Of a stretch of DNA of 64,000 bases, positions 1 to 64,000 are shown piece by piece (position 1 is the first letter of the stretch; each line of letters starts with the position of its first letter). A model generated the notes under the pieces. It saw nothing but the letters and a program-made list of their open reading frames with translations. It did no database searches and was not told where the DNA came from. The DNA is from a virus, in IMG/VR virus record IMGVR_UViG_3300008266_000033, positions 32,001 to 96,000 of that record. One strand, given 5' to 3'. Position numbers and translations under genes: made by a program.

Positions 1-7
1 GGGTTCA

Positions 8-619
8 TTAGTTAGTATATTTAAATGTATAATTTTCGTTATTAGTTATATAGGTTTGTTTATATCCTATACTTTGAAGCCAATCTATAACTTCTTGTGG
101 AGTTGTATTTCTTAAATGAAGAGCATGATTTAATTCTACAGTAACAATTGGTTTTAAAGTTTTTAAAGTATTTATAGCTCCTTTTAATAATTCAAAATCA
201 TAAGAATCAACATCAATTTTCATTAGATTTAATTGTTGAATATTATTTTGTTCACAATAATCATCTATAGTGATAAAATCATATGTTTGTTTTTCAGAAT
301 TTTGCCCCCAAATTCTATAAATATTATCTTCAATATTACCTGTTTTTTCTCCTAAAGCTTTTTTATTTAAGATAACATTATTAATACCATAATGACTAAC
401 ATTTGAAGTTAACATATCAAAAGTACTAGTAGGTTCAAAAGAATGTATTACTCCTTGTTCACATAATTCTGCAAAAAGTAAAGTAAAATATCCTGTTTTA
501 GCACCACAATCAAAAATAACCCAATCAGGTTGGATTAAATCTCTAAAAAGATTTACAGTTTCTTGTTCATAACCATTATAATTATCTCCTGGGTATAAAT
601 GGTGTTGATGGTATTTCAT
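8..619 (-). CDS. FkbM-family SAM-dependent methyltransferase
   Basis: FDCGAKTGYF (motif I), SFEP, KALG, TIDDY, LMKIDVDSYD signatures. Confidence 0.85.
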   Translation of the reverse strand: MKYHQHHLYPGDNYNGYEQETVNLFRDLIQPDWVIFDCGAKTGYFTLLFAELCEQGVIHSFEPTSTFDMLTSNVSHYGINNVILNKKALGEKTGNIEDNIYRIWGQNSEKQTYDFITIDDYCEQNNIQQLNLMKIDVDSYDFELLKGAINTLKTLKPIVTVELNHALHLRNTTPQEVIDWLQSIGYKQTYITNNENYTFKYTN

Positions 620-621
620 TA

Positions 622-1365
622 TTATTTTGTTTTTTTAAAAATTGGTATTTCTACCATTTTATGTTTATTTTGATTATTTAGTTTAATAAAAATGGAATAT
701 ATTTCTTTTTGCCTTCCAGATAATTTTTCAGGATCTTCTGTATATTCCATAATCCATTCTAATTCTTCATATGTAGCCCCAATCTGATCTTCATCAGAAC
801 GATCATCTTCCCATAATCCATCTGTTGGTTTAGCTATAATAATTTCTTCAATCACATCTAATTCCTTAGCCATTTGTCTAACCTCAGTTTTAGTTAAATC
901 AGCTATTGGAGAAATATCTACACCACCATCACCATATTTAGTAAAAAATCCAATCCCAAAATCCTCTATTTTATTACCTGTACCCACGACTAAACCTTTA
1001 TAAGTTCCTGCTATTTGATATAAGGTAACCATTCTTAAACGAGAACGAGAATTAGCTAAAGCTAATTTATTTTCTATAGGAAATAAAGATTTAAATGTTT
1101 CAAAAGTACTAGTTAAGTTAAATTCAAATGATTCAACATTAGAATATTTTTCTTTTAACCAGTTAATATGATTATGCGCTCTTTGTAATTGATCTTGAGC
1201 TTGGTGGATAGGCATACTCAAAACAATTGTTTTTTTACCTGTTTGAGCACATAATGTAGATACTAAAGCTGAGTCTATACCCCCACTAATTCCTATTATA
1301 AAGCAATTTAAATTATTAGATTCTAGATATTCTTTAAGCCAGTTTGATATTTGTTTATGAAGCAT
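622..1365 (-). CDS. nadE: NH3-dependent NAD+ synthetase
   Basis: GISGGIDSA PP-loop, NSRSRLRM, VVGTGNKIE, GFFTKYGDGGVD, PTDGLW, DEDQIG. Confidence 0.93.
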   Translation of the reverse strand: MLHKQISNWLKEYLESNNLNCFIIGISGGIDSALVSTLCAQTGKKTIVLSMPIHQAQDQLQRAHNHINWLKEKYSNVESFEFNLTSTFETFKSLFPIENKLALANSRSRLRMVTLYQIAGTYKGLVVGTGNKIEDFGIGFFTKYGDGGVDISPIADLTKTEVRQMAKELDVIEEIIIAKPTDGLWEDDRSDEDQIGATYEELEWIMEYTEDPEKLSGRQKEIYSIFIKLNNQNKHKMVEIPIFKKTK

Positions 1366-2444
1366 TATAATATATTTTTTAATTGATTTAATACTTCTTC
1401 TCTTTGATCTAAAATTTCAATTTTATAACCTAATTCTTTTAATTTTAAAGCAAATTTAAGTTGTTGAGATTCTTCTATTAAGATACTATCTTTTTTATAA
1501 GTAACAAAATCTAATTTAATAACTTTTTCCTTATTTGGGTTTTGCTTTATAAAATCTTCTATTTGATATTGAAGATGCTTTTTATTCATTTCATCTGTTG
1601 CTTTGGAAATAATAGCATCAATCCCGACTTCTTCACCACATTTAGCTAAAGCTCTATTATCCCTAGGAAAACATGGGCCTCCAAAACCAAAACCAGGTTT
1701 AATATATTTATTACCTATTCTTGAATCAGTTCCTACAGCTCCTAATACTCTATCAGCATCACATCCTAATCTATTAGCAATATCACCAACCATATTAGCA
1801 TAACTAATTTTAGTTGTTAAAAAACAATTAACAGATAATTTGGTCAATTCAGCCTCAGTTCTAGACATTCTATTATATATAGGATTAGACTCAACCATTT
1901 GATGATATATTTTATTTATTAATTCACCTGCATATTCATCAGCTTCACCTATTAACACATTATCACACATTATTTGATCTCTAATAATAGTACCTTGAGC
2001 AATAAACTCAGGATTATATGACACATAATAGTTATATTCTTTTAATTTTTCTTGTAAAGTATCACAGTATCCTGGAAATGTAGTGCAATTAATTATTAGA
2101 TCTTTTCTGGTTGATTGTTTACCAAAACTAATTAATTGAGTAGCTATTTTTTCAATATCAGTATGATCGTATTTCCAGTCTGATGTAGACGGAGTTCTTA
2201 CTACTATAAATAAAACATCATTTTGTAAAGCTAATTCTAGATTAGTAGTAAATATAATATTTTGAGCTTCTTGTAAATATTCATCTACATAAGGTTCTGA
2301 AGTTGTAAATGTTTTATCATTTAATGAGTTAATATAGTCTTCATATAAATCAACTCCTATTATATTAAATCCTTTTCTTTCTAGATTAAGAGCTAAGCAT
2401 AAACCTAACTTTCCTACTCCTAAAATTGATATATTTTTAGTCAT
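1365..2444 (-). CDS. UDP-glucose/GDP-mannose dehydrogenase family protein
   Basis: GVGKLG Rossmann motif, YNPEFIAQG, AELTKL, GFGGPCFPRD catalytic motif. Confidence 0.9.
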   Translation of the reverse strand: MTKNISILGVGKLGLCLALNLERKGFNIIGVDLYEDYINSLNDKTFTTSEPYVDEYLQEAQNIIFTTNLELALQNDVLFIVVRTPSTSDWKYDHTDIEKIATQLISFGKQSTRKDLIINCTTFPGYCDTLQEKLKEYNYYVSYNPEFIAQGTIIRDQIMCDNVLIGEADEYAGELINKIYHQMVESNPIYNRMSRTEAELTKLSVNCFLTTKISYANMVGDIANRLGCDADRVLGAVGTDSRIGNKYIKPGFGFGGPCFPRDNRALAKCGEEVGIDAIISKATDEMNKKHLQYQIEDFIKQNPNKEKVIKLDFVTYKKDSILIEESQQLKFALKLKELGYKIEILDQREEVLNQLKNIL

Positions 2445-3468
2445 TTATTTGTTGATTAATCCAGTTAAATATTTTGGTTATACCTTCATAAAGTGGTTGG
2501 GTTGGTTCCCATCCAATCTTTTCTCTGTATAATGTATTATCAGAATTTCGTCCCCTCACGCCTACTGGACATTTAAAGCCATATTTTTGTTTAAATTCTT
2601 CTCCTTCAATATTTTTGATAGTAATATTTTTGCCTGAAGCATCAATAGCCATTTGAGCTAATTGATTAATGGTAACCATTTCTTCAGAACCAATATTCAC
2701 TGGACCTAAGAATTTATCTTGTCTCATAAAACGAAGAATCATTTCAACACATTCATCAATATATAAAAATGAACGTGTTTGTTGACCATCACCCCATACT
2801 TCAATTTCATTATTATTTTCAGCTGCTTTTCTACACATAGCAGCAGGTGCTTTTTCTTTACCACCTGTCCAGGTACCTTGAGGTCCAAATATATTATGGA
2901 AACGAGCTACTCTTACATCTAACTTATAATTTCGATTAAATGCTAAAAATAATCGTTCACTAAATAGTTTTTCCCAACCATATTCTGAATCAGGATTTGC
3001 TGGGTATGCTGATGATTCTTCACAATTTGGATTATTAGGATCTAATTGATTATGTTCAGGATACATACAGGCTGAAGAACTATAAAATACTCGTTTAACT
3101 GATTTTTTAGTTGCTTCATGAGTTACATTTAAATTAATTAGTGCTGAATTATGCATTACATTAGCATCATTCTCGCCTGTAAAAATATATCCTGCTCCTC
3201 CCATATCAGCTGCTAATTGATAAACTTCATCAAATGAGTTTGTCTTATCATCTTCTGATTCTTGGTTTGGGGCAAACATTATTTTGCTTACTAATAAAGG
3301 ATCTCTTAAATCACCTTGAATATATTCATCACATATATCTTCATGATTCCAATACTCATGTTTTTCTTTAATATCTACTATACGGACCCAAAATCCTTCA
3401 TTTTTTAATTTTTTTGCTAGGTGGCCCCCAATAAAACCTCCACCTCCTAGTACTAGTGCTGTTTTCAT
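2437..3468 (-). CDS. NAD-dependent epimerase, GDP-mannose 3,5-epimerase-like
   Basis: GGGGFIG, QLAADMGGAG, YSSSACMYP, YGWEK, RFHNIFGP, EKAPAAMCRK, GVRGRNSDN. Confidence 0.88.
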   Translation of the reverse strand: MKTALVLGGGGFIGGHLAKKLKNEGFWVRIVDIKEKHEYWNHEDICDEYIQGDLRDPLLVSKIMFAPNQESEDDKTNSFDEVYQLAADMGGAGYIFTGENDANVMHNSALINLNVTHEATKKSVKRVFYSSSACMYPEHNQLDPNNPNCEESSAYPANPDSEYGWEKLFSERLFLAFNRNYKLDVRVARFHNIFGPQGTWTGGKEKAPAAMCRKAAENNNEIEVWGDGQQTRSFLYIDECVEMILRFMRQDKFLGPVNIGSEEMVTINQLAQMAIDASGKNITIKNIEGEEFKQKYGFKCPVGVRGRNSDNTLYREKIGWEPTQPLYEGITKIFNWINQQIND

Positions 3469-4091
3469 AAAGTATTGTAATAATTATTTTGTTTTTCTTG
3501 ACGTTCTATTGTTTTTGGATGATATAAAGCAAAACTTTCATCTGATGGAAGATATGAATAATGTTTAAATCCATCAAGTCTTTCATGAACTTTATTTATC
3601 CATTTTATTTCAGGGATATTTTTATAAATCCGCCATTGCATATCAGGCCAGTTAACCCAACCATTTTCATCAACTCTCCACCCCCATTTATTAATATGAT
3701 CTTGGGTTAAACCCTTAACTGTATTAACTCTTGATATAGTATAAACTTCAATACTAGAATTAAATTCTATAATTTGAGGTAAACTATTTATTAAATCTTC
3801 ATGAGGAATTTCATCAGCATCAATTTGAAAAATATAGTCTCCTGAACATAGAGTAGTTAATTTGTTTTTCCAATCAGCAAAATGACCTTCAAATTTACCT
3901 TTATGCCAATTAAATTCTCCATTAATTGAATGAGATCTTATATAATCTTCTACAGCAGTACTGTTTTTTGATTCATCAAATAACACTACAATTTCATCAT
4001 TCGCGCGTTTATGTTTTAATAAATGCGTAATAAGTCGTTGTAATTCAACTGCCTCGTCGCAGACAGTGATCGCATAACTAATTTTTATCAT
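3465..4091 (-). CDS. Glycosyltransferase family 2 (GT-A)
   Basis: ISYAITVCDE start, YIFQIDADE (DxD), WPD.QWR, VHE. Confidence 0.85.
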   Translation of the reverse strand: MIKISYAITVCDEAVELQRLITHLLKHKRANDEIVVLFDESKNSTAVEDYIRSHSINGEFNWHKGKFEGHFADWKNKLTTLCSGDYIFQIDADEIPHEDLINSLPQIIEFNSSIEVYTISRVNTVKGLTQDHINKWGWRVDENGWVNWPDMQWRIYKNIPEIKWINKVHERLDGFKHYSYLPSDESFALYHPKTIERQEKQNNYYNTL

Positions 4092-4543
4092 TGTGGTAAA
4101 ACGCCTATATAAGATAATGCCTCGATAAAATCATACTTATCAAAATTTTTCAAAGTTGACATATCCATCCGATATTGGTAATATTCATTTTCTTTACCTG
4201 GAATTGGATATTTTTCTTTATCTTTCTCAGTTACTTGGGTAGCTAATACTGCAGACCAAATAGCATTATCAACTGAAGTTCCATTCATAAACACCATCCC
4301 CTTATCATGGACATTTACAGTACACGGCATCCATTTTTGTTCTTTGTCATCTTTCCAAATTAAATCTTTATGAAGCTCTGGGAGTAATTCAAGTTGTTCT
4401 TCAAAAAATGCTTCTCCTGTTTTCATTAGGGTATTAGAAATAAAACCACACCCATAACACATTGAATTTGTAATTTGTTCTGTTTCCATATGGAAACAAG
4501 CATCTGATTTATCGCAAGGGCATTGAACTAAATTTTCAGTCAT
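4088..4543 (-). CDS. Hypothetical protein with N-terminal Cys cluster (possible Zn binding)
   Basis: 151 aa ORF with CPC...C...CYGC, overlapping the GT2 start (ATGA). Confidence 0.6.
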   Translation of the reverse strand: MTENLVQCPCDKSDACFHMETEQITNSMCYGCGFISNTLMKTGEAFFEEQLELLPELHKDLIWKDDKEQKWMPCTVNVHDKGMVFMNGTSVDNAIWSAVLATQVTEKDKEKYPIPGKENEYYQYRMDMSTLKNFDKYDFIEALSYIGVLPQ

Positions 4544-4545
4544 AA

Positions 4546-4773
4546 TTAAGTAGTAGTAGTTATATTAATATTAGGGTTAGTACCTGATGATGTAGATTCC
4601 CAACTTTTATAAGGAGGGGTCCATTGTGTAGATGGGGTTTCAGTGTCTTTAACTGAATGGGCTTTGGTTTGAATTTTTTCCCAACATTTTTCAAATTCAC
4701 TAGGTGTTAAAGTTAAATCTTGTGTTGCATCTAAAAATCCTTCTAACCAAATTACAAATTCTTTTGATGTCAT
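4546..4773 (-). CDS. Hypothetical phage protein
   Basis: 75 aa ORF packed in the operon; MTSKEFVIWLEGF start. Confidence 0.6.
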   Translation of the reverse strand: MTSKEFVIWLEGFLDATQDLTLTPSEFEKCWEKIQTKAHSVKDTETPSTQWTPPYKSWESTSSGTNPNINITTTT

Positions 4774-6089
4774 GCTTCTACTGTTTTAAGTTTTGGTAAT
4801 TCTATTTTTTTCAATTTAGGTAATTGTAATTGTACTTGTTTTGGAAACTCAGGTACATGTTTATCTAATGTTAAGATAAGAAGCTCTTTCATCTTATCAA
4901 AATTAAATTGAGATTTACTTTTAAAAGCTTGACGTTTAGCACCATCAAGATACTTATCATAATTATTAAATACATCAATTAAATAATGACCTACATGTCC
5001 TAAATCAACTGAAAACCAAGATGATTCTTTTAATAACATATTGTTAGCTACTTGAGGATGTACCGGAGTTAATTGGCCTGGTAATAGAACTGTAAATTCT
5101 TTATCTAAGAAATCAATATGCCCACTCCATCCTGAAACTATAATTGGTTTTTTAGTTAAAGAAAACTCAAGTAATGGTCTTCCAAATCCTTCACCTTTGG
5201 TTAGATTAACCATAGCTTTTACTTTGGGGTGGTTGTATAGATTATTCATTTCTTCATCAGTAAATTCACCATGAAGTAAATAAATATTTGGTAAATCAGT
5301 TGAGTTAATAGTTTTCTTAATTTGTTTAATTTTCTTTAAGATTTCTTCTCTATCAACATATGAAGCACCAATTTGAGAGGTTTTCAAAATAAGAGCTGGT
5401 TTATTTTTCTTATTTTTGAATGTTTCATAAAATGATTTAACCAATAACCCAGTATTTTTTCTATCTTCAGATATAGGTCCATGAAGCCACATTCCTGTAT
5501 AAAGATAACAGAATTTTTCAGGAATATTGGATAATTTAAAATCTGTTTCAATTCCTTCTCCTGTAGTTTGGTGAGATAAATAAGTTCCAATATCTGCTCC
5601 TTCAAATAATACTTCAATAGGTCTACTCAAAACAATATGTCCTTCAACAGCCCCAGTTTGTTGATTACGTCTTTCAAATTTAGAATTTTCAAATACTTGT
5701 TTAGCGTGATTTGAAGATACTAAAGTTAAATTCATTCTATTTATACCTTCAACCCATTCAGCAGAAGCAATAGTAGTTTCAATACCTGCTGTAACTCCTA
5801 AATTAAATTTTCCAATAGGTTGAAATTCATTAGGAACAGTAATTTGAATCCAAACTTCAGGTTGTTTTGGTAGTTGAGGAACATTCCATATATGTTGAGA
5901 TAAAAAACCCCATTTTTCTTTATGATTTTCAATAAAACCCCAATTAGTTTCTCCCCAACGTTGAGGTAAAACTTTAATATCCCATTCTTCACCTTTGGCT
6001 TCAATTAAGGCTTTTACAAAATCACGAGATCTAGAACCATACCCACTATAGGTATCGATAGGACAACTAATTACACACAAATGTTTCAT
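4770..6089 (-). CDS. Glycosyltransferase, GT-B fold (GT4-like)
   Basis: SGYG N-terminal motif, RKN, KGEGFGRPLLE, SGWSGH. Confidence 0.85.
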   Translation of the reverse strand: MKHLCVISCPIDTYSGYGSRSRDFVKALIEAKGEEWDIKVLPQRWGETNWGFIENHKEKWGFLSQHIWNVPQLPKQPEVWIQITVPNEFQPIGKFNLGVTAGIETTIASAEWVEGINRMNLTLVSSNHAKQVFENSKFERRNQQTGAVEGHIVLSRPIEVLFEGADIGTYLSHQTTGEGIETDFKLSNIPEKFCYLYTGMWLHGPISEDRKNTGLLVKSFYETFKNKKNKPALILKTSQIGASYVDREEILKKIKQIKKTINSTDLPNIYLLHGEFTDEEMNNLYNHPKVKAMVNLTKGEGFGRPLLEFSLTKKPIIVSGWSGHIDFLDKEFTVLLPGQLTPVHPQVANNMLLKESSWFSVDLGHVGHYLIDVFNNYDKYLDGAKRQAFKSKSQFNFDKMKELLILTLDKHVPEFPKQVQLQLPKLKKIELPKLKTVEA

Positions 6090-6090
6090 A

Positions 6091-7578
6091 TTAATATACT
6101 AATTTATGATTTATTGATTTAGGTTTAACTTCATTTACATTGATAAGTTCAAATTTTTCTCTAGGTTTCCAAGTTTTAAATAACTCATTAATATTTTCAA
6201 GCATTTTCTGAGTCATTTGTGATGATGTAAATTTGGCTTCTTCACTAGTAGCCCATTCACGTCCTGCTAAACCTCTTTCTTCACGTTCTGCTTTAGATAA
6301 ATCATAAGCCTCTTTAATACGTGTTGCTGCATCTTCAGCAGTACACCTATCATCCCAAATATATGGTGTTTTAGGAGAACCTTGAATTGAACGATTTGTT
6401 GGATATACTGGTAAAGCCCATTTACCGTGTTTCTTTATAGTTCCATTATGATTTGAAGGAAAATCTTCATTAAATTCAATCCAACTTCCGTCTTCATTTT
6501 CAAATCTCATTTGATCTTGCATACCCCCAGTGACATTAGCAATAATCATATTACCCGCTAATAATGATTCTGTTAATGATAGGCCCCAACCTTCATTATT
6601 AGTTAATAAAATCTGACAGTCAGAACTATTATATAATAAATTCATTTGTTCAGGTGTAGAAACACTTTCATGGAATATAATATTATATTTTTCATCATCT
6701 CCAAATAATAAATCAGATACAGCATCTAAATCAGTACCATTTTCATCTATTATTTGAGTATGAAGCACAAAAGCACATTTTTTAGCCTTTTCTTCAGGTA
6801 ATGAATCAATAAATAACTTATATGCTAAAAGAGTATCCGGGATTTGTTTACGACGGATATTTCTTGAATTAAAAAATAATACAAAATCATATTCTTTTCC
6901 TTTGAATAATGTTTTCTTGAATTCTTTTAACTCAGGATCTTCAGATTTTAAAGGTCTAAATATTTTTTCATTTAATCCATGAGGAGTATAAGTAACTAAC
7001 CTAGGATTAGAATTTTTTCCAAAATTTTGTTCTCCTGTATCTAAATCTTTATAAGATACATAACCTTGTTTTAAAACTAATTTATTGATATTTACTGTTT
7101 GTTTTGAAATACCCATTAATAAATCACATGCCTCATAGAATGGTAAATTATAATATGGTGCAGGATAATCATCCCAAATATTCAAATAAATAATAGGAAT
7201 TTGTTTCCTAACCTCATTTTCAATCATGAAAAGCCATTCAAAATATCTTGGATCAGTGATTAAAAATATAGCATCTGGTTTTTCAATTTGTATTAATTGT
7301 CTAATAAGAGTAGGATTTCCATAACCATTAAATGGGTATAAAACTACTGATGAATCTGTTAAACCTGTAATTCGGTTAGTTTCATCAGAAATATCAAGTT
7401 TTTTACCAACATCAGGATGGTTAATAGCTGCTGCTATATTTACCCAATTAAAATGATGACTTGTATTTAAGACAGTTTCACGAGCCACAGTAGCGATTCC
7501 ACTATGTACTCGGATATCATCACATAATAATAAGATTTTTTTCCTTTGATCCTTAGGGATATAATTTTCTTTTTGCAT
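6091..7578 (-). CDS. Glycosyltransferase, GT-B fold (GT4-like)
   Basis: HSGIA, PHG, RNIRRK, NEGWGLSLTES, TGGMQDQ. Confidence 0.85.
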   Translation of the reverse strand: MQKENYIPKDQRKKILLLCDDIRVHSGIATVARETVLNTSHHFNWVNIAAAINHPDVGKKLDISDETNRITGLTDSSVVLYPFNGYGNPTLIRQLIQIEKPDAIFLITDPRYFEWLFMIENEVRKQIPIIYLNIWDDYPAPYYNLPFYEACDLLMGISKQTVNINKLVLKQGYVSYKDLDTGEQNFGKNSNPRLVTYTPHGLNEKIFRPLKSEDPELKEFKKTLFKGKEYDFVLFFNSRNIRRKQIPDTLLAYKLFIDSLPEEKAKKCAFVLHTQIIDENGTDLDAVSDLLFGDDEKYNIIFHESVSTPEQMNLLYNSSDCQILLTNNEGWGLSLTESLLAGNMIIANVTGGMQDQMRFENEDGSWIEFNEDFPSNHNGTIKKHGKWALPVYPTNRSIQGSPKTPYIWDDRCTAEDAATRIKEAYDLSKAEREERGLAGREWATSEEAKFTSSQMTQKMLENINELFKTWKPREKFELINVNEVKPKSINHKLVY

Positions 7579-7600
7579 AGTAACTTTTATTTTTATAAAA

Positions 7601-7632
7601 CAATATAATAAAAACTCTTTAAATAACCTAAC
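7601..7632 (-). promoter_or_regulatory. Putative host-sigma (early/middle) promoter for the glycosyltransferase operon
   Basis: Minus strand TTAGG...TTATTATATTG, same layout as five other intergenic sites. Confidence 0.45.
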
Positions 7633-7810
7633 TTACTTTATGACCTTGAATTTTTCTTTTAAACTCTTCGTCTTTTAAGTATAAATCAATAGCATTATTA
7701 ACTAGTTTCGTAAACGAGAATTTACGTTTAGCGCATTCAATTTTTAAAGTCTCTAATTGTTCAGGAGAAACTTTAACGCTAGTTAAAACTGTTGATTTTT
7801 CTTTAGGCAT
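7628..7810 (-). CDS. Small ribbon-helix-helix-like DNA-binding protein
   Basis: 60 aa, basic; LTSVKV strand then two helices (FSFTKLVNNAIDLYL). Confidence 0.55.
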   Translation of the reverse strand: MPKEKSTVLTSVKVSPEQLETLKIECAKRKFSFTKLVNNAIDLYLKDEEFKRKIQGHKVS

Positions 7811-7834
7811 AACTATTCTCTTATCATAAATATT

Positions 7835-8788
7835 TTACCCTTCTAAAGACTCGCTACAGTATTCTTTTTTCTTATAAAAAGGACAGTATTTACAACTTTT
7901 GGTAACATTAGCAGGATGTGATTTGGGTTTTAAACTTCCATTATTTTCAAATATATCTTCTATAAATTGATTTAATAATGTAGTAGCCCGTTTAGTTTTT
8001 ATTTTTCCACTTGCTGGGGAAAATGTTTGGATTCGATTTAATGTAGCGTCGAATTTAGACTCGTATATTTTTCGTTTCAATATTATAAATTCTACCTCAA
8101 TATTATCCTCAGGAACACCATATTGTTCTGAAAAATATTTTTTGTATAAAATTAATTGGAATTGTTTTAATTCATCAGACTTATTGTCTTGGCTCCAACC
8201 TCTAGTAGATGTTTTTAAATCGATTATACGAAATATATTAGCTGATTCATCATACAGCACAACATCTAAATATCCTTTATATATGACATTATTAAATGCA
8301 CTATTGGGGATTATATGGATTGGAATCTCACATCCTACTAAATATTGATCTTTTTTATCAAAATAATCTCTTCTATGATCTTTGAAATATTTAATTATTT
8401 CTACTCCATCTTCATAAAACTCAGTTAATTCTCCAGGAGAACTAAAATGGATTTTATTATTTTGTTCGTATGATTTTTTATATTCTGAGGATAGTTTTTC
8501 TTCAAAAAATGATTCTAAATCAATGTCATCAGCCTCAGGGGCAGATTGATTATAAAGAACATCTAAATAATGTTGTAAAGTCTCATGTAATGCTGTTCCA
8601 AATGAAAAATTTATCGAAACATTTGGTACAGGAACCTTTTGCTTATATTGAAGTTCCCATTTTTTGGGACAGGCTAAGTAAGTAGAAAATTGAGAATAGG
8701 AAATAGATTTTTGATAAGAATAATCTACAGATAACTTTTCAAAATTTTGTATTTGCTCAACTATTAATGGTATCTGCTTTACCCCCAT
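7835..8788 (-). CDS. PD-(D/E)XK nuclease, Cas4/RecB-like exonuclease
   Basis: SYSQF..Y..CP, GTALHE, GYLD, IIDLKT, QL..Y, C-terminal CKYCPF...C. Confidence 0.85.
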   Translation of the reverse strand: MGVKQIPLIVEQIQNFEKLSVDYSYQKSISYSQFSTYLACPKKWELQYKQKVPVPNVSINFSFGTALHETLQHYLDVLYNQSAPEADDIDLESFFEEKLSSEYKKSYEQNNKIHFSSPGELTEFYEDGVEIIKYFKDHRRDYFDKKDQYLVGCEIPIHIIPNSAFNNVIYKGYLDVVLYDESANIFRIIDLKTSTRGWSQDNKSDELKQFQLILYKKYFSEQYGVPEDNIEVEFIILKRKIYESKFDATLNRIQTFSPASGKIKTKRATTLLNQFIEDIFENNGSLKPKSHPANVTKSCKYCPFYKKKEYCSESLEG

Positions 8789-9045
8789 ACTTTTCTATCT
8801 GAAGAATGTATTAGATCATATTTAAGTTTTTCTAAATAAAGAATACCATCCATGAGTTCATCTTGTGAATGTTCAATCCATTGTGAAATACCTAAATCTT
8901 GTCTATCTAAAGTAGTATTATATTTTTTTTCTCCTTTTTTAGCCCGTTCAACAAACTTTTCAATAATAGATTGTACTATAGAATCAGGGGTATAATCATT
9001 ATATGATATTGAGGATGATGGTTTATAATCTTTTCTTAAATGCAT
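8779..9045 (-). CDS. Small all-alpha protein, possible NTP pyrophosphohydrolase-like
   Basis: G.KKY..TLDR.DL....W..H..DELMD..LY pattern. Confidence 0.45.
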   Translation of the reverse strand: MHLRKDYKPSSSISYNDYTPDSIVQSIIEKFVERAKKGEKKYNTTLDRQDLGISQWIEHSQDELMDGILYLEKLKYDLIHSSDRKVWG

Positions 9046-9050
9046 TGGAT

Positions 9051-9464
9051 TTATTTTAATAATTTTTTAAGTTCTTTTTCTTCAGTTCCTAAAGATTCTA
9101 ATATTTCTTTAATTTCACCCTTAGAAAGTACATCCAAATAATCTCCTATTTCTCGTTTTGAACTTTCAAAATAAAGAGCTAATTTTTCTAAAAGATCATT
9201 GGATGTACTTTTATTGGAAGATTTTATGTATTTTAAATAAACATTTCTTTTAGGAATTAAGTCCAAATATACTCTATATATTTTTTCTTTTTCAGTTGAA
9301 GGAATTTGTTGAATCAAATTAACTAACTCAATATAATCAGGACACATAGAAATATATCTATGTAACATATATGGGTTAATTGCTTCCTTTTCAACCTCAG
9401 TTAATTTACTCCAAGGTTTTTTCTCCCAAGTTAAATATTTTAAAATACTAAAAAATTCTTTCAT
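9051..9464 (-). CDS. Clamp loader small subunit (T4 gp62-like)
   Basis: PYMLHRYISM, IPKRNVYLKYIK; lies near the RFC-like gene. Confidence 0.65.
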   Translation of the reverse strand: MKEFFSILKYLTWEKKPWSKLTEVEKEAINPYMLHRYISMCPDYIELVNLIQQIPSTEKEKIYRVYLDLIPKRNVYLKYIKSSNKSTSNDLLEKLALYFESSKREIGDYLDVLSKGEIKEILESLGTEEKELKKLLK

Positions 9465-9718
9465 TATTTTTCTAAGGTAAAACTAATATCCTTATAATCC
9501 TCTCTAATTTCTACAGGAATTGAATCAATTAAAATCTTTCCAGTTTCAGGATTATAAAATACTGGAAGTGGGATAATTCCATCTTCAGCACTTCCTAAAA
9601 CGAATTTAGACATTTTTCTTAAAATAATTCCTTCAGCAAAGAGATGATCTCCATTAGGACTAGTTACTGCTGTCGTCAACGCTAGGTCGATCTTCGGTTG
9701 TTGTTGTAGTTTCTCCAT
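9464..9718 (-). CDS. Hypothetical protein
   Basis: 84 aa ORF in operon. Confidence 0.6.
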   Translation of the reverse strand: MEKLQQQPKIDLALTTAVTSPNGDHLFAEGIILRKMSKFVLGSAEDGIIPLPVFYNPETGKILIDSIPVEIREDYKDISFTLEK

Positions 9719-9905
9719 AATTTTCTAAAATTGGTTCTTCTATTTGAGTTACAAAATAATATTTATTTTCTTTTTTAAGTACTTTATTTGAGTGATAATA
9801 GTGTTGTAATTCTTCTACTAAATCAAACGGGGGATCTTTTTTTATAGTTAAAACTTTATTGATAATGTATAATTTATCTTCAAAATTGACTATTGGTTTA
9901 TTCAT
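9660..9905 (-). CDS. Hypothetical protein
   Basis: 81 aa ORF overlapping the downstream ORF by 59 nt. Confidence 0.55.
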   Translation of the reverse strand: MNKPIVNFEDKLYIINKVLTIKKDPPFDLVEELQHYYHSNKVLKKENKYYFVTQIEEPILENYGETTTTTEDRPSVDDSSN

Positions 9906-9906
9906 A

Positions 9907-10821
9907 TCAGCAAATTAATAATAAAATTTTATAAATCAAAGCTAAAAGGTTAATTTCTTTATCTATTTTAAAATTAGCATGAAATAAATATTCCTCTAAT
10001 AATACAATGATTTCTCCTACATGGTTTTTAGCAAATTCATCTATATTTTCAAATAAAAACTTATATATTTCATCAAATTCAGTTAATTGAGAATCAGCTA
10101 TAATTTGTCGGATATGATTAAATGATTTATTTGAGGGTGATTTTAATTCTTTTAAGATTAATTCTTTATAATTTCCAGATATAAGAACTTTCTCATCAAG
10201 AATTAATTTAGAATCTTTAGACAAAATTTGGCATGTACTTAAAGTTTTTCTTAAATCAGGATAAAACTTATTAACTATTTTTACCAAATCTTCAGCTTCA
10301 TACTCGATTTGTTCTTTTTCTAAAATAATAGCAACATGAGTAGCAATATCCTTTTTAGAAGGAGGAACTATATTTAAAACTTGACACCTAGATTGAATAG
10401 GGTCTATAATCCTTTCAACATAATTACATGTAAGAATAAATCTAGTGTTCAGTGAAAATGTCTCAATAACATTCCTTAATAAAGCTTGAGAATCTATTCG
10501 AATGAAATCAGCTTCATCTAAAATAACTACTTTTAATGGTTTAAATGAGGCTGAGGAAGCAAATCCTTTAACTTTATCCCTCATTACATCCATTGAACGT
10601 TCATCTGTAGCATTTATATAAAGATAATCACATTCAATACTATTTACTATGAGTTTAGCTAAAGTAGTTTTTCCAGTTCCTGGGGGTCCTGAGAAAATCA
10701 TATGAGGTATATCATTTTTATCTATACAATCTTGGATAAGATCTTTTATAGATTCATTACCTACATAGTCTTCTAAAATTTGACTTCTGTATTTTTCAAC
10801 CCAAAGAGTATGTTGTTTCAT
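9907..10821 (-). CDS. Clamp loader AAA+ subunit (RFC small subunit/T4 gp44-like)
   Basis: LWVEKYR, GPPGTGKTT, VILDEAD, SRC. Confidence 0.93.
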   Translation of the reverse strand: MKQHTLWVEKYRSQILEDYVGNESIKDLIQDCIDKNDIPHMIFSGPPGTGKTTLAKLIVNSIECDYLYINATDERSMDVMRDKVKGFASSASFKPLKVVILDEADFIRIDSQALLRNVIETFSLNTRFILTCNYVERIIDPIQSRCQVLNIVPPSKKDIATHVAIILEKEQIEYEAEDLVKIVNKFYPDLRKTLSTCQILSKDSKLILDEKVLISGNYKELILKELKSPSNKSFNHIRQIIADSQLTEFDEIYKFLFENIDEFAKNHVGEIIVLLEEYLFHANFKIDKEINLLALIYKILLLIC

Positions 10822-11006
10822 TGATTAAATTTATTTCTTAAAAAAGGAATAATATCGTTTATAGGATAATTTTTATTACAGCCATCTTCATCTGTTAATG
10901 TTACAAAAAATGCTTCAAATTCTACAACATAATGTAACTCACTGATAGTATAGGGCCGTTCATTTATATAAACTACTAGGCCCATTAATTTTTCAGCTCC
11001 TCTCAT
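10818..11006 (-). CDS. Hypothetical protein
   Basis: 62 aa ORF with ATGA overlap. Confidence 0.55.
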   Translation of the reverse strand: MRGAEKLMGLVVYINERPYTISELHYVVEFEAFFVTLTDEDGCNKNYPINDIIPFLRNKFNQ

Positions 11007-11009
11007 TGA

Positions 11010-12659
11010 TTAAAACATGTCGTTATATTGAGGAACAGCATTATTTTGTTTTGATTCCTCTTTTTTATCTACTATAACACATTCAGTCAATAATACAGTA
11101 CCAGCTACTGAAGCAGCATTTTCTAAAGCAGTTCGAGTAACTTTAGTAGGATCAATAATTCCTTGCTCAATCATATTAATAACGATTTCTTCTTTAATGT
11201 TGTATCCAAAATATGGTTTTTCACCTGCTTCTCCTAATTCAAGAATTAAATTACATGTTTCATATTGTTCTCGTTCTGAAATTCCAGCATTAGATACGAT
11301 TTTACTAAAAGGAGCAAAACATGCATCATGAACTATTTGCTTTCCAATATTAAAATCCTCACTATCAGATTTAGAATATGTAATAGCTTGACTAGCATAG
11401 ATTAGAGCTGAACCACCACCTGGAACAATACCTTCTTCAATTGCAGCTTTAGCAGCATGTAATGCATCATCAACCCTATCTTTCTTTTCTTTCATTTCAG
11501 TTTCAGTATTACCACCAACATGGATAATAGCTACACCTCCAATGAATTTAGCTAAACGTTCTTGTAATTTTTCTTGCTCATAAGGAGTAGCAGCTTTTTC
11601 AATTTGAGCTTGAAGTTCTTCCATTCGTTGTTTAATACTTTCTTCAGAACCTTTACCATCAACAATTGTAGTTTTATCTCGATCAACAGTAGCTACTCGT
11701 GCTTCACCAAACCAATTTGAATCAAAACGCTCAAACTTCATTCCTTTTTCACTACTGAATACTGTACCACCAGTTAAAATAGCCATATCTTCTAAAAGAA
11801 GTTTTCTACGCTCACCAAAATCAGGAGCTTTAACTGCTGCTACTCTTAGAATACCTCTCATTTTATTTACGATAAGAGTTGCTAATGCTTCACCATCAAT
11901 ATCTTCTGCTACAATAAGTAAAGATCGATTTTGGTTTGAAACACTTTCTAATAGTGGAAGTAATTCTTTTACTTGAGTGATTTTTCTATCAACTATTAAA
12001 ACCAATGGTTTATCTAGAGTACAGGACATGTTATTATTATCAGTAACAAAATAATGTGATTTATAACCACGATCAAATTGCATACCTTCTACTGTTTCAA
12101 GATATGTTTCACCTGAACGTGATTCTTCAATATGAACTACACCTTCACGTCCTACTTTTTCTAAAGCAGTAGCAATAATTTTACCAGTTTCAGTATCGTT
12201 ATTAGAAGAAATAATAGCTACTTGCTCTAATTGTTCTTCTGAAGCAATATCTGAGGAGATTTGGGTTTTTAAGCAGTCAACTATTTGTTTTACTCCAGCA
12301 TCAATACCTCGTTTAATTTCTACTGCATTATGTCCATTATTTAGATATTTAATACCTTTTTGAATAATTTTTTGGGCTAATAAGGTTGAGGTTGTTGTTC
12401 CATCTCCTGCTCGATCAGCTGTTTTAATAGATGCTTGTTTAACCATTTGTGCTCCCAATTCTTCAATAGGATCTTCAAATGAATCTACTCGTTTAGCTAC
12501 TGATACACCATCTTTAGTAGAAACTACATTTTCACCATCATTAAAAATTACATTTCGGCCATTAGGACCTAAAGTAGATGTCACAGCATCACTTAACCTA
12601 TTAATACCTTTAATTAGTTTTTCTCTCGCAACTGCGCCTGTTTCAATAACTTTACTCAT
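11010..12659 (-). CDS. groEL: Chaperonin GroEL
   Basis: TLGPNGRNV, TKDGVSVA, AGDGTTT, GMQFDRGY, KAPDFG, GIVPGGG, GIIDP. Confidence 0.97.
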   Translation of the reverse strand: MSKVIETGAVAREKLIKGINRLSDAVTSTLGPNGRNVIFNDGENVVSTKDGVSVAKRVDSFEDPIEELGAQMVKQASIKTADRAGDGTTTSTLLAQKIIQKGIKYLNNGHNAVEIKRGIDAGVKQIVDCLKTQISSDIASEEQLEQVAIISSNNDTETGKIIATALEKVGREGVVHIEESRSGETYLETVEGMQFDRGYKSHYFVTDNNNMSCTLDKPLVLIVDRKITQVKELLPLLESVSNQNRSLLIVAEDIDGEALATLIVNKMRGILRVAAVKAPDFGERRKLLLEDMAILTGGTVFSSEKGMKFERFDSNWFGEARVATVDRDKTTIVDGKGSEESIKQRMEELQAQIEKAATPYEQEKLQERLAKFIGGVAIIHVGGNTETEMKEKKDRVDDALHAAKAAIEEGIVPGGGSALIYASQAITYSKSDSEDFNIGKQIVHDACFAPFSKIVSNAGISEREQYETCNLILELGEAGEKPYFGYNIKEEIVINMIEQGIIDPTKVTRTALENAASVAGTVLLTECVIVDKKEESKQNNAVPQYNDMF

Positions 12660-12673
12660 GTTTTTTATAGTTT

Positions 12674-12964
12674 TTAATCATTAATAATTGCTAATAACTG
12701 TTTTTCAGGGCAAATATAATATTCTTCCCCCTCAAAGTCAAATTTAGTTGGACCCATTTGTGGGAGAATTACTTTATCTCCTACTTTTACAATAGTACTT
12801 AAAAATTCTCCTGTAATAGTATGACTACCAGGACCGATTGCTACTACTGTACCTGAAAGATTTTTTTCTTTCCCCATATCAGGAACGATAATAGATCCAT
12901 AACTCATTTCTTCTTGTGAAAATGGTTTAATAATAACTGCGTCGAATAATGCTTGTAATTTCAT
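12674..12964 (-). CDS. groES: Co-chaperonin GroES
   Basis: IIVPD, GTVVAIGPG, VKVGDKV; directly upstream of groEL. Confidence 0.92.
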   Translation of the reverse strand: MKLQALFDAVIIKPFSQEEMSYGSIIVPDMGKEKNLSGTVVAIGPGSHTITGEFLSTIVKVGDKVILPQMGPTKFDFEGEEYYICPEKQLLAIIND

Positions 12965-13251
12965 AAATCTTCAAATTGTTTAGTAATTAATTGTTGTATT
13001 TGTTTATATTCAGTTACAAATTCTTTAAGTGAATCATATGATTTAGTATTTACTTTTAGTTTCATAACTTTTTTTACAGCAGAATCAATATTAGAATAAT
13101 GACCTACATCTTGAACATACTCCTTACCACTATCAGTGTATGTTGGAGTAATTTTTTGTTTTAAAGTGTAGCAATAATCGTCTACTGAAATGAAATAGGG
13201 TTCCATAGACGGGTCTGAGATTGTTCTTGCTGATGTGATTTCAGTTTTCAT
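12961..13251 (-). CDS. Hypothetical protein
   Basis: 96 aa ORF in operon. Confidence 0.6.
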   Translation of the reverse strand: MKTEITSARTISDPSMEPYFISVDDYCYTLKQKITPTYTDSGKEYVQDVGHYSNIDSAVKKVMKLKVNTKSYDSLKEFVTEYKQIQQLITKQFEDL

Positions 13252-13263
13252 AACTTATATTTT

Positions 13264-13998
13264 TTAATATGTTTCTTTTTGGACTAGATAGTAATAACTT
13301 TCAATATCACCATCGGTAAAAACTAATTTCATTAAACCTTCTCTACTAATTAAGGCTTTAGCTTGGTCTGTTTTATTAGAGCTAAAAATTTCTTTTAAAA
13401 CATTAGCATCAAAACATAATTCAGAACCTCCTGATGAATTTATAACTATATCAGAAAATTTAAAATTAATTTTATTTGAAAAATCTGTTTGATCACCAAT
13501 AGTTAACATTACTTCATTTCCTCCTTCAAACCCCATAATATCTCTAATTGTAACCATATCAGCATCAGGAAGAGCATTTTTTGCTTTAATGAAAGAATTA
13601 ATATTATCTAATGTTAAATTAACTTCAATATCGTATTGGCCAGGATCATTAATAGATGGGATTTTAGGAATAAGCATTAAATCAGCTAAAGAATATTCCA
13701 AAGTATATTTTCCATCATAAATAGTTAATTTATTATAGACTTTATTACTTTTAAGAAAATCTAAATATAAAGTACCATCAGTAATATTAACTAATTTATT
13801 TAATTGAGCTGTATTAAATATAGCTATAGTAGCAGGTATTGTAGGAAAATTAGTAGTAATTCCTCCAACCATATCTTTGTTAGGAGTTATAAATTCTATA
13901 TTTAGTTTACTATTTTCAATTTTCCATTTAACAGAATCAATAAGTCCATTTAAATGGTATTTAGATATAATTGATTGAAATTTCTGTTTTTGAATCAT
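13264..13998 (-). CDS. DNA sliding clamp (T4 gp45-like)
   Basis: 244 aa, between PolB and clamp loader; C-terminal ISREGLMKLVF...YYLV pattern. Confidence 0.65.
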   Translation of the reverse strand: MIQKQKFQSIISKYHLNGLIDSVKWKIENSKLNIEFITPNKDMVGGITTNFPTIPATIAIFNTAQLNKLVNITDGTLYLDFLKSNKVYNKLTIYDGKYTLEYSLADLMLIPKIPSINDPGQYDIEVNLTLDNINSFIKAKNALPDADMVTIRDIMGFEGGNEVMLTIGDQTDFSNKINFKFSDIVINSSGGSELCFDANVLKEIFSSNKTDQAKALISREGLMKLVFTDGDIESYYYLVQKETY

Positions 13999-14000
13999 AC

Positions 14001-14034
14001 GGAAATATAATAAATTTTTTGTGAATAACCAAGC
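14001..14034 (-). promoter_or_regulatory. Putative host-sigma promoter
   Basis: Minus strand CTTGG...TTATTATATTT just before the ATG. Confidence 0.5.
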
Positions 14035-16764
14035 TTAAAAAAAATTAAAGAATTTAGATACATTTTTATTAAAAACTGGCATTTCCCATTTAATATCTGA
14101 ATATAAACTCTCTAATTTATTTTTCATAACTGAATCAAATACTAAAGCCCTATCAATAAATTGTTCAATAAAATCTATAATTTCAGGGGGATCTGAGTAT
14201 CCATTAAATCCTAATACCTCTATTTTATAAGGATTATTTTTAAGATAAGCAATATACATTTTATCTCCAATTTGAAAAGTAGGATATTTTTTATCTAATT
14301 TTTTAAATCTTAATAAGTCATTATAATAGATAGCACTTTTGGTATTAATTGGACATTTTTTTCTTAATCTTGAAAATATTTCTCCTGATAATGGAGGATT
14401 TTCTATATATTCTCCTACTTTTTTAAGACCTGTAGGTTTTAGTAATTTTCTCCAGTTAATTGTAGATAAACTATCTCTAAATTCAGTAATAAATTTATCA
14501 ATATCTTTTTTATTTTCTCCGAATATAACCTTTTCAATTAATGTTTTTCCAAAATCTCTAAATAATGGAGGGAAATTTGATTTCATCAAATCTAACCCCT
14601 TCATCTCTAACTCTTCAACATCAATCCCTTCTTTATTTACTACATACATAGCATATCTTCTTTTACCAGCCCAATATGCTTTTTCTACAATTACTTCTTG
14701 CTTTAATTCAAAATAATGTTTTCCATGTATGTTGAATAGATTAGAACACATTTGATTTAAATTATCATTTGCCTTTACCTGCAATTCAGCAGTCAATTCA
14801 AGTAATTTAGCAATTTTATTCTTTCTATCAGATAAATCAATGTTAGGGTATTTATGTAATAATAAATCTGTTAATTCTATATATAAACTATCGGTATCAC
14901 TCGCACGAACATATTGATTATCTTTGTTTTTACCATGTATTATATTGTCTATAAATGAATTTACAAATGTAATCGATTCCTGCGTTAATCTTTGACCACT
15001 GTTTGTAATAGATGCTGAACAAACTTTATACCCATCAGTAAATCTCCAACCATTAATTGCATAAGTACCATATAAAGCATTTTGCAAGATTTTAAAGGCC
15101 ATTTGATACAAATCATATAATTTATATTTTTCCCAATCTTCTGCTTTACCTGCTTTTTTCTTTAATGCTCGATAGTGTTCTCGTTTATCAAACCAATCCT
15201 CTAATACCTCGCAAGCTATACTTTTGTTATCATTATTATAAAAAGCACCGCTAGCTGAGATACTCCAATCATTATCTTCAATTAGATTAATTAGTTGACC
15301 TAATTTTATTTTAGCTGATTTTAATTGGTAGGTTTTATTATTTAGTTTTTCAATAATAATTTCTTCTTCTGGGTTTTTGAGTTTTAGTTTCTCTAATGAA
15401 AAATTCTGCTCATAGTTATCCTTAGTTACAATTCTTCCAATTAATGTTTCAACTCCTAAATTAAGTGATTTAATAATTGAAGGGTATAGTGATGTAAAAT
15501 CTAGGTCACTTAAATTAGAATATAAACCAGGTACAGGATCTAAAAGATACCCTCCAGCATATGAATCTTTTTTCTTTAAAGTATTAGATGAACGAGTAAT
15601 AATAGCTCCTGATGAATTCTTTACTTGAATTTGATCCTTATTTATATAATGGATAATTCCTTCAATAGTAGGGGTACCTCTTTGATTTACTACTATGTCT
15701 CCAATATTAAATTCTTTGATTGAAGGGTTAGTTGTAGTAGGTTTATTAGGTGCTATTACACCTTTTCGTTTTAAATAAGTTAATATAGCTCCTTCATTCA
15801 ATACTGTATTATAATAGATAGATTCATAAGGAGTATGACATAAGTGAGAAATTAAAACTGTTAATTGAATAAACTTTAATTTTTCCTCTAATGCTTCAAT
15901 AATTTCAACATCTCGAAGGTTATATTCAATAAATTTATTTTTATCTTCTTTAAATAACTTATCTAATGAACCATTATACTCAATCTTACCTAATTTTACA
16001 TACTTAGTTCCAATATCACCTAATTTATATGATGGTTCTTCCTTTGCTATATATTTTTTAAGCAAATGCATAAAATCTAAGCAATTAACCCCACCAATTC
16101 GAATAGGTGAATCTGCTGAGTATGGGTTTTCGCTTATTTTTTCAATAGGTGAAAGTCTTAGAGCTTTATTTTCTCCTAAAATTCTTTTAATTCTATAATA
16201 AAGATAAGGAATATCAAAAAAATCACCATTGTAATGAACACAGATAGTAGGATCAAGCTCTTGCCATGTTTTTAGAAATTTAGTTAGCAATTCAGTTTCT
16301 GAGGAGCAAGATATAATTTCCTTAGTATCTTCTATAAATGATTTTATTTCTTGTTTTTTATCAAGAATAAAACATATTTTTCTTTTAGAAGTTACATCTA
16401 TTAAAGCGATAGCTGTTACTTCAGCGTTAGCTTCTCTAATGGTTTGGGGTGTTAGAGCCCCTAACATTTCAATCTCAATATCTAAATAAACTATATCATG
16501 AGATGAAGGCATATCATCTGTTTCATAATATAAATCTCTTAATATCAATAATTCTTTATCAATATCTTTTTCTAAAATATTAGGATCATTCCAATCAAAT
16601 TTACCTTTGAATGGAGAACATCTATCCCCAAATAAGGTAAAATGTTCTCCATAAGGATCTAAACGATAATAGGTAGGGCGATATTGAAAAACCGACCACC
16701 CTTCTACATCATCTTTTAAATAATATTGTTTTTCGGGTCTATCGTAATAAATTGCTTGGTACAT
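14035..16764 (-). CDS. Family B DNA polymerase (replicative)
   Basis: ExoI DIEIE, ExoII YNGDFFDIPY, ExoIII YNLRD, motif A DFTSLYPS, motif B KILQNALYG, motif C SDTDS, KRRY. Confidence 0.96.
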   Translation of the reverse strand: MYQAIYYDRPEKQYYLKDDVEGWSVFQYRPTYYRLDPYGEHFTLFGDRCSPFKGKFDWNDPNILEKDIDKELLILRDLYYETDDMPSSHDIVYLDIEIEMLGALTPQTIREANAEVTAIALIDVTSKRKICFILDKKQEIKSFIEDTKEIISCSSETELLTKFLKTWQELDPTICVHYNGDFFDIPYLYYRIKRILGENKALRLSPIEKISENPYSADSPIRIGGVNCLDFMHLLKKYIAKEEPSYKLGDIGTKYVKLGKIEYNGSLDKLFKEDKNKFIEYNLRDVEIIEALEEKLKFIQLTVLISHLCHTPYESIYYNTVLNEGAILTYLKRKGVIAPNKPTTTNPSIKEFNIGDIVVNQRGTPTIEGIIHYINKDQIQVKNSSGAIITRSSNTLKKKDSYAGGYLLDPVPGLYSNLSDLDFTSLYPSIIKSLNLGVETLIGRIVTKDNYEQNFSLEKLKLKNPEEEIIIEKLNNKTYQLKSAKIKLGQLINLIEDNDWSISASGAFYNNDNKSIACEVLEDWFDKREHYRALKKKAGKAEDWEKYKLYDLYQMAFKILQNALYGTYAINGWRFTDGYKVCSASITNSGQRLTQESITFVNSFIDNIIHGKNKDNQYVRASDTDSLYIELTDLLLHKYPNIDLSDRKNKIAKLLELTAELQVKANDNLNQMCSNLFNIHGKHYFELKQEVIVEKAYWAGKRRYAMYVVNKEGIDVEELEMKGLDLMKSNFPPLFRDFGKTLIEKVIFGENKKDIDKFITEFRDSLSTINWRKLLKPTGLKKVGEYIENPPLSGEIFSRLRKKCPINTKSAIYYNDLLRFKKLDKKYPTFQIGDKMYIAYLKNNPYKIEVLGFNGYSDPPEIIDFIEQFIDRALVFDSVMKNKLESLYSDIKWEMPVFNKNVSKFFNFF

Positions 16765-17069
16765 TAAACTAGCTCTTCTTCAGGAATTAATAATTCTTTA
16801 ACTAATTCGTCGGCTTGTTGCCATTCATCTAAAGGTACGAACCTATTTACGTTAAACCACCAGATATCATCAAATGTTTTAAATCTATCTTTACATTTAG
16901 GACAATACTGGGCACGTCTAATACTATCTTTAGCAAAACCCACATCTATTAAAATGTAATTACATGAACATAACCCATACTTAATAGATTTAATTACATA
17001 ATTTTTATTTTCAACTAAAGGAGTATTTTTACTATTGACGCAAACTAGTTTTTGTCCTATATCAACCAT
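16764..17069 (-). CDS. Hypothetical protein with Cys motifs
   Basis: 101 aa with CSC and CPKC. Confidence 0.55.
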   Translation of the reverse strand: MVDIGQKLVCVNSKNTPLVENKNYVIKSIKYGLCSCNYILIDVGFAKDSIRRAQYCPKCKDRFKTFDDIWWFNVNRFVPLDEWQQADELVKELLIPEEELV

Positions 17070-17071
17070 GA

Positions 17072-17551
17072 TTATTTATGAAAAAATTGTTCTAAATTAG
17101 GTGAAAAATAATTTATTGATTTTTGAGCTTTTCTGTCACTTGAACGATAAACAATCCATAGATTTCCCACTTTTTCATAGTGGCATTCATAACCCTTTTC
17201 TTTAGATCTTACCTCAACTGTTTTTTGAGCCTCTTCTTCAGTTTGACATGCTTTAGATAAGTTTGAGGCCTGAATTTCATTATAGATAAATCTGAATTTA
17301 TCTTTTAATCCATAAGCTAAAATACCTGCTGATAAAACATACATGATATCTCCAAAAGCATCAGCAATTCCTACAATATCGTCGGCTTCATAAGCCTCTT
17401 TATATTCATTTAATTCCTCTAAAATAAAATCATAAATGAATTTTTTCTCAAATTCAGGAATATCTGTGGTAGGTTCGGTATTATTTAATTTTCCAAATAC
17501 TTCATTAAAAAGTTGTACTTCTGAAATAAATGGTACATATTTATCTTCCAT
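17072..17551 (-). CDS. MazG-like nucleoside triphosphate pyrophosphohydrolase
   Basis: EELNE...DAFGDIMYV and SNLSK motifs. Confidence 0.8.
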   Translation of the reverse strand: MEDKYVPFISEVQLFNEVFGKLNNTEPTTDIPEFEKKFIYDFILEELNEYKEAYEADDIVGIADAFGDIMYVLSAGILAYGLKDKFRFIYNEIQASNLSKACQTEEEAQKTVEVRSKEKGYECHYEKVGNLWIVYRSSDRKAQKSINYFSPNLEQFFHK

Positions 17552-17576
17552 TATTTATATTTTTTTATTAAGTTAA

Positions 17577-18212
17577 TTATATTATTTTAAATTTCCAAAT
17601 AAACCCATTTGAAGTATTCTGTTTACCATTACAACAAAAAGAAATACCATCTTTACTACTATTAGTTTGCCTAGCAGCTTCATTTATACTATTAAATTCA
17701 GCTAATTTGATTCCATCTAATGAATATTGTTCAACCATTTTTTTATTAGGAGCACTTTCTCTATATTTTAAAATCATTTCTTCAGTAGTAATACGAGGAT
17801 TATTTTGTTTAGTTTGTTTTATTTTATCTATCACCTCTTGTGATCTTGATTTTTTATTCATACTCCACCATTGTTTCATTTTATTAATAGTATCAGGGGT
17901 GTGTTTTTTACCTTTATTTAATAATCCATTCCCACCACTTCCCCCTAAACCAACATTTAATCCTTGTTTAACACTATTATAATGATTTATCCAATATATT
18001 TCACGTTCATCTAATTGTTCAATATTACATTCTTCAATAACTTCAAATTTATGATTTTCAACTCCATATTTTAAAATACTACGATGTAGTTTAATATGTT
18101 GTTTTATTGTTATTATATTAGAATGATAATATCTCCATCTATGTTTAATATTTCTGGATTGGCCAATATATATTTTACCAGTTGGGTTTGTTATTTTATA
18201 AATTCCTATCAT
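17577..18212 (-). CDS. Free-standing GIY-YIG homing endonuclease with NUMOD-type C-terminal domains
   Basis: GIYKITN...YIGQS, R, E.YWI, GKKHT repeat, QYSLDG...F.SI.EAAR. Confidence 0.9.
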   Translation of the reverse strand: MIGIYKITNPTGKIYIGQSRNIKHRWRYYHSNIITIKQHIKLHRSILKYGVENHKFEVIEECNIEQLDEREIYWINHYNSVKQGLNVGLGGSGGNGLLNKGKKHTPDTINKMKQWWSMNKKSRSQEVIDKIKQTKQNNPRITTEEMILKYRESAPNKKMVEQYSLDGIKLAEFNSINEAARQTNSSKDGISFCCNGKQNTSNGFIWKFKII

Positions 18213-18225
18213 ATATCAATAAATA

Positions 18226-18248
18226 TGCGTTCCTTGCAGAGGAACGCA
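18226..18248. other. 9-bp stem hairpin between the folE stop and the GIY-YIG late motif
   Basis: TGCGTTCCT-tgcag-AGGAACGCA. Confidence 0.7.
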
Positions 18249-18253
18249 ATCTA

Positions 18254-18979
18254 TTAACAATATGTTTGCATATGGAGTGTAAGCATACTCATTACTTCTT
18301 GTTTAGCTGTTCTGTTGTGATCAGCAAATACACCACTTACTTCACTTGTAACCATACTAGCACCCCAATGTTTAACACCCCTACAGGAAACACAATTGTG
18401 TGTGCTATGTACTACTACCATTACATTTTCAGTTTCAGCTACTGCTTGAATAGCATTATGAACAGCAACTGTAAGTTGTTCCTGAATAGCACCTCTACGA
18501 GCAAAGTGTTCTACTATACGATTAAGTTTAGATAATCCTACTACTTTACCATCTTCTCCAGGAATATAAGCAATATGTGCTTTACCTAAAATAGCTTGAT
18601 GATGATGTGAACACATACTAACAATTGGAATATCTCGTTCTAATACAATTCCATTATAACCATCACTAGGAAAAGCAGTAATATCTGTAGGTAACTCATA
18701 TCTACCCCTCCATAGATCTTTTACATAAGCTTTAGCTACTCGAGTAGGTGTTTCCATAGAATTAGGATCATTTTCCCAATCAACACCTAATGAGGTTAAA
18801 AACTTACCATAATAAAAAGAAGCATTTTTAATAATTTTTTCTTTTTCTTTTTCATTAAGTGAGCGATGCTCTCCTTTATCTAAAATTTCTTTTAATTGCA
18901 GTGAAATACCATTAGCATAACCTGCTTGAGCCGTTTCTAGATTTTCTACATCAATTACTTGTCTTCGTTTATTTTCCAT
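18254..18979 (-). CDS. folE: GTP cyclohydrolase I
   Basis: ETPTRVAK, SMCSHH, GLSKLNR, QEQLT, HNCVSCRG. Confidence 0.95.
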   Translation of the reverse strand: MENKRRQVIDVENLETAQAGYANGISLQLKEILDKGEHRSLNEKEKEKIIKNASFYYGKFLTSLGVDWENDPNSMETPTRVAKAYVKDLWRGRYELPTDITAFPSDGYNGIVLERDIPIVSMCSHHHQAILGKAHIAYIPGEDGKVVGLSKLNRIVEHFARRGAIQEQLTVAVHNAIQAVAETENVMVVVHSTHNCVSCRGVKHWGASMVTSEVSGVFADHNRTAKQEVMSMLTLHMQTYC

Positions 18980-19256
18980 AATTTTTAATAAAAGTTTTAA
19001 TTTTTTGTGGACCTTCTAAAACACTAACACCTCCATTATTTATATGAAGAATAGTAGGTATATACATTATATTAAAATATTCTTGTATTTCAGTTTCAGA
19101 ATCTGAATCTATTTCAATATATGAAATTTCATTTATATTTGCAAATTTTTTTATTAAAGGTTTGAGTTCTTTACAATGTCCACACCAATCAGTATGAATT
19201 AATATTATAGCCTCGTCATTGTTTAATTGAAGTTGTTTTAAAGTTTGTTTATCCAT
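18969..19256 (-). CDS. Thioredoxin-like protein
   Basis: WCGHC, IPT. Confidence 0.85.
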   Translation of the reverse strand: MDKQTLKQLQLNNDEAIILIHTDWCGHCKELKPLIKKFANINEISYIEIDSDSETEIQEYFNIMYIPTILHINNGGVSVLEGPQKIKTFIKNYGK

Positions 19257-19274
19257 ATAAAATTTTATTAATTA

Positions 19275-20249
19275 TTATTTCCAATTACCATTCTGTAAAA
19301 ATTGAGAAATTTTATCTTTTGTATTTGCTGGTTCATAACCTGTTGTATATCCTATTCGTCTTCTAGATTCACCCTTTTCATTTATGAAAAATATTTGTGG
19401 TAGAGCCATAACTTCAGAAATTTCAACAAGTTCTTGAGATTTTGTTTTAGGTTGTATAATTTCTTTATTATTAATAAATTTTTTAACAGGTGGATCAACA
19501 AGAATAAACTTAAATGAAACTAAATTTGTATCATAAGTTGTTTTAAATTTATCAAAATGTTTTTTCATTTCAATAGCTAACCCACAACTATTATCATAAA
19601 ATAAACATATTGTTTTTTTATTTCTAAAACTCAATAATTCTTTTTGTCTTTTACTTAATGGTAAAAACTTTGATTCATGAATTTTAATTCTAGCTTCTCT
19701 TTCATTATGTTCTTTTTTTACTTTTTCAAAAATTTTTCGTTCTTCTTCACTAAGAGTTTGTGAATAAACTGTTTGGGAAAAAGAAAATATAAAACTTACT
19801 AAAAAAAATAATGTTAAAGTTTTATTGAAAATAGAATTATTAAAACTAGTCATAAAATTACGTTTAAATTTTATCCAATTGTATTTAGTTGAACGTTTAA
19901 ATCTTTCTATATCAATATCAAATCTCATACGTCTTCCTATAGGATAAGAAACTTTAAGTAGTTCACGTTTTAATTTAGGGTATTTTTTGAATAAAGTAAT
20001 AAATTTTAGTTGACTTGGGTAACTACAAAAATCAAATTTACCATCTTCAAAATGAGCTAATTCTTGAGTTGAAGGAGTAAATTTATCTAAAAACTTAATA
20101 TCTACACCTCCTTCCAATAAATTACGTTTTAAAACTACCCAATTATCTGAACCTACGTTAACTGCACTTTCATAGAAATTATCCATTGCGGTATTAAGTT
20201 TAATCGAAACTTTTACCTTACTTTCATAAAGAAAATTTAGTGTTTTCAT
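19275..20249 (-). CDS. Hypothetical membrane or secreted protein with C-terminal thioredoxin-like fold
   Basis: Internal hydrophobic segment TLTLFFLVSFIFSFSQ; FYDNSCG and V.ALPQIFFINEKGE. Confidence 0.55.
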   Translation of the reverse strand: MKTLNFLYESKVKVSIKLNTAMDNFYESAVNVGSDNWVVLKRNLLEGGVDIKFLDKFTPSTQELAHFEDGKFDFCSYPSQLKFITLFKKYPKLKRELLKVSYPIGRRMRFDIDIERFKRSTKYNWIKFKRNFMTSFNNSIFNKTLTLFFLVSFIFSFSQTVYSQTLSEEERKIFEKVKKEHNEREARIKIHESKFLPLSKRQKELLSFRNKKTICLFYDNSCGLAIEMKKHFDKFKTTYDTNLVSFKFILVDPPVKKFINNKEIIQPKTKSQELVEISEVMALPQIFFINEKGESRRRIGYTTGYEPANTKDKISQFLQNGNWK

Positions 20250-20254
20250 AGTTT

Positions 20255-20419
20255 TTATTTTTTAGGGATTTTGTATGCAAGTATTGTTGCGATTGTAAGT
20301 TTTAAAACAATGCATGTAAAAATTACTAACACACATATAGGAAAAAATTCACCTAATAATGTATCGAAATGTGAATGTTCACTTATATAATCAATATTAC
20401 TTAAATTTGAAGATTTCAT
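20255..20419 (-). CDS. Small single-TM protein (54 aa, not in the ORF track)
   Basis: Hand-translated MKSSNLSNIDYISEHSHFDTLLGEFFPICVLVIFTCIVLKLTIATILAYKIPKK*, downstream of a promoter motif. Confidence 0.5.
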   Translation of the reverse strand: MKSSNLSNIDYISEHSHFDTLLGEFFPICVLVIFTCIVLKLTIATILAYKIPKK

Positions 20420-20447
20420 ATAAGTATTTTTTATTAATTATCTTGAC

Positions 20448-20480
20448 ATAAAGATACGAAAGGCCTCTTGCGAGGCCAAA
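20448..20480 (-). promoter_or_regulatory. Bacteroidota-type promoter with a hairpin in the spacer (may also terminate the endolysin transcript)
   Basis: Minus strand TTTGGCCTCGCAAGAGGCCTTTCGTATCTTTA; GGCCTC/GAGGCC stem. Confidence 0.55.
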
Positions 20481-20504
20481 CTATAATACACGATATGTAA
20501 TTTT

Positions 20505-21041
20505 TTATAAATTTACATATGTAGTTCCTGGGATAAAGTTTTTTGCTTGATGTTTTGGTAATAAAGTTCTCCAAGTATGACCAAATGTTTTTTCAAAATG
20601 AGGTCTATCTTTAAAAGATTTCCAATCTCCCCCCCAAACCCAGTTATGTTTTTTAAAAATATTTACTACTTCCATCCAATCTGCTTTTCCATCTTTATCA
20701 AAATCAACATTAGTTTCCCAAGACACTGATTCAAAAGTTCCATCACTATTAGTATCTTTAAGTAATACTATATCAAGTGCTAAACCATAATTGTGTATAG
20801 ATTGACCTCCTTTAGCTTTAGTTACTATACCTAACTTATTTCCTTTAGAATCATATAGTTTAGTTCTTCCTCTTGAATATATTTCATTTTGTTCTTCAAA
20901 AGTTCTTAATGTATAAGCAAATCGACATATTGCTTTGCCTGATAAAGCAGGAACTATTTCATTTTCATAAATGTTTTTTACTTCTTGTCTTACTGCTGGG
21001 TGTAAGGTTTCGATTCTTTGTAATGTAATTTGGTCTTTCAT
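20505..21041 (-). CDS. Endolysin, M15 family peptidase (L-Ala-D-Glu peptidase-like)
   Basis: LRTFEEQ, SIHNYGLALD, WGGDW, DRPHFE. Confidence 0.9.
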   Translation of the reverse strand: MKDQITLQRIETLHPAVRQEVKNIYENEIVPALSGKAICRFAYTLRTFEEQNEIYSRGRTKLYDSKGNKLGIVTKAKGGQSIHNYGLALDIVLLKDTNSDGTFESVSWETNVDFDKDGKADWMEVVNIFKKHNWVWGGDWKSFKDRPHFEKTFGHTWRTLLPKHQAKNFIPGTTYVNL

Positions 21042-21613
21042 AAGTTAACTAGTGTTACTCGTCCTATGACTTGTTTAAATATATTTTTATGGTCTTTATA
21101 ATTGAATTTATACACATAAACCCCTTCCATAATCATTTCATTATTTTTGGTTCTTCCGTTCCATAAATATGTAGAGTCAAAACTTTCAAATATTAATTCA
21201 CCCCACCTATTAAAAATCATTAAATGATAATCTGTTATGTTTAGTGTTTTTATATGAAAATAATCATTTAAATTATCTTCATTTGGAGTAAAAGCATTAG
21301 GAATCCAAACATAACTATCTAAACATAAGATTACTTTTATTACGACTGAAGTATTATCTGTTTTGCAATTATCATTAGAGTAATAAACTGATAGATTATA
21401 TAATCCTTCTTTATTTAATAATAATATTATTTGAGATTCATCTTGATATAATATTGCAGATGAAGGATCTACATTCCATACTGTAGTAAAATATTCAAAA
21501 TTTTCAACATAAAACTTTTTTATAGTATCTCCTTTACATAATTCTATCACATAGTTTTGTGAAAACAAAACATTAGATAGAAAAATTAGAAATACTAATA
21601 AAAATTGTTTCAT
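21038..21613 (-). CDS. Secreted protein with T9SS type B (gliding motility-associated, CHU_C) C-terminal sorting domain
   Basis: Signal peptide ending FSQ; IPNAFTPNEDNLNDYF, IFNRWGELIF, WNG, GVYVY, GRVTL. Confidence 0.88.
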   Translation of the reverse strand: MKQFLLVFLIFLSNVLFSQNYVIELCKGDTIKKFYVENFEYFTTVWNVDPSSAILYQDESQIILLLNKEGLYNLSVYYSNDNCKTDNTSVVIKVILCLDSYVWIPNAFTPNEDNLNDYFHIKTLNITDYHLMIFNRWGELIFESFDSTYLWNGRTKNNEMIMEGVYVYKFNYKDHKNIFKQVIGRVTLVNL

Positions 21614-22182
21614 TAGTTATCACTGTTGAGTGTAGGAGGAGGTGGTAAGGGAGTAATAGTAATAGTTCCGTTTCCTGATCCTTGACACCCATTAACATCT
21701 ATAAAAGTAGCAGTTATAGGATAAACCCCAGGAGCTAATCCTGCAGGATTAAATGTATTACCTACCACACCAACTCCAGCCCAGGTAACTCCTGTTGGAT
21801 TAGAAATTAAAACAAATGGGTCTGAGTTTTGGCATACTACTTGATCTGTAACCACTATATTAAGTAGAGGAACTATAGTAATAGTACTAATACTAGATGA
21901 AGTACATCCGTCTGCATTAGTTACTGTTGTTTCTATATTATATACTCCAGGAGTATTCCAAGTTACTTGAATTTGATCCCCTCCTGAAATAGAGGTAAAA
22001 GGTTGAGCAGGTGTTATGGTAAATGAATATGTAAAAGTAGGATCAATTACTGATGGCCCGTAAATTACAGTAGAACCTACACATTTTTGCTGTCCATCAG
22101 CTACAAATGGAGTAGGAACTTGGGAAAAACCACTTACAGTAAATAGTATTAATGTAGATAATAACAGGAGAAGTTTTTTCAT
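21613..22182 (-). CDS. Secreted Ig/PKD-like beta-sandwich protein
   Basis: Signal peptide ending GFSQ; IQVTWNTPGVY, GC repeats, FNP..L.PG.Y.IT pattern seen in Bacteroidota surface proteins. Confidence 0.7.
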   Translation of the reverse strand: MKKLLLLLSTLILFTVSGFSQVPTPFVADGQQKCVGSTVIYGPSVIDPTFTYSFTITPAQPFTSISGGDQIQVTWNTPGVYNIETTVTNADGCTSSSISTITIVPLLNIVVTDQVVCQNSDPFVLISNPTGVTWAGVGVVGNTFNPAGLAPGVYPITATFIDVNGCQGSGNGTITITPLPPPPTLNSDN

Positions 22183-22227
22183 AAATTTAATTTTGGTTAA
22201 TATTATATTGATAAATATATGTTGATT

Positions 22228-23592
22228 TTAATTCTGATCAGAATAAAGTATAACTGAAGGAAATGGTGTAACTATAATAGGTAATGGGACTGTTCTTGTA
22301 CAACCATTAAATGAAACTAAACTCAATTGGTATGTAGTATTACTTGATGGGGAAACAGTAATACTTTGTGTAGTTTGATTTCCTGGCATCCATAAATAAG
22401 ATTGATAACCATTAGGTGCAGTTAATGTTACAGTTTCTCCTACACATATAGTATCAGGATATGCATCTAAAAATGATTGTGAACATACAGCATCTATATA
22501 AGCATAACCATAGTGTGCACTTTGAGTACAATCTCCTGTAGTAAATTCAGCAGTAACTGCTTGTCCTATATAGTTATCTAAATCTACATTTACTGTACTC
22601 CAAGGTTTATATCTAACACCTGTACATGTAGTTGAGTTAAAAAATCCAGGTAAATTACCTGCTGCAGATACTACAAATTCTGAACATGGAATAACATTAC
22701 CATTTTGATCTCTTAGTAATGCTCTAAAAAAAGGTTGTTCATTAGATGTATGACCAGGATCTTCAAAAACTACAGCATAGCGATAGGTAAAACTATTGTT
22801 GCTTGGAGATACTATAAATGTTTGTGTTAATTGTTCTGCTTGAGAATTAACATTAGCGTCACCTAATCTAACAGAAAATGGTCCTCCTAATGGATCTACT
22901 CTTGGAAAACCACCACATGGATCATTTCCACCTGACATTATAGTATGTCTTCCATTAACTATACCTATTGCTGTTGCATCATAGTTTGGTGTTGGAGCAC
23001 CAATATATGCTCTTGTAGCTAAACCTGTTGTACCAAACCAACCATTAAAATTGTTACTACTAAAACCTATGTTAGTACAACTAGGTTGAGGTATTACTGG
23101 TGTAAACTGTATTCTTAAATCAAATTGAGAGCAGTTAGCAAAATAATTACCCCAAACATAGTTGTCTACTAACACATAGTAAGTTTGACCTGCTTGTAAA
23201 TATTCTACTATTGATGCATTAGCTGTTGATGGATTATATAATGCAAAACCCATACATGCTCCAAATGTTCCTGGACACGCATTAGATAATGTTATTACTG
23301 GATATGCAGTTCCTGTAGCTACTACATCATTTAGTAAGATACTTACATAACCATTTTGTGTAGGAGTGAAACTATATAACCAATCCTGACCTCCATAATA
23401 ATTACCTGTAGCTGTAAATATACAAGGATTAGCTCCTGTATAATCATTTCCGTCTCCACAAGTAGATTGATTATTACCAAAGAATGGTAGAGTTATAGGA
23501 TTAGCAGCTGCTCCAGCGCAAGTATTTGATCCCTGCGCTGAGAGCTTTGAGTAAGCAAATAGTGTAATAAATAGTAAAAGATACTTAAACAT
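22228..23592 (-). CDS. Secreted Bacteroidota adhesin-like protein
   Basis: Signal peptide ending SAQ; SVRLGD, YRYAVVFEDPGH, DC..SAHYGYAYID, C.G..VTLTAP.GY.SYLW, TTQSITVSP. Confidence 0.72.
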   Translation of the reverse strand: MFKYLLLFITLFAYSKLSAQGSNTCAGAAANPITLPFFGNNQSTCGDGNDYTGANPCIFTATGNYYGGQDWLYSFTPTQNGYVSILLNDVVATGTAYPVITLSNACPGTFGACMGFALYNPSTANASIVEYLQAGQTYYVLVDNYVWGNYFANCSQFDLRIQFTPVIPQPSCTNIGFSSNNFNGWFGTTGLATRAYIGAPTPNYDATAIGIVNGRHTIMSGGNDPCGGFPRVDPLGGPFSVRLGDANVNSQAEQLTQTFIVSPSNNSFTYRYAVVFEDPGHTSNEQPFFRALLRDQNGNVIPCSEFVVSAAGNLPGFFNSTTCTGVRYKPWSTVNVDLDNYIGQAVTAEFTTGDCTQSAHYGYAYIDAVCSQSFLDAYPDTICVGETVTLTAPNGYQSYLWMPGNQTTQSITVSPSSNTTYQLSLVSFNGCTRTVPLPIIVTPFPSVILYSDQN

Positions 23593-24303
23593 TTAATGTC
23601 TTATCCCAAGCTGAGATATGTAATCTTGTTAATCCTCTAAATTTATATTTTTTAGCCATCTCCAATGTAAACTGAGTACGCTCATGGAAATCTGTTTGAC
23701 TATCTAAACCAGGCATGCAAACTACATTTTTAAGTGGAATATTAAATGGCTCAATAAAGTCACGGAATATTTCCTTAACATCATCTTCAGTTGAAATAAC
23801 GAACTTAAATTGATAGTTTGAGTGTTCCATGATGCGTTTGATAGCATCAGGATTGATACGTTGTTTTTCAGCTAGACCTGAGTTGGATAGTTTAGGTGAG
23901 CAGTTGATTTGATGGCTTCTTGGTGTCCTTTAATTGTAGGTTCACCACCAGTCCAAATAATGTGGATAGTACCATTTTTAACATCCTCATAAATGCCTTG
24001 TTCTTTCCATTGATCGATTAGATATTGGAAGTCTTTTTCTTCACCTCTCCATAACCATTGAGATGTACTATCGCAGGTCCATGTGGCTTTACCTTCTAGC
24101 TCTAAATCACCTTTGAATATCTCCCCATCTTCTAATGATTTATCTTTCATTAGTTGATTGGCAAACTTACGAGACATACCGCAGGTTAAGTTACAGATTC
24201 CTAAGCGAACAAAGTATGAAGGAATACCCGTAGATATTCCCTCACCTTGTACACTATAAAAGTCTGAGCTTATTAATAGTTTATTTGGATTAATTGCGCT
24301 CAT
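23585..24303 (-). pseudogene. queE: 7-carboxy-7-deazaguanine synthase, split by an internal deletion/frameshift near 23909-23913
   Basis: 5' ORF has FYSVQGEG, FVRL..CNL.C, TGGEP; the -1 frame resumes QINCSPKLSNSG...FKFV...RLH; ETNG segment absent. Confidence 0.85.
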
Positions 24304-24995
24304 TAGAATACTAATTCAGGAGTTACTGTTTTTGGTTTAAAGTATGATTCTAAAAAACTTTTAGGGTAAAGTAAAACTTGACCTTTATATGTTTTAGTTT
24401 GAACTTCACGTACATTTATAGATACTTTAAGTTTAGTTGCTACTTCAGCAACCTTTTTACCTAGTTCACTACCTGCAGGACGTCCTAAATAATCATACAG
24501 TGATAACATTTCTTCTTTTTTTGTTGTATTTTGAGTTTCCATATAACTTGCTGAGTTTCTATCGTGTTCGTAAACTTCTACTTTTATGGCTCGTACACGG
24601 CCTTTTGTTTCTTCTTTTAAAAATCTATTAATTTGTCTATAAAGATATTCTGCAAAACGTTCACATCCTGTAGCAGGAAGTACTCGTAATTGAATAATAC
24701 CATCTTTATCCATTTGCACAAATTTATCTAGATATGGATCATCTGATGCTACAATTGTGGTATGATCAAGTAGATATGTAAAGAAATCTTTAGGTGATTT
24801 ACCTCCAATTTTATGTTTAGCACGCTTCATACCTCCAAAATCCCATACCCAGTTACGTTCATCTAGATCTCCTTCGAACCATACTCTAAAAGATACAGCA
24901 TATCCATGAAGATATTTACAATGAGTACTATCTGCTTTCCATTGACGAAAACATGTACTGAATCCATCAAATAATTTGGTTGATTGGAATTTCAT
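24303..24995 (-). CDS. queD: 6-carboxytetrahydropterin synthase with a C-terminal extra domain
   Basis: CKYLHGY, WVWDFG, LDH, E..A.Y, VEVYEH; about 70 aa extension. Confidence 0.88.
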   Translation of the reverse strand: MKFQSTKLFDGFSTCFRQWKADSTHCKYLHGYAVSFRVWFEGDLDERNWVWDFGGMKRAKHKIGGKSPKDFFTYLLDHTTIVASDDPYLDKFVQMDKDGIIQLRVLPATGCERFAEYLYRQINRFLKEETKGRVRAIKVEVYEHDRNSASYMETQNTTKKEEMLSLYDYLGRPAGSELGKKVAEVATKLKVSINVREVQTKTYKGQVLLYPKSFLESYFKPKTVTPELVF

Positions 24996-24996
24996 A

Positions 24997-25275
24997 TTAG
25001 GAATTTCTTTGTTTTACGATATCAACAAATTCATCTAATGTTCTCCATTGAACTAGTTGATGATCAGCATCCATATCCTCAGGTTGATCTCGTACAACTT
25101 CTGCCAAAAGCATTTCGCCATTAGATGATTTACCAATTGCTACGAATCCAAAACCTTCACAAATGGTATTAACCATTGAATCAGGTTCAAGATTAGCAAA
25201 TTCTTCCAAAATGTCGAAATCCCAAGGGAGTTCAGAATCAAATGCTTCGCAGTACTGTCTTGAAAATTCTGCCAT
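24997..25275 (-). CDS. Hypothetical protein
   Basis: 92 aa acidic ORF (MAEFSRQYC...CEG.G). Confidence 0.6.
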   Translation of the reverse strand: MAEFSRQYCEAFDSELPWDFDILEEFANLEPDSMVNTICEGFGFVAIGKSSNGEMLLAEVVRDQPEDMDADHQLVQWRTLDEFVDIVKQRNS

Positions 25276-25288
25276 AATTTTTAGTTGT

Positions 25289-25534
25289 TTAGTTTATAAA
25301 ATTGATTATTTCGTTTAACGTTTTAACTCCTGTAAATCTACGAATCTCTTGTTGATTATCCCCGACTAATACTACTGTAGGAATATTTCTTACTCCAAAT
25401 CTTTGAACCATTTCTGGTGATGAATCAACATCAATTTTGTTAATATTGATATGTTGTCCTACTTGTTCCATAATTGGACCTAGTGTTCTACATGGTCCAC
25501 ACCATCCTGCTGAAAAATATAATAATTGTTTCAT
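25289..25534 (-). CDS. Thioredoxin
   Basis: YFSAGWCGPC, IDVD, VRNIPT. Confidence 0.92.
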   Translation of the reverse strand: MKQLLYFSAGWCGPCRTLGPIMEQVGQHININKIDVDSSPEMVQRFGVRNIPTVVLVGDNQQEIRRFTGVKTLNEIINFIN

Positions 25535-25539
25535 TATGT

Positions 25540-26004
25540 TTAGTTTTTTATTTTTAAATAATCTTCTATGGTAATTTTAGTATTTCTTTCCAAATAATGA
25601 AATTCTCTATGACAATTTGAGCAGAGAGGAATACATTTTTCAATTTCTTTAAAAGTATCTTCTATAGATTTATATTGCCAAGCATTACCTATTGCTATAG
25701 ATTTGGTGGTAGGATCAATATGATGAAAATCTAAAAGATAATATCTAGTTTCTTTACATTTAGAACAGCATAATGTTTGTTTATATTCATTTACTGTTTC
25801 TTTATATTTTCGTTTAAATTCTTTTTGATATTCTCTCCATTGATCCTTATTCTTATTATAATTAGCTTTAGTAGTTTCTCTTACACATGCTTTACAATAA
25901 TATTCCCACCCATCTTTTTTACTTTTTCTATGATGCCAAAATTCTTCAGTTAATGGTTTATCACTATTACACTTAGTACAATGTTTTATCTCCATAATTG
26001 TCAT
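25540..26004 (-). CDS. Free-standing HNH endonuclease with N-terminal Zn finger
   Basis: CTKC...CKAC; CSKC, LDFHHIDP, LCSNCHREFH. Confidence 0.85.
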   Translation of the reverse strand: MTIMEIKHCTKCNSDKPLTEEFWHHRKSKKDGWEYYCKACVRETTKANYNKNKDQWREYQKEFKRKYKETVNEYKQTLCCSKCKETRYYLLDFHHIDPTTKSIAIGNAWQYKSIEDTFKEIEKCIPLCSNCHREFHYLERNTKITIEDYLKIKN

Positions 26005-26047
26005 TTATAATAAATATGTGACAATCCCTTAGAAATAATGGTCACTA

Positions 26048-26857
26048 CTATTTATTTTTCCATTTTTCTAAAATACTTTTAACATAAGTTTTAACAACAT
26101 CCCAACTTACTTCACCATTTTCATCTTCATATTGAATAGGGTCAGGATGACCTAGTTGAATAAATGCTTCGATACGTTCTACTGAAGATGCTGATTTATA
26201 GTCACTATTACCTGATGGGTATGGTTTATAACTTGTGTTAGTACGCCGGTATATTTCATTAAAATCTAATTCCAATTCTTGACATATTTCATACCCAGCT
26301 TCTAAGATAGAAGCTTTATCAATAAGTAAATAAGGAGTATAATAATTTACTTTCTCAGAACCCCAATTACCTAATTTAAATGCTTCTAAATCTGCATCTC
26401 TAAATTCAGGTCTACAGTCGGGGTAAACACTTTCGTCTCCTTTATGTATTCCCATTGCAACATCTACAAAGCAATTATGTTTTTCAGCAATAGATAAAGC
26501 AATAGCTTGAGTAATTGAACTAAAAATTTTATTGCGATTAGGTACTACTGTTGCTTTCATATTATCATCAGCATAGTGACCTTCAGGTACTTCATCACCT
26601 CCAGTTACTAATGTTGAATTTAATAATTGTGATAAACCATCTAGTTTAATTACTTGATATGTAATATCATTTTCAAAACCTTGAGATGTCAAATAATCTA
26701 TTAAAGATTGAGCTCGTTCTAACTCAACTTTATGTTTTTGACCATAGTCAAATGATACACACGTTACTTGATAATCATAATTTAATAGATGTAGCAATAA
26801 AGTGCTACTATCCATTCCACCTGAGAGTGATAGTACTGCTTGTTTCTTCATAGTCAT
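26048..26857 (-). CDS. queC: 7-cyano-7-deazaguanine synthase
   Basis: SLSGGMDS, FDYGQKH..E, TVVPNRN, YPDCRPEF. Confidence 0.95.
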   Translation of the reverse strand: MTMKKQAVLSLSGGMDSSTLLLHLLNYDYQVTCVSFDYGQKHKVELERAQSLIDYLTSQGFENDITYQVIKLDGLSQLLNSTLVTGGDEVPEGHYADDNMKATVVPNRNKIFSSITQAIALSIAEKHNCFVDVAMGIHKGDESVYPDCRPEFRDADLEAFKLGNWGSEKVNYYTPYLLIDKASILEAGYEICQELELDFNEIYRRTNTSYKPYPSGNSDYKSASSVERIEAFIQLGHPDPIQYEDENGEVSWDVVKTYVKSILEKWKNK

Positions 26858-27048
26858 TGTTTAATCAATTTATATTCATCAAGATACGATTTTTTTGCAA
26901 AGAATCCAAGATTAATTAAATCTTCCTGTGTAATAAAATCTCTATTATCCCATATTGTTTTTAGTATCTCAGCCAATTCAGTGTCATAAGGACGATTAAA
27001 TTCTGCTCGGGCTTTATTTCCTAAATAAATTGTTTTAACAGTATGCAT
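26854..27048 (-). CDS. Hypothetical protein
   Basis: 64 aa ORF with overlaps on both sides. Confidence 0.5.
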   Translation of the reverse strand: MHTVKTIYLGNKARAEFNRPYDTELAEILKTIWDNRDFITQEDLINLGFFAKKSYLDEYKLIKQ

Positions 27049-27872
27049 TATAAGTTATTTAAGGTTTTAAAATAGAGTACATTTTGGTTTAAAAGATCAA
27101 GATTAATTAGAGATAAATCTATTTCCATAACATCATCAATTCTAGTTACTGGTTTAGTTTCTAATCCAAATTTAGTATATTCTAGTCCTTCAATTGAAGC
27201 CATGATAGGATTAGAAGTATCGATAGTACTAATAATATTTCTAATTTCTTTTTCATAAAACGAAAATTCTTGAGGTAATTGACATCCTAATAAATGAATA
27301 TTATCGTGTTCATCTAAAAATCCTAATTCAAATAACCAAGTTATAAATTCAATCCTTCCTAACATAGTTCTAACATGAGTATTTCTTTCACTATGAGGAG
27401 TACTATAATTAACCATATCTTTATACCAAGAAGCACCATAAGAGAAAGCAATCTTTTTGTATCCTAAATGGTTTTTATAAATAGAAAAACACTCTAATGC
27501 TTCTTCTTTACTATTACCTTGTACTACAGGAATAAAAACTGTATCAGGAAATTGTTCTTGATATTGAGACCAAGCTTTAGCTGATACTAATGATTGATTT
27601 TTATCTTGCCAGTAATCTGGGATAAAGAATTCTTGTGGTTTTAATTCTTCTAGCCAATATAATAATCGGTCTTTTGAATAGGGAGTTCCTAACTCGTGTA
27701 GTGAATTATCCATCATAATATGAATACCTTCATCTCTACATTTCAGAAAAAAATTTTTATATTCCTCATACTTATCCATTAAGTGAGGTAAGCAATATTG
27801 ATAATCGTTGTATTGTCTGCTATGTTCTAGCAAACACAGGGGTACTTCATGTGATGATTTAATTTTCTTCAT
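27048..27872 (-). CDS. TGT-fold transglycosylase-like protein (candidate DpdA-type DNA base-exchange enzyme)
   Basis: MMDNS, PD, PVVQG, IHLLG and IDTS in TGT-like order; adjacent to queC. Confidence 0.6.
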   Translation of the reverse strand: MKKIKSSHEVPLCLLEHSRQYNDYQYCLPHLMDKYEEYKNFFLKCRDEGIHIMMDNSLHELGTPYSKDRLLYWLEELKPQEFFIPDYWQDKNQSLVSAKAWSQYQEQFPDTVFIPVVQGNSKEEALECFSIYKNHLGYKKIAFSYGASWYKDMVNYSTPHSERNTHVRTMLGRIEFITWLFELGFLDEHDNIHLLGCQLPQEFSFYEKEIRNIISTIDTSNPIMASIEGLEYTKFGLETKPVTRIDDVMEIDLSLINLDLLNQNVLYFKTLNNL

Positions 27873-27876
27873 ATTA

Positions 27877-28377
27877 TTATTTATTATTTAACCATTTTGG
27901 ATATTCACTAAACATTTCTTCTATTGTACCTTCAAATGTATCAATAAAATAATCAGTATCATACTTATTTCCACCAAAACTTCTCCTTAATTCTTTTTTT
28001 ATATCGTCTATACGAGCGGCTTCATCCAACTGCGCATCTTCGTATAATTTTTTCAAACGGCGATTATATGACGTTATAATGTCGCGTTCTTGTTGGTATA
28101 AGCTGTCACGGCCACCAGTATGTTGTTCTCTAAGTTTTAAAACATCCTCCATCATCCAATAATATTCATATTGAATTTGTTTCCAATATGGAGAATAATC
28201 AAAATCTCCATTTTTCATTTTATCTCTATATGAGGTAGAAACAGGGAGATTTTTATGTGTAGGATACCTACGCCACCAAATATAAACATTTGAGTTCCTG
28301 TTTGTTGGTTTTAAAGGAACTTTAACTGTAATAGTTTGGTTAAACTCAGTTTTTAGGGCTTCTATAACCTTATTCAT
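27877..28377 (-). CDS. Hypothetical protein
   Basis: 166 aa ORF downstream of a promoter motif. Confidence 0.6.
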   Translation of the reverse strand: MNKVIEALKTEFNQTITVKVPLKPTNRNSNVYIWWRRYPTHKNLPVSTSYRDKMKNGDFDYSPYWKQIQYEYYWMMEDVLKLREQHTGGRDSLYQQERDIITSYNRRLKKLYEDAQLDEAARIDDIKKELRRSFGGNKYDTDYFIDTFEGTIEEMFSEYPKWLNNK

Positions 28378-28380
28378 GAT

Positions 28381-28414
28381 GTAAAGATAATAACTTGTTT
28401 TTATTAAAACCAGC
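28381..28414 (-). promoter_or_regulatory. Putative host-sigma promoter heading the deazaguanine operon
   Basis: Minus strand CTGG...TTATTATCTTTAC, identical -7 box to 38318-38350. Confidence 0.55.
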
Positions 28415-29053
28415 TTAAGTATTTTTCCAGTTCATTTTTTGCTCATGTTCTCCAAAATAACCATTATTGTCTAGTAAAGTCATTTGGTGAAATCCTGCAA
28501 ACTTAATATTATTTTTATATAACCATTCTGTTAAACCAAATGGACCTATAGGTTCTGTTTTATGTATTTTTAATTCCTGAGTATGTGTATAGATTTCTCC
28601 ATCATACTTTAGGTCTGTTCTATTTTTACAGAAATTAATACATGATCCTAGTATATTAGGTTTACTTATTATAAAGGGGTCATCCATTAATTCTACTAAT
28701 TTACCATTTATTTGAATAGGATTATTATCTAAAATAGTTAGTATTAAATCATGATGCCCAAATTCAAAATCATTTAGTATTTTGATAAAAGGTATTTTCC
28801 ATTTTATATCAAAATCAGTATAAATTCCCCCAAACTTATGTAGAACTAAATATTTTAATAAATTACATCTACAAGCAAATGTTAAAGTTGACCAATATTC
28901 TAATAACTCGTATTCCTTTAATAAATCAAAACAGTCTTGATTTTTCCAAATTTGAAATTGAAAACTTGGATTTAAAGCAACACATTTTCGAAAATTGTTC
29001 AAATAAGGGATAGGTACTTCATCAGTACCTACCCAAATATAATGAACTATCAT
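28415..29053 (-). CDS. Glycosyltransferase, GT32/OCH1-like DxD family
   Basis: IVHYIWVG, LKYLVLHKFGGIYTDFD, GP..LT. Confidence 0.85.
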   Translation of the reverse strand: MIVHYIWVGTDEVPIPYLNNFRKCVALNPSFQFQIWKNQDCFDLLKEYELLEYWSTLTFACRCNLLKYLVLHKFGGIYTDFDIKWKIPFIKILNDFEFGHHDLILTILDNNPIQINGKLVELMDDPFIISKPNILGSCINFCKNRTDLKYDGEIYTHTQELKIHKTEPIGPFGLTEWLYKNNIKFAGFHQMTLLDNNGYFGEHEQKMNWKNT

Positions 29054-29061
29054 AAAACTTA

Positions 29062-29412
29062 TTATGAATGTTCTCTTAGTTTATCCATTAATTGTTCAAT
29101 TTCGCCTTTATCTAAACCAAAATTATCTTTTATTGTTTCTATATCTTCTTTAGAAACAATACATTGTTCTGGGGTCCAGTTTTCTGAAAGAGCAGTAGTA
29201 TAAAGTGCATAGAAAAAATAAAAATTATTTAAAGGACTAAAATGAACATCTCCATTTGGATTTACATCAACATTCCAATAATCACATAACTCTACTAATT
29301 GATAAAATTTTTTATATTCATCAGAGTTAACAATATAATTTATTGGTCTATTAATCTTAATCTCTTTTTGTAGTTCTTCTTTAATGATTTTTTGAAGTTC
29401 AGATTTTTTCAT
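29062..29412 (-). CDS. Hypothetical phage protein
   Basis: MKKSELQKIIKEEL N-terminus; late motif upstream. Confidence 0.6.
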   Translation of the reverse strand: MKKSELQKIIKEELQKEIKINRPINYIVNSDEYKKFYQLVELCDYWNVDVNPNGDVHFSPLNNFYFFYALYTTALSENWTPEQCIVSKEDIETIKDNFGLDKGEIEQLMDKLREHS

Positions 29413-29430
29413 ACTATTTTATCATAAATA

Positions 29431-31155
29431 CTAACTTTCACATGCGACACAATCAGCCAATCTATCTAAATTATCCCCTCTTAATACACTTTCAGTACGT
29501 AAATAATATAGAGTTTTGATTCCTAAATTATGTGCTTCTTTATGTACTTGTGAAATCCATTTTGGTGTATCATTGGGATCAAAGCATAAATTCAATGAAA
29601 TAGCTTGATCAACATATTTTTGTCTAATAGCATTTTGACGAACTATTTCTAACTGATTAATTTCTTTAAATGTTTTAAAAATTTCTTTTTCTTCATCACT
29701 TAAAATATAATCAGGTAACCCGTACACTGAACCTTGATCTTTTAATATTTGACTCCAAACACTTTCAATATTATAACCTTTTTCTTCCAATAATTTTTCT
29801 AAAATAGGGTTTTTCTTAATGAATACCCCTTTTGCTGTTTTTAAATTATAAACATTAGCTGGAATAGGTTCAATTGAAGGCGAAACACCACCTGAAATAT
29901 GAGCATTTGATACTGTTGGGGCAATTGCTAAATGGTGAGTATGTCTTAAACCAGTACCTTTACACCATTCAGGTTCTCCATATTGTTCTGCTTGAGCACG
30001 AGATGCTTTAAGTGCTTCAGTATGGATAAATTCTGAGATGATTCTAGTTTGGGCACTTGCTTGAATACCTACAAATGGTAAGCCTTTTGATTGTAGGTAA
30101 GTATGCCATCCTAAAACACCAATTCCAATTGCTCTTCCTTTAATAGCAGAACGAACTGTGTTTTCCATGAATTTAATATTTTTAGCTCTGTCAATAAATT
30201 CTTGTAATACACCTTCCAAAAACCAACATGTTAGTTCAGGTAATGTCATTCCATTTTCAAACTTATAATCTTTCCATTCATCCCAACGAGCCAAATTTAA
30301 TGAAGATAAACAGCAAATAAATGAGTGTAATTCATCTGTGTAAAGTGAAATTTCACTACAAATATTAGTCATTGAAACTTTTAAATTGTTTTTCTTATAT
30401 GCTTCAGGATTGTTATTATTTACATTATCCTCAAACATAATATAAGGTTCACCTGTTTCAAGACGAGTTTTAAGTATTTCACCCCAAAGTCGTAAAGCTT
30501 TAGGATCTTTATCTTCTAATTTTTGCATAAATTCATCATCAATTACTACACACTGATGTAGATTTAAACATTGACGATTTACATCTCCTTTAGGACGACG
30601 AATCATTAAAAATTCTTCAATGTCTTGGTGATTGATATTTAAATTTACGGATGCTGCTCCTCTACGTACTGAACCTTGGTTAGTAGCAATAATTGTAGAA
30701 TCATAAATTTTAGCCCATGGAACTACCCCTTCACTTATACCATTATCTTTAATAGATTTACCTCTACCTCTAATACGAGATAATCCAATACCAACACCAC
30801 CACCTTGAGATGATAAACGCATTAATTCTGAATTAGCATCAGCAATACCTTCAATACTATCTCCAACATCAATCCCGAAGCATGAGATAGGCATTCCACG
30901 TTCAGTACCTAGATTTGATAGTACTGGAGATGCTAGACATAGCCAGTTTTTAACCATTGCTTCAAAGAAAAATGGTTGTAAATCTTTACGTCTTAAACGA
31001 CGTGCTGCTGCTTTACTTACTCGATTGAAAGCTCTAAACATATCTTCATCAGGGAGTAAATACCCTTTTGAAACCATAGAGATTCCTATTTCATCTAGCC
31101 ATTCAGGGTAATTCTTACCCTTGACCCATTTACTTGTGTCTATTTGTATACTCAT
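29431..31155 (-). CDS. nrdA: Ribonucleotide reductase class Ia alpha subunit (start likely MSIQ at 31155)
   Basis: SPVLSN, PISCF, GGGVG, RRGA, TNICSEI, CCLSS, AIAPT, DQAISLN, KTLYY, C-terminal CVAC. Confidence 0.95.
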   Translation of the reverse strand: MSIQIDTSKWVKGKNYPEWLDEIGISMVSKGYLLPDEDMFRAFNRVSKAAARRLRRKDLQPFFFEAMVKNWLCLASPVLSNLGTERGMPISCFGIDVGDSIEGIADANSELMRLSSQGGGVGIGLSRIRGRGKSIKDNGISEGVVPWAKIYDSTIIATNQGSVRRGAASVNLNINHQDIEEFLMIRRPKGDVNRQCLNLHQCVVIDDEFMQKLEDKDPKALRLWGEILKTRLETGEPYIMFEDNVNNNNPEAYKKNNLKVSMTNICSEISLYTDELHSFICCLSSLNLARWDEWKDYKFENGMTLPELTCWFLEGVLQEFIDRAKNIKFMENTVRSAIKGRAIGIGVLGWHTYLQSKGLPFVGIQASAQTRIISEFIHTEALKASRAQAEQYGEPEWCKGTGLRHTHHLAIAPTVSNAHISGGVSPSIEPIPANVYNLKTAKGVFIKKNPILEKLLEEKGYNIESVWSQILKDQGSVYGLPDYILSDEEKEIFKTFKEINQLEIVRQNAIRQKYVDQAISLNLCFDPNDTPKWISQVHKEAHNLGIKTLYYLRTESVLRGDNLDRLADCVACES

Positions 31156-31169
31156 AATGTTTAAATGTT

Positions 31170-32120
31170 TTATAAATCTGTCCAATCTGCTGTTGATTTA
31201 GAGTAACTTGTTACTCTCCCAGCAAAGAAATCTTGATGTGTTTTACCACTTGTTAAATGACCAAACCATTCCATTTGTTTTAATAAATTGGGATCAATAT
31301 CATTATACAAAGGATTTAGTCCTAACTCAACCATTTTTTCATTAGCTCTTGCTTTAATGAAATTTTTTAACTGTTCTTTAGTTAAACCCTCAATATTACC
31401 CATTTCAAAAGCTTTATCAATAAAATCAAATTCTAGTTTTACTGATAGCTCACAGGCTTCATTGACTGATTTAATTAATTTCCAAGCATTTAATTCTGGT
31501 TTTTCTTCTAATAACTTTTTAAATAACCAGCAACCTGCTTTTGAATGTAAACTTTCATCTCTTACAGACCATTCAACTATTTGACCCATACCTTTCATTA
31601 AATTTCTAAGCTGAAATGACATTAAAATAGCAAATGAGGAAAATAGGTTTACTCCTTCTGTAAATGCTGAAAATACTGCTAATGAAATTGCTTTTTCTTC
31701 TAGTGTGTTTCCTGGGGTACTGATTAGTCGTTCTATTTTATTTTTAGAAACTTCATCTTCCATAAAGGCTTCAAAATTATCTAATCCTAAAGCCTCATTT
31801 AATAAGGAATATGCTTCTGCATGGATAGATTCAAATGAACCAAAAGTAACAGCCATGTGTTGAATTTCTGGTTTAGGAAACCAATGACTAACTTTAGAGC
31901 TCCAATAATCTTCTACATAGGTTTCAGTTTGAGCAAATGCTCTTAAAATATTACCTATTAGATTCTTTTCAGACTCATTTAATTTAAGTTTCCAATCATT
32001 TATATCTGATGCTAGTGGGACTTCTTCAGGTAACCAATGTACTCTTTGTTGATCTTTTAAAAAATTATATACTTCAGTATATTCAAATGGTTTGTAAAAG
32101 TATCTAGGTTCAGTTATCAT
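31170..32120 (-). CDS. nrdB: Ribonucleotide reductase beta subunit
   Basis: W.PEE, ESIHAEAY, EG..LFSSF, RDESLH, DFFA. Confidence 0.95.
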   Translation of the reverse strand: MITEPRYFYKPFEYTEVYNFLKDQQRVHWLPEEVPLASDINDWKLKLNESEKNLIGNILRAFAQTETYVEDYWSSKVSHWFPKPEIQHMAVTFGSFESIHAEAYSLLNEALGLDNFEAFMEDEVSKNKIERLISTPGNTLEEKAISLAVFSAFTEGVNLFSSFAILMSFQLRNLMKGMGQIVEWSVRDESLHSKAGCWLFKKLLEEKPELNAWKLIKSVNEACELSVKLEFDFIDKAFEMGNIEGLTKEQLKNFIKARANEKMVELGLNPLYNDIDPNLLKQMEWFGHLTSGKTHQDFFAGRVTSYSKSTADWTDL

Positions 32121-32136
32121 GTTAATAAATATTATT

Positions 32137-33525
32137 TTATCCGTTTTTACCTTCTAATTCAAAAAATTTCTTTCTCAAAGCATATTTTTCGTCTTCATCA
32201 ACATTACCATATCCACTACTGTTGTTAGCCTTTTGACTTTCCATCATCTCCATTTCCTCACTAATATTATCCATGATTTCTATTTTACCAATAGAAGTAT
32301 CAATTTTAGAACTAAACGTCATACCATCAGGACCAAACCTGTTTTTCATAAAATGCCATCGACCTGTACCATTTAATTTGTCTTTACGTTTTCTTGAAAG
32401 TGATAATGAAATATCTCCAATCATAATTTTATCATAAGAACCAGCAATTTTATCTGCTTCTAATACATCATCTTTAGCTCCTGCTCGGTTAATTTGAGAA
32501 GGTGAAATAATTGGAATTTTTAATTCTTTAGCTAAACCTTTAGCATCAGTAAATACATCATCAATTTCATCCTTACGTTCTTTTCGAGGTTTTCGAGTTT
32601 TTAGCAAATCAAGATAATCAATGAAAATAGCATCTGGGGTGAAATCATATAGAGATTTAAGTTTTTTCAAGTGTTGCTCAATAGTATCTAATGAGGCTCT
32701 TCTTGGTGAATATTCCTTAATAATAATAGTTCCAGGAAGTGAATTAATTACTTCTTCTACTTTATCCCTATGATTAGATAATCTATCTACTGGAATTTTA
32801 GTTAAATTAGCGTCAAAACGTTTACCTACATAAGATTCACCTAATTCTAAGGCATAGTAAACTATATTATAACCTAATGAGGCAGCATGAGCAGCCATAT
32901 CCACGATAGCCCAAGATTTACCTCCTCCAGGATTACCAAAAATTAATACTAAGTCTCCTTTTCCATAACCGCCTTGAGTAACCTCATTAAATTTAGGCCA
33001 TGGAAATGGTATAGGAGCCCTATCTTCGTCTCGATATCTAGTTTCAATATCTTTTGTGTATTCGTGTCCGATTGTTTTGTCTTGTCCTGAACGTAATGCA
33101 TTATCAATTAAGGTTCTAATAGAGTCATAATCTCCAAGTTTTAATAAGTCTACTGAGGATAATAAGGCTCCTTTTAAATTTTGATTTTTACAGAATTTAG
33201 AGAATTCTTTTTGTACATATTCTAAATCTTTAGCTTCAGTTGATGCTTCATATGCTTCTTTTAATTGTTCTTTAATAGAAACTTTCAATACATCATTATC
33301 TAATTTTTTTAGCTCAATCTTTAATACCTCTATTGTAGGGGTAGTATGATATTTGTGGTAATATGATAGTATTTCTTTTAGAACCCACTTATGTGCTTGG
33401 TTACTAAAATGTTCTTCATCTAAAACATCATGTACATTATTTAAAAATTCTTTATTTGTTAATAAAGAAGCAATTACTTTAACCTGGAAATTAATTCCAT
33501 AGCTTTCTAGAGATGATAGGGTCAT
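32137..33525 (-). CDS. Replicative DNA helicase (DnaB/T4 gp41-like)
   Basis: GNPGGGKS, YALE, IDYLD, SQINR, KNRFG. Confidence 0.92.
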   Translation of the reverse strand: MTLSSLESYGINFQVKVIASLLTNKEFLNNVHDVLDEEHFSNQAHKWVLKEILSYYHKYHTTPTIEVLKIELKKLDNDVLKVSIKEQLKEAYEASTEAKDLEYVQKEFSKFCKNQNLKGALLSSVDLLKLGDYDSIRTLIDNALRSGQDKTIGHEYTKDIETRYRDEDRAPIPFPWPKFNEVTQGGYGKGDLVLIFGNPGGGKSWAIVDMAAHAASLGYNIVYYALELGESYVGKRFDANLTKIPVDRLSNHRDKVEEVINSLPGTIIIKEYSPRRASLDTIEQHLKKLKSLYDFTPDAIFIDYLDLLKTRKPRKERKDEIDDVFTDAKGLAKELKIPIISPSQINRAGAKDDVLEADKIAGSYDKIMIGDISLSLSRKRKDKLNGTGRWHFMKNRFGPDGMTFSSKIDTSIGKIEIMDNISEEMEMMESQKANNSSGYGNVDEDEKYALRKKFFELEGKNG

Positions 33526-33529
33526 GTTT

Positions 33530-34573
33530 TTATTTTTTAATTGAATTTAAAATTCTAAATGTGTCTTTTAACCAAAGTTCAACTCCTTTTATAATAATAG
33601 CTAAATCATCTTGATTAGCTAAATGTAGAAATTCTTTAGTTTTCAATTCAGGGATGGGACTATCAACTGTTTCAATAATAAACTCTTTTTCATTATCATC
33701 TATCAACGGGTTTTTAAGATCCATTAATCTATAAAAATTCTTTACATTCTCAAAGTCATGTAATACCCTTGAGTAAATTTTATTATCTTTTAGTTTAGTT
33801 TCACAGATATTAAATATATCGTCTAATGAAAGAATAGTTTGTCCTACCTCAGGAAATTTTTCTATCAGTGTTTTTGGTCCTAAATCTTTTACTCCAGGAA
33901 TTTTATCTGAGGTATCTCCTACTAATGTTTTATAAATAATAAAGTTTTCAGCTAATACTCCAAATTTTTCCCTAATTAATGCTTTATTATAAAATACTTT
34001 TTCACCAGTTTTATAAACTGTAATATTATCATCTATTAACTGGAAAAAATCTTTATCATTAGAAGCAATAAAAACCTGAGAATTATATTGGGTTGAAAGG
34101 TGAGTGGCTAAAAATGCTATAATATCATCAGCCTCTACTTTACTTATTGATAAAGTTTTAACAGGTAAACATTGAAGATAATTTATTAGCCTAGATATTT
34201 GGTCTACTTGAGCATCTACTTCAGTTGACTTATCTTCAAAAATATCCCAATTGGTGATTTTATTTACATTTCGTCCAGATTTGTATTCGGGGAGTAAGTT
34301 CTTCCTGTTTGTGGAAGAACCTACCCCATCAAATACTACATAAACTGAAGTGGGTTTGGTGTGGTTAATTAGGCTTCCTAATGATCTTAAAAAGCCTCCT
34401 AACCCACCAATATGGGCGTTATTTTGATTAACGTAATTTAAAACTGCAAAGTTTCTTAAAAATAAATTTAAACCATCAACTAATAATACTCTATCATTTT
34501 TACTGAAGGATGTTTCTTTTTCGTGTTCTAAACTTACCTCTTCTAGCAGTTTTAAATATTCTTTCTTTCCCAT
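33530..34573 (-). CDS. 5'-3' exonuclease/flap endonuclease (T4 RNase H-like)
   Basis: LVDGLN, VFDG, YKSGR, EADD, SNDKDF, GDTSDKIPGV. Confidence 0.92.
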   Translation of the reverse strand: MGKKEYLKLLEEVSLEHEKETSFSKNDRVLLVDGLNLFLRNFAVLNYVNQNNAHIGGLGGFLRSLGSLINHTKPTSVYVVFDGVGSSTNRKNLLPEYKSGRNVNKITNWDIFEDKSTEVDAQVDQISRLINYLQCLPVKTLSISKVEADDIIAFLATHLSTQYNSQVFIASNDKDFFQLIDDNITVYKTGEKVFYNKALIREKFGVLAENFIIYKTLVGDTSDKIPGVKDLGPKTLIEKFPEVGQTILSLDDIFNICETKLKDNKIYSRVLHDFENVKNFYRLMDLKNPLIDDNEKEFIIETVDSPIPELKTKEFLHLANQDDLAIIIKGVELWLKDTFRILNSIKK

Positions 34574-34574
34574 A

Positions 34575-35651
34575 TTAATCTTCAGATGTATCTACTTCTC
34601 CATTAGCTTCATCTTCAGTAACAATCTTGAAATTGGTACCTCCTAAAATCTTAGCCCATTCATCAGCATGTTCTTTTTTATACTTATCTACTGATAGAGG
34701 TGTATCTTTAATAAAACCATGTGCTGTCATAATAATAGAACCTCTAGTAGAAATCCCATTGATGTGATTTTTATCTACTGAAACTTTAGTTCGTTTAGCA
34801 AACTCAACATCTTTTTTATCTTTAACAGCCTTGATTTTATTTGTACCTGCATTAGCAATATTACCAAAAGTAACAATTAGTGAGGCATCAAAAAACATCG
34901 TATTTCCTCCTTTATTTTTCATTTTAGGTTGTTCCATAGGAAGCGAAGGTTTTTCAACCCATACTTTATTTACACAAACAAATGTATTTGTATAAGGAGA
35001 ATTTTCTTTACGTGAAAGTACAATCTTTTGATTTACAAAATTACCAAACTGTTGAGACATAGCACCAGCATTCCACTCATTACTATTTGATGATTTTTCA
35101 ATACTCATTTTGCAAGGAATAGAACCTACTGAATCCCATAAAAATAATAGATCATAAGGTAAATTGCCTTTAGCTTGTTCATCCAAAAGATCTAAAATAA
35201 ATGCAGCAACATCTTCTACAGATTGTAAAGAACTTCTATCAGCATAGATAAAAAATCCTTCATAATTTTGTATTTCACCTGTAGCTGGATCAATAACTTC
35301 GTTCACATCAAAACCCATAGTTTTAAGATGTCCAAAATCAAATTTCATCTCAGTTACTATTAGTACTGGAAGGATTCCTGCTTTTTGAGCATTAACTGCT
35401 GCTTCAATAAGTGCAGTAGTTTTACCTGTATCAGAGTGTCCTCGGAGTAATGTAATATGACCCATAGGAATACCTGGAAGCGAGATAATATCTGATAAAG
35501 CTTCCGAAACTGGTATCCATTTCTGTTCTTTGAACTTAACATTTGAATTTAGAAGTTTCTTATCTTTAAACTTATTTAGGTCAAACCCTTTTTTAAGTTC
35601 AGAGGAAACAGCCTCATTCAAAGAAGTTGACTTCTTTGTTATTGTTGTCAT
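34575..35651 (-). CDS. RecA/UvsX-like recombinase
   Basis: GIPMG, GHSDTGKTT, WDSVGS, GG..M.F. Confidence 0.85.
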   Translation of the reverse strand: MTTITKKSTSLNEAVSSELKKGFDLNKFKDKKLLNSNVKFKEQKWIPVSEALSDIISLPGIPMGHITLLRGHSDTGKTTALIEAAVNAQKAGILPVLIVTEMKFDFGHLKTMGFDVNEVIDPATGEIQNYEGFFIYADRSSLQSVEDVAAFILDLLDEQAKGNLPYDLLFLWDSVGSIPCKMSIEKSSNSNEWNAGAMSQQFGNFVNQKIVLSRKENSPYTNTFVCVNKVWVEKPSLPMEQPKMKNKGGNTMFFDASLIVTFGNIANAGTNKIKAVKDKKDVEFAKRTKVSVDKNHINGISTRGSIIMTAHGFIKDTPLSVDKYKKEHADEWAKILGGTNFKIVTEDEANGEVDTSED

Positions 35652-35667
35652 AAAATTTAGTTTTTAA

Positions 35668-36504
35668 TTATTCCTCGGAAAATAAAGCATCAAACTTTTC
35701 TGAAGTCTTTGCTTTTTTACCACCCATTTTCTTTTCAGTTACTTTAGCGGTAATACTTTCTGATTCTTCTTTCCAAGGTGCTTCACTTGGGGTTTCAGCT
35801 TCTTCTGTATCCTCAATAACTTCTCCATTTTCATCTTCTGGGTTTAGCCAGTTTTGAAGAGTAGTTTTGATTTCTTCATAAGAATGTTTCTTGTTGATTT
35901 CCAAAATATTAGGTTGTTCTGTTAACCAAAGTTCAGCTTGTTTAGCATCATCACTAAGAGGAGTAGTTTTTGGTTTTACTCGGATAGTACATTTGATGCC
36001 TTTACGTCCAGCAATATCAGCTTCAACAGCCTCTACATTAAAATCACGACCCTCAGTAACATCAGTATAATCACCATAATCTTCATCTTCAGCAATACCT
36101 AATAGTTGCATGTAAATTTCTTTACCAAACTCCCAAAGACGAACACCCATATCTTCTTCACCACGTACAATTACTGGTGCAAAAATACGCATTTTTGGAT
36201 CAAGCTTTTTAGCTAGGGACCAATTTTCTTTATCTGATGTTGAGCGAAGTTTTTTAGTAAACTCTACAATAGGGTCTGATTCATCCCAATTAGTAAGAGC
36301 AAAAATAGGATACTTAGCGAACCCATAGTGAACATAAACTTCTTTAAAAGGATTAGCTTTATCGGATTTAGAAGGTACGATACGAACCTGGTGTTTACCT
36401 ACTTTTGGTTTCCAAAAGATTTTTGAATAATCAACTTTTTCTTTTTTTGCCCCTGGTTTTTGCTGTAGAGACTCCAGCCTGTTTTTGATTTTACTTAAAT
36501 CCAT
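35668..36504 (-). CDS. Single-stranded DNA-binding protein (gp32-like)
   Basis: FWKP..G...VRI, VRLWEFGK, D.TEGRD, acidic tail ending FDALFSEE. Confidence 0.8.
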   Translation of the reverse strand: MDLSKIKNRLESLQQKPGAKKEKVDYSKIFWKPKVGKHQVRIVPSKSDKANPFKEVYVHYGFAKYPIFALTNWDESDPIVEFTKKLRSTSDKENWSLAKKLDPKMRIFAPVIVRGEEDMGVRLWEFGKEIYMQLLGIAEDEDYGDYTDVTEGRDFNVEAVEADIAGRKGIKCTIRVKPKTTPLSDDAKQAELWLTEQPNILEINKKHSYEEIKTTLQNWLNPEDENGEVIEDTEEAETPSEAPWKEESESITAKVTEKKMGGKKAKTSEKFDALFSEE

Positions 36505-36554
36505 AAAATTTGTTTTTAAAACGGTTAATAAATGTGGTTAATTCTAAATCGTGG

Positions 36555-36589
36555 CGATAATATAATGAAAAGGCCTTAAAATTCCAACC
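36555..36589 (-). promoter_or_regulatory. Putative host-sigma promoter for the ssb/replication operon
   Basis: Minus strand GTTGG...TTCATTATATTA. Confidence 0.45.
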
Positions 36590-36601
36590 TGAATGATTAA
36601 C

Positions 36602-36988
36602 TTATAATTCAATTATTTTGTATAATTTGGTGTTAAGTGATTTAAATTCGTTTTGTTGAGTTAATAATATGCAATTTTTATAATGATTCCAATTAACTCT
36701 AAAGGAAGGATCTACTATACCCCCATTGAGTCTTTTTATCAGTTCATTTAATGCATTTATGGTATATAATGTATTAGTGTCTTTTTTTCTATGTACTGAA
36801 ATAGTATTAGGAGGTAAACTACCAATGTTACCACTGTCTGTATTATAGGTAATTACATATTCATCAGTAGATTTTACATAAAGTATAAATAATTTATCGT
36901 AGTTTATAACATAATCAGTAGATATAGTTTCTATCAGATCTTCTAAATTATCTATTTGAGTAAATGAAGCAAATAATTTGTTATTCAT
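36602..36988 (-). CDS. Hypothetical protein
   Basis: 128 aa; HRKKDTNTLYTINALN. Confidence 0.65.
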   Translation of the reverse strand: MNNKLFASFTQIDNLEDLIETISTDYVINYDKLFILYVKSTDEYVITYNTDSGNIGSLPPNTISVHRKKDTNTLYTINALNELIKRLNGGIVDPSFRVNWNHYKNCILLTQQNEFKSLNTKLYKIIEL

Positions 36989-37027
36989 TTTTAAAGAGTC
37001 GATTTTGTTATAAATATCAACTCTTTT

Positions 37028-38314
37028 TTATGAAAAAGTGTAGTCGGATCCTTTATTTATTTTTATAGTGAGTTTTTTTCTTTCAAATATTTTTTGAATC
37101 TCTAATAATAAATCTTTTTCTTTTCTATCTACATCAAATAAAAAACTATCATAAACATATAAAATAAGTTTAGTTTTTTTACCTACCAATAACTTATGTA
37201 TTTCTAATAGAATTTCAATATTGTTGGCTGTTTCATAGTGTTGTAGTAAATAGTTAAATAATTTTTGAGGATTCATATCATTTAACTTATCCCTATAAAA
37301 TCTATAATTAGAAACAGGACATTCAATAAATCCACCATAATTAAAATCATCCCACAACTTATCTATAAATGTGCTTATTTTCTTAAAAAACTCGATATGA
37401 CTGTATTCTTGTTTTATACCGCCATATAAATTTTTAAAAATGATTTCCTTAGCATCATCATACGAAACATCATAAGTTTTAGAAAATTCATTATAAACGT
37501 TATCTTCAAAATTAAAATCTATTAATTGAGCAGCCAATGTAGGATGATAGGCTGAAATATCAAACTCAACCAATAAATCATTTGAAGGAACAAAACTTTC
37601 TCTAACTTTATTGTCTTTAGGTAATGCAGCAAAATTTATACCATTAAATGAATTTGAAGGTCGTTTGGTTGTAGTGTATAAATTATATTCTGTAAAAATC
37701 TTATTTTCTAATATAGAGTATTCTGGGTGGGGTAGATCAAAATGATCATAAAATGAAGATGGGCTTAAAGTTAATCCATTTCTTTCTATACCTAAAAAGG
37801 CTAATGGGGCTTTAGTATTTAAAAATTCTAATTCTTTAGGATAATTTAAAGGCAAATACTTTTGAATTAACTTAAATAAATCCTCACAATATTCATAATG
37901 TTTAGTTATAGGAATTATTCTATTTAAATCAGATATATCAGAATGTTTTGAATAAAAATAATTATAAACTAAATTATCAGGATACTTAAACCCATCAGGC
38001 ATTAAATAAGTTAAATCATATAAGTTTTTATAGGGCAGATGATATAGTTTTTGTTTTTTATTAATCACATATATTTCATCTATATCCTTTAATAGCGCGT
38101 CTATTAGCATTTTATTAAGCGAGAATCCCTCGTTGTGGCACACGCACAACATATAACCCTTCTCATCTATAAACGGTTTAATAAAGATAAGACTTATTTC
38201 GCTTAAAGAAGGATGATAATAATGATGGTAAGGAACAATCTCTAAAAATACCTTTTTAAATTTTTTTTCCTTTAATTCTTCAAACTGTTCATCAGTTTCT
38301 ATTAACCAGTACAT
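37028..38314 (-). CDS. Divergent, shortened family A DNA polymerase-like protein
   Basis: IERNG, TTTKRPSN, motif A EFDISAYHP, motif B AKEIIFKNLYGG, motif C LYVYDSFLFD. Confidence 0.75.
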   Translation of the reverse strand: MYWLIETDEQFEELKEKKFKKVFLEIVPYHHYYHPSLSEISLIFIKPFIDEKGYMLCVCHNEGFSLNKMLIDALLKDIDEIYVINKKQKLYHLPYKNLYDLTYLMPDGFKYPDNLVYNYFYSKHSDISDLNRIIPITKHYEYCEDLFKLIQKYLPLNYPKELEFLNTKAPLAFLGIERNGLTLSPSSFYDHFDLPHPEYSILENKIFTEYNLYTTTKRPSNSFNGINFAALPKDNKVRESFVPSNDLLVEFDISAYHPTLAAQLIDFNFEDNVYNEFSKTYDVSYDDAKEIIFKNLYGGIKQEYSHIEFFKKISTFIDKLWDDFNYGGFIECPVSNYRFYRDKLNDMNPQKLFNYLLQHYETANNIEILLEIHKLLVGKKTKLILYVYDSFLFDVDRKEKDLLLEIQKIFERKKLTIKINKGSDYTFS

Positions 38315-38317
38315 GAG

Positions 38318-38350
38318 GTAAAGATAATAAAAATATTATATTTAACCAAA
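38318..38350 (-). promoter_or_regulatory. Bacteroidota-type promoter
   Basis: Minus strand TTTGG...TTATTATCTTTAC just before the ATG. Confidence 0.55.
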
Positions 38351-38363
38351 TTTAATTATTTTT

Positions 38364-39722
38364 TTAAATAAATCTGTTTATATATTCTAAATAAGTATTT
38401 TCAGAATCGTATGCAAATGAACCACTTTTAACATTAGCAAGACTACTAACAACACCAAATTTTTCAGCTGGTTGACCAGGTGCACTAAACCAACCTCTAA
38501 TAGGAGTACGTGATTGTGCTGTTATAGGATATAATGTGGGGTCTTTAGCAGTTTTATAAGGTATACCACCATCAACCCCTCCATCTGAGTTATCTAGGTT
38601 AGTAGTAGCTAAAATCAAAGGAGATTCTGGAATGCTAGATAAAAAACTATTATTTATAACTAAATTATTTATTTGATTTAAATAAGTAAAAGTAGGAGTA
38701 TATCTTTGTATAAATCTATCAGGGGGTCCTGGGTTTGCGGTAAGATTTGGAGTTCCTGTAACAGTTCCAGGATATGTAGTAGTTAAATCATTATTTGGAC
38801 CTCCTAAAAATTCACCATTTTCTAAATCTAAATTAGTTACATTAAAAGAAAATGGTAATATAGAAGTACCGTTATATATTGTAGGATTAGGTAAATCTAA
38901 TTCGGTATCATTTAAAGTAGTTTCTAATACTGATTCACCATTATATGTTGTAGGATTAGGTAAGTCTAATTCAGTAGAATTTAATGAAAAATATAATAAA
39001 GGCTCACCTAATGAAGTCTGACCTAATATATCATTATAAGTTACAGGATTAGAAAAATCCAATTCTGTAAAATCTAAAATATTGTTATTATTTAATAAAA
39101 ATTCTTCAGAATTAAGATAAGCTGTAGGATTTGATGAATCATAAATAGTATAATCTAAAATATTATTACTATTTAAATAAAATGTTGGAGAATCAACATA
39201 AGATATAGGATTAGGTGAATCTAATTCTGTAAAATCTAAAACACCATCAATACTTAAAAACCCAGCCCCACTATAAACTGAGATATTTAGTGGATCTAAA
39301 TAAGTAAAATCTAAAACATTGACAGTACTTAAAAGTCCAGCTCCAATATAAACTGAGGGGTTGGGTAAATCATAATTGGTTGCTTCTAGGGAATTATATA
39401 ATATAGAAATACCATCATATGTTGAAGGATTTGGTAAATCTAATTCGGTTTGTTCTAAAGTATATTCTAATGGGGCCCCACCATATGTTGCTATACCTCC
39501 TAAATCTAAAACAGTTTGATCTAAAGAATTAGCTAATACAGAATTATTACTAAAAATTGAACTTTCTAAATCTAAAACAGTTTGGCCTAAAGAATTAGCT
39601 AATGTCAGATTATTATTTGTTGGGGGTGTTCCTAAACCTAAATCAGTTTGACTAAGTAAATTAACTAATTGTGATTCTCCATTAAGATAATTTTCTTGAG
39701 AAGGATTAAAAATATAAGCCAT
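38364..39722 (-). CDS. Acidic repeat protein (about 13 T-x-L-D-L-x-N-P-x-x-Y repeats), probably virion-associated
   Basis: Repeats visible in the translation; late motif upstream. Confidence 0.65.
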   Translation of the reverse strand: MAYIFNPSQENYLNGESQLVNLLSQTDLGLGTPPTNNNLTLANSLGQTVLDLESSIFSNNSVLANSLDQTVLDLGGIATYGGAPLEYTLEQTELDLPNPSTYDGISILYNSLEATNYDLPNPSVYIGAGLLSTVNVLDFTYLDPLNISVYSGAGFLSIDGVLDFTELDSPNPISYVDSPTFYLNSNNILDYTIYDSSNPTAYLNSEEFLLNNNNILDFTELDFSNPVTYNDILGQTSLGEPLLYFSLNSTELDLPNPTTYNGESVLETTLNDTELDLPNPTIYNGTSILPFSFNVTNLDLENGEFLGGPNNDLTTTYPGTVTGTPNLTANPGPPDRFIQRYTPTFTYLNQINNLVINNSFLSSIPESPLILATTNLDNSDGGVDGGIPYKTAKDPTLYPITAQSRTPIRGWFSAPGQPAEKFGVVSSLANVKSGSFAYDSENTYLEYINRFI

Positions 39723-39728
39723 ATTTTA

Positions 39729-40409
39729 TTATAAATATTGGGCAAATTTAAGATAATCTTTTTTTAAATAATTATCAAATTGGGGTAGTTTATTTTTTTT
39801 CATAGTTAATTCAACTATGTTTTTATTAGTATTATAAACAGATTGTTCACTACCAGTTAATTTCCAATTAATTTGAAAAGGAACATAAAGATACCAATCA
39901 ATATCAGGATCTTTATTTGAGAGTTTATCAAAAATTTCTTTTGATATTTCTATATAAATAAATTCATTTGCCTTTTTACAAAAATATCTTACAAAAGTTC
40001 CATTTTTATAATCTTCTTCGGTAGGTTTGTTAAAAGCAAAATAAGGAATAGCAATTTGTTTTTCTAATTCTTCTTCAGGATAATCTTTTGCATTTAAATA
40101 TTCACGAAGAATAGAAAAATTATTATATTTAAATATTTCTTCATCTGAATAGGCATTAATTGGACCTTCAGGATCAATATAAGGATATATTGTTGAATAA
40201 GATTTGGATAAAGTAGCCTGGTTAATTGATGTTGGAGGATTTAATATTAATTTTTGTACAATTGAATCTTGTGGTGTTTTTCCTGTAAAATATTCACCTT
40301 TAGAGGTTTCCCAATAATACCCTATATAATCATCTCCAGTAGATTCAATAATAAATTTTCCTCCATCAGTATATAAATTTGTTTTTATTTGAGATTTAGG
40401 ATAATACAT
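39729..40409 (-). CDS. Hypothetical protein, baseplate region
   Basis: 226 aa; MYYPK...Y.G.Y, PT..DY..G...RYF. Confidence 0.6.
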   Translation of the reverse strand: MYYPKSQIKTNLYTDGGKFIIESTGDDYIGYYWETSKGEYFTGKTPQDSIVQKLILNPPTSINQATLSKSYSTIYPYIDPEGPINAYSDEEIFKYNNFSILREYLNAKDYPEEELEKQIAIPYFAFNKPTEEDYKNGTFVRYFCKKANEFIYIEISKEIFDKLSNKDPDIDWYLYVPFQINWKLTGSEQSVYNTNKNIVELTMKKNKLPQFDNYLKKDYLKFAQYL

Positions 40410-40451
40410 TGTTATAGTGAATTTATTTTTTAATTAAATTAACTTGTTCTT

Positions 40452-43400
40452 CTAATTTGCATTAAGTCTAAAATTACTAATTTTACCACCTTTACTTATA
40501 ATAGCTGAATCAAATGCTGAGGCTTGAGCCCATGTTGCAGGATATAAATTTCCATTTCGAGGACCATTATTACCTACTGATATTAACATACTAACTACTT
40601 CTAATGTAGGTACTAAATCTACTTTACCCCCAAAAACAGACCCATGGCTGTATATCCCAGGTTTAGTTCTCCAAAGTCCATTTCCAATTTCATCTACTTC
40701 ATACCATATACTTCTCCAAGTTTTTTCACCTTCCCATATAAAAGGAATTTTATAACTGTACATTAGTTTTAAAAGAAGACCTCTTAAACTTGCCATTTGT
40801 AAACCAGTATAAGTAAATCCATATTTATAAGTTCTATAAGTTGTTGGGTTAAGATTCCAATCTACTATATTTGATATACCATTACCAATACCAATACCAC
40901 TTACACCATCAAATCCTAATTGATATTTTTGTCCTCGTTGTCCTTTAGATATATTTTTTCCTGATGCATCAAACCAATCACCACCTCGTTCAAAAGCTTG
41001 ACCTGGGTTTATTACTTCAATACCAATACCATGTACGTTTGGGTCAGGACTGAACTTTGAACCTTGGGTTATATATTTAAAACGTTCATCAGCTAATCTT
41101 TCAACATGTCCATCACCATCTAAAACAAAGGGAGCACTAGGAACCCATCCTTTTGTGCTACGAAGACTTGTACCATTTGATAAACAATGTGGGTTCCAAC
41201 AAGCTTCTACAACATGTAAACCTTTATCTCCAGCCCAATTAGTACCTTGAATATAAGTAGCAGTATGATGTAAATATATACGAGATTTTGGAAAAATTTT
41301 AGGTTTTGCTATAGTTAAATTACTACCCCAACTACCTTGATCAGTTGCACTAGAAAGTTGGTATTTATCTACACACCAACCTGAAGGTTCTGATTTTACA
41401 TATACATGATCTGTTCTAGTTCTTTGATTTGAAGGACATCCTGTTGCTGGATCTGCAGAACCAACCCCAGTAAAAGCTGCATCTTTATATGAACCCCCTG
41501 ATGATGATGCTTTCTTTTGCTTTTTCTTTTTCTTTGCTGCAGGTGCTGCTGCTGTATTATCAGCACTTTTTCCTACAATTACTGAATCAATTTTTGTTTC
41601 CCAAAGATTATTTTTAACAGTATGGGTAATTCCTTTAATTAAAATCTCTACAGCATCAGGATAATTAGAAGGAAGAAACTCAGTGTTAAGATTAAATTTT
41701 TGAAAAATTTTCATTCCTGATAATCCATCCATAGTTAAAGATACATTAATAGGAATAAATCCTGAACCTGCTGAAACAGTTGAATTTGATTTATATTCAT
41801 TAGCTTTTCCTTTATTAATGAAATAAACCAAATTAGATAAAATACTTTTATTAGCTTCCCATACTTCAGGTTGCCAAACTATATTAGAAGAATCTCCTCC
41901 TCCTACAACATATTGGAAAAATGTACCTGAAGCCCCTATTAGTGAATCAGGAGTATCATCTGGATTAGTACTTGACTCATTTCCATCGGTTACAATTTCT
42001 GCAAATCTAGTAAATAATCCTCTATTTAATCTTGAAAAAGCTGTTGTGTCTTCTCCAACAGATTTTTTATTAGCTGCAGCTCCAATAGAAATAATTGTAG
42101 CAAAATCTGGAGGAATGGTTGTTTGGAAGTCTAATTGTTTAACCATAGAACCTTCCCCTATAAAAGTAATAGGATTTCCTTGTGAATCTTGTCCTGAAAG
42201 TGCTTTAAACCCAGAAACATTGAATGTAGTTGTTGGTCTTACTGTTGCTCCTACTGTTTGTAATACAGTATCTCTATAAGGATAAGGATTTTTATCAATA
42301 ATTTTTAATTCATTGTTTTCTTGATCTACAAAAACTTCTAATGTATTTGAACTGCCTAAAGCTCTTGATATTTCATTTAATACTTCATTTAAAAACTGTT
42401 TTAATGATACCCTGTTTGTTTTTTCATCTACAAGATCATTTATTTTTTCTAATAAAAAGTCAAAATTTACATAAACATTCATTAAATCTCCATAATATGA
42501 TGTTGTTCCTGAGGAGAATAAGAAAGGATCAAGATCTTTAAAAAACTCATAAGTAAAACTACTATCAACATTAGTTGCTCCAGGAAATAATGCTTGAGGG
42601 TTAATAGTATCAGTTCTAGAAACTATGCATACTCTAGGATCTGCACTAATTGTTAATTCATTTACTGGAATTAGATTTTTTCCTCGCTCATAATTTATTT
42701 TTAATGATGGATCTCCATTAAATCTTAATACATAACTTGATTGAATTTCAGCTAATAATCTGTTGAATTTTACATAATATTGAGATGTAGCAGAACCTTG
42801 AAATTTTAATCTAGCAAAGGTTTTTTCACCAACACTTATTCCTGTTATTGGAGTACCTACTTCTGACCAAACATATCCTGTTGCACCAATTATTTTTTTA
42901 GCAACTGTATAATACAATGCTCCTATAGCATTTTGATCTCTATAAAGATCTATAGGGTCTGGGGTTGTTTTGTTAGCATCTATAGGGGCAGGTTCATTTA
43001 AGAGTTTTTGAGAGTTCATTTTTAACCCTTCAATAATATCTCCTACACTTCTTAAATTAAGAGTAATATCAAAAGTACCATCAGGAGAATAACTCCAATT
43101 AAAATTTATAACTTTTCCAAATAAAGCATCATAATTTCCATTACTTTCTTTTTTTACTGTTTTTATAGCACTTAACATATCACTTATATATTTTGCCGCA
43201 GGATCAAAAAAGAATTCTTGCAAGGTATTATCACCTCCATCTGTAAATATATTAAATTTATTATCTACATAAACAACATTCCCCCATTCTAAAAGCATAT
43301 AATACCCTAAACGCAAATAAAGAGCCTCTATTATTTCTAATTGTTCTGAATTATATGCTTTAATTTTTACAACAGCTGATGTTGTATATCCATCACCATC

Positions 43401-43826
43401 GGTTTTTACTTCTATGGAACTTATACCCATCATAGGTCTAAAACCTAGTGTTTTTCCTCCGGTTCCATAAGCTCCTTCTGAACTAATTCCATATCTTAAT
43501 TCATTATAAGTTGATGAATCTCGAGGTGCTACTGTACCTGCTTCAACTCCTGGATCAGTAAATACTACGGGTGAAGTACCAGCAAATAATACATATTTTT
43601 TAGCTAATTCAAGTCCTTTTAAACCTAGTGAATTTACAAATTTATAATTACTATTACCTTTAAATTCAACTGAAGACATTAACCTAACATAAGCTACTTT
43701 AGAATTTTTATAAATAGTTCCAGCTAAATTAGAGTCACTAGAATTAAAATTTCTTCCTAAAAAATCTTGTCTAACTTTAACTTGTTCATCTACATAAGTT
43801 TCAAAACTTTCACCTAATATATTCAT
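40452..43826 (-). CDS. Baseplate hub-like protein with C-terminal amidase_2-like domain
   Basis: LLEWG, NF.W...DG.FD hub-like N-terminus; IYLHHTA, GIGIEV, GIYSH...KVD. Confidence 0.6.
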   Translation of the reverse strand: MNILGESFETYVDEQVKVRQDFLGRNFNSSDSNLAGTIYKNSKVAYVRLMSSVEFKGNSNYKFVNSLGLKGLELAKKYVLFAGTSPVVFTDPGVEAGTVAPRDSSTYNELRYGISSEGAYGTGGKTLGFRPMMGISSIEVKTDGDGYTTSAVVKIKAYNSEQLEIIEALYLRLGYYMLLEWGNVVYVDNKFNIFTDGGDNTLQEFFFDPAAKYISDMLSAIKTVKKESNGNYDALFGKVINFNWSYSPDGTFDITLNLRSVGDIIEGLKMNSQKLLNEPAPIDANKTTPDPIDLYRDQNAIGALYYTVAKKIIGATGYVWSEVGTPITGISVGEKTFARLKFQGSATSQYYVKFNRLLAEIQSSYVLRFNGDPSLKINYERGKNLIPVNELTISADPRVCIVSRTDTINPQALFPGATNVDSSFTYEFFKDLDPFLFSSGTTSYYGDLMNVYVNFDFLLEKINDLVDEKTNRVSLKQFLNEVLNEISRALGSSNTLEVFVDQENNELKIIDKNPYPYRDTVLQTVGATVRPTTTFNVSGFKALSGQDSQGNPITFIGEGSMVKQLDFQTTIPPDFATIISIGAAANKKSVGEDTTAFSRLNRGLFTRFAEIVTDGNESSTNPDDTPDSLIGASGTFFQYVVGGGDSSNIVWQPEVWEANKSILSNLVYFINKGKANEYKSNSTVSAGSGFIPINVSLTMDGLSGMKIFQKFNLNTEFLPSNYPDAVEILIKGITHTVKNNLWETKIDSVIVGKSADNTAAAPAAKKKKKQKKASSSGGSYKDAAFTGVGSADPATGCPSNQRTRTDHVYVKSEPSGWCVDKYQLSSATDQGSWGSNLTIAKPKIFPKSRIYLHHTATYIQGTNWAGDKGLHVVEACWNPHCLSNGTSLRSTKGWVPSAPFVLDGDGHVERLADERFKYITQGSKFSPDPNVHGIGIEVINPGQAFERGGDWFDASGKNISKGQRGQKYQLGFDGVSGIGIGNGISNIVDWNLNPTTYRTYKYGFTYTGLQMASLRGLLLKLMYSYKIPFIWEGEKTWRSIWYEVDEIGNGLWRTKPGIYSHGSVFGGKVDLVPTLEVVSMLISVGNNGPRNGNLYPATWAQASAFDSAIISKGGKISNFRLNAN

Positions 43827-44128
43827 ATAACATTATTTAAACTATTAAAACTTGATAAAATTCTTGATGGATTAACAGGAATTCTTATTTGGATTCCTTC
43901 TGGGATTATTAATGAATTTTGGGGTATTGAAGGATTAGCAGAAGATATTATCCACCAATATGATTGATTTCCATAATATCGTTGAGCTAAAAGATCAAAT
44001 CTATCTCCCTGGGTTGTATAGACATATGTGTCGTTTTCATTCAAAGGAATTTCAGGGTATATAACAGTTTGGTATAACTGTTTTCCATTTATCTTTTTCT
44101 TAGGTACATTTATATATCTATTAGACAT
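43823..44128 (-). CDS. LysM-like baseplate wedge protein (gp53-like)
   Basis: GDRFDLLAQRYYG...WWII..AN, G.QIRIP. Confidence 0.75.
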   Translation of the reverse strand: MSNRYINVPKKKINGKQLYQTVIYPEIPLNENDTYVYTTQGDRFDLLAQRYYGNQSYWWIISSANPSIPQNSLIIPEGIQIRIPVNPSRILSSFNSLNNVI

Positions 44129-44147
44129 GTTAAAAAAATATTAACCA

Positions 44148-46364
44148 TTAGGGAGTATCTCCCAATATATCATTTATTATTTGTTGTTGATTTTGAGGAG
44201 GAGCACTATTATCTGGAGGATCAGGAACAGTACCTGGGTCTGGAGGGAGCCCTCCTCCATTATTTTGATTGTTTAAATCAAGAGTTGGGATATCATCGCC
44301 TTGTTCGACATTAACAGTTATATTAAATGTTTTATTTTGATCAATATATTGTTCATATAAATTATATTCATTTTTATCTTCTATATTATCAAGATTATAA
44401 TCAGTATTTAAATCATCCTCTAAAATATTATTAACTTTAATAGATTGTAATTTTGGCACAAAATTATGAATAGGAATAAAATTAAACCCAGATACTTTAA
44501 TCATATGAGGTAATTCATATTCGGTATCCCAAGTTGCATTAGAATCATTCATTTCATAACTAAATCCTGTTATAATACCTAGTTGTTGAATAAAATAACC
44601 TCCTATACTTAACACAACAAAATTTCCTCTCATATATCCTGTTTCACTATAATTTGGGGCGCATGCTGAGGCTAAATAGTTTAATTTATTATATAATGAT
44701 TTTAATTCAATTTGTGATTGTGCATATACTGTCCAAGATAATGAGACTTTTCTATCAAAACCAGTGTAATTATAAAATTTTTCACCTCTTCCTAAATATC
44801 TATAATCTTGCCATTCTGTACTATAAGTATCAGAAATTTGATCTAGATATGCTCTAAATTGGATATAATTTATAGCCACATTATTTAATGAAACATCTTC
44901 TGAACCAAGAGAAAAAACATCTGTTAATAATTGATAATCTATTATACCTATTCTAAAAGGTATTAAATCAGGAAGAGTTGAAGTATTATTACTGATAGAT
45001 ATACCAGGATTTGTTTTATATATAGGATAAAGATTTAATTTATCATAAGAATTTATACCTGCAGTATTTCCTAAATTATTACCAACAAAAGTCCCATAAA
45101 CCTTCTTATCTAAAGGATTTCCAGGATCTCCTAAAAGATATCTTGATTCTATAGTAGATTTAAGTTGTGAATTATATGGGTTATATTCTCCATCTTGAAT
45201 AACAGACTCATTATTATTTAAAGGTTTTATTATTTCATTTATCTTTTGTCTAAAATCACGTTGTCTAAGATTAGGAATATAACCTTTATATGATCTTTCA
45301 TTAAAGTAATTATCATTACCCCTAACAGTAACAATATTACTATCTGTTGATCCAGCTTCCATTAATTGATTATATCCTAAAGTATAATAATTTATTTCAG
45401 GATTTGTAATATCGTTAACTAAATTAGTTTTTACAGAAGGATTATCTAAACGAATTCTAGTTCTTCCTATTCCTAAAATAGAATTAGGTCCTCCAGGATA
45501 ATTAAACAAAATATCAGGATCAGTGCCTATATAATCCAATGATATATTACTTGGATTATCATTTAGAAATTTTTTACCATATAGTCTAATTAAACGATTA
45601 TCTGTTTGAATTTCTGTATTTTTTACTACATCAGAATATTTTCTTAAATCTCCAGGACCACCACCAATTAATCCTTGTTTATTAAGATGTAAACCTAAAG
45701 GACCTCCTATAACTTGAGCTAATGTATTTATTGGATTATAAATACCTTCATTATAAATAAGAGGATTTAAATTAGCAGGATTTAAGAATCCACCTATTAC
45801 AGTGTTTGATGAAATTGTTCTAGTTGATTGAGAAGGAAGAGCAGATTTAGAAAGTATATTTTGTTTTAAAATAAAAAGATTTCCTTCAGTAGATTTAAAA
45901 AATTTAGTTATTCTTTCAAAATCATTTGTTACAGCTTTTGGTAATAAACCTCCTCCTCTAATAAGCCAATCAGGTCCTCCTGTTCCAGCAGCAGCTGGTT
46001 TTAAAGAAACACTAGTTCCAGAAAAATCAAATAAACTTTTATTTAATGTTCCATCTTCTATACCTCCAACAATAATTCTTGCTGTATTTAATATACCAGA
46101 ATATAATAAAATTGGTCCAACAATTGGTGCAAGACCATCAGCAATTGCACCAATTGCCGAGAGACCTGCTTTACCTAAAACTTCAAAATTTGATGGATCA
46201 GGATTGTATGAAATATTAAAATTAAGATCATTTGTAGTATTTAACTGTTCATTAGTTGCAGGGATAGCTGTTTGAATATAAGGTTGATCAGAAGATCCAC
46301 CCCCTGACTCATCATGTCCAAATTTTAAAGATTTAAGATTGGTTGTAAGATTTATTAAAGCCAT
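44148..46364 (-). CDS. Baseplate/tail tube initiator-like protein
   Basis: FRAYL..ISD.Y...W....Y.GR.E.FY.Y.GF.R motif; follows the tape measure. Confidence 0.55.
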   Translation of the reverse strand: MALINLTTNLKSLKFGHDESGGGSSDQPYIQTAIPATNEQLNTTNDLNFNISYNPDPSNFEVLGKAGLSAIGAIADGLAPIVGPILLYSGILNTARIIVGGIEDGTLNKSLFDFSGTSVSLKPAAAGTGGPDWLIRGGGLLPKAVTNDFERITKFFKSTEGNLFILKQNILSKSALPSQSTRTISSNTVIGGFLNPANLNPLIYNEGIYNPINTLAQVIGGPLGLHLNKQGLIGGGPGDLRKYSDVVKNTEIQTDNRLIRLYGKKFLNDNPSNISLDYIGTDPDILFNYPGGPNSILGIGRTRIRLDNPSVKTNLVNDITNPEINYYTLGYNQLMEAGSTDSNIVTVRGNDNYFNERSYKGYIPNLRQRDFRQKINEIIKPLNNNESVIQDGEYNPYNSQLKSTIESRYLLGDPGNPLDKKVYGTFVGNNLGNTAGINSYDKLNLYPIYKTNPGISISNNTSTLPDLIPFRIGIIDYQLLTDVFSLGSEDVSLNNVAINYIQFRAYLDQISDTYSTEWQDYRYLGRGEKFYNYTGFDRKVSLSWTVYAQSQIELKSLYNKLNYLASACAPNYSETGYMRGNFVVLSIGGYFIQQLGIITGFSYEMNDSNATWDTEYELPHMIKVSGFNFIPIHNFVPKLQSIKVNNILEDDLNTDYNLDNIEDKNEYNLYEQYIDQNKTFNITVNVEQGDDIPTLDLNNQNNGGGLPPDPGTVPDPPDNSAPPQNQQQIINDILGDTP

Positions 46365-46437
46365 TTATTTTTAAGGAATTTTATTTTCCTTTTTTGCCTT
46401 TTTATTTTATATTTTTTTATTTAATCTAGTGGGGTAT

Positions 46438-46641
46438 TTATTGAACAATTGGGCTCCTGATATGTCCCCCCTTTTTCTTACCGCCTGCTTTTACAGCTAA
46501 TGGAGAAGGAATATTTCCATTATCAGTATCAACTGTTCGTTGAACAATTGGGCTCCTGATATGTCCCCCCTTTTTCTTACCGCCTGCTTTTTCAGTTAAT
46601 GGAGTATCTTTATTTAAAAATTTGTCTTCTAAACTAGCCAT
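46438..46641 (-). CDS. Small basic protein with an internal duplication
   Basis: KAGGKKKGGHIRSPIVQ occurs twice; late motif upstream. Confidence 0.55.
   Translation of the reverse strand: MASLEDKFLNKDTPLTEKAGGKKKGGHIRSPIVQRTVDTDNGNIPSPLAVKAGGKKKGGHIRSPIVQ
46441..46604. repeat. Direct repeat of about 65 bp (52 bp identical), 99-bp period
   Basis: 46441-46492 equals 46540-46591. Confidence 0.9.
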
Positions 46642-46676
46642 GATTTATATGTTTTTTATTATAAATATTAATTTTT

Positions 46677-49271
46677 TTATTTTAGTATTTCAGTACTTAA
46701 ACCTTCATTTAATTTTACCCCACTTATTGATATTACTGGGTTATAATTTTTATTAGCTATAGTATTGTTTAACATGTCTAATTTATTTAACATATTTTCT
46801 AATATTTTTAATGAATTAGTTCCTAAGTATGCTTCACCAGTATCTACTTTTGCAAGCCCTCCTTTTAATACTACACCTCCATTAGCTAATTCTTCTATAT
46901 TTACTCCTTGAGCTTGTTGTACTATTCCTTCAGGATAAGCACCTGGATTACCTAATATATCTTGGATTAATTGTTTATTATCTGTTGACATAGGGGTTCT
47001 ACTGTTGTCAGGATCTCTACCTGAGGCATGAAATATCGCTCTAGCATTAGCTATATCATCAATATCCATTCCTGGGATGAATACTCCTGATCCCCCAAAT
47101 GCATTAGCTGTTCCACTAATTGCTCCCATAGATACAGTATCTAATATTTGCATTCCTGAACCACCTAAAGATTCAAGATATCCTCCAATTCCTGTATTTG
47201 TAGTTCTTTTATCTGAAAGAAAATCATATTGATCTTTTAAAGTTTGAGCTACAGCAACACCAGCTGCTAAACGTCCTGCTGCTCTACCAAAACCACCCAT
47301 TTTACCTCCACCACCAGGTCCACCAGGTCCCGGACCACCCCCCGGTCCGCCAGGCATTTGATTAACAACAAATACTTTTTGAATTCCAGTAACCATTCTT
47401 GTAACACCATGAAATAAAGTCATGATAGCAGCCCCCATTCCTATAGTCCCTGCTACTGGAAGAATATATTTTATTCCTGGGATTTTAGTTATATTAGAAA
47501 GCATATCAAGAACTGTTTGAGACATTTTTCCTAAAGGTCCTTCAACTAAAGATACAAACTGGCCTTTAATTTTTTTTATAGTATTTTCAAATTTTTCCTG
47601 GTTATCCAGTTCCATTTTAGCTACATCAAAATTCTTATTTCTTAAAGTTAGCTTTTCTAATTCTGCTGCTTTTTCATATTCTCCATTTTCTCTATAAGCC
47701 TTCATTTGTTTTTCTAATTCAATTCTTGAAGCCTTATCTAAATTATTCAATTGTTCTTTTTTAATTAAAGTATCTACTAATTCATCTGATGTCATTCCTA
47801 TAGCTTTAGCTAAGGCATTTTGTTGAATAACATTTAAGTTTTGGAAATCATTTAAACTTCCAACATTTCTCATTAATTCTTCCGCAGCTCCTGCTGAATC
47901 CCCCATTAAAGCTAAATATCTAGCTTTTTCTAAATTTAAATCCCGGCCTGTTAATAATTCTGCTTCTAATTCTGCAGTTATAGATTCCTCAAAATTTAAT
48001 AAACTATTTGAAGCTTTTTTAGCATCTTGTAAAGTTAATCCTAATTTTTGTGTTTGGATTACTGCTTTTGCTATTAGATCAGGACTACCTTTGTATTGGG
48101 CAAATAATTGACCATTTACTTTAGCTACTTCTTGAATAATTTTTTTATTATTTAATAATCTTGGGGTTTGTTTTCCTATAGCATTAACTATACCAACTGC
48201 ATCTTGTCCTGTTAATTGAGCTAATTGTTCAAATCGAGCTGCTTCTTCATTATTTAAACCTAATCTAGTTGTTAAATCTATATTATTTTTTAATACCTGA
48301 TCTGAAAACATAACAGATGTTCCAAAAGCATCATTAAGACTTAAAAAAGCAGTTTTTAAATTTTCTTGATTAAGAAGAATATCTGAGGTGTTTCCTGCAA
48401 TTTTAGAAAAGTTTTCATTTAAAATATGAGATTCTTCAGTTATTAAACCTAAAGATTTAGATATTTCTCTGGTTCTTTTATTAAATTCGTTTGCGATATC
48501 TATAACGAATTTAAAAGCTGCAATTATTAAACTTAATTGTACTAAAGGATCTTTTAAAGCTGTTGCCACACCACTAAATATTCCTTTAATACCAGTTCCT
48601 AATACTAAAAATGAATTTCCAGATTTTGCAGCTTCACGAAGATCAGCATTCATCTGTTTAAAATATTTACTGTCAATTCCTATTTTAGCAAGTGTTTTTT
48701 GGATTCCATTAAAAAATGCCCCAGTTACTCCTAATGTTTTTTCAATATTTTTTTCTGTTTCATATAATTCCTCAGCTAATTCATTTAATCTAGTTAAATA
48801 ACCTGTTCTTTGATCTAAAGCTTTAGTCAACTCTTGTTGCATCTGGAGATTTAATCCAGTTACTCTAGCTTGGGATAATTCATATTTTAAAATTTCTATT
48901 TCGGCTTTAACCTTTTTTGAAATAGATTTTAATTCAACAGAATCTAAAGTTCCTCCTTCTTTTTTATGGTAATTTAATTTTCTAGCTAATGAATCTAATT
49001 CATCATAACTATCTACTATCTTATCAGCAGCTGATTGGGTAGCCCCTAAACCATCAACTAATTTTTCAACAGATCTAGCAATATTACCAAAAATTCCTTC
49101 TAAAATTCTAACTTCATAAGTTAAATCATTAACAAGTTTAGCGGCTTTACTTATATTACCCCCTAAATTATTAATTTCTGCATTTACATCAGCAAAGCCT
49201 GTACCTCCTAGATCTTTAATTCTTTGATCTAAATCTCTAATTTGTCTTTCTAAATCTGCAAAAGTAGCCAT
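46677..49271 (-). CDS. Tape measure protein
   Basis: Long helical protein, FE.SI.AELEAELLTG..LNLE.AR; follows the tail chaperone. Confidence 0.8.
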   Translation of the reverse strand: MATFADLERQIRDLDQRIKDLGGTGFADVNAEINNLGGNISKAAKLVNDLTYEVRILEGIFGNIARSVEKLVDGLGATQSAADKIVDSYDELDSLARKLNYHKKEGGTLDSVELKSISKKVKAEIEILKYELSQARVTGLNLQMQQELTKALDQRTGYLTRLNELAEELYETEKNIEKTLGVTGAFFNGIQKTLAKIGIDSKYFKQMNADLREAAKSGNSFLVLGTGIKGIFSGVATALKDPLVQLSLIIAAFKFVIDIANEFNKRTREISKSLGLITEESHILNENFSKIAGNTSDILLNQENLKTAFLSLNDAFGTSVMFSDQVLKNNIDLTTRLGLNNEEAARFEQLAQLTGQDAVGIVNAIGKQTPRLLNNKKIIQEVAKVNGQLFAQYKGSPDLIAKAVIQTQKLGLTLQDAKKASNSLLNFEESITAELEAELLTGRDLNLEKARYLALMGDSAGAAEELMRNVGSLNDFQNLNVIQQNALAKAIGMTSDELVDTLIKKEQLNNLDKASRIELEKQMKAYRENGEYEKAAELEKLTLRNKNFDVAKMELDNQEKFENTIKKIKGQFVSLVEGPLGKMSQTVLDMLSNITKIPGIKYILPVAGTIGMGAAIMTLFHGVTRMVTGIQKVFVVNQMPGGPGGGPGPGGPGGGGKMGGFGRAAGRLAAGVAVAQTLKDQYDFLSDKRTTNTGIGGYLESLGGSGMQILDTVSMGAISGTANAFGGSGVFIPGMDIDDIANARAIFHASGRDPDNSRTPMSTDNKQLIQDILGNPGAYPEGIVQQAQGVNIEELANGGVVLKGGLAKVDTGEAYLGTNSLKILENMLNKLDMLNNTIANKNYNPVISISGVKLNEGLSTEILK

Positions 49272-49305
49272 TAACTATATGTTTTATTATAAATACAAAA
49301 AGGTA

Positions 49306-49590
49306 TCACTTTTTTGATACCTTTGTTGTATATGTTGGTTTTTCTTTAGGGATGATGTTATCTGCTTTAGCCTGTTTTAAAACAGATATTGATTTATTTA
49401 CTACATCTTCGGTGTCGTCCTTAGAATACTTCGTTTTATAATGTTGATATATTTTATTATAAGTGAATTTTCTTAACCAAATGGGCATGTTATAAACTGT
49501 TTCAAAATTATAACCTCCCTGTCCCCAAAAAACTATTTCATGTATTTCGGAAAATAAAAAATCTCTATACTCAGGCGTCAGGCCAAAAAA
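49306..49590 (-). CDS. Tail assembly chaperone frameshift extension (GT-like)
   Basis: Open +1 frame from the U7 run: FFGLTPEYRDFLFSEIHEIVFWGQGGY...MPIWLRKF. Confidence 0.6.
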   Translation of the reverse strand, partial: FFGLTPEYRDFLFSEIHEIVFWGQGGYNFETVYNMPIWLRKFTYNKIYQHYKTKYSKDDTEDVVNKSISVLKQAKADNIIPKEKPTYTTKVSKK

Positions 49591-50332
49591 AGTTAAGAGT
49601 AATTGGTACGTTGATGTCCTCCTCTACACCGCTTTCGAATTGATAAGTATATTTTAAGTCTATTCCTGGGGATATTGTAGCTACATATTCTCTAAATGCT
49701 TTGGCATCTCGAGCTAATAAACCATTGTTAATAAAATTATTTATAGTTTCTGGTGAACTATCTCCATTAACTGAGATTATCATGTGTCTAAGTCTAGTAA
49801 CTAGTTCAAAATTATCTTTAGGATTAATTTTCTTTAATCCTTTGATTTCTTTATCTATATTTTGTTCATCTTTATTAGTTAATAACTTAAATGTTATTTT
49901 ATTATTTGTATTAGGAAGTTTAAAACTAAATTCATTTCTTCCTGGTGAAACTAAATTATCAACAACAAGAGATTTTTCTTTTAGTTGAGTTAAATCTACA
50001 GTAACTTTCTCTGTAGAACTATTAGCATAAGAATAATAACTAAAAGTATAGTCTTTTCCATATCCTAAAATTCTAGCAGATAACATTAAAAGATCTTTAT
50101 CACCTATCAAAAGATCATCATAATTGAATTTAGTCACCACCATTGATTGGAGTAATTTATCAATTACTATCCCCTGTTCAATATAGTTTCTGTTAGTTAA
50201 AATATCTTCTTCCCTAGCAGTCATGTATTTCATTTCTACTTTTCCGGATGCTAAAGGAGAATCTGGTGGGTAAAGTAAACCCTTAGAGGGTAATTCAATT
50301 ATTTCCGTTGGGAAATTAAAATTTGATTCCAT
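49571..50332 (-). CDS. Tail assembly chaperone/baseplate hub assembly protein (gp26-like)
   Basis: LPSKG..YP, MTAREEDIL, GD...L...R, ends FFWPDA; between tube and tape measure. Confidence 0.75.
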   Translation of the reverse strand: MESNFNFPTEIIELPSKGLLYPPDSPLASGKVEMKYMTAREEDILTNRNYIEQGIVIDKLLQSMVVTKFNYDDLLIGDKDLLMLSARILGYGKDYTFSYYSYANSSTEKVTVDLTQLKEKSLVVDNLVSPGRNEFSFKLPNTNNKITFKLLTNKDEQNIDKEIKGLKKINPKDNFELVTRLRHMIISVNGDSSPETINNFINNGLLARDAKAFREYVATISPGIDLKYTYQFESGVEEDINVPITLNFFWPDA

Positions 50333-50392
50333 TTAATATAACTTTTTTAAATTAAAGATTGTTATTTTATTATAAATATCATAAAAAAAATA

Positions 50393-50421
50393 AAAAAAGG
50401 CTCGGGACATCCAAGCCTTTT
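50393..50421 (-). terminator. Probable intrinsic terminator after the tail tube gene
   Basis: AAAAGGCT...AGCCTTTT stem with a minus-strand U run. Confidence 0.55.
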
Positions 50422-50438
50422 AAAATTTTTTAAATTTA

Positions 50439-50927
50439 TTAGAAGTTTAGTACACAGTAATCAGGTTGAACTGTCATAGTAATACTCTGAGCAGCAGATT
50501 CATTATCATAGCTATATTCACCAAAGTTAGCTTCAGTGATTAAAGCTCCTTTAATAATCCATTCAGAAACAATATCTCCTACAGGACCTAATACGTTAAA
50601 AGTAAGATCTCTTTTATAGAAGTCCGAATACCCATCTCTACCTGTTACAGATTCATGATGTAAACGTACCCATTCCATTACTGCTTGAGCACCAGATGGT
50701 GTAATAGGATCAAATAGTGTAAAAGTAATTGTACCCCATTTAGATTTACCCTTAACAAATCTTTGAATGTTTATATGGTTAAGAGCAATTGATTCTTGAG
50801 TTAATGTAATAGCACTTACTCCTTTAATTATATATGAAGGAATACCTCCAATATACATAACAAATCTGTTTTGCTGTTTGGGTTCAAATGGAGTAAAAAA
50901 TATTTCGTTTGGATTTAAAATTGCCAT
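50439..50927 (-). CDS. Tail tube protein (gp19-like)
   Basis: FEPKQQNRF, W..ITFTLFDPI, QAVMEW, YKRD, GP.G..V.EW. Confidence 0.88.
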   Translation of the reverse strand: MAILNPNEIFFTPFEPKQQNRFVMYIGGIPSYIIKGVSAITLTQESIALNHINIQRFVKGKSKWGTITFTLFDPITPSGAQAVMEWVRLHHESVTGRDGYSDFYKRDLTFNVLGPVGDIVSEWIIKGALITEANFGEYSYDNESAAQSITMTVQPDYCVLNF

Positions 50928-50965
50928 GTCTTTTTATTATTTTTTATTATAAATATCAATTTTTT

Positions 50966-50997
50966 AAAAAAGGGGTGGGTTATTAATCCACCCCTTT
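50966..50997 (-). terminator. Intrinsic terminator after the sheath gene
   Basis: AAAGGGGTGG-gttattaat-CCACCCCTTT. Confidence 0.75.
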
Positions 50998-51004
50998 AAA
51001 AATT

Positions 51005-53074
51005 TTAATCAAAAGTTACTCCAGTTGGTGTGATGTTGAATGTTAAGTAAATAAATTCAGCTGTTTTAGTTGGTTGTAAATAAATTTGACCAACTAACTG
51101 ATTTCTATCTATCACATCTGGTGTATTGTTTGAATCATCCATTACTATTCTAAAAGCATATAATCCTTGACGTTGTTGAACACTTGCTAAATATGGATCA
51201 ACTTGAGATAAGAAACTATTTCTTGTAGCTATAGTATTTTGTTCAAACACTAATGTATTAGCTACTTGAGAAATATATGATTTAAGAGCAATTAATAAAC
51301 GACGAACATTTACTCTATCAAGTGCTGAGGCTTTTAATTGTAAGGTTTTCTGACCATATACCACAATACCTTGTCCTGGGAATGTTGCAATTGGATTTAC
51401 TTTATTTTGGTATAAGTTATCACGAGTTGATTGAGATAATTTTTGTTCAACTCTAATTACAGTTGATAAACCACCTCTATTAATGCCTGCAGGAGCAAAC
51501 CAAGGTTCAGCAATGTAGTCATTATTTGAATACACACCAGCAATCATAGTTGAAGCAGGTACCCAAACATTTTTACCTGTTGCTGGGTCAACTATTTGAC
51601 ACCATGGCCAATAAGCAGCAGCATATGATGTATCTCTAGATGATGCTTGTGAAATAACTTCTTGAGCAGTTGAAGCATATCCAACTAAATCTACTACATA
51701 TATATTATCTCCTCTTTCTTGAGTATTATTTATAATTGTAGATATTTTGGAAGTATGAGTTGTGAATTCATCTATTAATCCTGGGGTGAATAATATGTTG
51801 AATCTATAATCATCTTGATTTGATAATAGATTAATCATATTAGTATAATTAGCTGCTACTAATCCTTGAGAATTATTTTCTTCAATTTCATTCCAAAATT
51901 TAGTCCCTGCTTTTACATCACCCGTAGCTCCAGTAAATGAACCACTTTGAGCAATAGGAAGTGAAGCTGTATATTGAGATTTAAATTGTCCATTATTGTC
52001 AAAATAATTTGGAGTTAATTGATTAACTGATTTAACTCTTATATATCTACTTCCATTTGGATAGGAACCACTTAATTCAATTTGATTAGTTGAAGGATTG
52101 TAATTATAAATATAATCACCTATTACTTTAGAAATATAATTAGAAGTAAAAGGATCTAATGATACAGTAAAAGTTTCTAATACTGTTGGGGAATTAGTAA
52201 CATCATCTCCTTGTCTAATTAATATTGTAAATTGACCTGAAGAAGATACTGGGTTAATGATTTGCCATCTTATGTTATTAACTGAGCCGCTTACTAAAGC
52301 ACCAGCACTATCTTCACTTCCTGAGCTATTCATAATAACTCCTTCAGAGATAGTTTCTAATACAAATGATGGTTGATTTGTTCCTCCTGTAAACGATACT
52401 GTAGTACTTCCTGAAATAAATGAATATGTATTTCCTGTTAATCCGTTTACTCCAGTAGTTGAGTTAAATAAAATTCCTGTAGAAGCAGAAACACTTGAGG
52501 TAATGTATTGTAAAGAAGTATTATAAGGAGATACAGAAGCACTAGCATTAAATGCGGCAACTACAGCTGTTGTTGTGTTTGCAGCAGATGAACCAGATGA
52601 TACATAAATTGCAGTACTAGTATTAGTTGGTAATGAACTTCCTGTTACAGTAAATGTAATTCCTCTAACACTAAATGATGCTGAACCAACTGAAGCAGCA
52701 CCGGTATGAAGATAAGTAAATTCTGCATTAGCTGATGCTGTAGTAGCTAAAATATTACTATTAATAGTAGTAGAAATTGCAGGAGAATATGAACCAGAAA
52801 CTACTCTTGCTACTAATAATGATAAGCCATTATTATTAAAATAATTATAAGCGGCAATAGAAGTAAAATAAGAATACGTATCACTTCCGCTTAATAATAC
52901 ATCCCCAAATTTACTAACATAGTCACTATAAGAAGTTACTATAGTAGGTAATTCAACAGGTCCTTTAACTGTAGGTCCGATAATAGCGGCTCCTACAGTT
53001 ACTGGTTGTTGTCTGATAAAAGACTGGTCGTTTTCTATTGCTAAAACACCAGGTGATAATAAAACGTTAGCCAT
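51005..53074 (-). CDS. Tail sheath protein (gp18-like)
   Basis: SPGV, WFAPAGINRG, VNPI, GQKTLQ, DRVNVRRLL, FEQN, P.KTAEFI. Confidence 0.95.
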   Translation of the reverse strand: MANVLLSPGVLAIENDQSFIRQQPVTVGAAIIGPTVKGPVELPTIVTSYSDYVSKFGDVLLSGSDTYSYFTSIAAYNYFNNNGLSLLVARVVSGSYSPAISTTINSNILATTASANAEFTYLHTGAASVGSASFSVRGITFTVTGSSLPTNTSTAIYVSSGSSAANTTTAVVAAFNASASVSPYNTSLQYITSSVSASTGILFNSTTGVNGLTGNTYSFISGSTTVSFTGGTNQPSFVLETISEGVIMNSSGSEDSAGALVSGSVNNIRWQIINPVSSSGQFTILIRQGDDVTNSPTVLETFTVSLDPFTSNYISKVIGDYIYNYNPSTNQIELSGSYPNGSRYIRVKSVNQLTPNYFDNNGQFKSQYTASLPIAQSGSFTGATGDVKAGTKFWNEIEENNSQGLVAANYTNMINLLSNQDDYRFNILFTPGLIDEFTTHTSKISTIINNTQERGDNIYVVDLVGYASTAQEVISQASSRDTSYAAAYWPWCQIVDPATGKNVWVPASTMIAGVYSNNDYIAEPWFAPAGINRGGLSTVIRVEQKLSQSTRDNLYQNKVNPIATFPGQGIVVYGQKTLQLKASALDRVNVRRLLIALKSYISQVANTLVFEQNTIATRNSFLSQVDPYLASVQQRQGLYAFRIVMDDSNNTPDVIDRNQLVGQIYLQPTKTAEFIYLTFNITPTGVTFD

Positions 53075-53131
53075 ATTTTATTTAATTTTTTTAAGTTTTG
53101 TTATAAATATGGCAACCCTTTGCGAAAAACT

Positions 53132-53383
53132 TTATTGAGAAGATATAAACTCGCCTTTAGCTAAATCTATAGAACCTTCACCATATTTTTCTTGTAATGT
53201 TTTTGCTAAATTTATCTCAGTTTGTTTTAAATTAAGTATTTGTTTTTTTAAACTTTCTTTTTCTAATTCAATTTGATGAAATTGAAATTCACATTGTCCG
53301 AATTTAATAATTAATTCAGAACGTTTTTGTTCTAAATTTTTTAATTGAGAGATCTCTTCTTGTGTTAAAACTTTTGTTGTCAT
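53132..53383 (-). CDS. Small coiled-coil protein (possible fibre chaperone)
   Basis: Heptad-rich 83 aa ending KYGEGSIDL..GEF. Confidence 0.55.
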   Translation of the reverse strand: MTTKVLTQEEISQLKNLEQKRSELIIKFGQCEFQFHQIELEKESLKKQILNLKQTEINLAKTLQEKYGEGSIDLAKGEFISSQ

Positions 53384-53396
53384 AAATTTTTATTTG

Positions 53397-55031
53397 TTAA
53401 TTAAATGATGATGAACGCCAAGCGGTTCCATTATAAATATATAAAAGATTTGTAGAAGGGTTAAAATACATAGAACCTGTTTTAGGAGAGGATGGGTTGT
53501 TTGTATTGGTTGGTATCATAATAGAGCCTGATAAATTAGTATCTACATCTACTGTAAAACCATCTTTTCTAGTAGTATTATTACCTATACCAACTATGAA
53601 TGAAGAACTAACATTACCTTGAACATTATAAGAACCAAATACTGTTTGGCTTGAGCCCGAGGCTATTGTGTTAAATCCCCCAGCATGTGAATAATCTCCT
53701 AATGCTATTGTTCCAGTTCCTTCGGCGTGTGAATAATCTCCTATTGCTTGAGTACCAAATCCTTCAGCATGTGAACCATCTCCTGTTGTTGCAGAGCCTT
53801 TTCCTTCAGCATGTGAGTAAGCTCCATTTGTTGTAGTAGCTTCTCCTTCGGCATGTGAACGAAGACCTATTGCTAAAGTACTGTATCCTTCAGCATGTGA
53901 ATAATCTCCTCTTGCTTCTGTACCAGTTCCTTCAGCATGTGAATAATCTCCTCTTGCTTCTGTACCAGTTCCTTCAGCATGTGAATTAATACCCGTTGCT
54001 AAAGTATTATATCCTTCGGCATGTGAATAATTACCAAATGATATTGTATTTTCTCCTTCAGCGTGTGAAAATGCTCCTATTGCTATTGTAGCAGATCCTT
54101 CAGCATGAGACCAATCTGCTAATGTTACTGTATTACCTCCTTCAGCATGTGAATAGGATCCTAATGTAAGACTAGTATTTCCTTCAGCATGTGAATAAGC
54201 TGCAGATGATATTGTTTGATCACCTGTCCAATTTTTTACTCCATATATTAAATCACCTACATAAGCTGTAGTTGTATTAATTAAAGAAGTATATAATTCA
54301 ATTATTGTTTCTGTAGTATAATATGATTGACTTATTTTAAATGATGTTATTCCATAATTATTATCAAATAGGGCATCATATACTAACAATTGATTATTTG
54401 TAATAAACTCACCACTAACATCTCCATAAGCCGCAGATAATGTTACTATGCCACTTGATATTGATGCTGAGTATGCGGTGTTTGTGCCTGTGAGAGAGGA
54501 TCTTCCTTCGGCATGTGAATAATCTCCTAAAGTTAATGTTAATCCTCCTTCTGCATGTGAGTAAGAGCCTGAAGCTATTGTACTATTTCCTTCAGTATGA
54601 GAATAATTTCCAAAAGCTACTGTTGATGATCCTTCAGCATGTGACCAATGTCCTTTAGCTTGAGCATCATTTCCTTCAGCATGTGATGCATCTCCTATTG
54701 CATCTGTATCTGCTCCTTGAGCAAAAGAATATTGACCTGATGCTACAACATTTGTATCTCCAAATTGTAAAGATTGACTAGCTGCTATAAATGTAAAACT
54801 AACATCTCCACCAAATGCTCCTCCATTATTGAATTGAACTTGTGTATTTGAACCACCTGGTGTTCCACTACCACCTCCACCTACTGCGGTTGAAGTAGTA
54901 TAACTAATGACACCTGAAGCAGAATTATAAACTAATATATTAGTTAATGATGATGCTGTGGGTAAATTATTTAATAATAAAGAAGCTGTTGAACTTCCAC
55001 TAATTATAATATCTGATGTTATTAATCCCAT
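53397..55031 (-). CDS. Tail fibre/adhesin with YadA-head-like 14-aa SHAEG repeats (start likely MGLITS at 55031)
   Basis: About 20 SHAEG-type repeats; C-terminal GSMYFN...LYIYNGTAW. Confidence 0.8.
   Translation of the reverse strand: MGLITSDIIISGSSTASLLLNNLPTASSLTNILVYNSASGVISYTTSTAVGGGGSGTPGGSNTQVQFNNGGAFGGDVSFTFIAASQSLQFGDTNVVASGQYSFAQGADTDAIGDASHAEGNDAQAKGHWSHAEGSSTVAFGNYSHTEGNSTIASGSYSHAEGGLTLTLGDYSHAEGRSSLTGTNTAYSASISSGIVTLSAAYGDVSGEFITNNQLLVYDALFDNNYGITSFKISQSYYTTETIIELYTSLINTTTAYVGDLIYGVKNWTGDQTISSAAYSHAEGNTSLTLGSYSHAEGGNTVTLADWSHAEGSATIAIGAFSHAEGENTISFGNYSHAEGYNTLATGINSHAEGTGTEARGDYSHAEGTGTEARGDYSHAEGYSTLAIGLRSHAEGEATTTNGAYSHAEGKGSATTGDGSHAEGFGTQAIGDYSHAEGTGTIALGDYSHAGGFNTIASGSSQTVFGSYNVQGNVSSSFIVGIGNNTTRKDGFTVDVDTNLSGSIMIPTNTNNPSSPKTGSMYFNPSTNLLYIYNGTAWRSSSFN
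53886..53986. repeat. Exact 42-bp tandem repeat (about 2.4 copies) within the SHAEG array
   Basis: tccttcagcatgtgaataatctcctcttgcttctgtaccagt twice plus a partial copy. Confidence 0.9.
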
Positions 55032-55050
55032 TTTTTCATTTATTTTTTTA

Positions 55051-56715
55051 TTATGGTGTAACAGTTGTTCCTCCTGAATATGAGGTTCCATTCCATTTTT
55101 GGATAACTAAATTTGCACCTGATGGAGCTATTCTCCAACTACCTACTGATCCACTAGCTCCTAAATATATAGCACAGTCATTTGATGTATTAGTAGATCC
55201 ACTAGTTATTGTTAAACTTCCTGAAGTTACAATACTTCCTGAATTTGATAATATACCAGAAGGTACATCTAATGTCATTTTTTTAGTAGTTGAACCTAAA
55301 GTAAAACCACTATCATAATGCCATTCAAATGAACTAGCTGCAGAAGTATTAAGAATTGAATTAATATATTTTATTGGTCTGTTTACATCTCCTGTAGAAA
55401 TAGGATATACTGAAAAATTAGTACCTCCTGCAAAATAAGTATTAATAGTACTACTTTTTGGTAATGTTACTATTGCTGCTCTTGAACCAGTAATTCCATT
55501 TCCTGCATCAACTTGAAAAGTAGTATATGCTGAGGATCCATTGTTTGTATTAACAATATCTGCTGATTGAAGACTATTTTGATTAGCAGTAATATTTAAT
55601 GAACCAGTTATTATAGCTGAACCTGTTACTATTAATGAACCTGTTAATCTTGCAGTATTGTTTGTATAATTAAATGTAAAATTACCTGAACCGCTAAAAG
55701 CTGATCCACTATTAAATTGGATTTGAGTATCTGAACCACCAGGTGTAGTTGATGGTCCACCACCAGATCCAGTTGCAACTGTTAAGCTAAATTGATTACC
55801 ATTGCCTTTTGTGAATGTAATTGTATTCGAGCTTACAGAAGCTGTTAAAAGAGCTGTAAGAGCATAAGAAGATGTCGTTGCAAAAGATGCTGTTCCTAAT
55901 AATGAACCAGTAGCAATTAAATTTTCTAATGTTAATTGTCCGTTTATATTATTATAAGAACTACTAACTACCCCACCAAAAAGACCACCTCCTGCATTGT
56001 ATTGAAGACTATTTATGGGGGCAGATGATGCCCCAGATCCTGTTTTAGCTAATAAAGCTATAACTCCTGGTGTTGCATAACTTACCTCTAGGGTAGCTAT
56101 ATTTGAAGAAGATATATTGATATATGAAGCACTGATTGCTTGAGAGGCTGATTGAGCCCATGAAGAAGTTCCTAATAATGAACCTGTAAATGATCCAGTA
56201 AATGAACCTGTTGCTCTTAATCCAAATGAAGAACTATAAACTAAATCAGGTACCCCTCCAAAAGCACTTCCACTATTATATTGAATTTCTGTTGGATTAC
56301 CACCAGGTGTTGTTGGGCTTCCGCCACCTCCACCAGAACCTGTAGTATGGACTACACCAGTTGTAGTATCAACTACTAAAAATTTAGTTCCTGATGATTT
56401 ATCAATTAATGAACCTGTTATAATAACATTACTACCTGAAACTACTAAAGCGTAATTTGAAGGATTTCCCATTTTAATTTGATTATCGGAAAATACTTCT
56501 AATATAGATAAACCAGATATATTATTTACAGAAAATAATGAACCTGATAAGTTGTCCATTATTTTTAGAATTGAACCTGTAGTACCTACAAAATTTACTG
56601 AACCTGAAGGTTCAACTAATAAAACTATAGGGTTAGCTGCACTACCACTAAATTGCATTAATGATTGGCTAGGGATTATAAATATATCGTTGTTAGTATT
56701 CGATTGTAATGACAT
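55051..56715 (-). CDS. Ser/Gly/Thr-rich tail fibre-like structural protein
   Basis: GG..T.IQ.N.G..F.G modules, TGSFTGSFTGS, TASF. Confidence 0.65.
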   Translation of the reverse strand: MSLQSNTNNDIFIIPSQSLMQFSGSAANPIVLLVEPSGSVNFVGTTGSILKIMDNLSGSLFSVNNISGLSILEVFSDNQIKMGNPSNYALVVSGSNVIITGSLIDKSSGTKFLVVDTTTGVVHTTGSGGGGGSPTTPGGNPTEIQYNSGSAFGGVPDLVYSSSFGLRATGSFTGSFTGSLLGTSSWAQSASQAISASYINISSSNIATLEVSYATPGVIALLAKTGSGASSAPINSLQYNAGGGLFGGVVSSSYNNINGQLTLENLIATGSLLGTASFATTSSYALTALLTASVSSNTITFTKGNGNQFSLTVATGSGGGPSTTPGGSDTQIQFNSGSAFSGSGNFTFNYTNNTARLTGSLIVTGSAIITGSLNITANQNSLQSADIVNTNNGSSAYTTFQVDAGNGITGSRAAIVTLPKSSTINTYFAGGTNFSVYPISTGDVNRPIKYINSILNTSAASSFEWHYDSGFTLGSTTKKMTLDVPSGILSNSGSIVTSGSLTITSGSTNTSNDCAIYLGASGSVGSWRIAPSGANLVIQKWNGTSYSGGTTVTP

Positions 56716-56736
56716 ATTATTATTTTGTTATAAATA

Positions 56737-57894
56737 TTATAAGGTTTGCCAAGGTCTAAATCTGTATCGATGAGCAAAATAATTTTGTTCTACTTCTTGT
56801 GGGGTTAATGCTCTGTTATAGACTTGAAATAAATAAAAATAGGCATCTGATTGGTATGCAGTTCCTAAAGCAGATGCTGGAGTAGGTCCATTTATTGATC
56901 CTTCTAATTGTCTATCAGTAGCACCAACCCAAGCACCTAAAGATAGTGCTGAATTACTTCCTAGATAATTTCCAGTAGTGCTAGCTCCTGAAACTGTATC
57001 CCCAACTGTTTTATATCCATTTACATAAAGTTTAACTCTTCCATTATTTGCAGGTTGAGTATAATCAAATGTTATACATACATTTATGGGTTCTTTATCA
57101 GGAATAGTATATTGAGTATTAGTAATAATAATAGGTCTTCTTGTTGTTCCTCCTATAGATTGAGGATTTTCACTAAATTCAGCTCTTATATAATATGGAT
57201 TAGTAGTAACATTGGGTAAAGGAGTATCAGTAGTTTTATCCCATGCTGAAGGGAAAAATAAACCTATATAAAAATGTCTGTTTTCTCCTAAATTACTACC
57301 TATCCATCCTGGTCCTGATTCTACTATAATATTATCAGCATATTTAGCTACTAACATTGGAAAATTTCTACGAGGAAACCAATCTCTACTAGTAAGACCA
57401 CTAGATATACTTTGGGCTATTTGTTTAGAATAATCTATTTCAAACCACAAGTTTATAGTAAAAGTAGGAGAAGTTCCTGTAGCTATATTTCCTCCTCCTC
57501 CTTGTGTGGTTCCTTTAATTGAACCTGTTCCTACAAATACATTATCTAATATTTTTCCAAAATTAACGAATGAACTACTCATAGGAGTATTTAAATCAGT
57601 TCCAGGGATTACATAACTTGAACTAGCTTTTATATGAATTCTTCCTTGATCTATAGAATCCCATGAAGGAACTACTGCTACTGAACCAGATAAACTACCA
57701 CTATAATTATTTTTAGTTAAATCATACCATATATCTCCTGAGCCTGGATAGCTTAAAGGATTAGCAGCATCTACATATAATACTAAACCATCGGAAACTT
57801 GTTTAGGTCCATATGCTACTGATCCTGAGTGATTACTAAATAGACCACCAGAGGTAATTAAAACACTACCTGAGGCTGATGAAACTATAGACAT
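56737..57894 (-). CDS. LamG/concanavalin A-like virion protein
   Basis: DGLVLYVDAAN..SYPGSG..WYDL, KLYVNG, VYNRALT..EV.QNY. Confidence 0.75.
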   Translation of the reverse strand: MSIVSSASGSVLITSGGLFSNHSGSVAYGPKQVSDGLVLYVDAANPLSYPGSGDIWYDLTKNNYSGSLSGSVAVVPSWDSIDQGRIHIKASSSYVIPGTDLNTPMSSSFVNFGKILDNVFVGTGSIKGTTQGGGGNIATGTSPTFTINLWFEIDYSKQIAQSISSGLTSRDWFPRRNFPMLVAKYADNIIVESGPGWIGSNLGENRHFYIGLFFPSAWDKTTDTPLPNVTTNPYYIRAEFSENPQSIGGTTRRPIIITNTQYTIPDKEPINVCITFDYTQPANNGRVKLYVNGYKTVGDTVSGASTTGNYLGSNSALSLGAWVGATDRQLEGSINGPTPASALGTAYQSDAYFYLFQVYNRALTPQEVEQNYFAHRYRFRPWQTL

Positions 57895-60411
57895 TTATAA
57901 TATTGTTTTTAATTTTGGAACATCTTTTCTTTCAGCAAATATTTGATAATGGAAATTAGGAGTTAATGTATTTGATCCTATAATAACTTTATTATCTATG
58001 ATATCTAATATATGAAGATTTTGATATTCTCCAACACTAGTTAAATTAACTGTTATTGTATCTTGATCTATTAACCAACTCCATTCCTCAGGTAATTCAA
58101 TTATGTGAGAATTTGATTTACCTCTTACAAACACACTATGTTCTGGTCCTTCGGTTACACCATATTGTAGATATTTACCTTCTTGTGTTTTATGGGGTAC
58201 AATAAATGATTTTGTTGTAGCACCGAATGAACCTGATACTTCTAATGTATATTCAGGAGTAATTTTATTTATACCTAATCTATTAGTACTAATATCCCAA
58301 AATACTCCTATCTGATTACTTGCTGAAACAGGATATAATGATTGAGAGGTACTTCCTGAATAAAAAGATAAATATCCTGTAGGTCCTGGATTGATATAAC
58401 TTGGTATATTAATAGAGGCTGTTACTGGATCTGCTGAGTAGGTAACTGATACTCCAGATCCTGTAAATTCTATCATTCTGGAACTGGTTATATTAGAACC
58501 GGATTTAACTTTTACTCGTTGATATTCATCACTAGATGTATAATATAATTGTCCTGTAGTTGGATTATATGTTATTATATTTGAGATTGATGATGTTGTG
58601 GCCAATCCTGTGAAAAACACAGAACTGGTTGTATATAACGATGAAGAAAATACTGCCCCAGAAGACGATAATATATAAGTTCCTCCTGAGTTGCTAACTA
58701 TTAAACTTCCTGTTAATTGTACTTGATTTGAGGAAGATATAAAATTAAATGTTGTTGCACCAGCAGGTGATGAACCACTATTATATTGAATATTTCCATT
58801 AACTCCTGCAGTGCCTGGTATATGGATAGATGCTGTGTTTGTATTTACTTGAGTTGGAACAACTCCACTTCCTGAAAATAAAAACGATGAAGCGGTTGGA
58901 ACTAATGAATTATTAGAGGTACTTTGAACTGAAGGTAAACCTGAAGGAGAAGATATAGTAATAGTTGCTGTTCCTGAAGAGGTAGCAACTGTTGCTCCTA
59001 CAAAATTAATAGTTGTATTTGAACCTTTATTAGCTCCATTATCTTGAATTATTACACCACTGGTTGCTGGGATAAAAATACTTGCTGTATTTCCAACTAC
59101 TGAAACTGTAGATACTCCTGAACCTGAGAAATTTAATAGTTTAACTATATTTGAGGAGTCAACAGCACCATCTTTAGCTACTTTCATTGTTCCATCAATA
59201 GTAGCAACATTTCCTGCCACACTAACATCTAAATTATCAGCAAAATTTAATGTAAATGCTGAACCTTCACCACTTCCTCCATCTTGGATTTGAACCCCTC
59301 CTAAAATACTACTAGAAACTGATATAGTTGCAACTCCTCCTACTACACTAGCAGTAATAAAATCAGTAAAATTTAAAGTAACTGCTTGATTGGTAACACC
59401 CCCATCATCTTGAACTCCAACAGTACCATTTATTCTAATATTAGGAGTATAATTTATATAATCAATTTCAATATTAGAATTTCCAGTTAAAGGAACATAT
59501 GAAGCGGTAAGTGCTCTAGAAGCAGTACTTGCAAAAGAAGCTGTTCCAAATAATGATCCACTGAATGAGCCAGTAAATGAACCTGTTGCTATTGTATTAA
59601 ATAAAGTTGTTTGTCCACCTGATACTATTAAACTTCCAGTAATTGTTTGATTTCCATTAAATTGATTAGAGGATGTAGTGGCAAATGCCCCAGTTTGTGC
59701 AACTAACAAATATGGAGACAACATTGAAGATGTTTGAGCTATAAGTAGATATCCACTTAAATCTGGGGGTGTTAATGCACTAGTACTTTGGGTGTAAAAT
59801 AATTGTCCTGTAGTGTTGTCATAGGTTAAAATATAACCACCACCTACTCCTTGTGTTAAACCTGGAAGATTTGTTGAACCCGTAACAGTTAAATTACCTG
59901 AGATGATCTGGTTTCCTCTAAAAATATTAGAAGCAGTTGTAGCAAATGCCCCAGTTTGAGCTATCAATAGATAAGGAGCTAACATCGAAGATGTTTGAGC
60001 TATCAATAGATAAGGCCCCAACATTGATGCTGTTTGATTTACTAATAAGTAATTTCCTAATAATCCTGCGCTTGAAGTAGTATAAATTTTGCCAGTTGAT
60101 GAATCGTATGTTACAAAATTAGTTGCTGTAGCAGAAGTACCTAAACTATCTATTATTAATTCAGCTGAGCTTCCTGAAAGTAAAAATGTATTATTATTAA
60201 ATTGTTTTCCATTTACAACTAATTTATATACAGGAGATGGATTGATAGTATTAATACCAACATTTCTAGAGGCACTAACATATAAAATTCCTAACCCTGC
60301 ATTAATATCATAACCAGTAGTCCCGCTTAAACCATCAATAATTCTATAAACGTGTTCATCATAAATTATCTGACCATCGACAATACCACCAGAAGGAATA
60401 TAATTTGGCAT
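57895..60411 (-). CDS. Long tail fibre protein with C-terminal chaperone-like domain
   Basis: RLGINK..P.YTLEVSGS, TKSFIVPH, LQYG..EGPE, RG.....I.LP..W, AERKD. Confidence 0.7.
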   Translation of the reverse strand: MPNYIPSGGIVDGQIIYDEHVYRIIDGLSGTTGYDINAGLGILYVSASRNVGINTINPSPVYKLVVNGKQFNNNTFLLSGSSAELIIDSLGTSATATNFVTYDSSTGKIYTTSSAGLLGNYLLVNQTASMLGPYLLIAQTSSMLAPYLLIAQTGAFATTASNIFRGNQIISGNLTVTGSTNLPGLTQGVGGGYILTYDNTTGQLFYTQSTSALTPPDLSGYLLIAQTSSMLSPYLLVAQTGAFATTSSNQFNGNQTITGSLIVSGGQTTLFNTIATGSFTGSFSGSLFGTASFASTASRALTASYVPLTGNSNIEIDYINYTPNIRINGTVGVQDDGGVTNQAVTLNFTDFITASVVGGVATISVSSSILGGVQIQDGGSGEGSAFTLNFADNLDVSVAGNVATIDGTMKVAKDGAVDSSNIVKLLNFSGSGVSTVSVVGNTASIFIPATSGVIIQDNGANKGSNTTINFVGATVATSSGTATITISSPSGLPSVQSTSNNSLVPTASSFLFSGSGVVPTQVNTNTASIHIPGTAGVNGNIQYNSGSSPAGATTFNFISSSNQVQLTGSLIVSNSGGTYILSSSGAVFSSSLYTTSSVFFTGLATTSSISNIITYNPTTGQLYYTSSDEYQRVKVKSGSNITSSRMIEFTGSGVSVTYSADPVTASINIPSYINPGPTGYLSFYSGSTSQSLYPVSASNQIGVFWDISTNRLGINKITPEYTLEVSGSFGATTKSFIVPHKTQEGKYLQYGVTEGPEHSVFVRGKSNSHIIELPEEWSWLIDQDTITVNLTSVGEYQNLHILDIIDNKVIIGSNTLTPNFHYQIFAERKDVPKLKTIL

Positions 60412-60435
60412 ATTTTTATTTTTTTATTATAAATA

Positions 60436-61302
60436 TTAAGATTTAATGTTTTTAATATCAGAAACCACTTCTGTTGTAAAAGTTAATTTAGATCTATTAG
60501 AGAATTTTTTAATAGAATTCAAATCTTTTTGTATTACATCAGGAATTAAATACCCAGCTAATTTAAAAGTAAAAGTACATTTAACTATCCTATCTTCAGT
60601 TTCTGAAACTTCTATAGTATCAGTAAATGAATCTATTGTAACCTTAAATTTAAAACGTTCAGGCTCACCCCAATAAGAATCTGATGCGTATTGCATCATT
60701 TCTATTAATTTATTCATCTGTTCTACATAATATGTAAACATTACACATTCATATGTTGCTGTAACAAAATCAGGAACAACAACAGCATAATATGTTTCTT
60801 CAGGAATAGTATTATTTAAAATAGAAAAATTATCATAATAATTTTTAGGAGAATATTTTTTTACTGAAACACCATAATTAATGGGATTATTAGCATCTAA
60901 TTTATTTGTAACTGTTCTATTTTTATCTAAAGATGTTCTTTTAAATACTATTAAAGGACTCATTCCTTTACCTTTTAAATCTCTATAATACCCATCTTTT
61001 TGATATGATTTCCATTTTTCAGGGGAGCCATAAATTATAGGTACAGGAATTCTTTGTTCATTTTGTAAAACAGAAGGTTTTATAATATTTTCAAAATAAT
61101 AAAATACAGCTTCATCTAAATCTTGTATATTGATACTAAAAGGTTTTGTTGTATCTCCTTTAAATGAAGTTTGTAAAGCTCTATTATTTTTGTCAGGTAC
61201 AGAATCATTAGGATTCCCTGATTCTTTATCATAAGCAGTATGTTGACCTATTGATATTTCTTTTTGAGTTTTAGGAATAGGTTTACGTCCTTGTTGTGCC
61301 AT
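60436..61302 (-). CDS. Tail terminator/sheath stabiliser (gp15-like)
   Basis: VPIIYGSPEKW, P.I...R; follows the neck genes. Confidence 0.6.
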   Translation of the reverse strand: MAQQGRKPIPKTQKEISIGQHTAYDKESGNPNDSVPDKNNRALQTSFKGDTTKPFSINIQDLDEAVFYYFENIIKPSVLQNEQRIPVPIIYGSPEKWKSYQKDGYYRDLKGKGMSPLIVFKRTSLDKNRTVTNKLDANNPINYGVSVKKYSPKNYYDNFSILNNTIPEETYYAVVVPDFVTATYECVMFTYYVEQMNKLIEMMQYASDSYWGEPERFKFKVTIDSFTDTIEVSETEDRIVKCTFTFKLAGYLIPDVIQKDLNSIKKFSNRSKLTFTTEVVSDIKNIKS

Positions 61303-61811
61303 TATAATCTAGTTTTATCAATATTATATTTATCAGCAGGAACATAATGAGTTTTACATATAATAGATACATCCCAACCAAAATTAGATAATCCTGGGTT
61401 TAATGGGTTTGTTTCATTTGGGAAATCGGGATCTTTACCTACAAATAATTGATTATTAATTATAGTATCTACTTCAAAATAACCTTCTTGATACATAATA
61501 ACATCACCAATTTCAGGGAGTACATTTGCTATTTTTAGATCATCTAATAGGAAAGCAAAATTAGCCCCCCAAATTAAATCAACACCAAACCCATTAGTTG
61601 GATAAGATTGATCATTTCTTTCAACTAAACAATTAAGTAATACTGGAGGGTTAAAATATTTATTTTGAGCAGCTTCCCCATAAATATTAGTTTTAGTTTT
61701 TTCTAAAATATATTTATAATATGCTGCTTGTTGAGTAATGATATCTCCCATTAACTCTCGGTTAATATATCTAAATACAGAAATATCTCTAGATGAGCCA
61801 AATAATGCCAT
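61302..61811 (-). CDS. Neck/head-closure protein (gp14-like)
   Basis: NIYGEA, PEIGDVI, YFEV; gene order. Confidence 0.6.
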   Translation of the reverse strand: MALFGSSRDISVFRYINRELMGDIITQQAAYYKYILEKTKTNIYGEAAQNKYFNPPVLLNCLVERNDQSYPTNGFGVDLIWGANFAFLLDDLKIANVLPEIGDVIMYQEGYFEVDTIINNQLFVGKDPDFPNETNPLNPGLSNFGWDVSIICKTHYVPADKYNIDKTRL

Positions 61812-61812
61812 A

Positions 61813-62970
61813 TTATCCTATATATATTGTTAATGGTACTTTATTTAATTCTTGAATTCTAAAGTCACTTTCATCTTTTCTTCTTTCCAATAATGCTTTA
61901 TTAGAAGTCTCATCAAGATAAGTTCTTAATCTTTCAATTAAAGCTGTTCTTTCATTAGCTGCGGCTGAAATTAAATCAGCAGCATTTAACCTAACTTCAC
62001 TATTAGGAATGGGTACATTATCGTATTTACCTCTAACATATCCTAACATTTCTTTACATAATGCTAAAGTATATTCAAAAATCCACGATCTACCAACTGA
62101 ATTTATTTGGGTATAAGTAGGATTAGTATAAGGTACATTAGATACATTAGTTATACCACTTCCACTTCCAGGATATGTAATTGAATTTAATAATCTATCT
62201 TCAGTTTTAATATATCTAAACCAAAGATTATGATGATTTCGTGGAATAGGAAATATTTTTAATCGATTATTTATAATTTCAAATGTATAATTAGATAATC
62301 GGATTTGCTCACTCATTTCTAATTGTTGTAAAACCTGCATATCATAATTTACAGGTGACATTAGAAAATTCAATGCTGGGCTAAAACTACCAAATCCAAA
62401 TGAATTAATAGCATTAGCAGCTCCAAATCCTGAACCTAATCCAGCATAAGGATCATAAAATCTAGTTAATGCAGGAGGTGCTTGATAAAATACTTGTTTT
62501 ATTTCTATAGGACTAGTAATACTTTGCGAAACAGCCCATTCATTTAAATCATATTCTTGAACTCCTGGTTGTAAATGTAATGAACCTGAATACCATGTTA
62601 CATTTCCACCAACACCAGCCTCTGCTCCATATTGTTCAGATATTTTAATTACATTGGCTAAATTAGGAGTAATTAATGCATTATTTAATGAAACTATATC
62701 TTCTGTGGGGGTACCATCTAAGGTCAAAATATTATCCCTAACTTTATAGGCATATAATTCATTACCATAAGTAGTAACAGCCATTTCAAAAGCTGTATAA
62801 AAATTTATATTCTGTAGTTCAACTTCCATTATAGGATATCCTAAACGTTGAGCACAGAATTTAGCTACTTTATCTGCATCTAATTGAAATTGGAGATCAG
62901 TATCATAAAATCCAAAAGGAGTATCTCCTATAGAAAATGAACTAGATCCAGGCCAAATAGGTTTGTTCAT
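61813..62970 (-). CDS. Neck protein (gp13-like)
   Basis: RLGYP...VEL, W...Y.LAL.KE.LG..RGKY, LNA.DL. Confidence 0.7.
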   Translation of the reverse strand: MNKPIWPGSSSFSIGDTPFGFYDTDLQFQLDADKVAKFCAQRLGYPIMEVELQNINFYTAFEMAVTTYGNELYAYKVRDNILTLDGTPTEDIVSLNNALITPNLANVIKISEQYGAEAGVGGNVTWYSGSLHLQPGVQEYDLNEWAVSQSITSPIEIKQVFYQAPPALTRFYDPYAGLGSGFGAANAINSFGFGSFSPALNFLMSPVNYDMQVLQQLEMSEQIRLSNYTFEIINNRLKIFPIPRNHHNLWFRYIKTEDRLLNSITYPGSGSGITNVSNVPYTNPTYTQINSVGRSWIFEYTLALCKEMLGYVRGKYDNVPIPNSEVRLNAADLISAAANERTALIERLRTYLDETSNKALLERRKDESDFRIQELNKVPLTIYIG

Positions 62971-62992
62971 GGCGGTTTTTGTTATAAATATG

Positions 62993-63023
62993 AAAAAAAG
63001 AAGGCTCGTCTAATTGACGAGCC
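62993..63023 (-). terminator. Intrinsic terminator
   Basis: GGCTCGTC-taatt-GACGAGCC followed by TTCTTTTTTT on the minus strand. Confidence 0.75.
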
Positions 63024-63043
63024 CTTATATAAATATATATTTT

Positions 63044-63370
63044 TTAAACTAATGAACCTGATCTCCAAGCTCCTCCTAACCAAACAAACATTTTATAACC
63101 GCCAGAACCACTTCCAAACAAAAATTGACCTTCTGAGCCATTAAATGTAGGAGCAATCCCTGATAATGAAGCTGTTGGAGTTAATAAAGCCCCAAAAACA
63201 TTATTTATAGTTAATAATCCTGAAATATCAGTAGATCCTGTAATTATTAAAGATCCTGAGGTGGTGAAAGAACCAGTTACAGCATGTGAACCAGTAAAAT
63301 ATTCAAAATTAGCATCTAATTCTTGAATTGTTAATGCTGAACCTTTGGTTTGTCTGTATGTTAGTGCCAT
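63044..63370 (-). CDS. Small structural protein
   Basis: LTYRQTKGSALTIQELDANF fibre-type N-terminal motif; late motif upstream. Confidence 0.6.
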   Translation of the reverse strand: MALTYRQTKGSALTIQELDANFEYFTGSHAVTGSFTTSGSLIITGSTDISGLLTINNVFGALLTPTASLSGIAPTFNGSEGQFLFGSGSGGYKMFVWLGGAWRSGSLV

Positions 63371-63378
63371 TTTTTTGT

Positions 63379-63387
63379 TATAAATAT
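63379..63387 (-). promoter_or_regulatory. Representative copy of the late-promoter-like motif (A)TATTTAT(A)
   Basis: Also seen near 7826, 18219, 22211, 26010, 29424, 32125, 37009, 39730, 46660, 49288, 50371, 50948, 53102, 56729, 60428, 62983 and 63894, each shortly upstream of an ATG. Confidence 0.7.
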
Positions 63388-63395
63388 TAAAGGGT

Positions 63396-63881
63396 TTATG
63401 AAGATGCTACTACATATTCAAGTTGAATGTTAGAACCAGATGCTTTTGCTTTTACAGTATCATAATAATAAAAATTAGAATAATATGTTTCATCAACATA
63501 ATTTTCAACTACATAATCATTAGTTGATGAAGCATTAAATTCAGCATTACTTAACATTAATGATTTTTTAGAATCTAATTGAAAAATTGAACTTTCATTA
63601 CCTGTAGAAATCAAGTATATTTCAGCTGATCCAGTAGAAGATAAATTAGTAATTCTTATATATTTTACTTGATCCTTTACAAAAGATCCTGCAGTTTGTT
63701 GTTCTTCACTATCTACAAATTTTAAAATTTCAATCCCTGAACCACTAAAAGTTGTTGATATAGTATCAACTCTTTTTACCATTTGATTAACGCCCGATAT
63801 TGTAACAGTATTTAAAGATGTTTCAATATTTTTATTAGGTAAAGTAATTTGTTCTGAGATGATAATTTTTAAATCAGACAT
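63396..63881 (-). CDS. Hypothetical structural protein
   Basis: 161 aa, KYIRITNL; late motif upstream. Confidence 0.55.
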   Translation of the reverse strand: MSDLKIIISEQITLPNKNIETSLNTVTISGVNQMVKRVDTISTTFSGSGIEILKFVDSEEQQTAGSFVKDQVKYIRITNLSSTGSAEIYLISTGNESSIFQLDSKKSLMLSNAEFNASSTNDYVVENYVDETYYSNFYYYDTVKAKASGSNIQLEYVVASS

Positions 63882-63909
63882 GGTGTTTTTATAATAAATA
63901 TGATAAGAA

Positions 63910-64000
63910 TTAGTCTCTATATTCCATATAGACTTTTAAAATTTCTTCTACTATTTCATGGCGATGATTAGTTTTAAGAGTCATTACTTTAACTCCTTTA
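63910..64000 (-). CDS. C-terminal end of a PhoH-like protein (partial)
   Basis: Hand-translated ...VMTLKTNHRHEIVEEILKVYMEYRD*. Confidence 0.55.
   Translation of the reverse strand, partial: KGVKVMTLKTNHRHEIVEEILKVYMEYRD

Follow-up and report, generated by a model that had tools for sequence, protein, structure and literature searches.

To our knowledge, the Bacteroidota type IX secretion system (T9SS) is understood as acting strictly in cis, with every cargo carrying its own C-terminal domain (CTD). In Tat hitchhiker co-export a partner that lacks a signal is carried along by the signal-bearing protein to which it binds, and the type V pili of Bacteroidota are assembled by strand exchange, with a C-terminal segment mediating assembly. 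These can serve as mechanistic analogues only; each involves a different machine from the T9SS.

The closest described systems are one-piece type B cargos such as SprB-SprF of Flavobacterium johnsoniae and PG1035-PorP-PorE of Porphyromonas gingivalis (PMC9143113, PMC12618676). In the available parts of these sources, type B CTDs are uncleaved and remain bound to PorP-like barrels at the cell surface (PMC9143113), and in F. johnsoniae there are known orphan type B cargos that use a common shuttle (PMC12618676). Phage-encoded T9SS sorting domains, with a presumed hijack of the host system, have been described for Cryophage (Bellas et al. 2020, PMC7468147); as far as the available text of that paper goes, these domains are of type A and sit in cis on enzymes (an endoglucanase, GH39 and a PA14 protein), and a split form, a mini-carrier or a tail are not reported.

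Here we describe a locus of a Bacteroidota phage in which a type B CTD and its putative partners are encoded separately. It lies in a 64,000-nucleotide stretch of viral DNA (hereafter the window; positions 32,001 to 96,000 of IMG/VR record IMGVR_UViG_3300008266_000033, a record of 128,411 bp that is 79% complete). Like the one-piece type B cargos, the locus combines Sec signals, an end that matches PF13585 and TIGR04131 (on ORF3), an Ig/PKD stalk and an adhesin-like head, and by this likeness ORF3 would be expected to keep its CTD and to stay at the surface, bound to a PorP-like barrel. Unlike them, it distributes head, stalk and CTD over three polypeptides, without a shuttle gene in the phage, and its CTD-less pieces share a conserved terminal tail that is not described in the available parts of PMC9143113 and PMC12618676. 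A first-pass annotation had supposed that such a module was uncharacterized in lytic-type phages. Our literature search on phage T9SS cargo found nothing on a type B domain, a split form or a tail tag, so the supposition stands for these features; it does not extend to phage T9SS cargo as such, type A examples being in print (PMC7468147, available parts).

Genomic context and layout of the locus

The window is phage DNA: it encodes a sheath, tube, baseplate, family B DNA polymerase, clamp loader and UvsX-like recombinase, together with RNR, GroEL/ES and Que genes, and all 68 window ORFs that passed the filter lie on a single strand. The module consists of three co-directional minus-strand ORFs of 454, 189 and 191 aa. 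Its features and immediate neighbours are listed below with the evidence for each.

20505..21041, minus strand: Peptidase_M15_4 endolysin, context (Peptidase_M15_4, 66.2 bits)
21038..21613, minus strand: ORF3, 191 aa, putative mini-carrier with signal peptide, Ig-like domain and type B T9SS CTD (PF13585, TIGR04131, AF2)
21050..21304, minus strand: ORF3 type B CTD, residues 104-188 (PF13585, TIGR04131)
21323..21556, minus strand: ORF3 Ig-like domain, residues 20-97 (AF2 model, DSSP strands)
21613..22182, minus strand: ORF2, 189 aa, candidate CTD-less tailed cargo (ORF, PKD_4 match below cut-off, relatives, alignment, dN/dS)
21616..21651, minus strand: ORF2 C-terminal tail, residues 178-189, PLPPPPTLNSDN (ORF, alignment of relatives, motif statistics)
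22228..23592, minus strand: ORF1, 454 aa, candidate CTD-less tailed cargo (ORF, AF2 model, structure matches, P0036 alignment, dN/dS)
22231..22266, minus strand: ORF1 C-terminal tail, residues 443-454, PFPSVILYSDQN (motif statistics; low pLDDT, no secondary structure)
23585..24303, minus strand: queE as two ORFs of 143 and 81 aa, context (comparison with an intact 287-aa homologue)

The genes are tightly packed. There is an 8-nt overlap between the ORF1 start and the stop of the C-terminal queE fragment, 45 nt separate ORF1 from ORF2, the ORF2 stop and ORF3 start share TAATG, and the ORF3 stop and endolysin start share ATGA, which bears out the earlier description of a module overlapping queE upstream and the M15 endolysin downstream. 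A 54-aa membrane ORF follows the endolysin. The division of queE into two ORFs is due to a 145-bp deletion relative to the intact 287-aa homologue.

Signal peptides and sorting domains

The first-pass annotation had read each of the three tandem ORFs as starting with a Sec signal peptide ending in Q, and the same pattern was found in all of them: a K-containing n-region, a hydrophobic stretch, small residues at -3 and -1, and Gln at +1. The predicted signal peptides span residues 1-19 of ORF1 (..LSA|Q20), 1-20 of ORF2 (..GFS|Q21) and 1-18 of ORF3 (..LFS|Q19), and an N-terminal helix is modelled by AF2 at residues 2-16 of ORF1 and 2-13 of ORF3. This feature is kept in relatives of the module proteins; Q21 is unchanged in 25/25 aligned ORF2 relatives. 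The signals are of the SPase I type, with Gln instead of Cys at +1, and neither a lipobox nor a membrane anchor was found in ORF1-3. An identity as spanin-type lysis proteins was therefore rejected, despite the position beside the endolysin in the window.

By family models, ORF3 is a T9SS type B CTD cargo, with scores of 70.3 bits against PF13585 CHU_C (cut-off 27; residues 104-178) and 51.9 bits against TIGR04131 (cut-off 35; residues 104-188), and ORF1 and ORF2 are non-members, as expected from the earlier assignment of such a domain to the last ORF only. A type A sorting domain (PF18962 or TIGR04183) was absent from all three proteins in Pfam and NCBIfam, and none of them matched a PHROG lysis family. 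A search of the 128-kb record (79% complete) for a PorP/SprF shuttle gave zero PF11751 matches at E <= 0.1, so that export would need a host shuttle that accepts ORF3.

Domain architecture

ORF1 has zero matches in Pfam, NCBIfam and PHROG. Its AF2 model (pLDDT 88.1, pTM 0.84; pLDDT 52 in the last block) suggests a PPC/collagen-binding-domain-like sandwich (residues 22-165), a CBM/MAM-like jelly roll (170-374), an Ig-like domain (375-442) and a free tail, unstructured in the monomer model (443-454). Structure matches include 1nqd (Z 11.8, rmsd 2.2, 102 residues aligned) and 8xmz (Z 12.2, rmsd 3.3, 130 aligned). ORF2 comprises the signal peptide, two Ig/PKD-like domains and the tail. Its sole match across the three libraries is to PKD_4, whose score of 26.3 bits falls slightly short of the cut-off (27); among its relatives, PF18911 is precomputed on four, and a one-domain relative scores 29.5 bits against PKD_6.

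ORF3 was modelled at pLDDT 94.5. It had been thought to hold little else beside the CTD; instead, residues 20-97 form a complete seven-strand Ig-like domain (DSSP strands 20-25, 30-35, 43-49, 53-57, 61-66, 70-79 and 88-96), its own first strand included. This N-terminal domain and the C-terminal domain of ORF1 are both Ig-like sandwiches in the models, and the alignment places an own P-F-V-A-D first-strand motif at the N-terminus of ORF2. The sole solved chain matched by the ORF3 family profile is the C-terminus of the Aureispira grappling-hook protein GhpA (PDB 9flp; E 3.3e-16, profile positions 98-172), which like ORF3 ends in a type B CTD but is a one-piece cellular protein of 5,898 residues.

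Conservation and origin of the split form

The module is widespread among freshwater phage contigs, and the split form spans myovirus, jumbo and crAss-like backbones. Cargo genes stood next to carrier genes in 18 of 32 viral records (the module's own record plus 31 loci), in keeping with the earlier claim that the genes are phage-borne. Wherever ORF2 and ORF3 both occur, the stop of one and the start of the other overlap or lie <=3 nt apart. Lengths are also kept: 33 of the 35 ORF2 relatives, none of them named, have 182-200 aa, and 40 of the best 150 representatives of the ORF3 family have 170-205 aa. With dN/dS of 0.08-0.26 for ORF1, 0.06-0.40 for ORF2 and 0.025-0.23 for ORF3, the sequences indicate that the split form is held under purifying selection in many phages. 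ORF1 lacks a neighbouring ORF2 or ORF3 in 13/32 records; CHU_C was not found in 5 ORF1-only records, which are just 7-32% complete. Some phages have carriers reduced to signal peptide plus CTD (111 aa).

A fused counterpart is provided by P0036, a 790-aa metagenomic protein with the source name 'gliding motility-associated-like protein'. Residues 6-447 of ORF1 are collinear with its residues 10-454 (48% identity, 97% of ORF1 length); beyond this ORF1-like head P0036 runs into PKD domains and then CHU_C, and its residues 664-789 align with residues 63-189 of ORF3. The domain order of P0036 corresponds to ORF1, Ig/PKD and Ig-CTD, and its length is approximately the sum of the three mature products. 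It differs from the module in being one polypeptide with one signal peptide, in which the tail position continues into PKD, and ORF2 matches its PKD domains weakly. A second case of fission is seen in a tailed 196-aa protein (L060:2834-3424) that is 47% identical to the head of the window phage's own 745-aa SprB-repeat gene.

Among the cellular Bacteroidota sampled, the same domains appear from sequence only inside large proteins. The ORF2 profile gave 139 matches in 3 genomes, all but one in open frames of at least 366 aa. The Ig plus CTD profile matched in 70/401 genomes, and only 4 of the 150 matches listed (of 343) were in frames <350 aa, three of these being at contig ends and one starting at base 31 of its contig. 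Stand-alone tailed proteins and mini-carriers were not seen in the cellular genomes sampled.

The C-terminal tail

The two CTD-less proteins had been noted to end in similar tails, and the relatives extend this to a motif, [ILVFM]-x-[HTS]-[DN] followed by 0-2 residues, that is strictly C-terminal and found on CTD-less members. It is terminal in 42/59 ORF1-family hits of <=470 aa vs 1/45 longer hits, and in 33/35 ORF2-family hits, the two exceptions being truncated (160 and 113 aa). Among the best 150 representatives of the carrier ORF3 it is terminal in none, and the background in the same loci is 3/829 other ORFs. The tail is common to three cargo families: ORF1-like proteins, ORF2-like proteins with one or two Ig domains, and the L060-type head, which has no Pfam hit and is matched by neither cargo profile. 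The two cargos of one genome agree in tail class (SD(Q)N/SDN, YTN/YTD, SHN/SHD, SHD/SHD and WHD/THD). An independent survey started from the carriers, namely 30 small CHU_C ORFs (<=235 aa) taken from 80 additional viral loci, and 23 of them had a tailed ORF with a signal peptide within 3 kb on the same strand. Of the 7 misses, three had neighbours with variant tails (..ITH, ..IFH, ..IYKQ), two lay ~0.5 kb from a contig start and two were fragments. The shared tail is far above chance and confined to proteins without a CTD, and it is genetically linked to the gene for the small CTD protein. It also shares homology with the sequence that, in fused relatives, makes up the linker and first strand of the following PKD domain (PFPNVSFT.., DPVADFSITN..), so its conservation may be partly inherited rather than newly functional; the [HTS][DN] end is conserved among proteins just 25-40% identical, while the preceding linker is variable.

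A multimer fold of ORF2(21-189) with ORF3(20-191) scored 0.55 (runs 0.53, 0.57 and 0.55), vs 0.00 for the best of 3 controls, with >=85% of contacts agreeing between runs and partner pLDDT >=81. The mark used is reached by 58/80 solved complexes and 2/110 mismatched pairs, a calibration that is rough here as our own alignments were used; scores from the mark up to 0.60 comprise only 7/80 solved complexes, yet both passing mismatched pairs. Passes at 0.55 are wrong more often than they are right, save where the pairing was already likely. The model lends weak support to direct ORF2-ORF3 contact. The fold gave no interface, and hence nothing points to the tail as the part touching ORF3. The first-pass idea of C-terminal strand complementation fared less well in its strict form. 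Strand exchange needs an acceptor domain missing a strand, and the ORF3 Ig domain is modelled as complete, leaving no vacant slot for the tail, while the 111-aa carriers have no Ig domain at all. Donor-strand or strand-exchange assembly, as in chaperone-usher or type V pili, is not supported on this basis; edge-strand addition is conceivable.

Discussion

Our leading, if tentative, interpretation is that the three genes are a phage-borne split cargo module for the host T9SS, with ORF1 and ORF2 displayed via ORF3 through docking of their tails. The module would have descended from an ordinary one-piece type B adhesin-like cargo, with ORF1 as the head, ORF2 as two Ig/PKD-type stalk domains and ORF3 as the last Ig domain plus type B CTD. 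After Sec export, the host T9SS would take ORF3, and a host PorP/SprF-like shuttle would hold it at the cell surface. ORF1 and ORF2 would be surface-bound solely through non-covalent attachment to ORF3, the tail being the putative docking element, and the export domain would therefore act in trans. Late in infection the phage would in this way have the infected cell display a lectin-like binding head, which may serve to mask receptors or exclude superinfection, to mediate adhesion, or to aid the breakdown of the envelope.

Alternatively, the proteins may act independently, with ORF3 alone using the T9SS. It might, for instance, be a decoy: by taking up host PorP/SprF-like shuttles or the translocon it would lower display of the host type B adhesins that are phage receptors. 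ORF1 and ORF2 would then be periplasmic or released only at lysis, and the tail would be a fission leftover kept for folding or stability. We consider this unlikely, though a serious contender. It would account for the alignment of the tail with the next-domain start in fused relatives, an ORF3 Ig domain that needs no additional strand, the records with ORF1 alone, the 111-aa carriers and the weak fold support. It sits less easily with a terminal [HTS][DN] kept while the linker varies, the same tail on three unrelated cargo families, the excess of tailed neighbours of small carriers over the background, the translational coupling of ORF2 and ORF3 everywhere both occur, and the agreement in tail class within genomes. 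Being short, strictly terminal and family-independent, the tail resembles a targeting tag, and the phage encodes no shuttle; it may thus signal sorting or docking to some component of the host and not to ORF3, with a PorP/SprF-like barrel, PorV and other T9SS-associated proteins as candidates and the carrier linked only because both act at the same machine. This seems to us distinctly improbable, because of the tight operon coupling with the carrier, the weak support for direct ORF2-ORF3 contact and the cellular genomes sampled, where a host receptor would be left without a known host client.

The neighbouring endolysin raises the prospect that the module belongs to the lysis apparatus, being produced together with the endolysin and helping to breach or detach the outer membrane or surface layer in place of spanins, which we do not know from Bacteroidota phages. 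The overlap of the ORF3 stop with the M15 endolysin start and the 54-aa membrane ORF fit this role, as does a clade (L004/L017) in which a Phage_lysozyme gene and a Peptidase_M15_3 gene flank the module and small membrane ORFs are present. These records (60-64% complete) have a crAss-type tail ring gene, and a search for the window's sheath and DNA polymerase found homologues of neither in them, so that the link to peptidoglycan hydrolases appears on two backbones and with different hydrolase families. However, in nine further loci (L019, L020, L022, L024, L025, L027, L030, L031 and L033) the module is found beside thymidylate synthase, proteases, a lyase, nucleases and folE/thioredoxin, with no endolysin within 4 kb save a weak opposite-strand GH19 hit in L024. 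The coupling to an endolysin proposed at first pass thus applies to the window and the L004/L017 clade and not to the remaining annotated loci that bear the module. With folds of binding modules rather than membrane-active proteins and neither lipobox nor anchor, a lysis role has a low probability in our view. An artefact, in which the ORFs would be remnants of a single dead host gene or the region would have been wrongly assembled onto host DNA, is barely credible. Collinearity with the fused 790-aa protein does look like a broken gene, the genome has other broken genes (queE, and the 745-aa SprB-repeat gene with half a CTD out of frame), and positions 22001-24000 have a GC content of 0.336 and a GC skew of +0.02 vs 0.26-0.33 and mostly negative skew elsewhere. 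Against this, every one of the pieces comes with a start codon and a signal peptide of its own, lengths are kept across dozens of relatives, dN/dS is well below 1, and the junctions are bridged by contigs of other public runs (X1-X4, one of which may be the sample of origin): ORF3/endolysin by X2 record 10 (20447-21226, 0 differences), X3 record 18 and X4 record 26; ORF2/ORF3 by X1 record 3 (21362-21713, 0 differences) and X3 record 19; and queE/ORF1 by X3 record 23 (34 differences). Both host-gene decay and a chimeric join had been raised at first pass, and neither was seen.

Returning to a split cargo module, a more general proposal is possible if rather doubtful: that the type B export domain works in trans, a ~190-aa Ig plus CTD carrier moving folded CTD-less proteins through the T9SS and holding them at the surface; that the docking signal is a four-to-six-residue tag, [ILVFM]-x-[HTS]-[DN]; and that Bacteroidota phages, jumbo and crAss-like phages among them, have repeatedly divided adhesin genes of their hosts into tagged heads and a carrier, as a kit for redecorating the infected-cell surface. 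In our literature search no folded passenger was reported to cross the T9SS by non-covalent attachment. If the proposal is true, the translocon would move non-covalent complexes whose passengers are marked by a tiny terminal tag, hitchhiking would, provided that cellular analogues exist, be a general and undescribed mode of type IX secretion, and the tag and carrier would be a minimal portable pair for surface display in Bacteroidota. The module is small and directly testable in Flavobacterium johnsoniae. As the literature consulted in part has many Flavobacterium phages needing gliding or T9SS surface proteins to adsorb, the module may bear on superinfection exclusion and phage-resistance trade-offs. 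If the module works as proposed, lytic phages, and not prophages alone, would reprogramme the host surface via the host's own secretion machine.

Gene layout and genomic setting

Three tandem genes for predicted secreted proteins make up the module. Each product starts with a Sec-type signal peptide, with cleavage predicted between LSA and Q in ORF1, GFS and Q in ORF2, and LFS and Q in ORF3, placing Gln at +1.

23592..22228, minus strand, ORF1 (454 aa)
22182..21613, minus strand, ORF2 (189 aa)
21613..21038, minus strand, ORF3 (191 aa)

The junctions match those described in the first-pass annotation: the ATG of ORF1 overlaps the end of a queE fragment, TAATG is common to ORF2 and ORF3, and ATGA is common to ORF3 and the M15 endolysin gene. 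The intergenic gap between ORF1 and ORF2 is 45 nt. HMM searches confined the type B type IX secretion system (T9SS) C-terminal domain (CTD) to ORF3, again as described, with 70.3 bits for CHU_C (PF13585; cut-off 27) and 51.9 bits for TIGR04131 (cut-off 35). ORF1 had no match in Pfam, NCBIfam or PHROGs; the best Pfam match of ORF2 was PKD_4 at 26.3 bits, below the cut-off of 27, and PHROGs yielded nothing for ORF2 or ORF3 either. Among 50,697 deposited phage records, tblastn with ORF1 found no match, ORF3 matched three deposited records, and the endolysin was the only match by blastn.

The window comes from a viral record of 128,411 bp that is 79% complete (CheckV). It encodes sheath, tube and baseplate proteins, a family B polymerase, clamp loader, UvsX-like recombinase, RNR, GroEL/ES and queuosine genes, and coding is on one strand for 68/68 ORFs passing the filter; this gene set and coding pattern therefore indicate a large lytic-type myovirus. 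Upstream of the module, a deletion of 145 bp, judged against an intact 287-aa homologue in another viral locus (L003:438-1301; 93% DNA identity), divides queE into ORFs of 143 and 81 aa (23585-24303, minus strand). In metagenome contigs the depth over these positions is 10-50 times that of the flanks, and a variant skipping 4 nt at 23913-23918 is present in three runs. L003 carries a 92%-identical ORF1 between queE and folE, without ORF2, ORF3 or endolysin. The interval 22001-24000, over ORF1, has a GC content of 0.336 and a GC skew of +0.02; elsewhere the GC content is 0.26-0.33 and the skew is mostly negative, a difference that fits later acquisition of ORF1.

Two ORFs directly follow the endolysin gene (19275-20419, minus strand): a holin candidate of 54 aa that has a single hydrophobic span, and one of 324 aa in which a hydrophobic segment lies internally and a thioredoxin-like domain is weakly matched (21.9 bits, under the cut-off). 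Homing endonuclease genes of GIY-YIG and HNH type (17577-18212 and 25540-26004, minus strand) sit amid folE/MazG-like and queuosine genes. Outside the window, the phage has a second T9SS-type gene (G000:C1:16166-18573 of the full record, minus strand), whose 745-aa product combines a signal peptide (..SAQ) and a head domain with four SprB repeats and PKD. The gene stops just ahead of a CHU_C remnant in a different frame (profile positions 29-85 only), and we therefore regard it as a one-piece cargo whose export domain is damaged.

A conserved C-terminal tail on putative cargo proteins

The earlier remark that ORF1 and ORF2 end in similar tails was borne out and, once extended, became our main result. 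The motif [ILVFM]-x-[HTS]-[DN], with 0-2 further residues at the C-terminus, ends 42 of 59 ORF1-family matches of at most 470 aa versus 1 of 45 longer ones, the misses in this family being fragments or near-variants (IYKN, LHSE, IHEN). It also ends 33/35 ORF2 relatives (both misses are truncated), 0/150 ORF3 representatives and 3/829 other ORFs of the same loci. The two cargo tails in any one genome belong to the same class. The tail recurs on a third cargo family, dissimilar to both ORF1 and ORF2 and unmatched in Pfam, and on a one-domain 113-aa cargo. When we started instead from the small CTD-bearing carriers, using 80 independently fetched viral loci, a tailed signal-peptide ORF stood within 3 kb on the same strand beside 23 of the 30 CHU_C ORFs of at most 235 aa; the seven misses comprised three with variant-tailed neighbours, two at contig starts and two fragments.

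Conservation and genuineness of the module

ORF1-like genes of ~450 aa are numerous (57-96% identity), 33 of 35 ORF2 relatives measure 182-200 aa, and 40 of the best 150 ORF3 representatives measure 170-205 aa. Across 32 viral records (the phage's own and 31 loci), cargo and carrier are adjacent in 18, ORF1 occurs alone in 13 and a fragment in one; the gene orders seen are ORF1-ORF2-ORF3, ORF2-ORF3-ORF1 and ORF3-ORF1. CHU_C was not found in five ORF1-only records, but these are just 7-32% complete and we draw nothing from this result. The apparent truncation of ORF1-like genes in four loci (L023, L024, L027 and L028) was dismissed as an effect of calling ORFs from ATG starts only, as the frame is open upstream and has a signal peptide.

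Pairwise dN/dS was 0.08-0.26 for ORF1, 0.06-0.40 for ORF2 and 0.025-0.23 for ORF3, which together with separate signal peptides and conserved lengths rules out decay of a gene into fragments. Contigs from other public runs, one of them possibly the source sample, run across the ORF3/endolysin and ORF2/ORF3 junctions with zero differences and argue against a chimeric join; the ORF1-ORF2 gap (about 22120-22346) is spanned by none of the pieces listed from other runs. The module thus held up against the two sequence-level concerns raised at first pass.

Its distribution shows the module to be mobile between phage backbones. In the L004/L017 clade, where ORF1 is 76-82% identical, a crAss-type tail ring gene is present, and a search of the clade's records, which are 60-64% complete, for the window's sheath and polymerase found homologues of neither. 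L031 has the window's polymerase and folE/thioredoxin neighbourhood in common, and L024, a complete 322-kb jumbo phage, has the sheath in common.

Surroundings vary between loci. At L004:5529-10709 and its L017 equivalent, on a contig with a crAss-type tail ring, the module lies between Phage_lysozyme and Peptidase_M15_3 genes; an additional 155-aa signal-peptide ORF without tail sits between ORF1 and ORF2, and next come two small membrane ORFs and an N-terminally anchored ORF of 195 aa. L030:8395-9741, roughly 1 kb downstream of the module, encodes a 448-aa phage protein that combines PD40 beta-propeller repeats with an OmpA domain, an architecture resembling that of the T9SS component PorE. 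In larger phages (L020, L022, L033, L025) the module lies within an island of degradative-enzyme genes (L020:7309-9078, L022:3756-5300, L033:9087-11357, L025:7806-10088, L025:7176-7757) for a chondroitinase-B-like lyase, a papain-like protease with Big_7 domains, S8 subtilases and a non-specific endonuclease. The three island proteins inspected at the N-terminus (L022:3756-5300, L022:7084-9381, L033:9087-11357) have a signal-peptide-like start.

Fused relatives in cellular and metagenomic sequences

Among 104 ORF1 relatives, a 790-aa metagenomic 'gliding motility-associated-like protein' (P0036) is 48% identical to ORF1 6-447 and continues into PKD domains and a CTD, its last 126 residues aligning with ORF3 63-189. 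A second fission-type case pairs a tailed 196-aa protein of another phage (L060:2834-3424) with the head of the window phage's own 745-aa SprB-repeat gene (47% identity). For the ORF2-type domain pair, three cellular Bacteroidota genomes yielded 139 matches, all but one in frames of at least 366 aa. The Ig+CTD unit was found in 70 of 401 cellular Bacteroidota genomes; among the 150 matches listed, four lay in frames below 350 aa, and all four were rejected as stand-alone carriers, being contig-end truncations (one at base 31 of its contig). A stand-alone ORF2 was sought in species-representative genomes with three weak partial matches only, and ORF2 as sole query added no viral locus. Within the genomes sampled, the split form is a phage trait.

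Predicted structures and possible cargo-carrier binding

The AlphaFold2 model of ORF1 (50-row alignment, pLDDT 88.1, pTM 0.84) comprises a domain resembling collagen-binding/PPC sandwiches (22-165; 1nqd, Z 11.8, rmsd 2.2, 102 aligned), one resembling carbohydrate-binding/MAM jelly rolls (170-374; 8xmz, Z 12.2, rmsd 3.3, 130 aligned; CBM61 2xom, Z 11.6), an Ig-like domain (375-442) and twelve unstructured final residues (pLDDT 52). A match of the N-terminal domain to the lysozyme inhibitor PliG (Z 10.5) fell below the collagen-binding/PPC matches (Z 11.2-11.8), and we treat it as a common fold, not a function. An Atlas feature search with the jelly roll returned unnamed clusters only. ORF2 consists of two Ig/PKD-type domains, and ORF3 (pLDDT 94.5) has a complete seven-strand Ig domain (20-97) followed by the CTD sandwich. 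No catalytic domain was recognised in the module products, which have the look of a binding head, a stalk segment and an anchor segment.

Co-folding of ORF2 (21-189) with ORF3 (20-191), with a family alignment for each, scored 0.55 (runs 0.53, 0.57 and 0.55) against 0.00 for the best of three controls; at least 85% of contacts agreed between runs and partner pLDDT was at least 81. The calibration mark was reached by 58/80 solved complexes and 2/110 mismatched pairs, and scores of 0.60 or less accounted for only 7/80 solved complexes and both passing mismatches, counts that are only rough here because self-made alignments were used. The output is a pair score without an interface, in which tail contact is not visible, and gives weak support to direct ORF2-ORF3 binding. 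As to the C-terminal strand complementation proposed at first pass, the modelled Ig domain of ORF3 supplies its first strand itself, and some carriers (L025:5418-5753, L026:5418-5753, L033:728-1063; 111 aa) consist of signal peptide and type B CTD only, so classic missing-strand complementation is unsupported. The 111-aa carriers of L025 and L026 adjoin a tailed 383-aa cargo (..IEHD).

Discussion

The only phage-encoded T9SS cargo that we found reported in the full-text literature, supplements aside, is that of 'Cryophage', whose enzymes bear type A domains and which was termed unique there (PMC7468147). The window's module differs from it in its type B carrier and split cargo. In the same literature we found nothing on type B carriers in phages or split cargo, nor on piggyback, hitchhiker, trans-acting CTD or passenger export via the T9SS.

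We tentatively favour, at a little under even confidence, a conserved phage module of split cargo and carrier that serves the host T9SS and docks through a C-terminal tail. The original observation of the module is confirmed and extended (gene layout, CTD matches, tail survey); its interpretation is supported in part, for the separate conserved genes and for the tail as a conserved feature, and not for strict strand complementation or general endolysin coupling.

In fused relatives, the tail positions correspond to the linker plus the opening strand of the PKD domain that comes next (..PFPNVSFT.., ..DPVADFSITN..), so the tail is inherited material and part of its conservation may be passive. 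This favours the idea, which we rate as unlikely, that ORF1-ORF3 act independently and the tail is vestigial. That a host factor reads the tail seems less probable again. A peptidoglycan hydrolase flanks the module on two backbones, with differing enzyme families: M15_4 in the window, and Phage_lysozyme upstream with M15_3 downstream in the L004 clade. These arrangements are suggestive of a link to lysis, and the endolysin coupling noted at first pass stands there. It fails in nine other annotated module loci, whose neighbours are instead thymidylate synthase, subtilases, a chondroitinase-B-like lyase, a papain-like protease, GH16, nucleases and an OmpA/PD40 protein; since these differ, the link is not general, and we consider it quite improbable that the module is a lysis accessory. 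An artefact is hardly credible given the proteins' own signal peptides, conserved lengths, dN/dS and junction-bridging contigs.

A split cargo/carrier module might serve in receptor masking or superinfection exclusion, in adhesion, or in envelope breakdown. Type B CTDs remain uncleaved and bound to surface PorP-like barrels (PMC9143113), and shuttle choice is specific, one shuttle being able to serve several orphan cargos (PMC12618676). Since no PorP/SprF gene was found in the phage (128,411-bp record, 79% complete), ORF3 would have to be accepted by a shuttle of the host.
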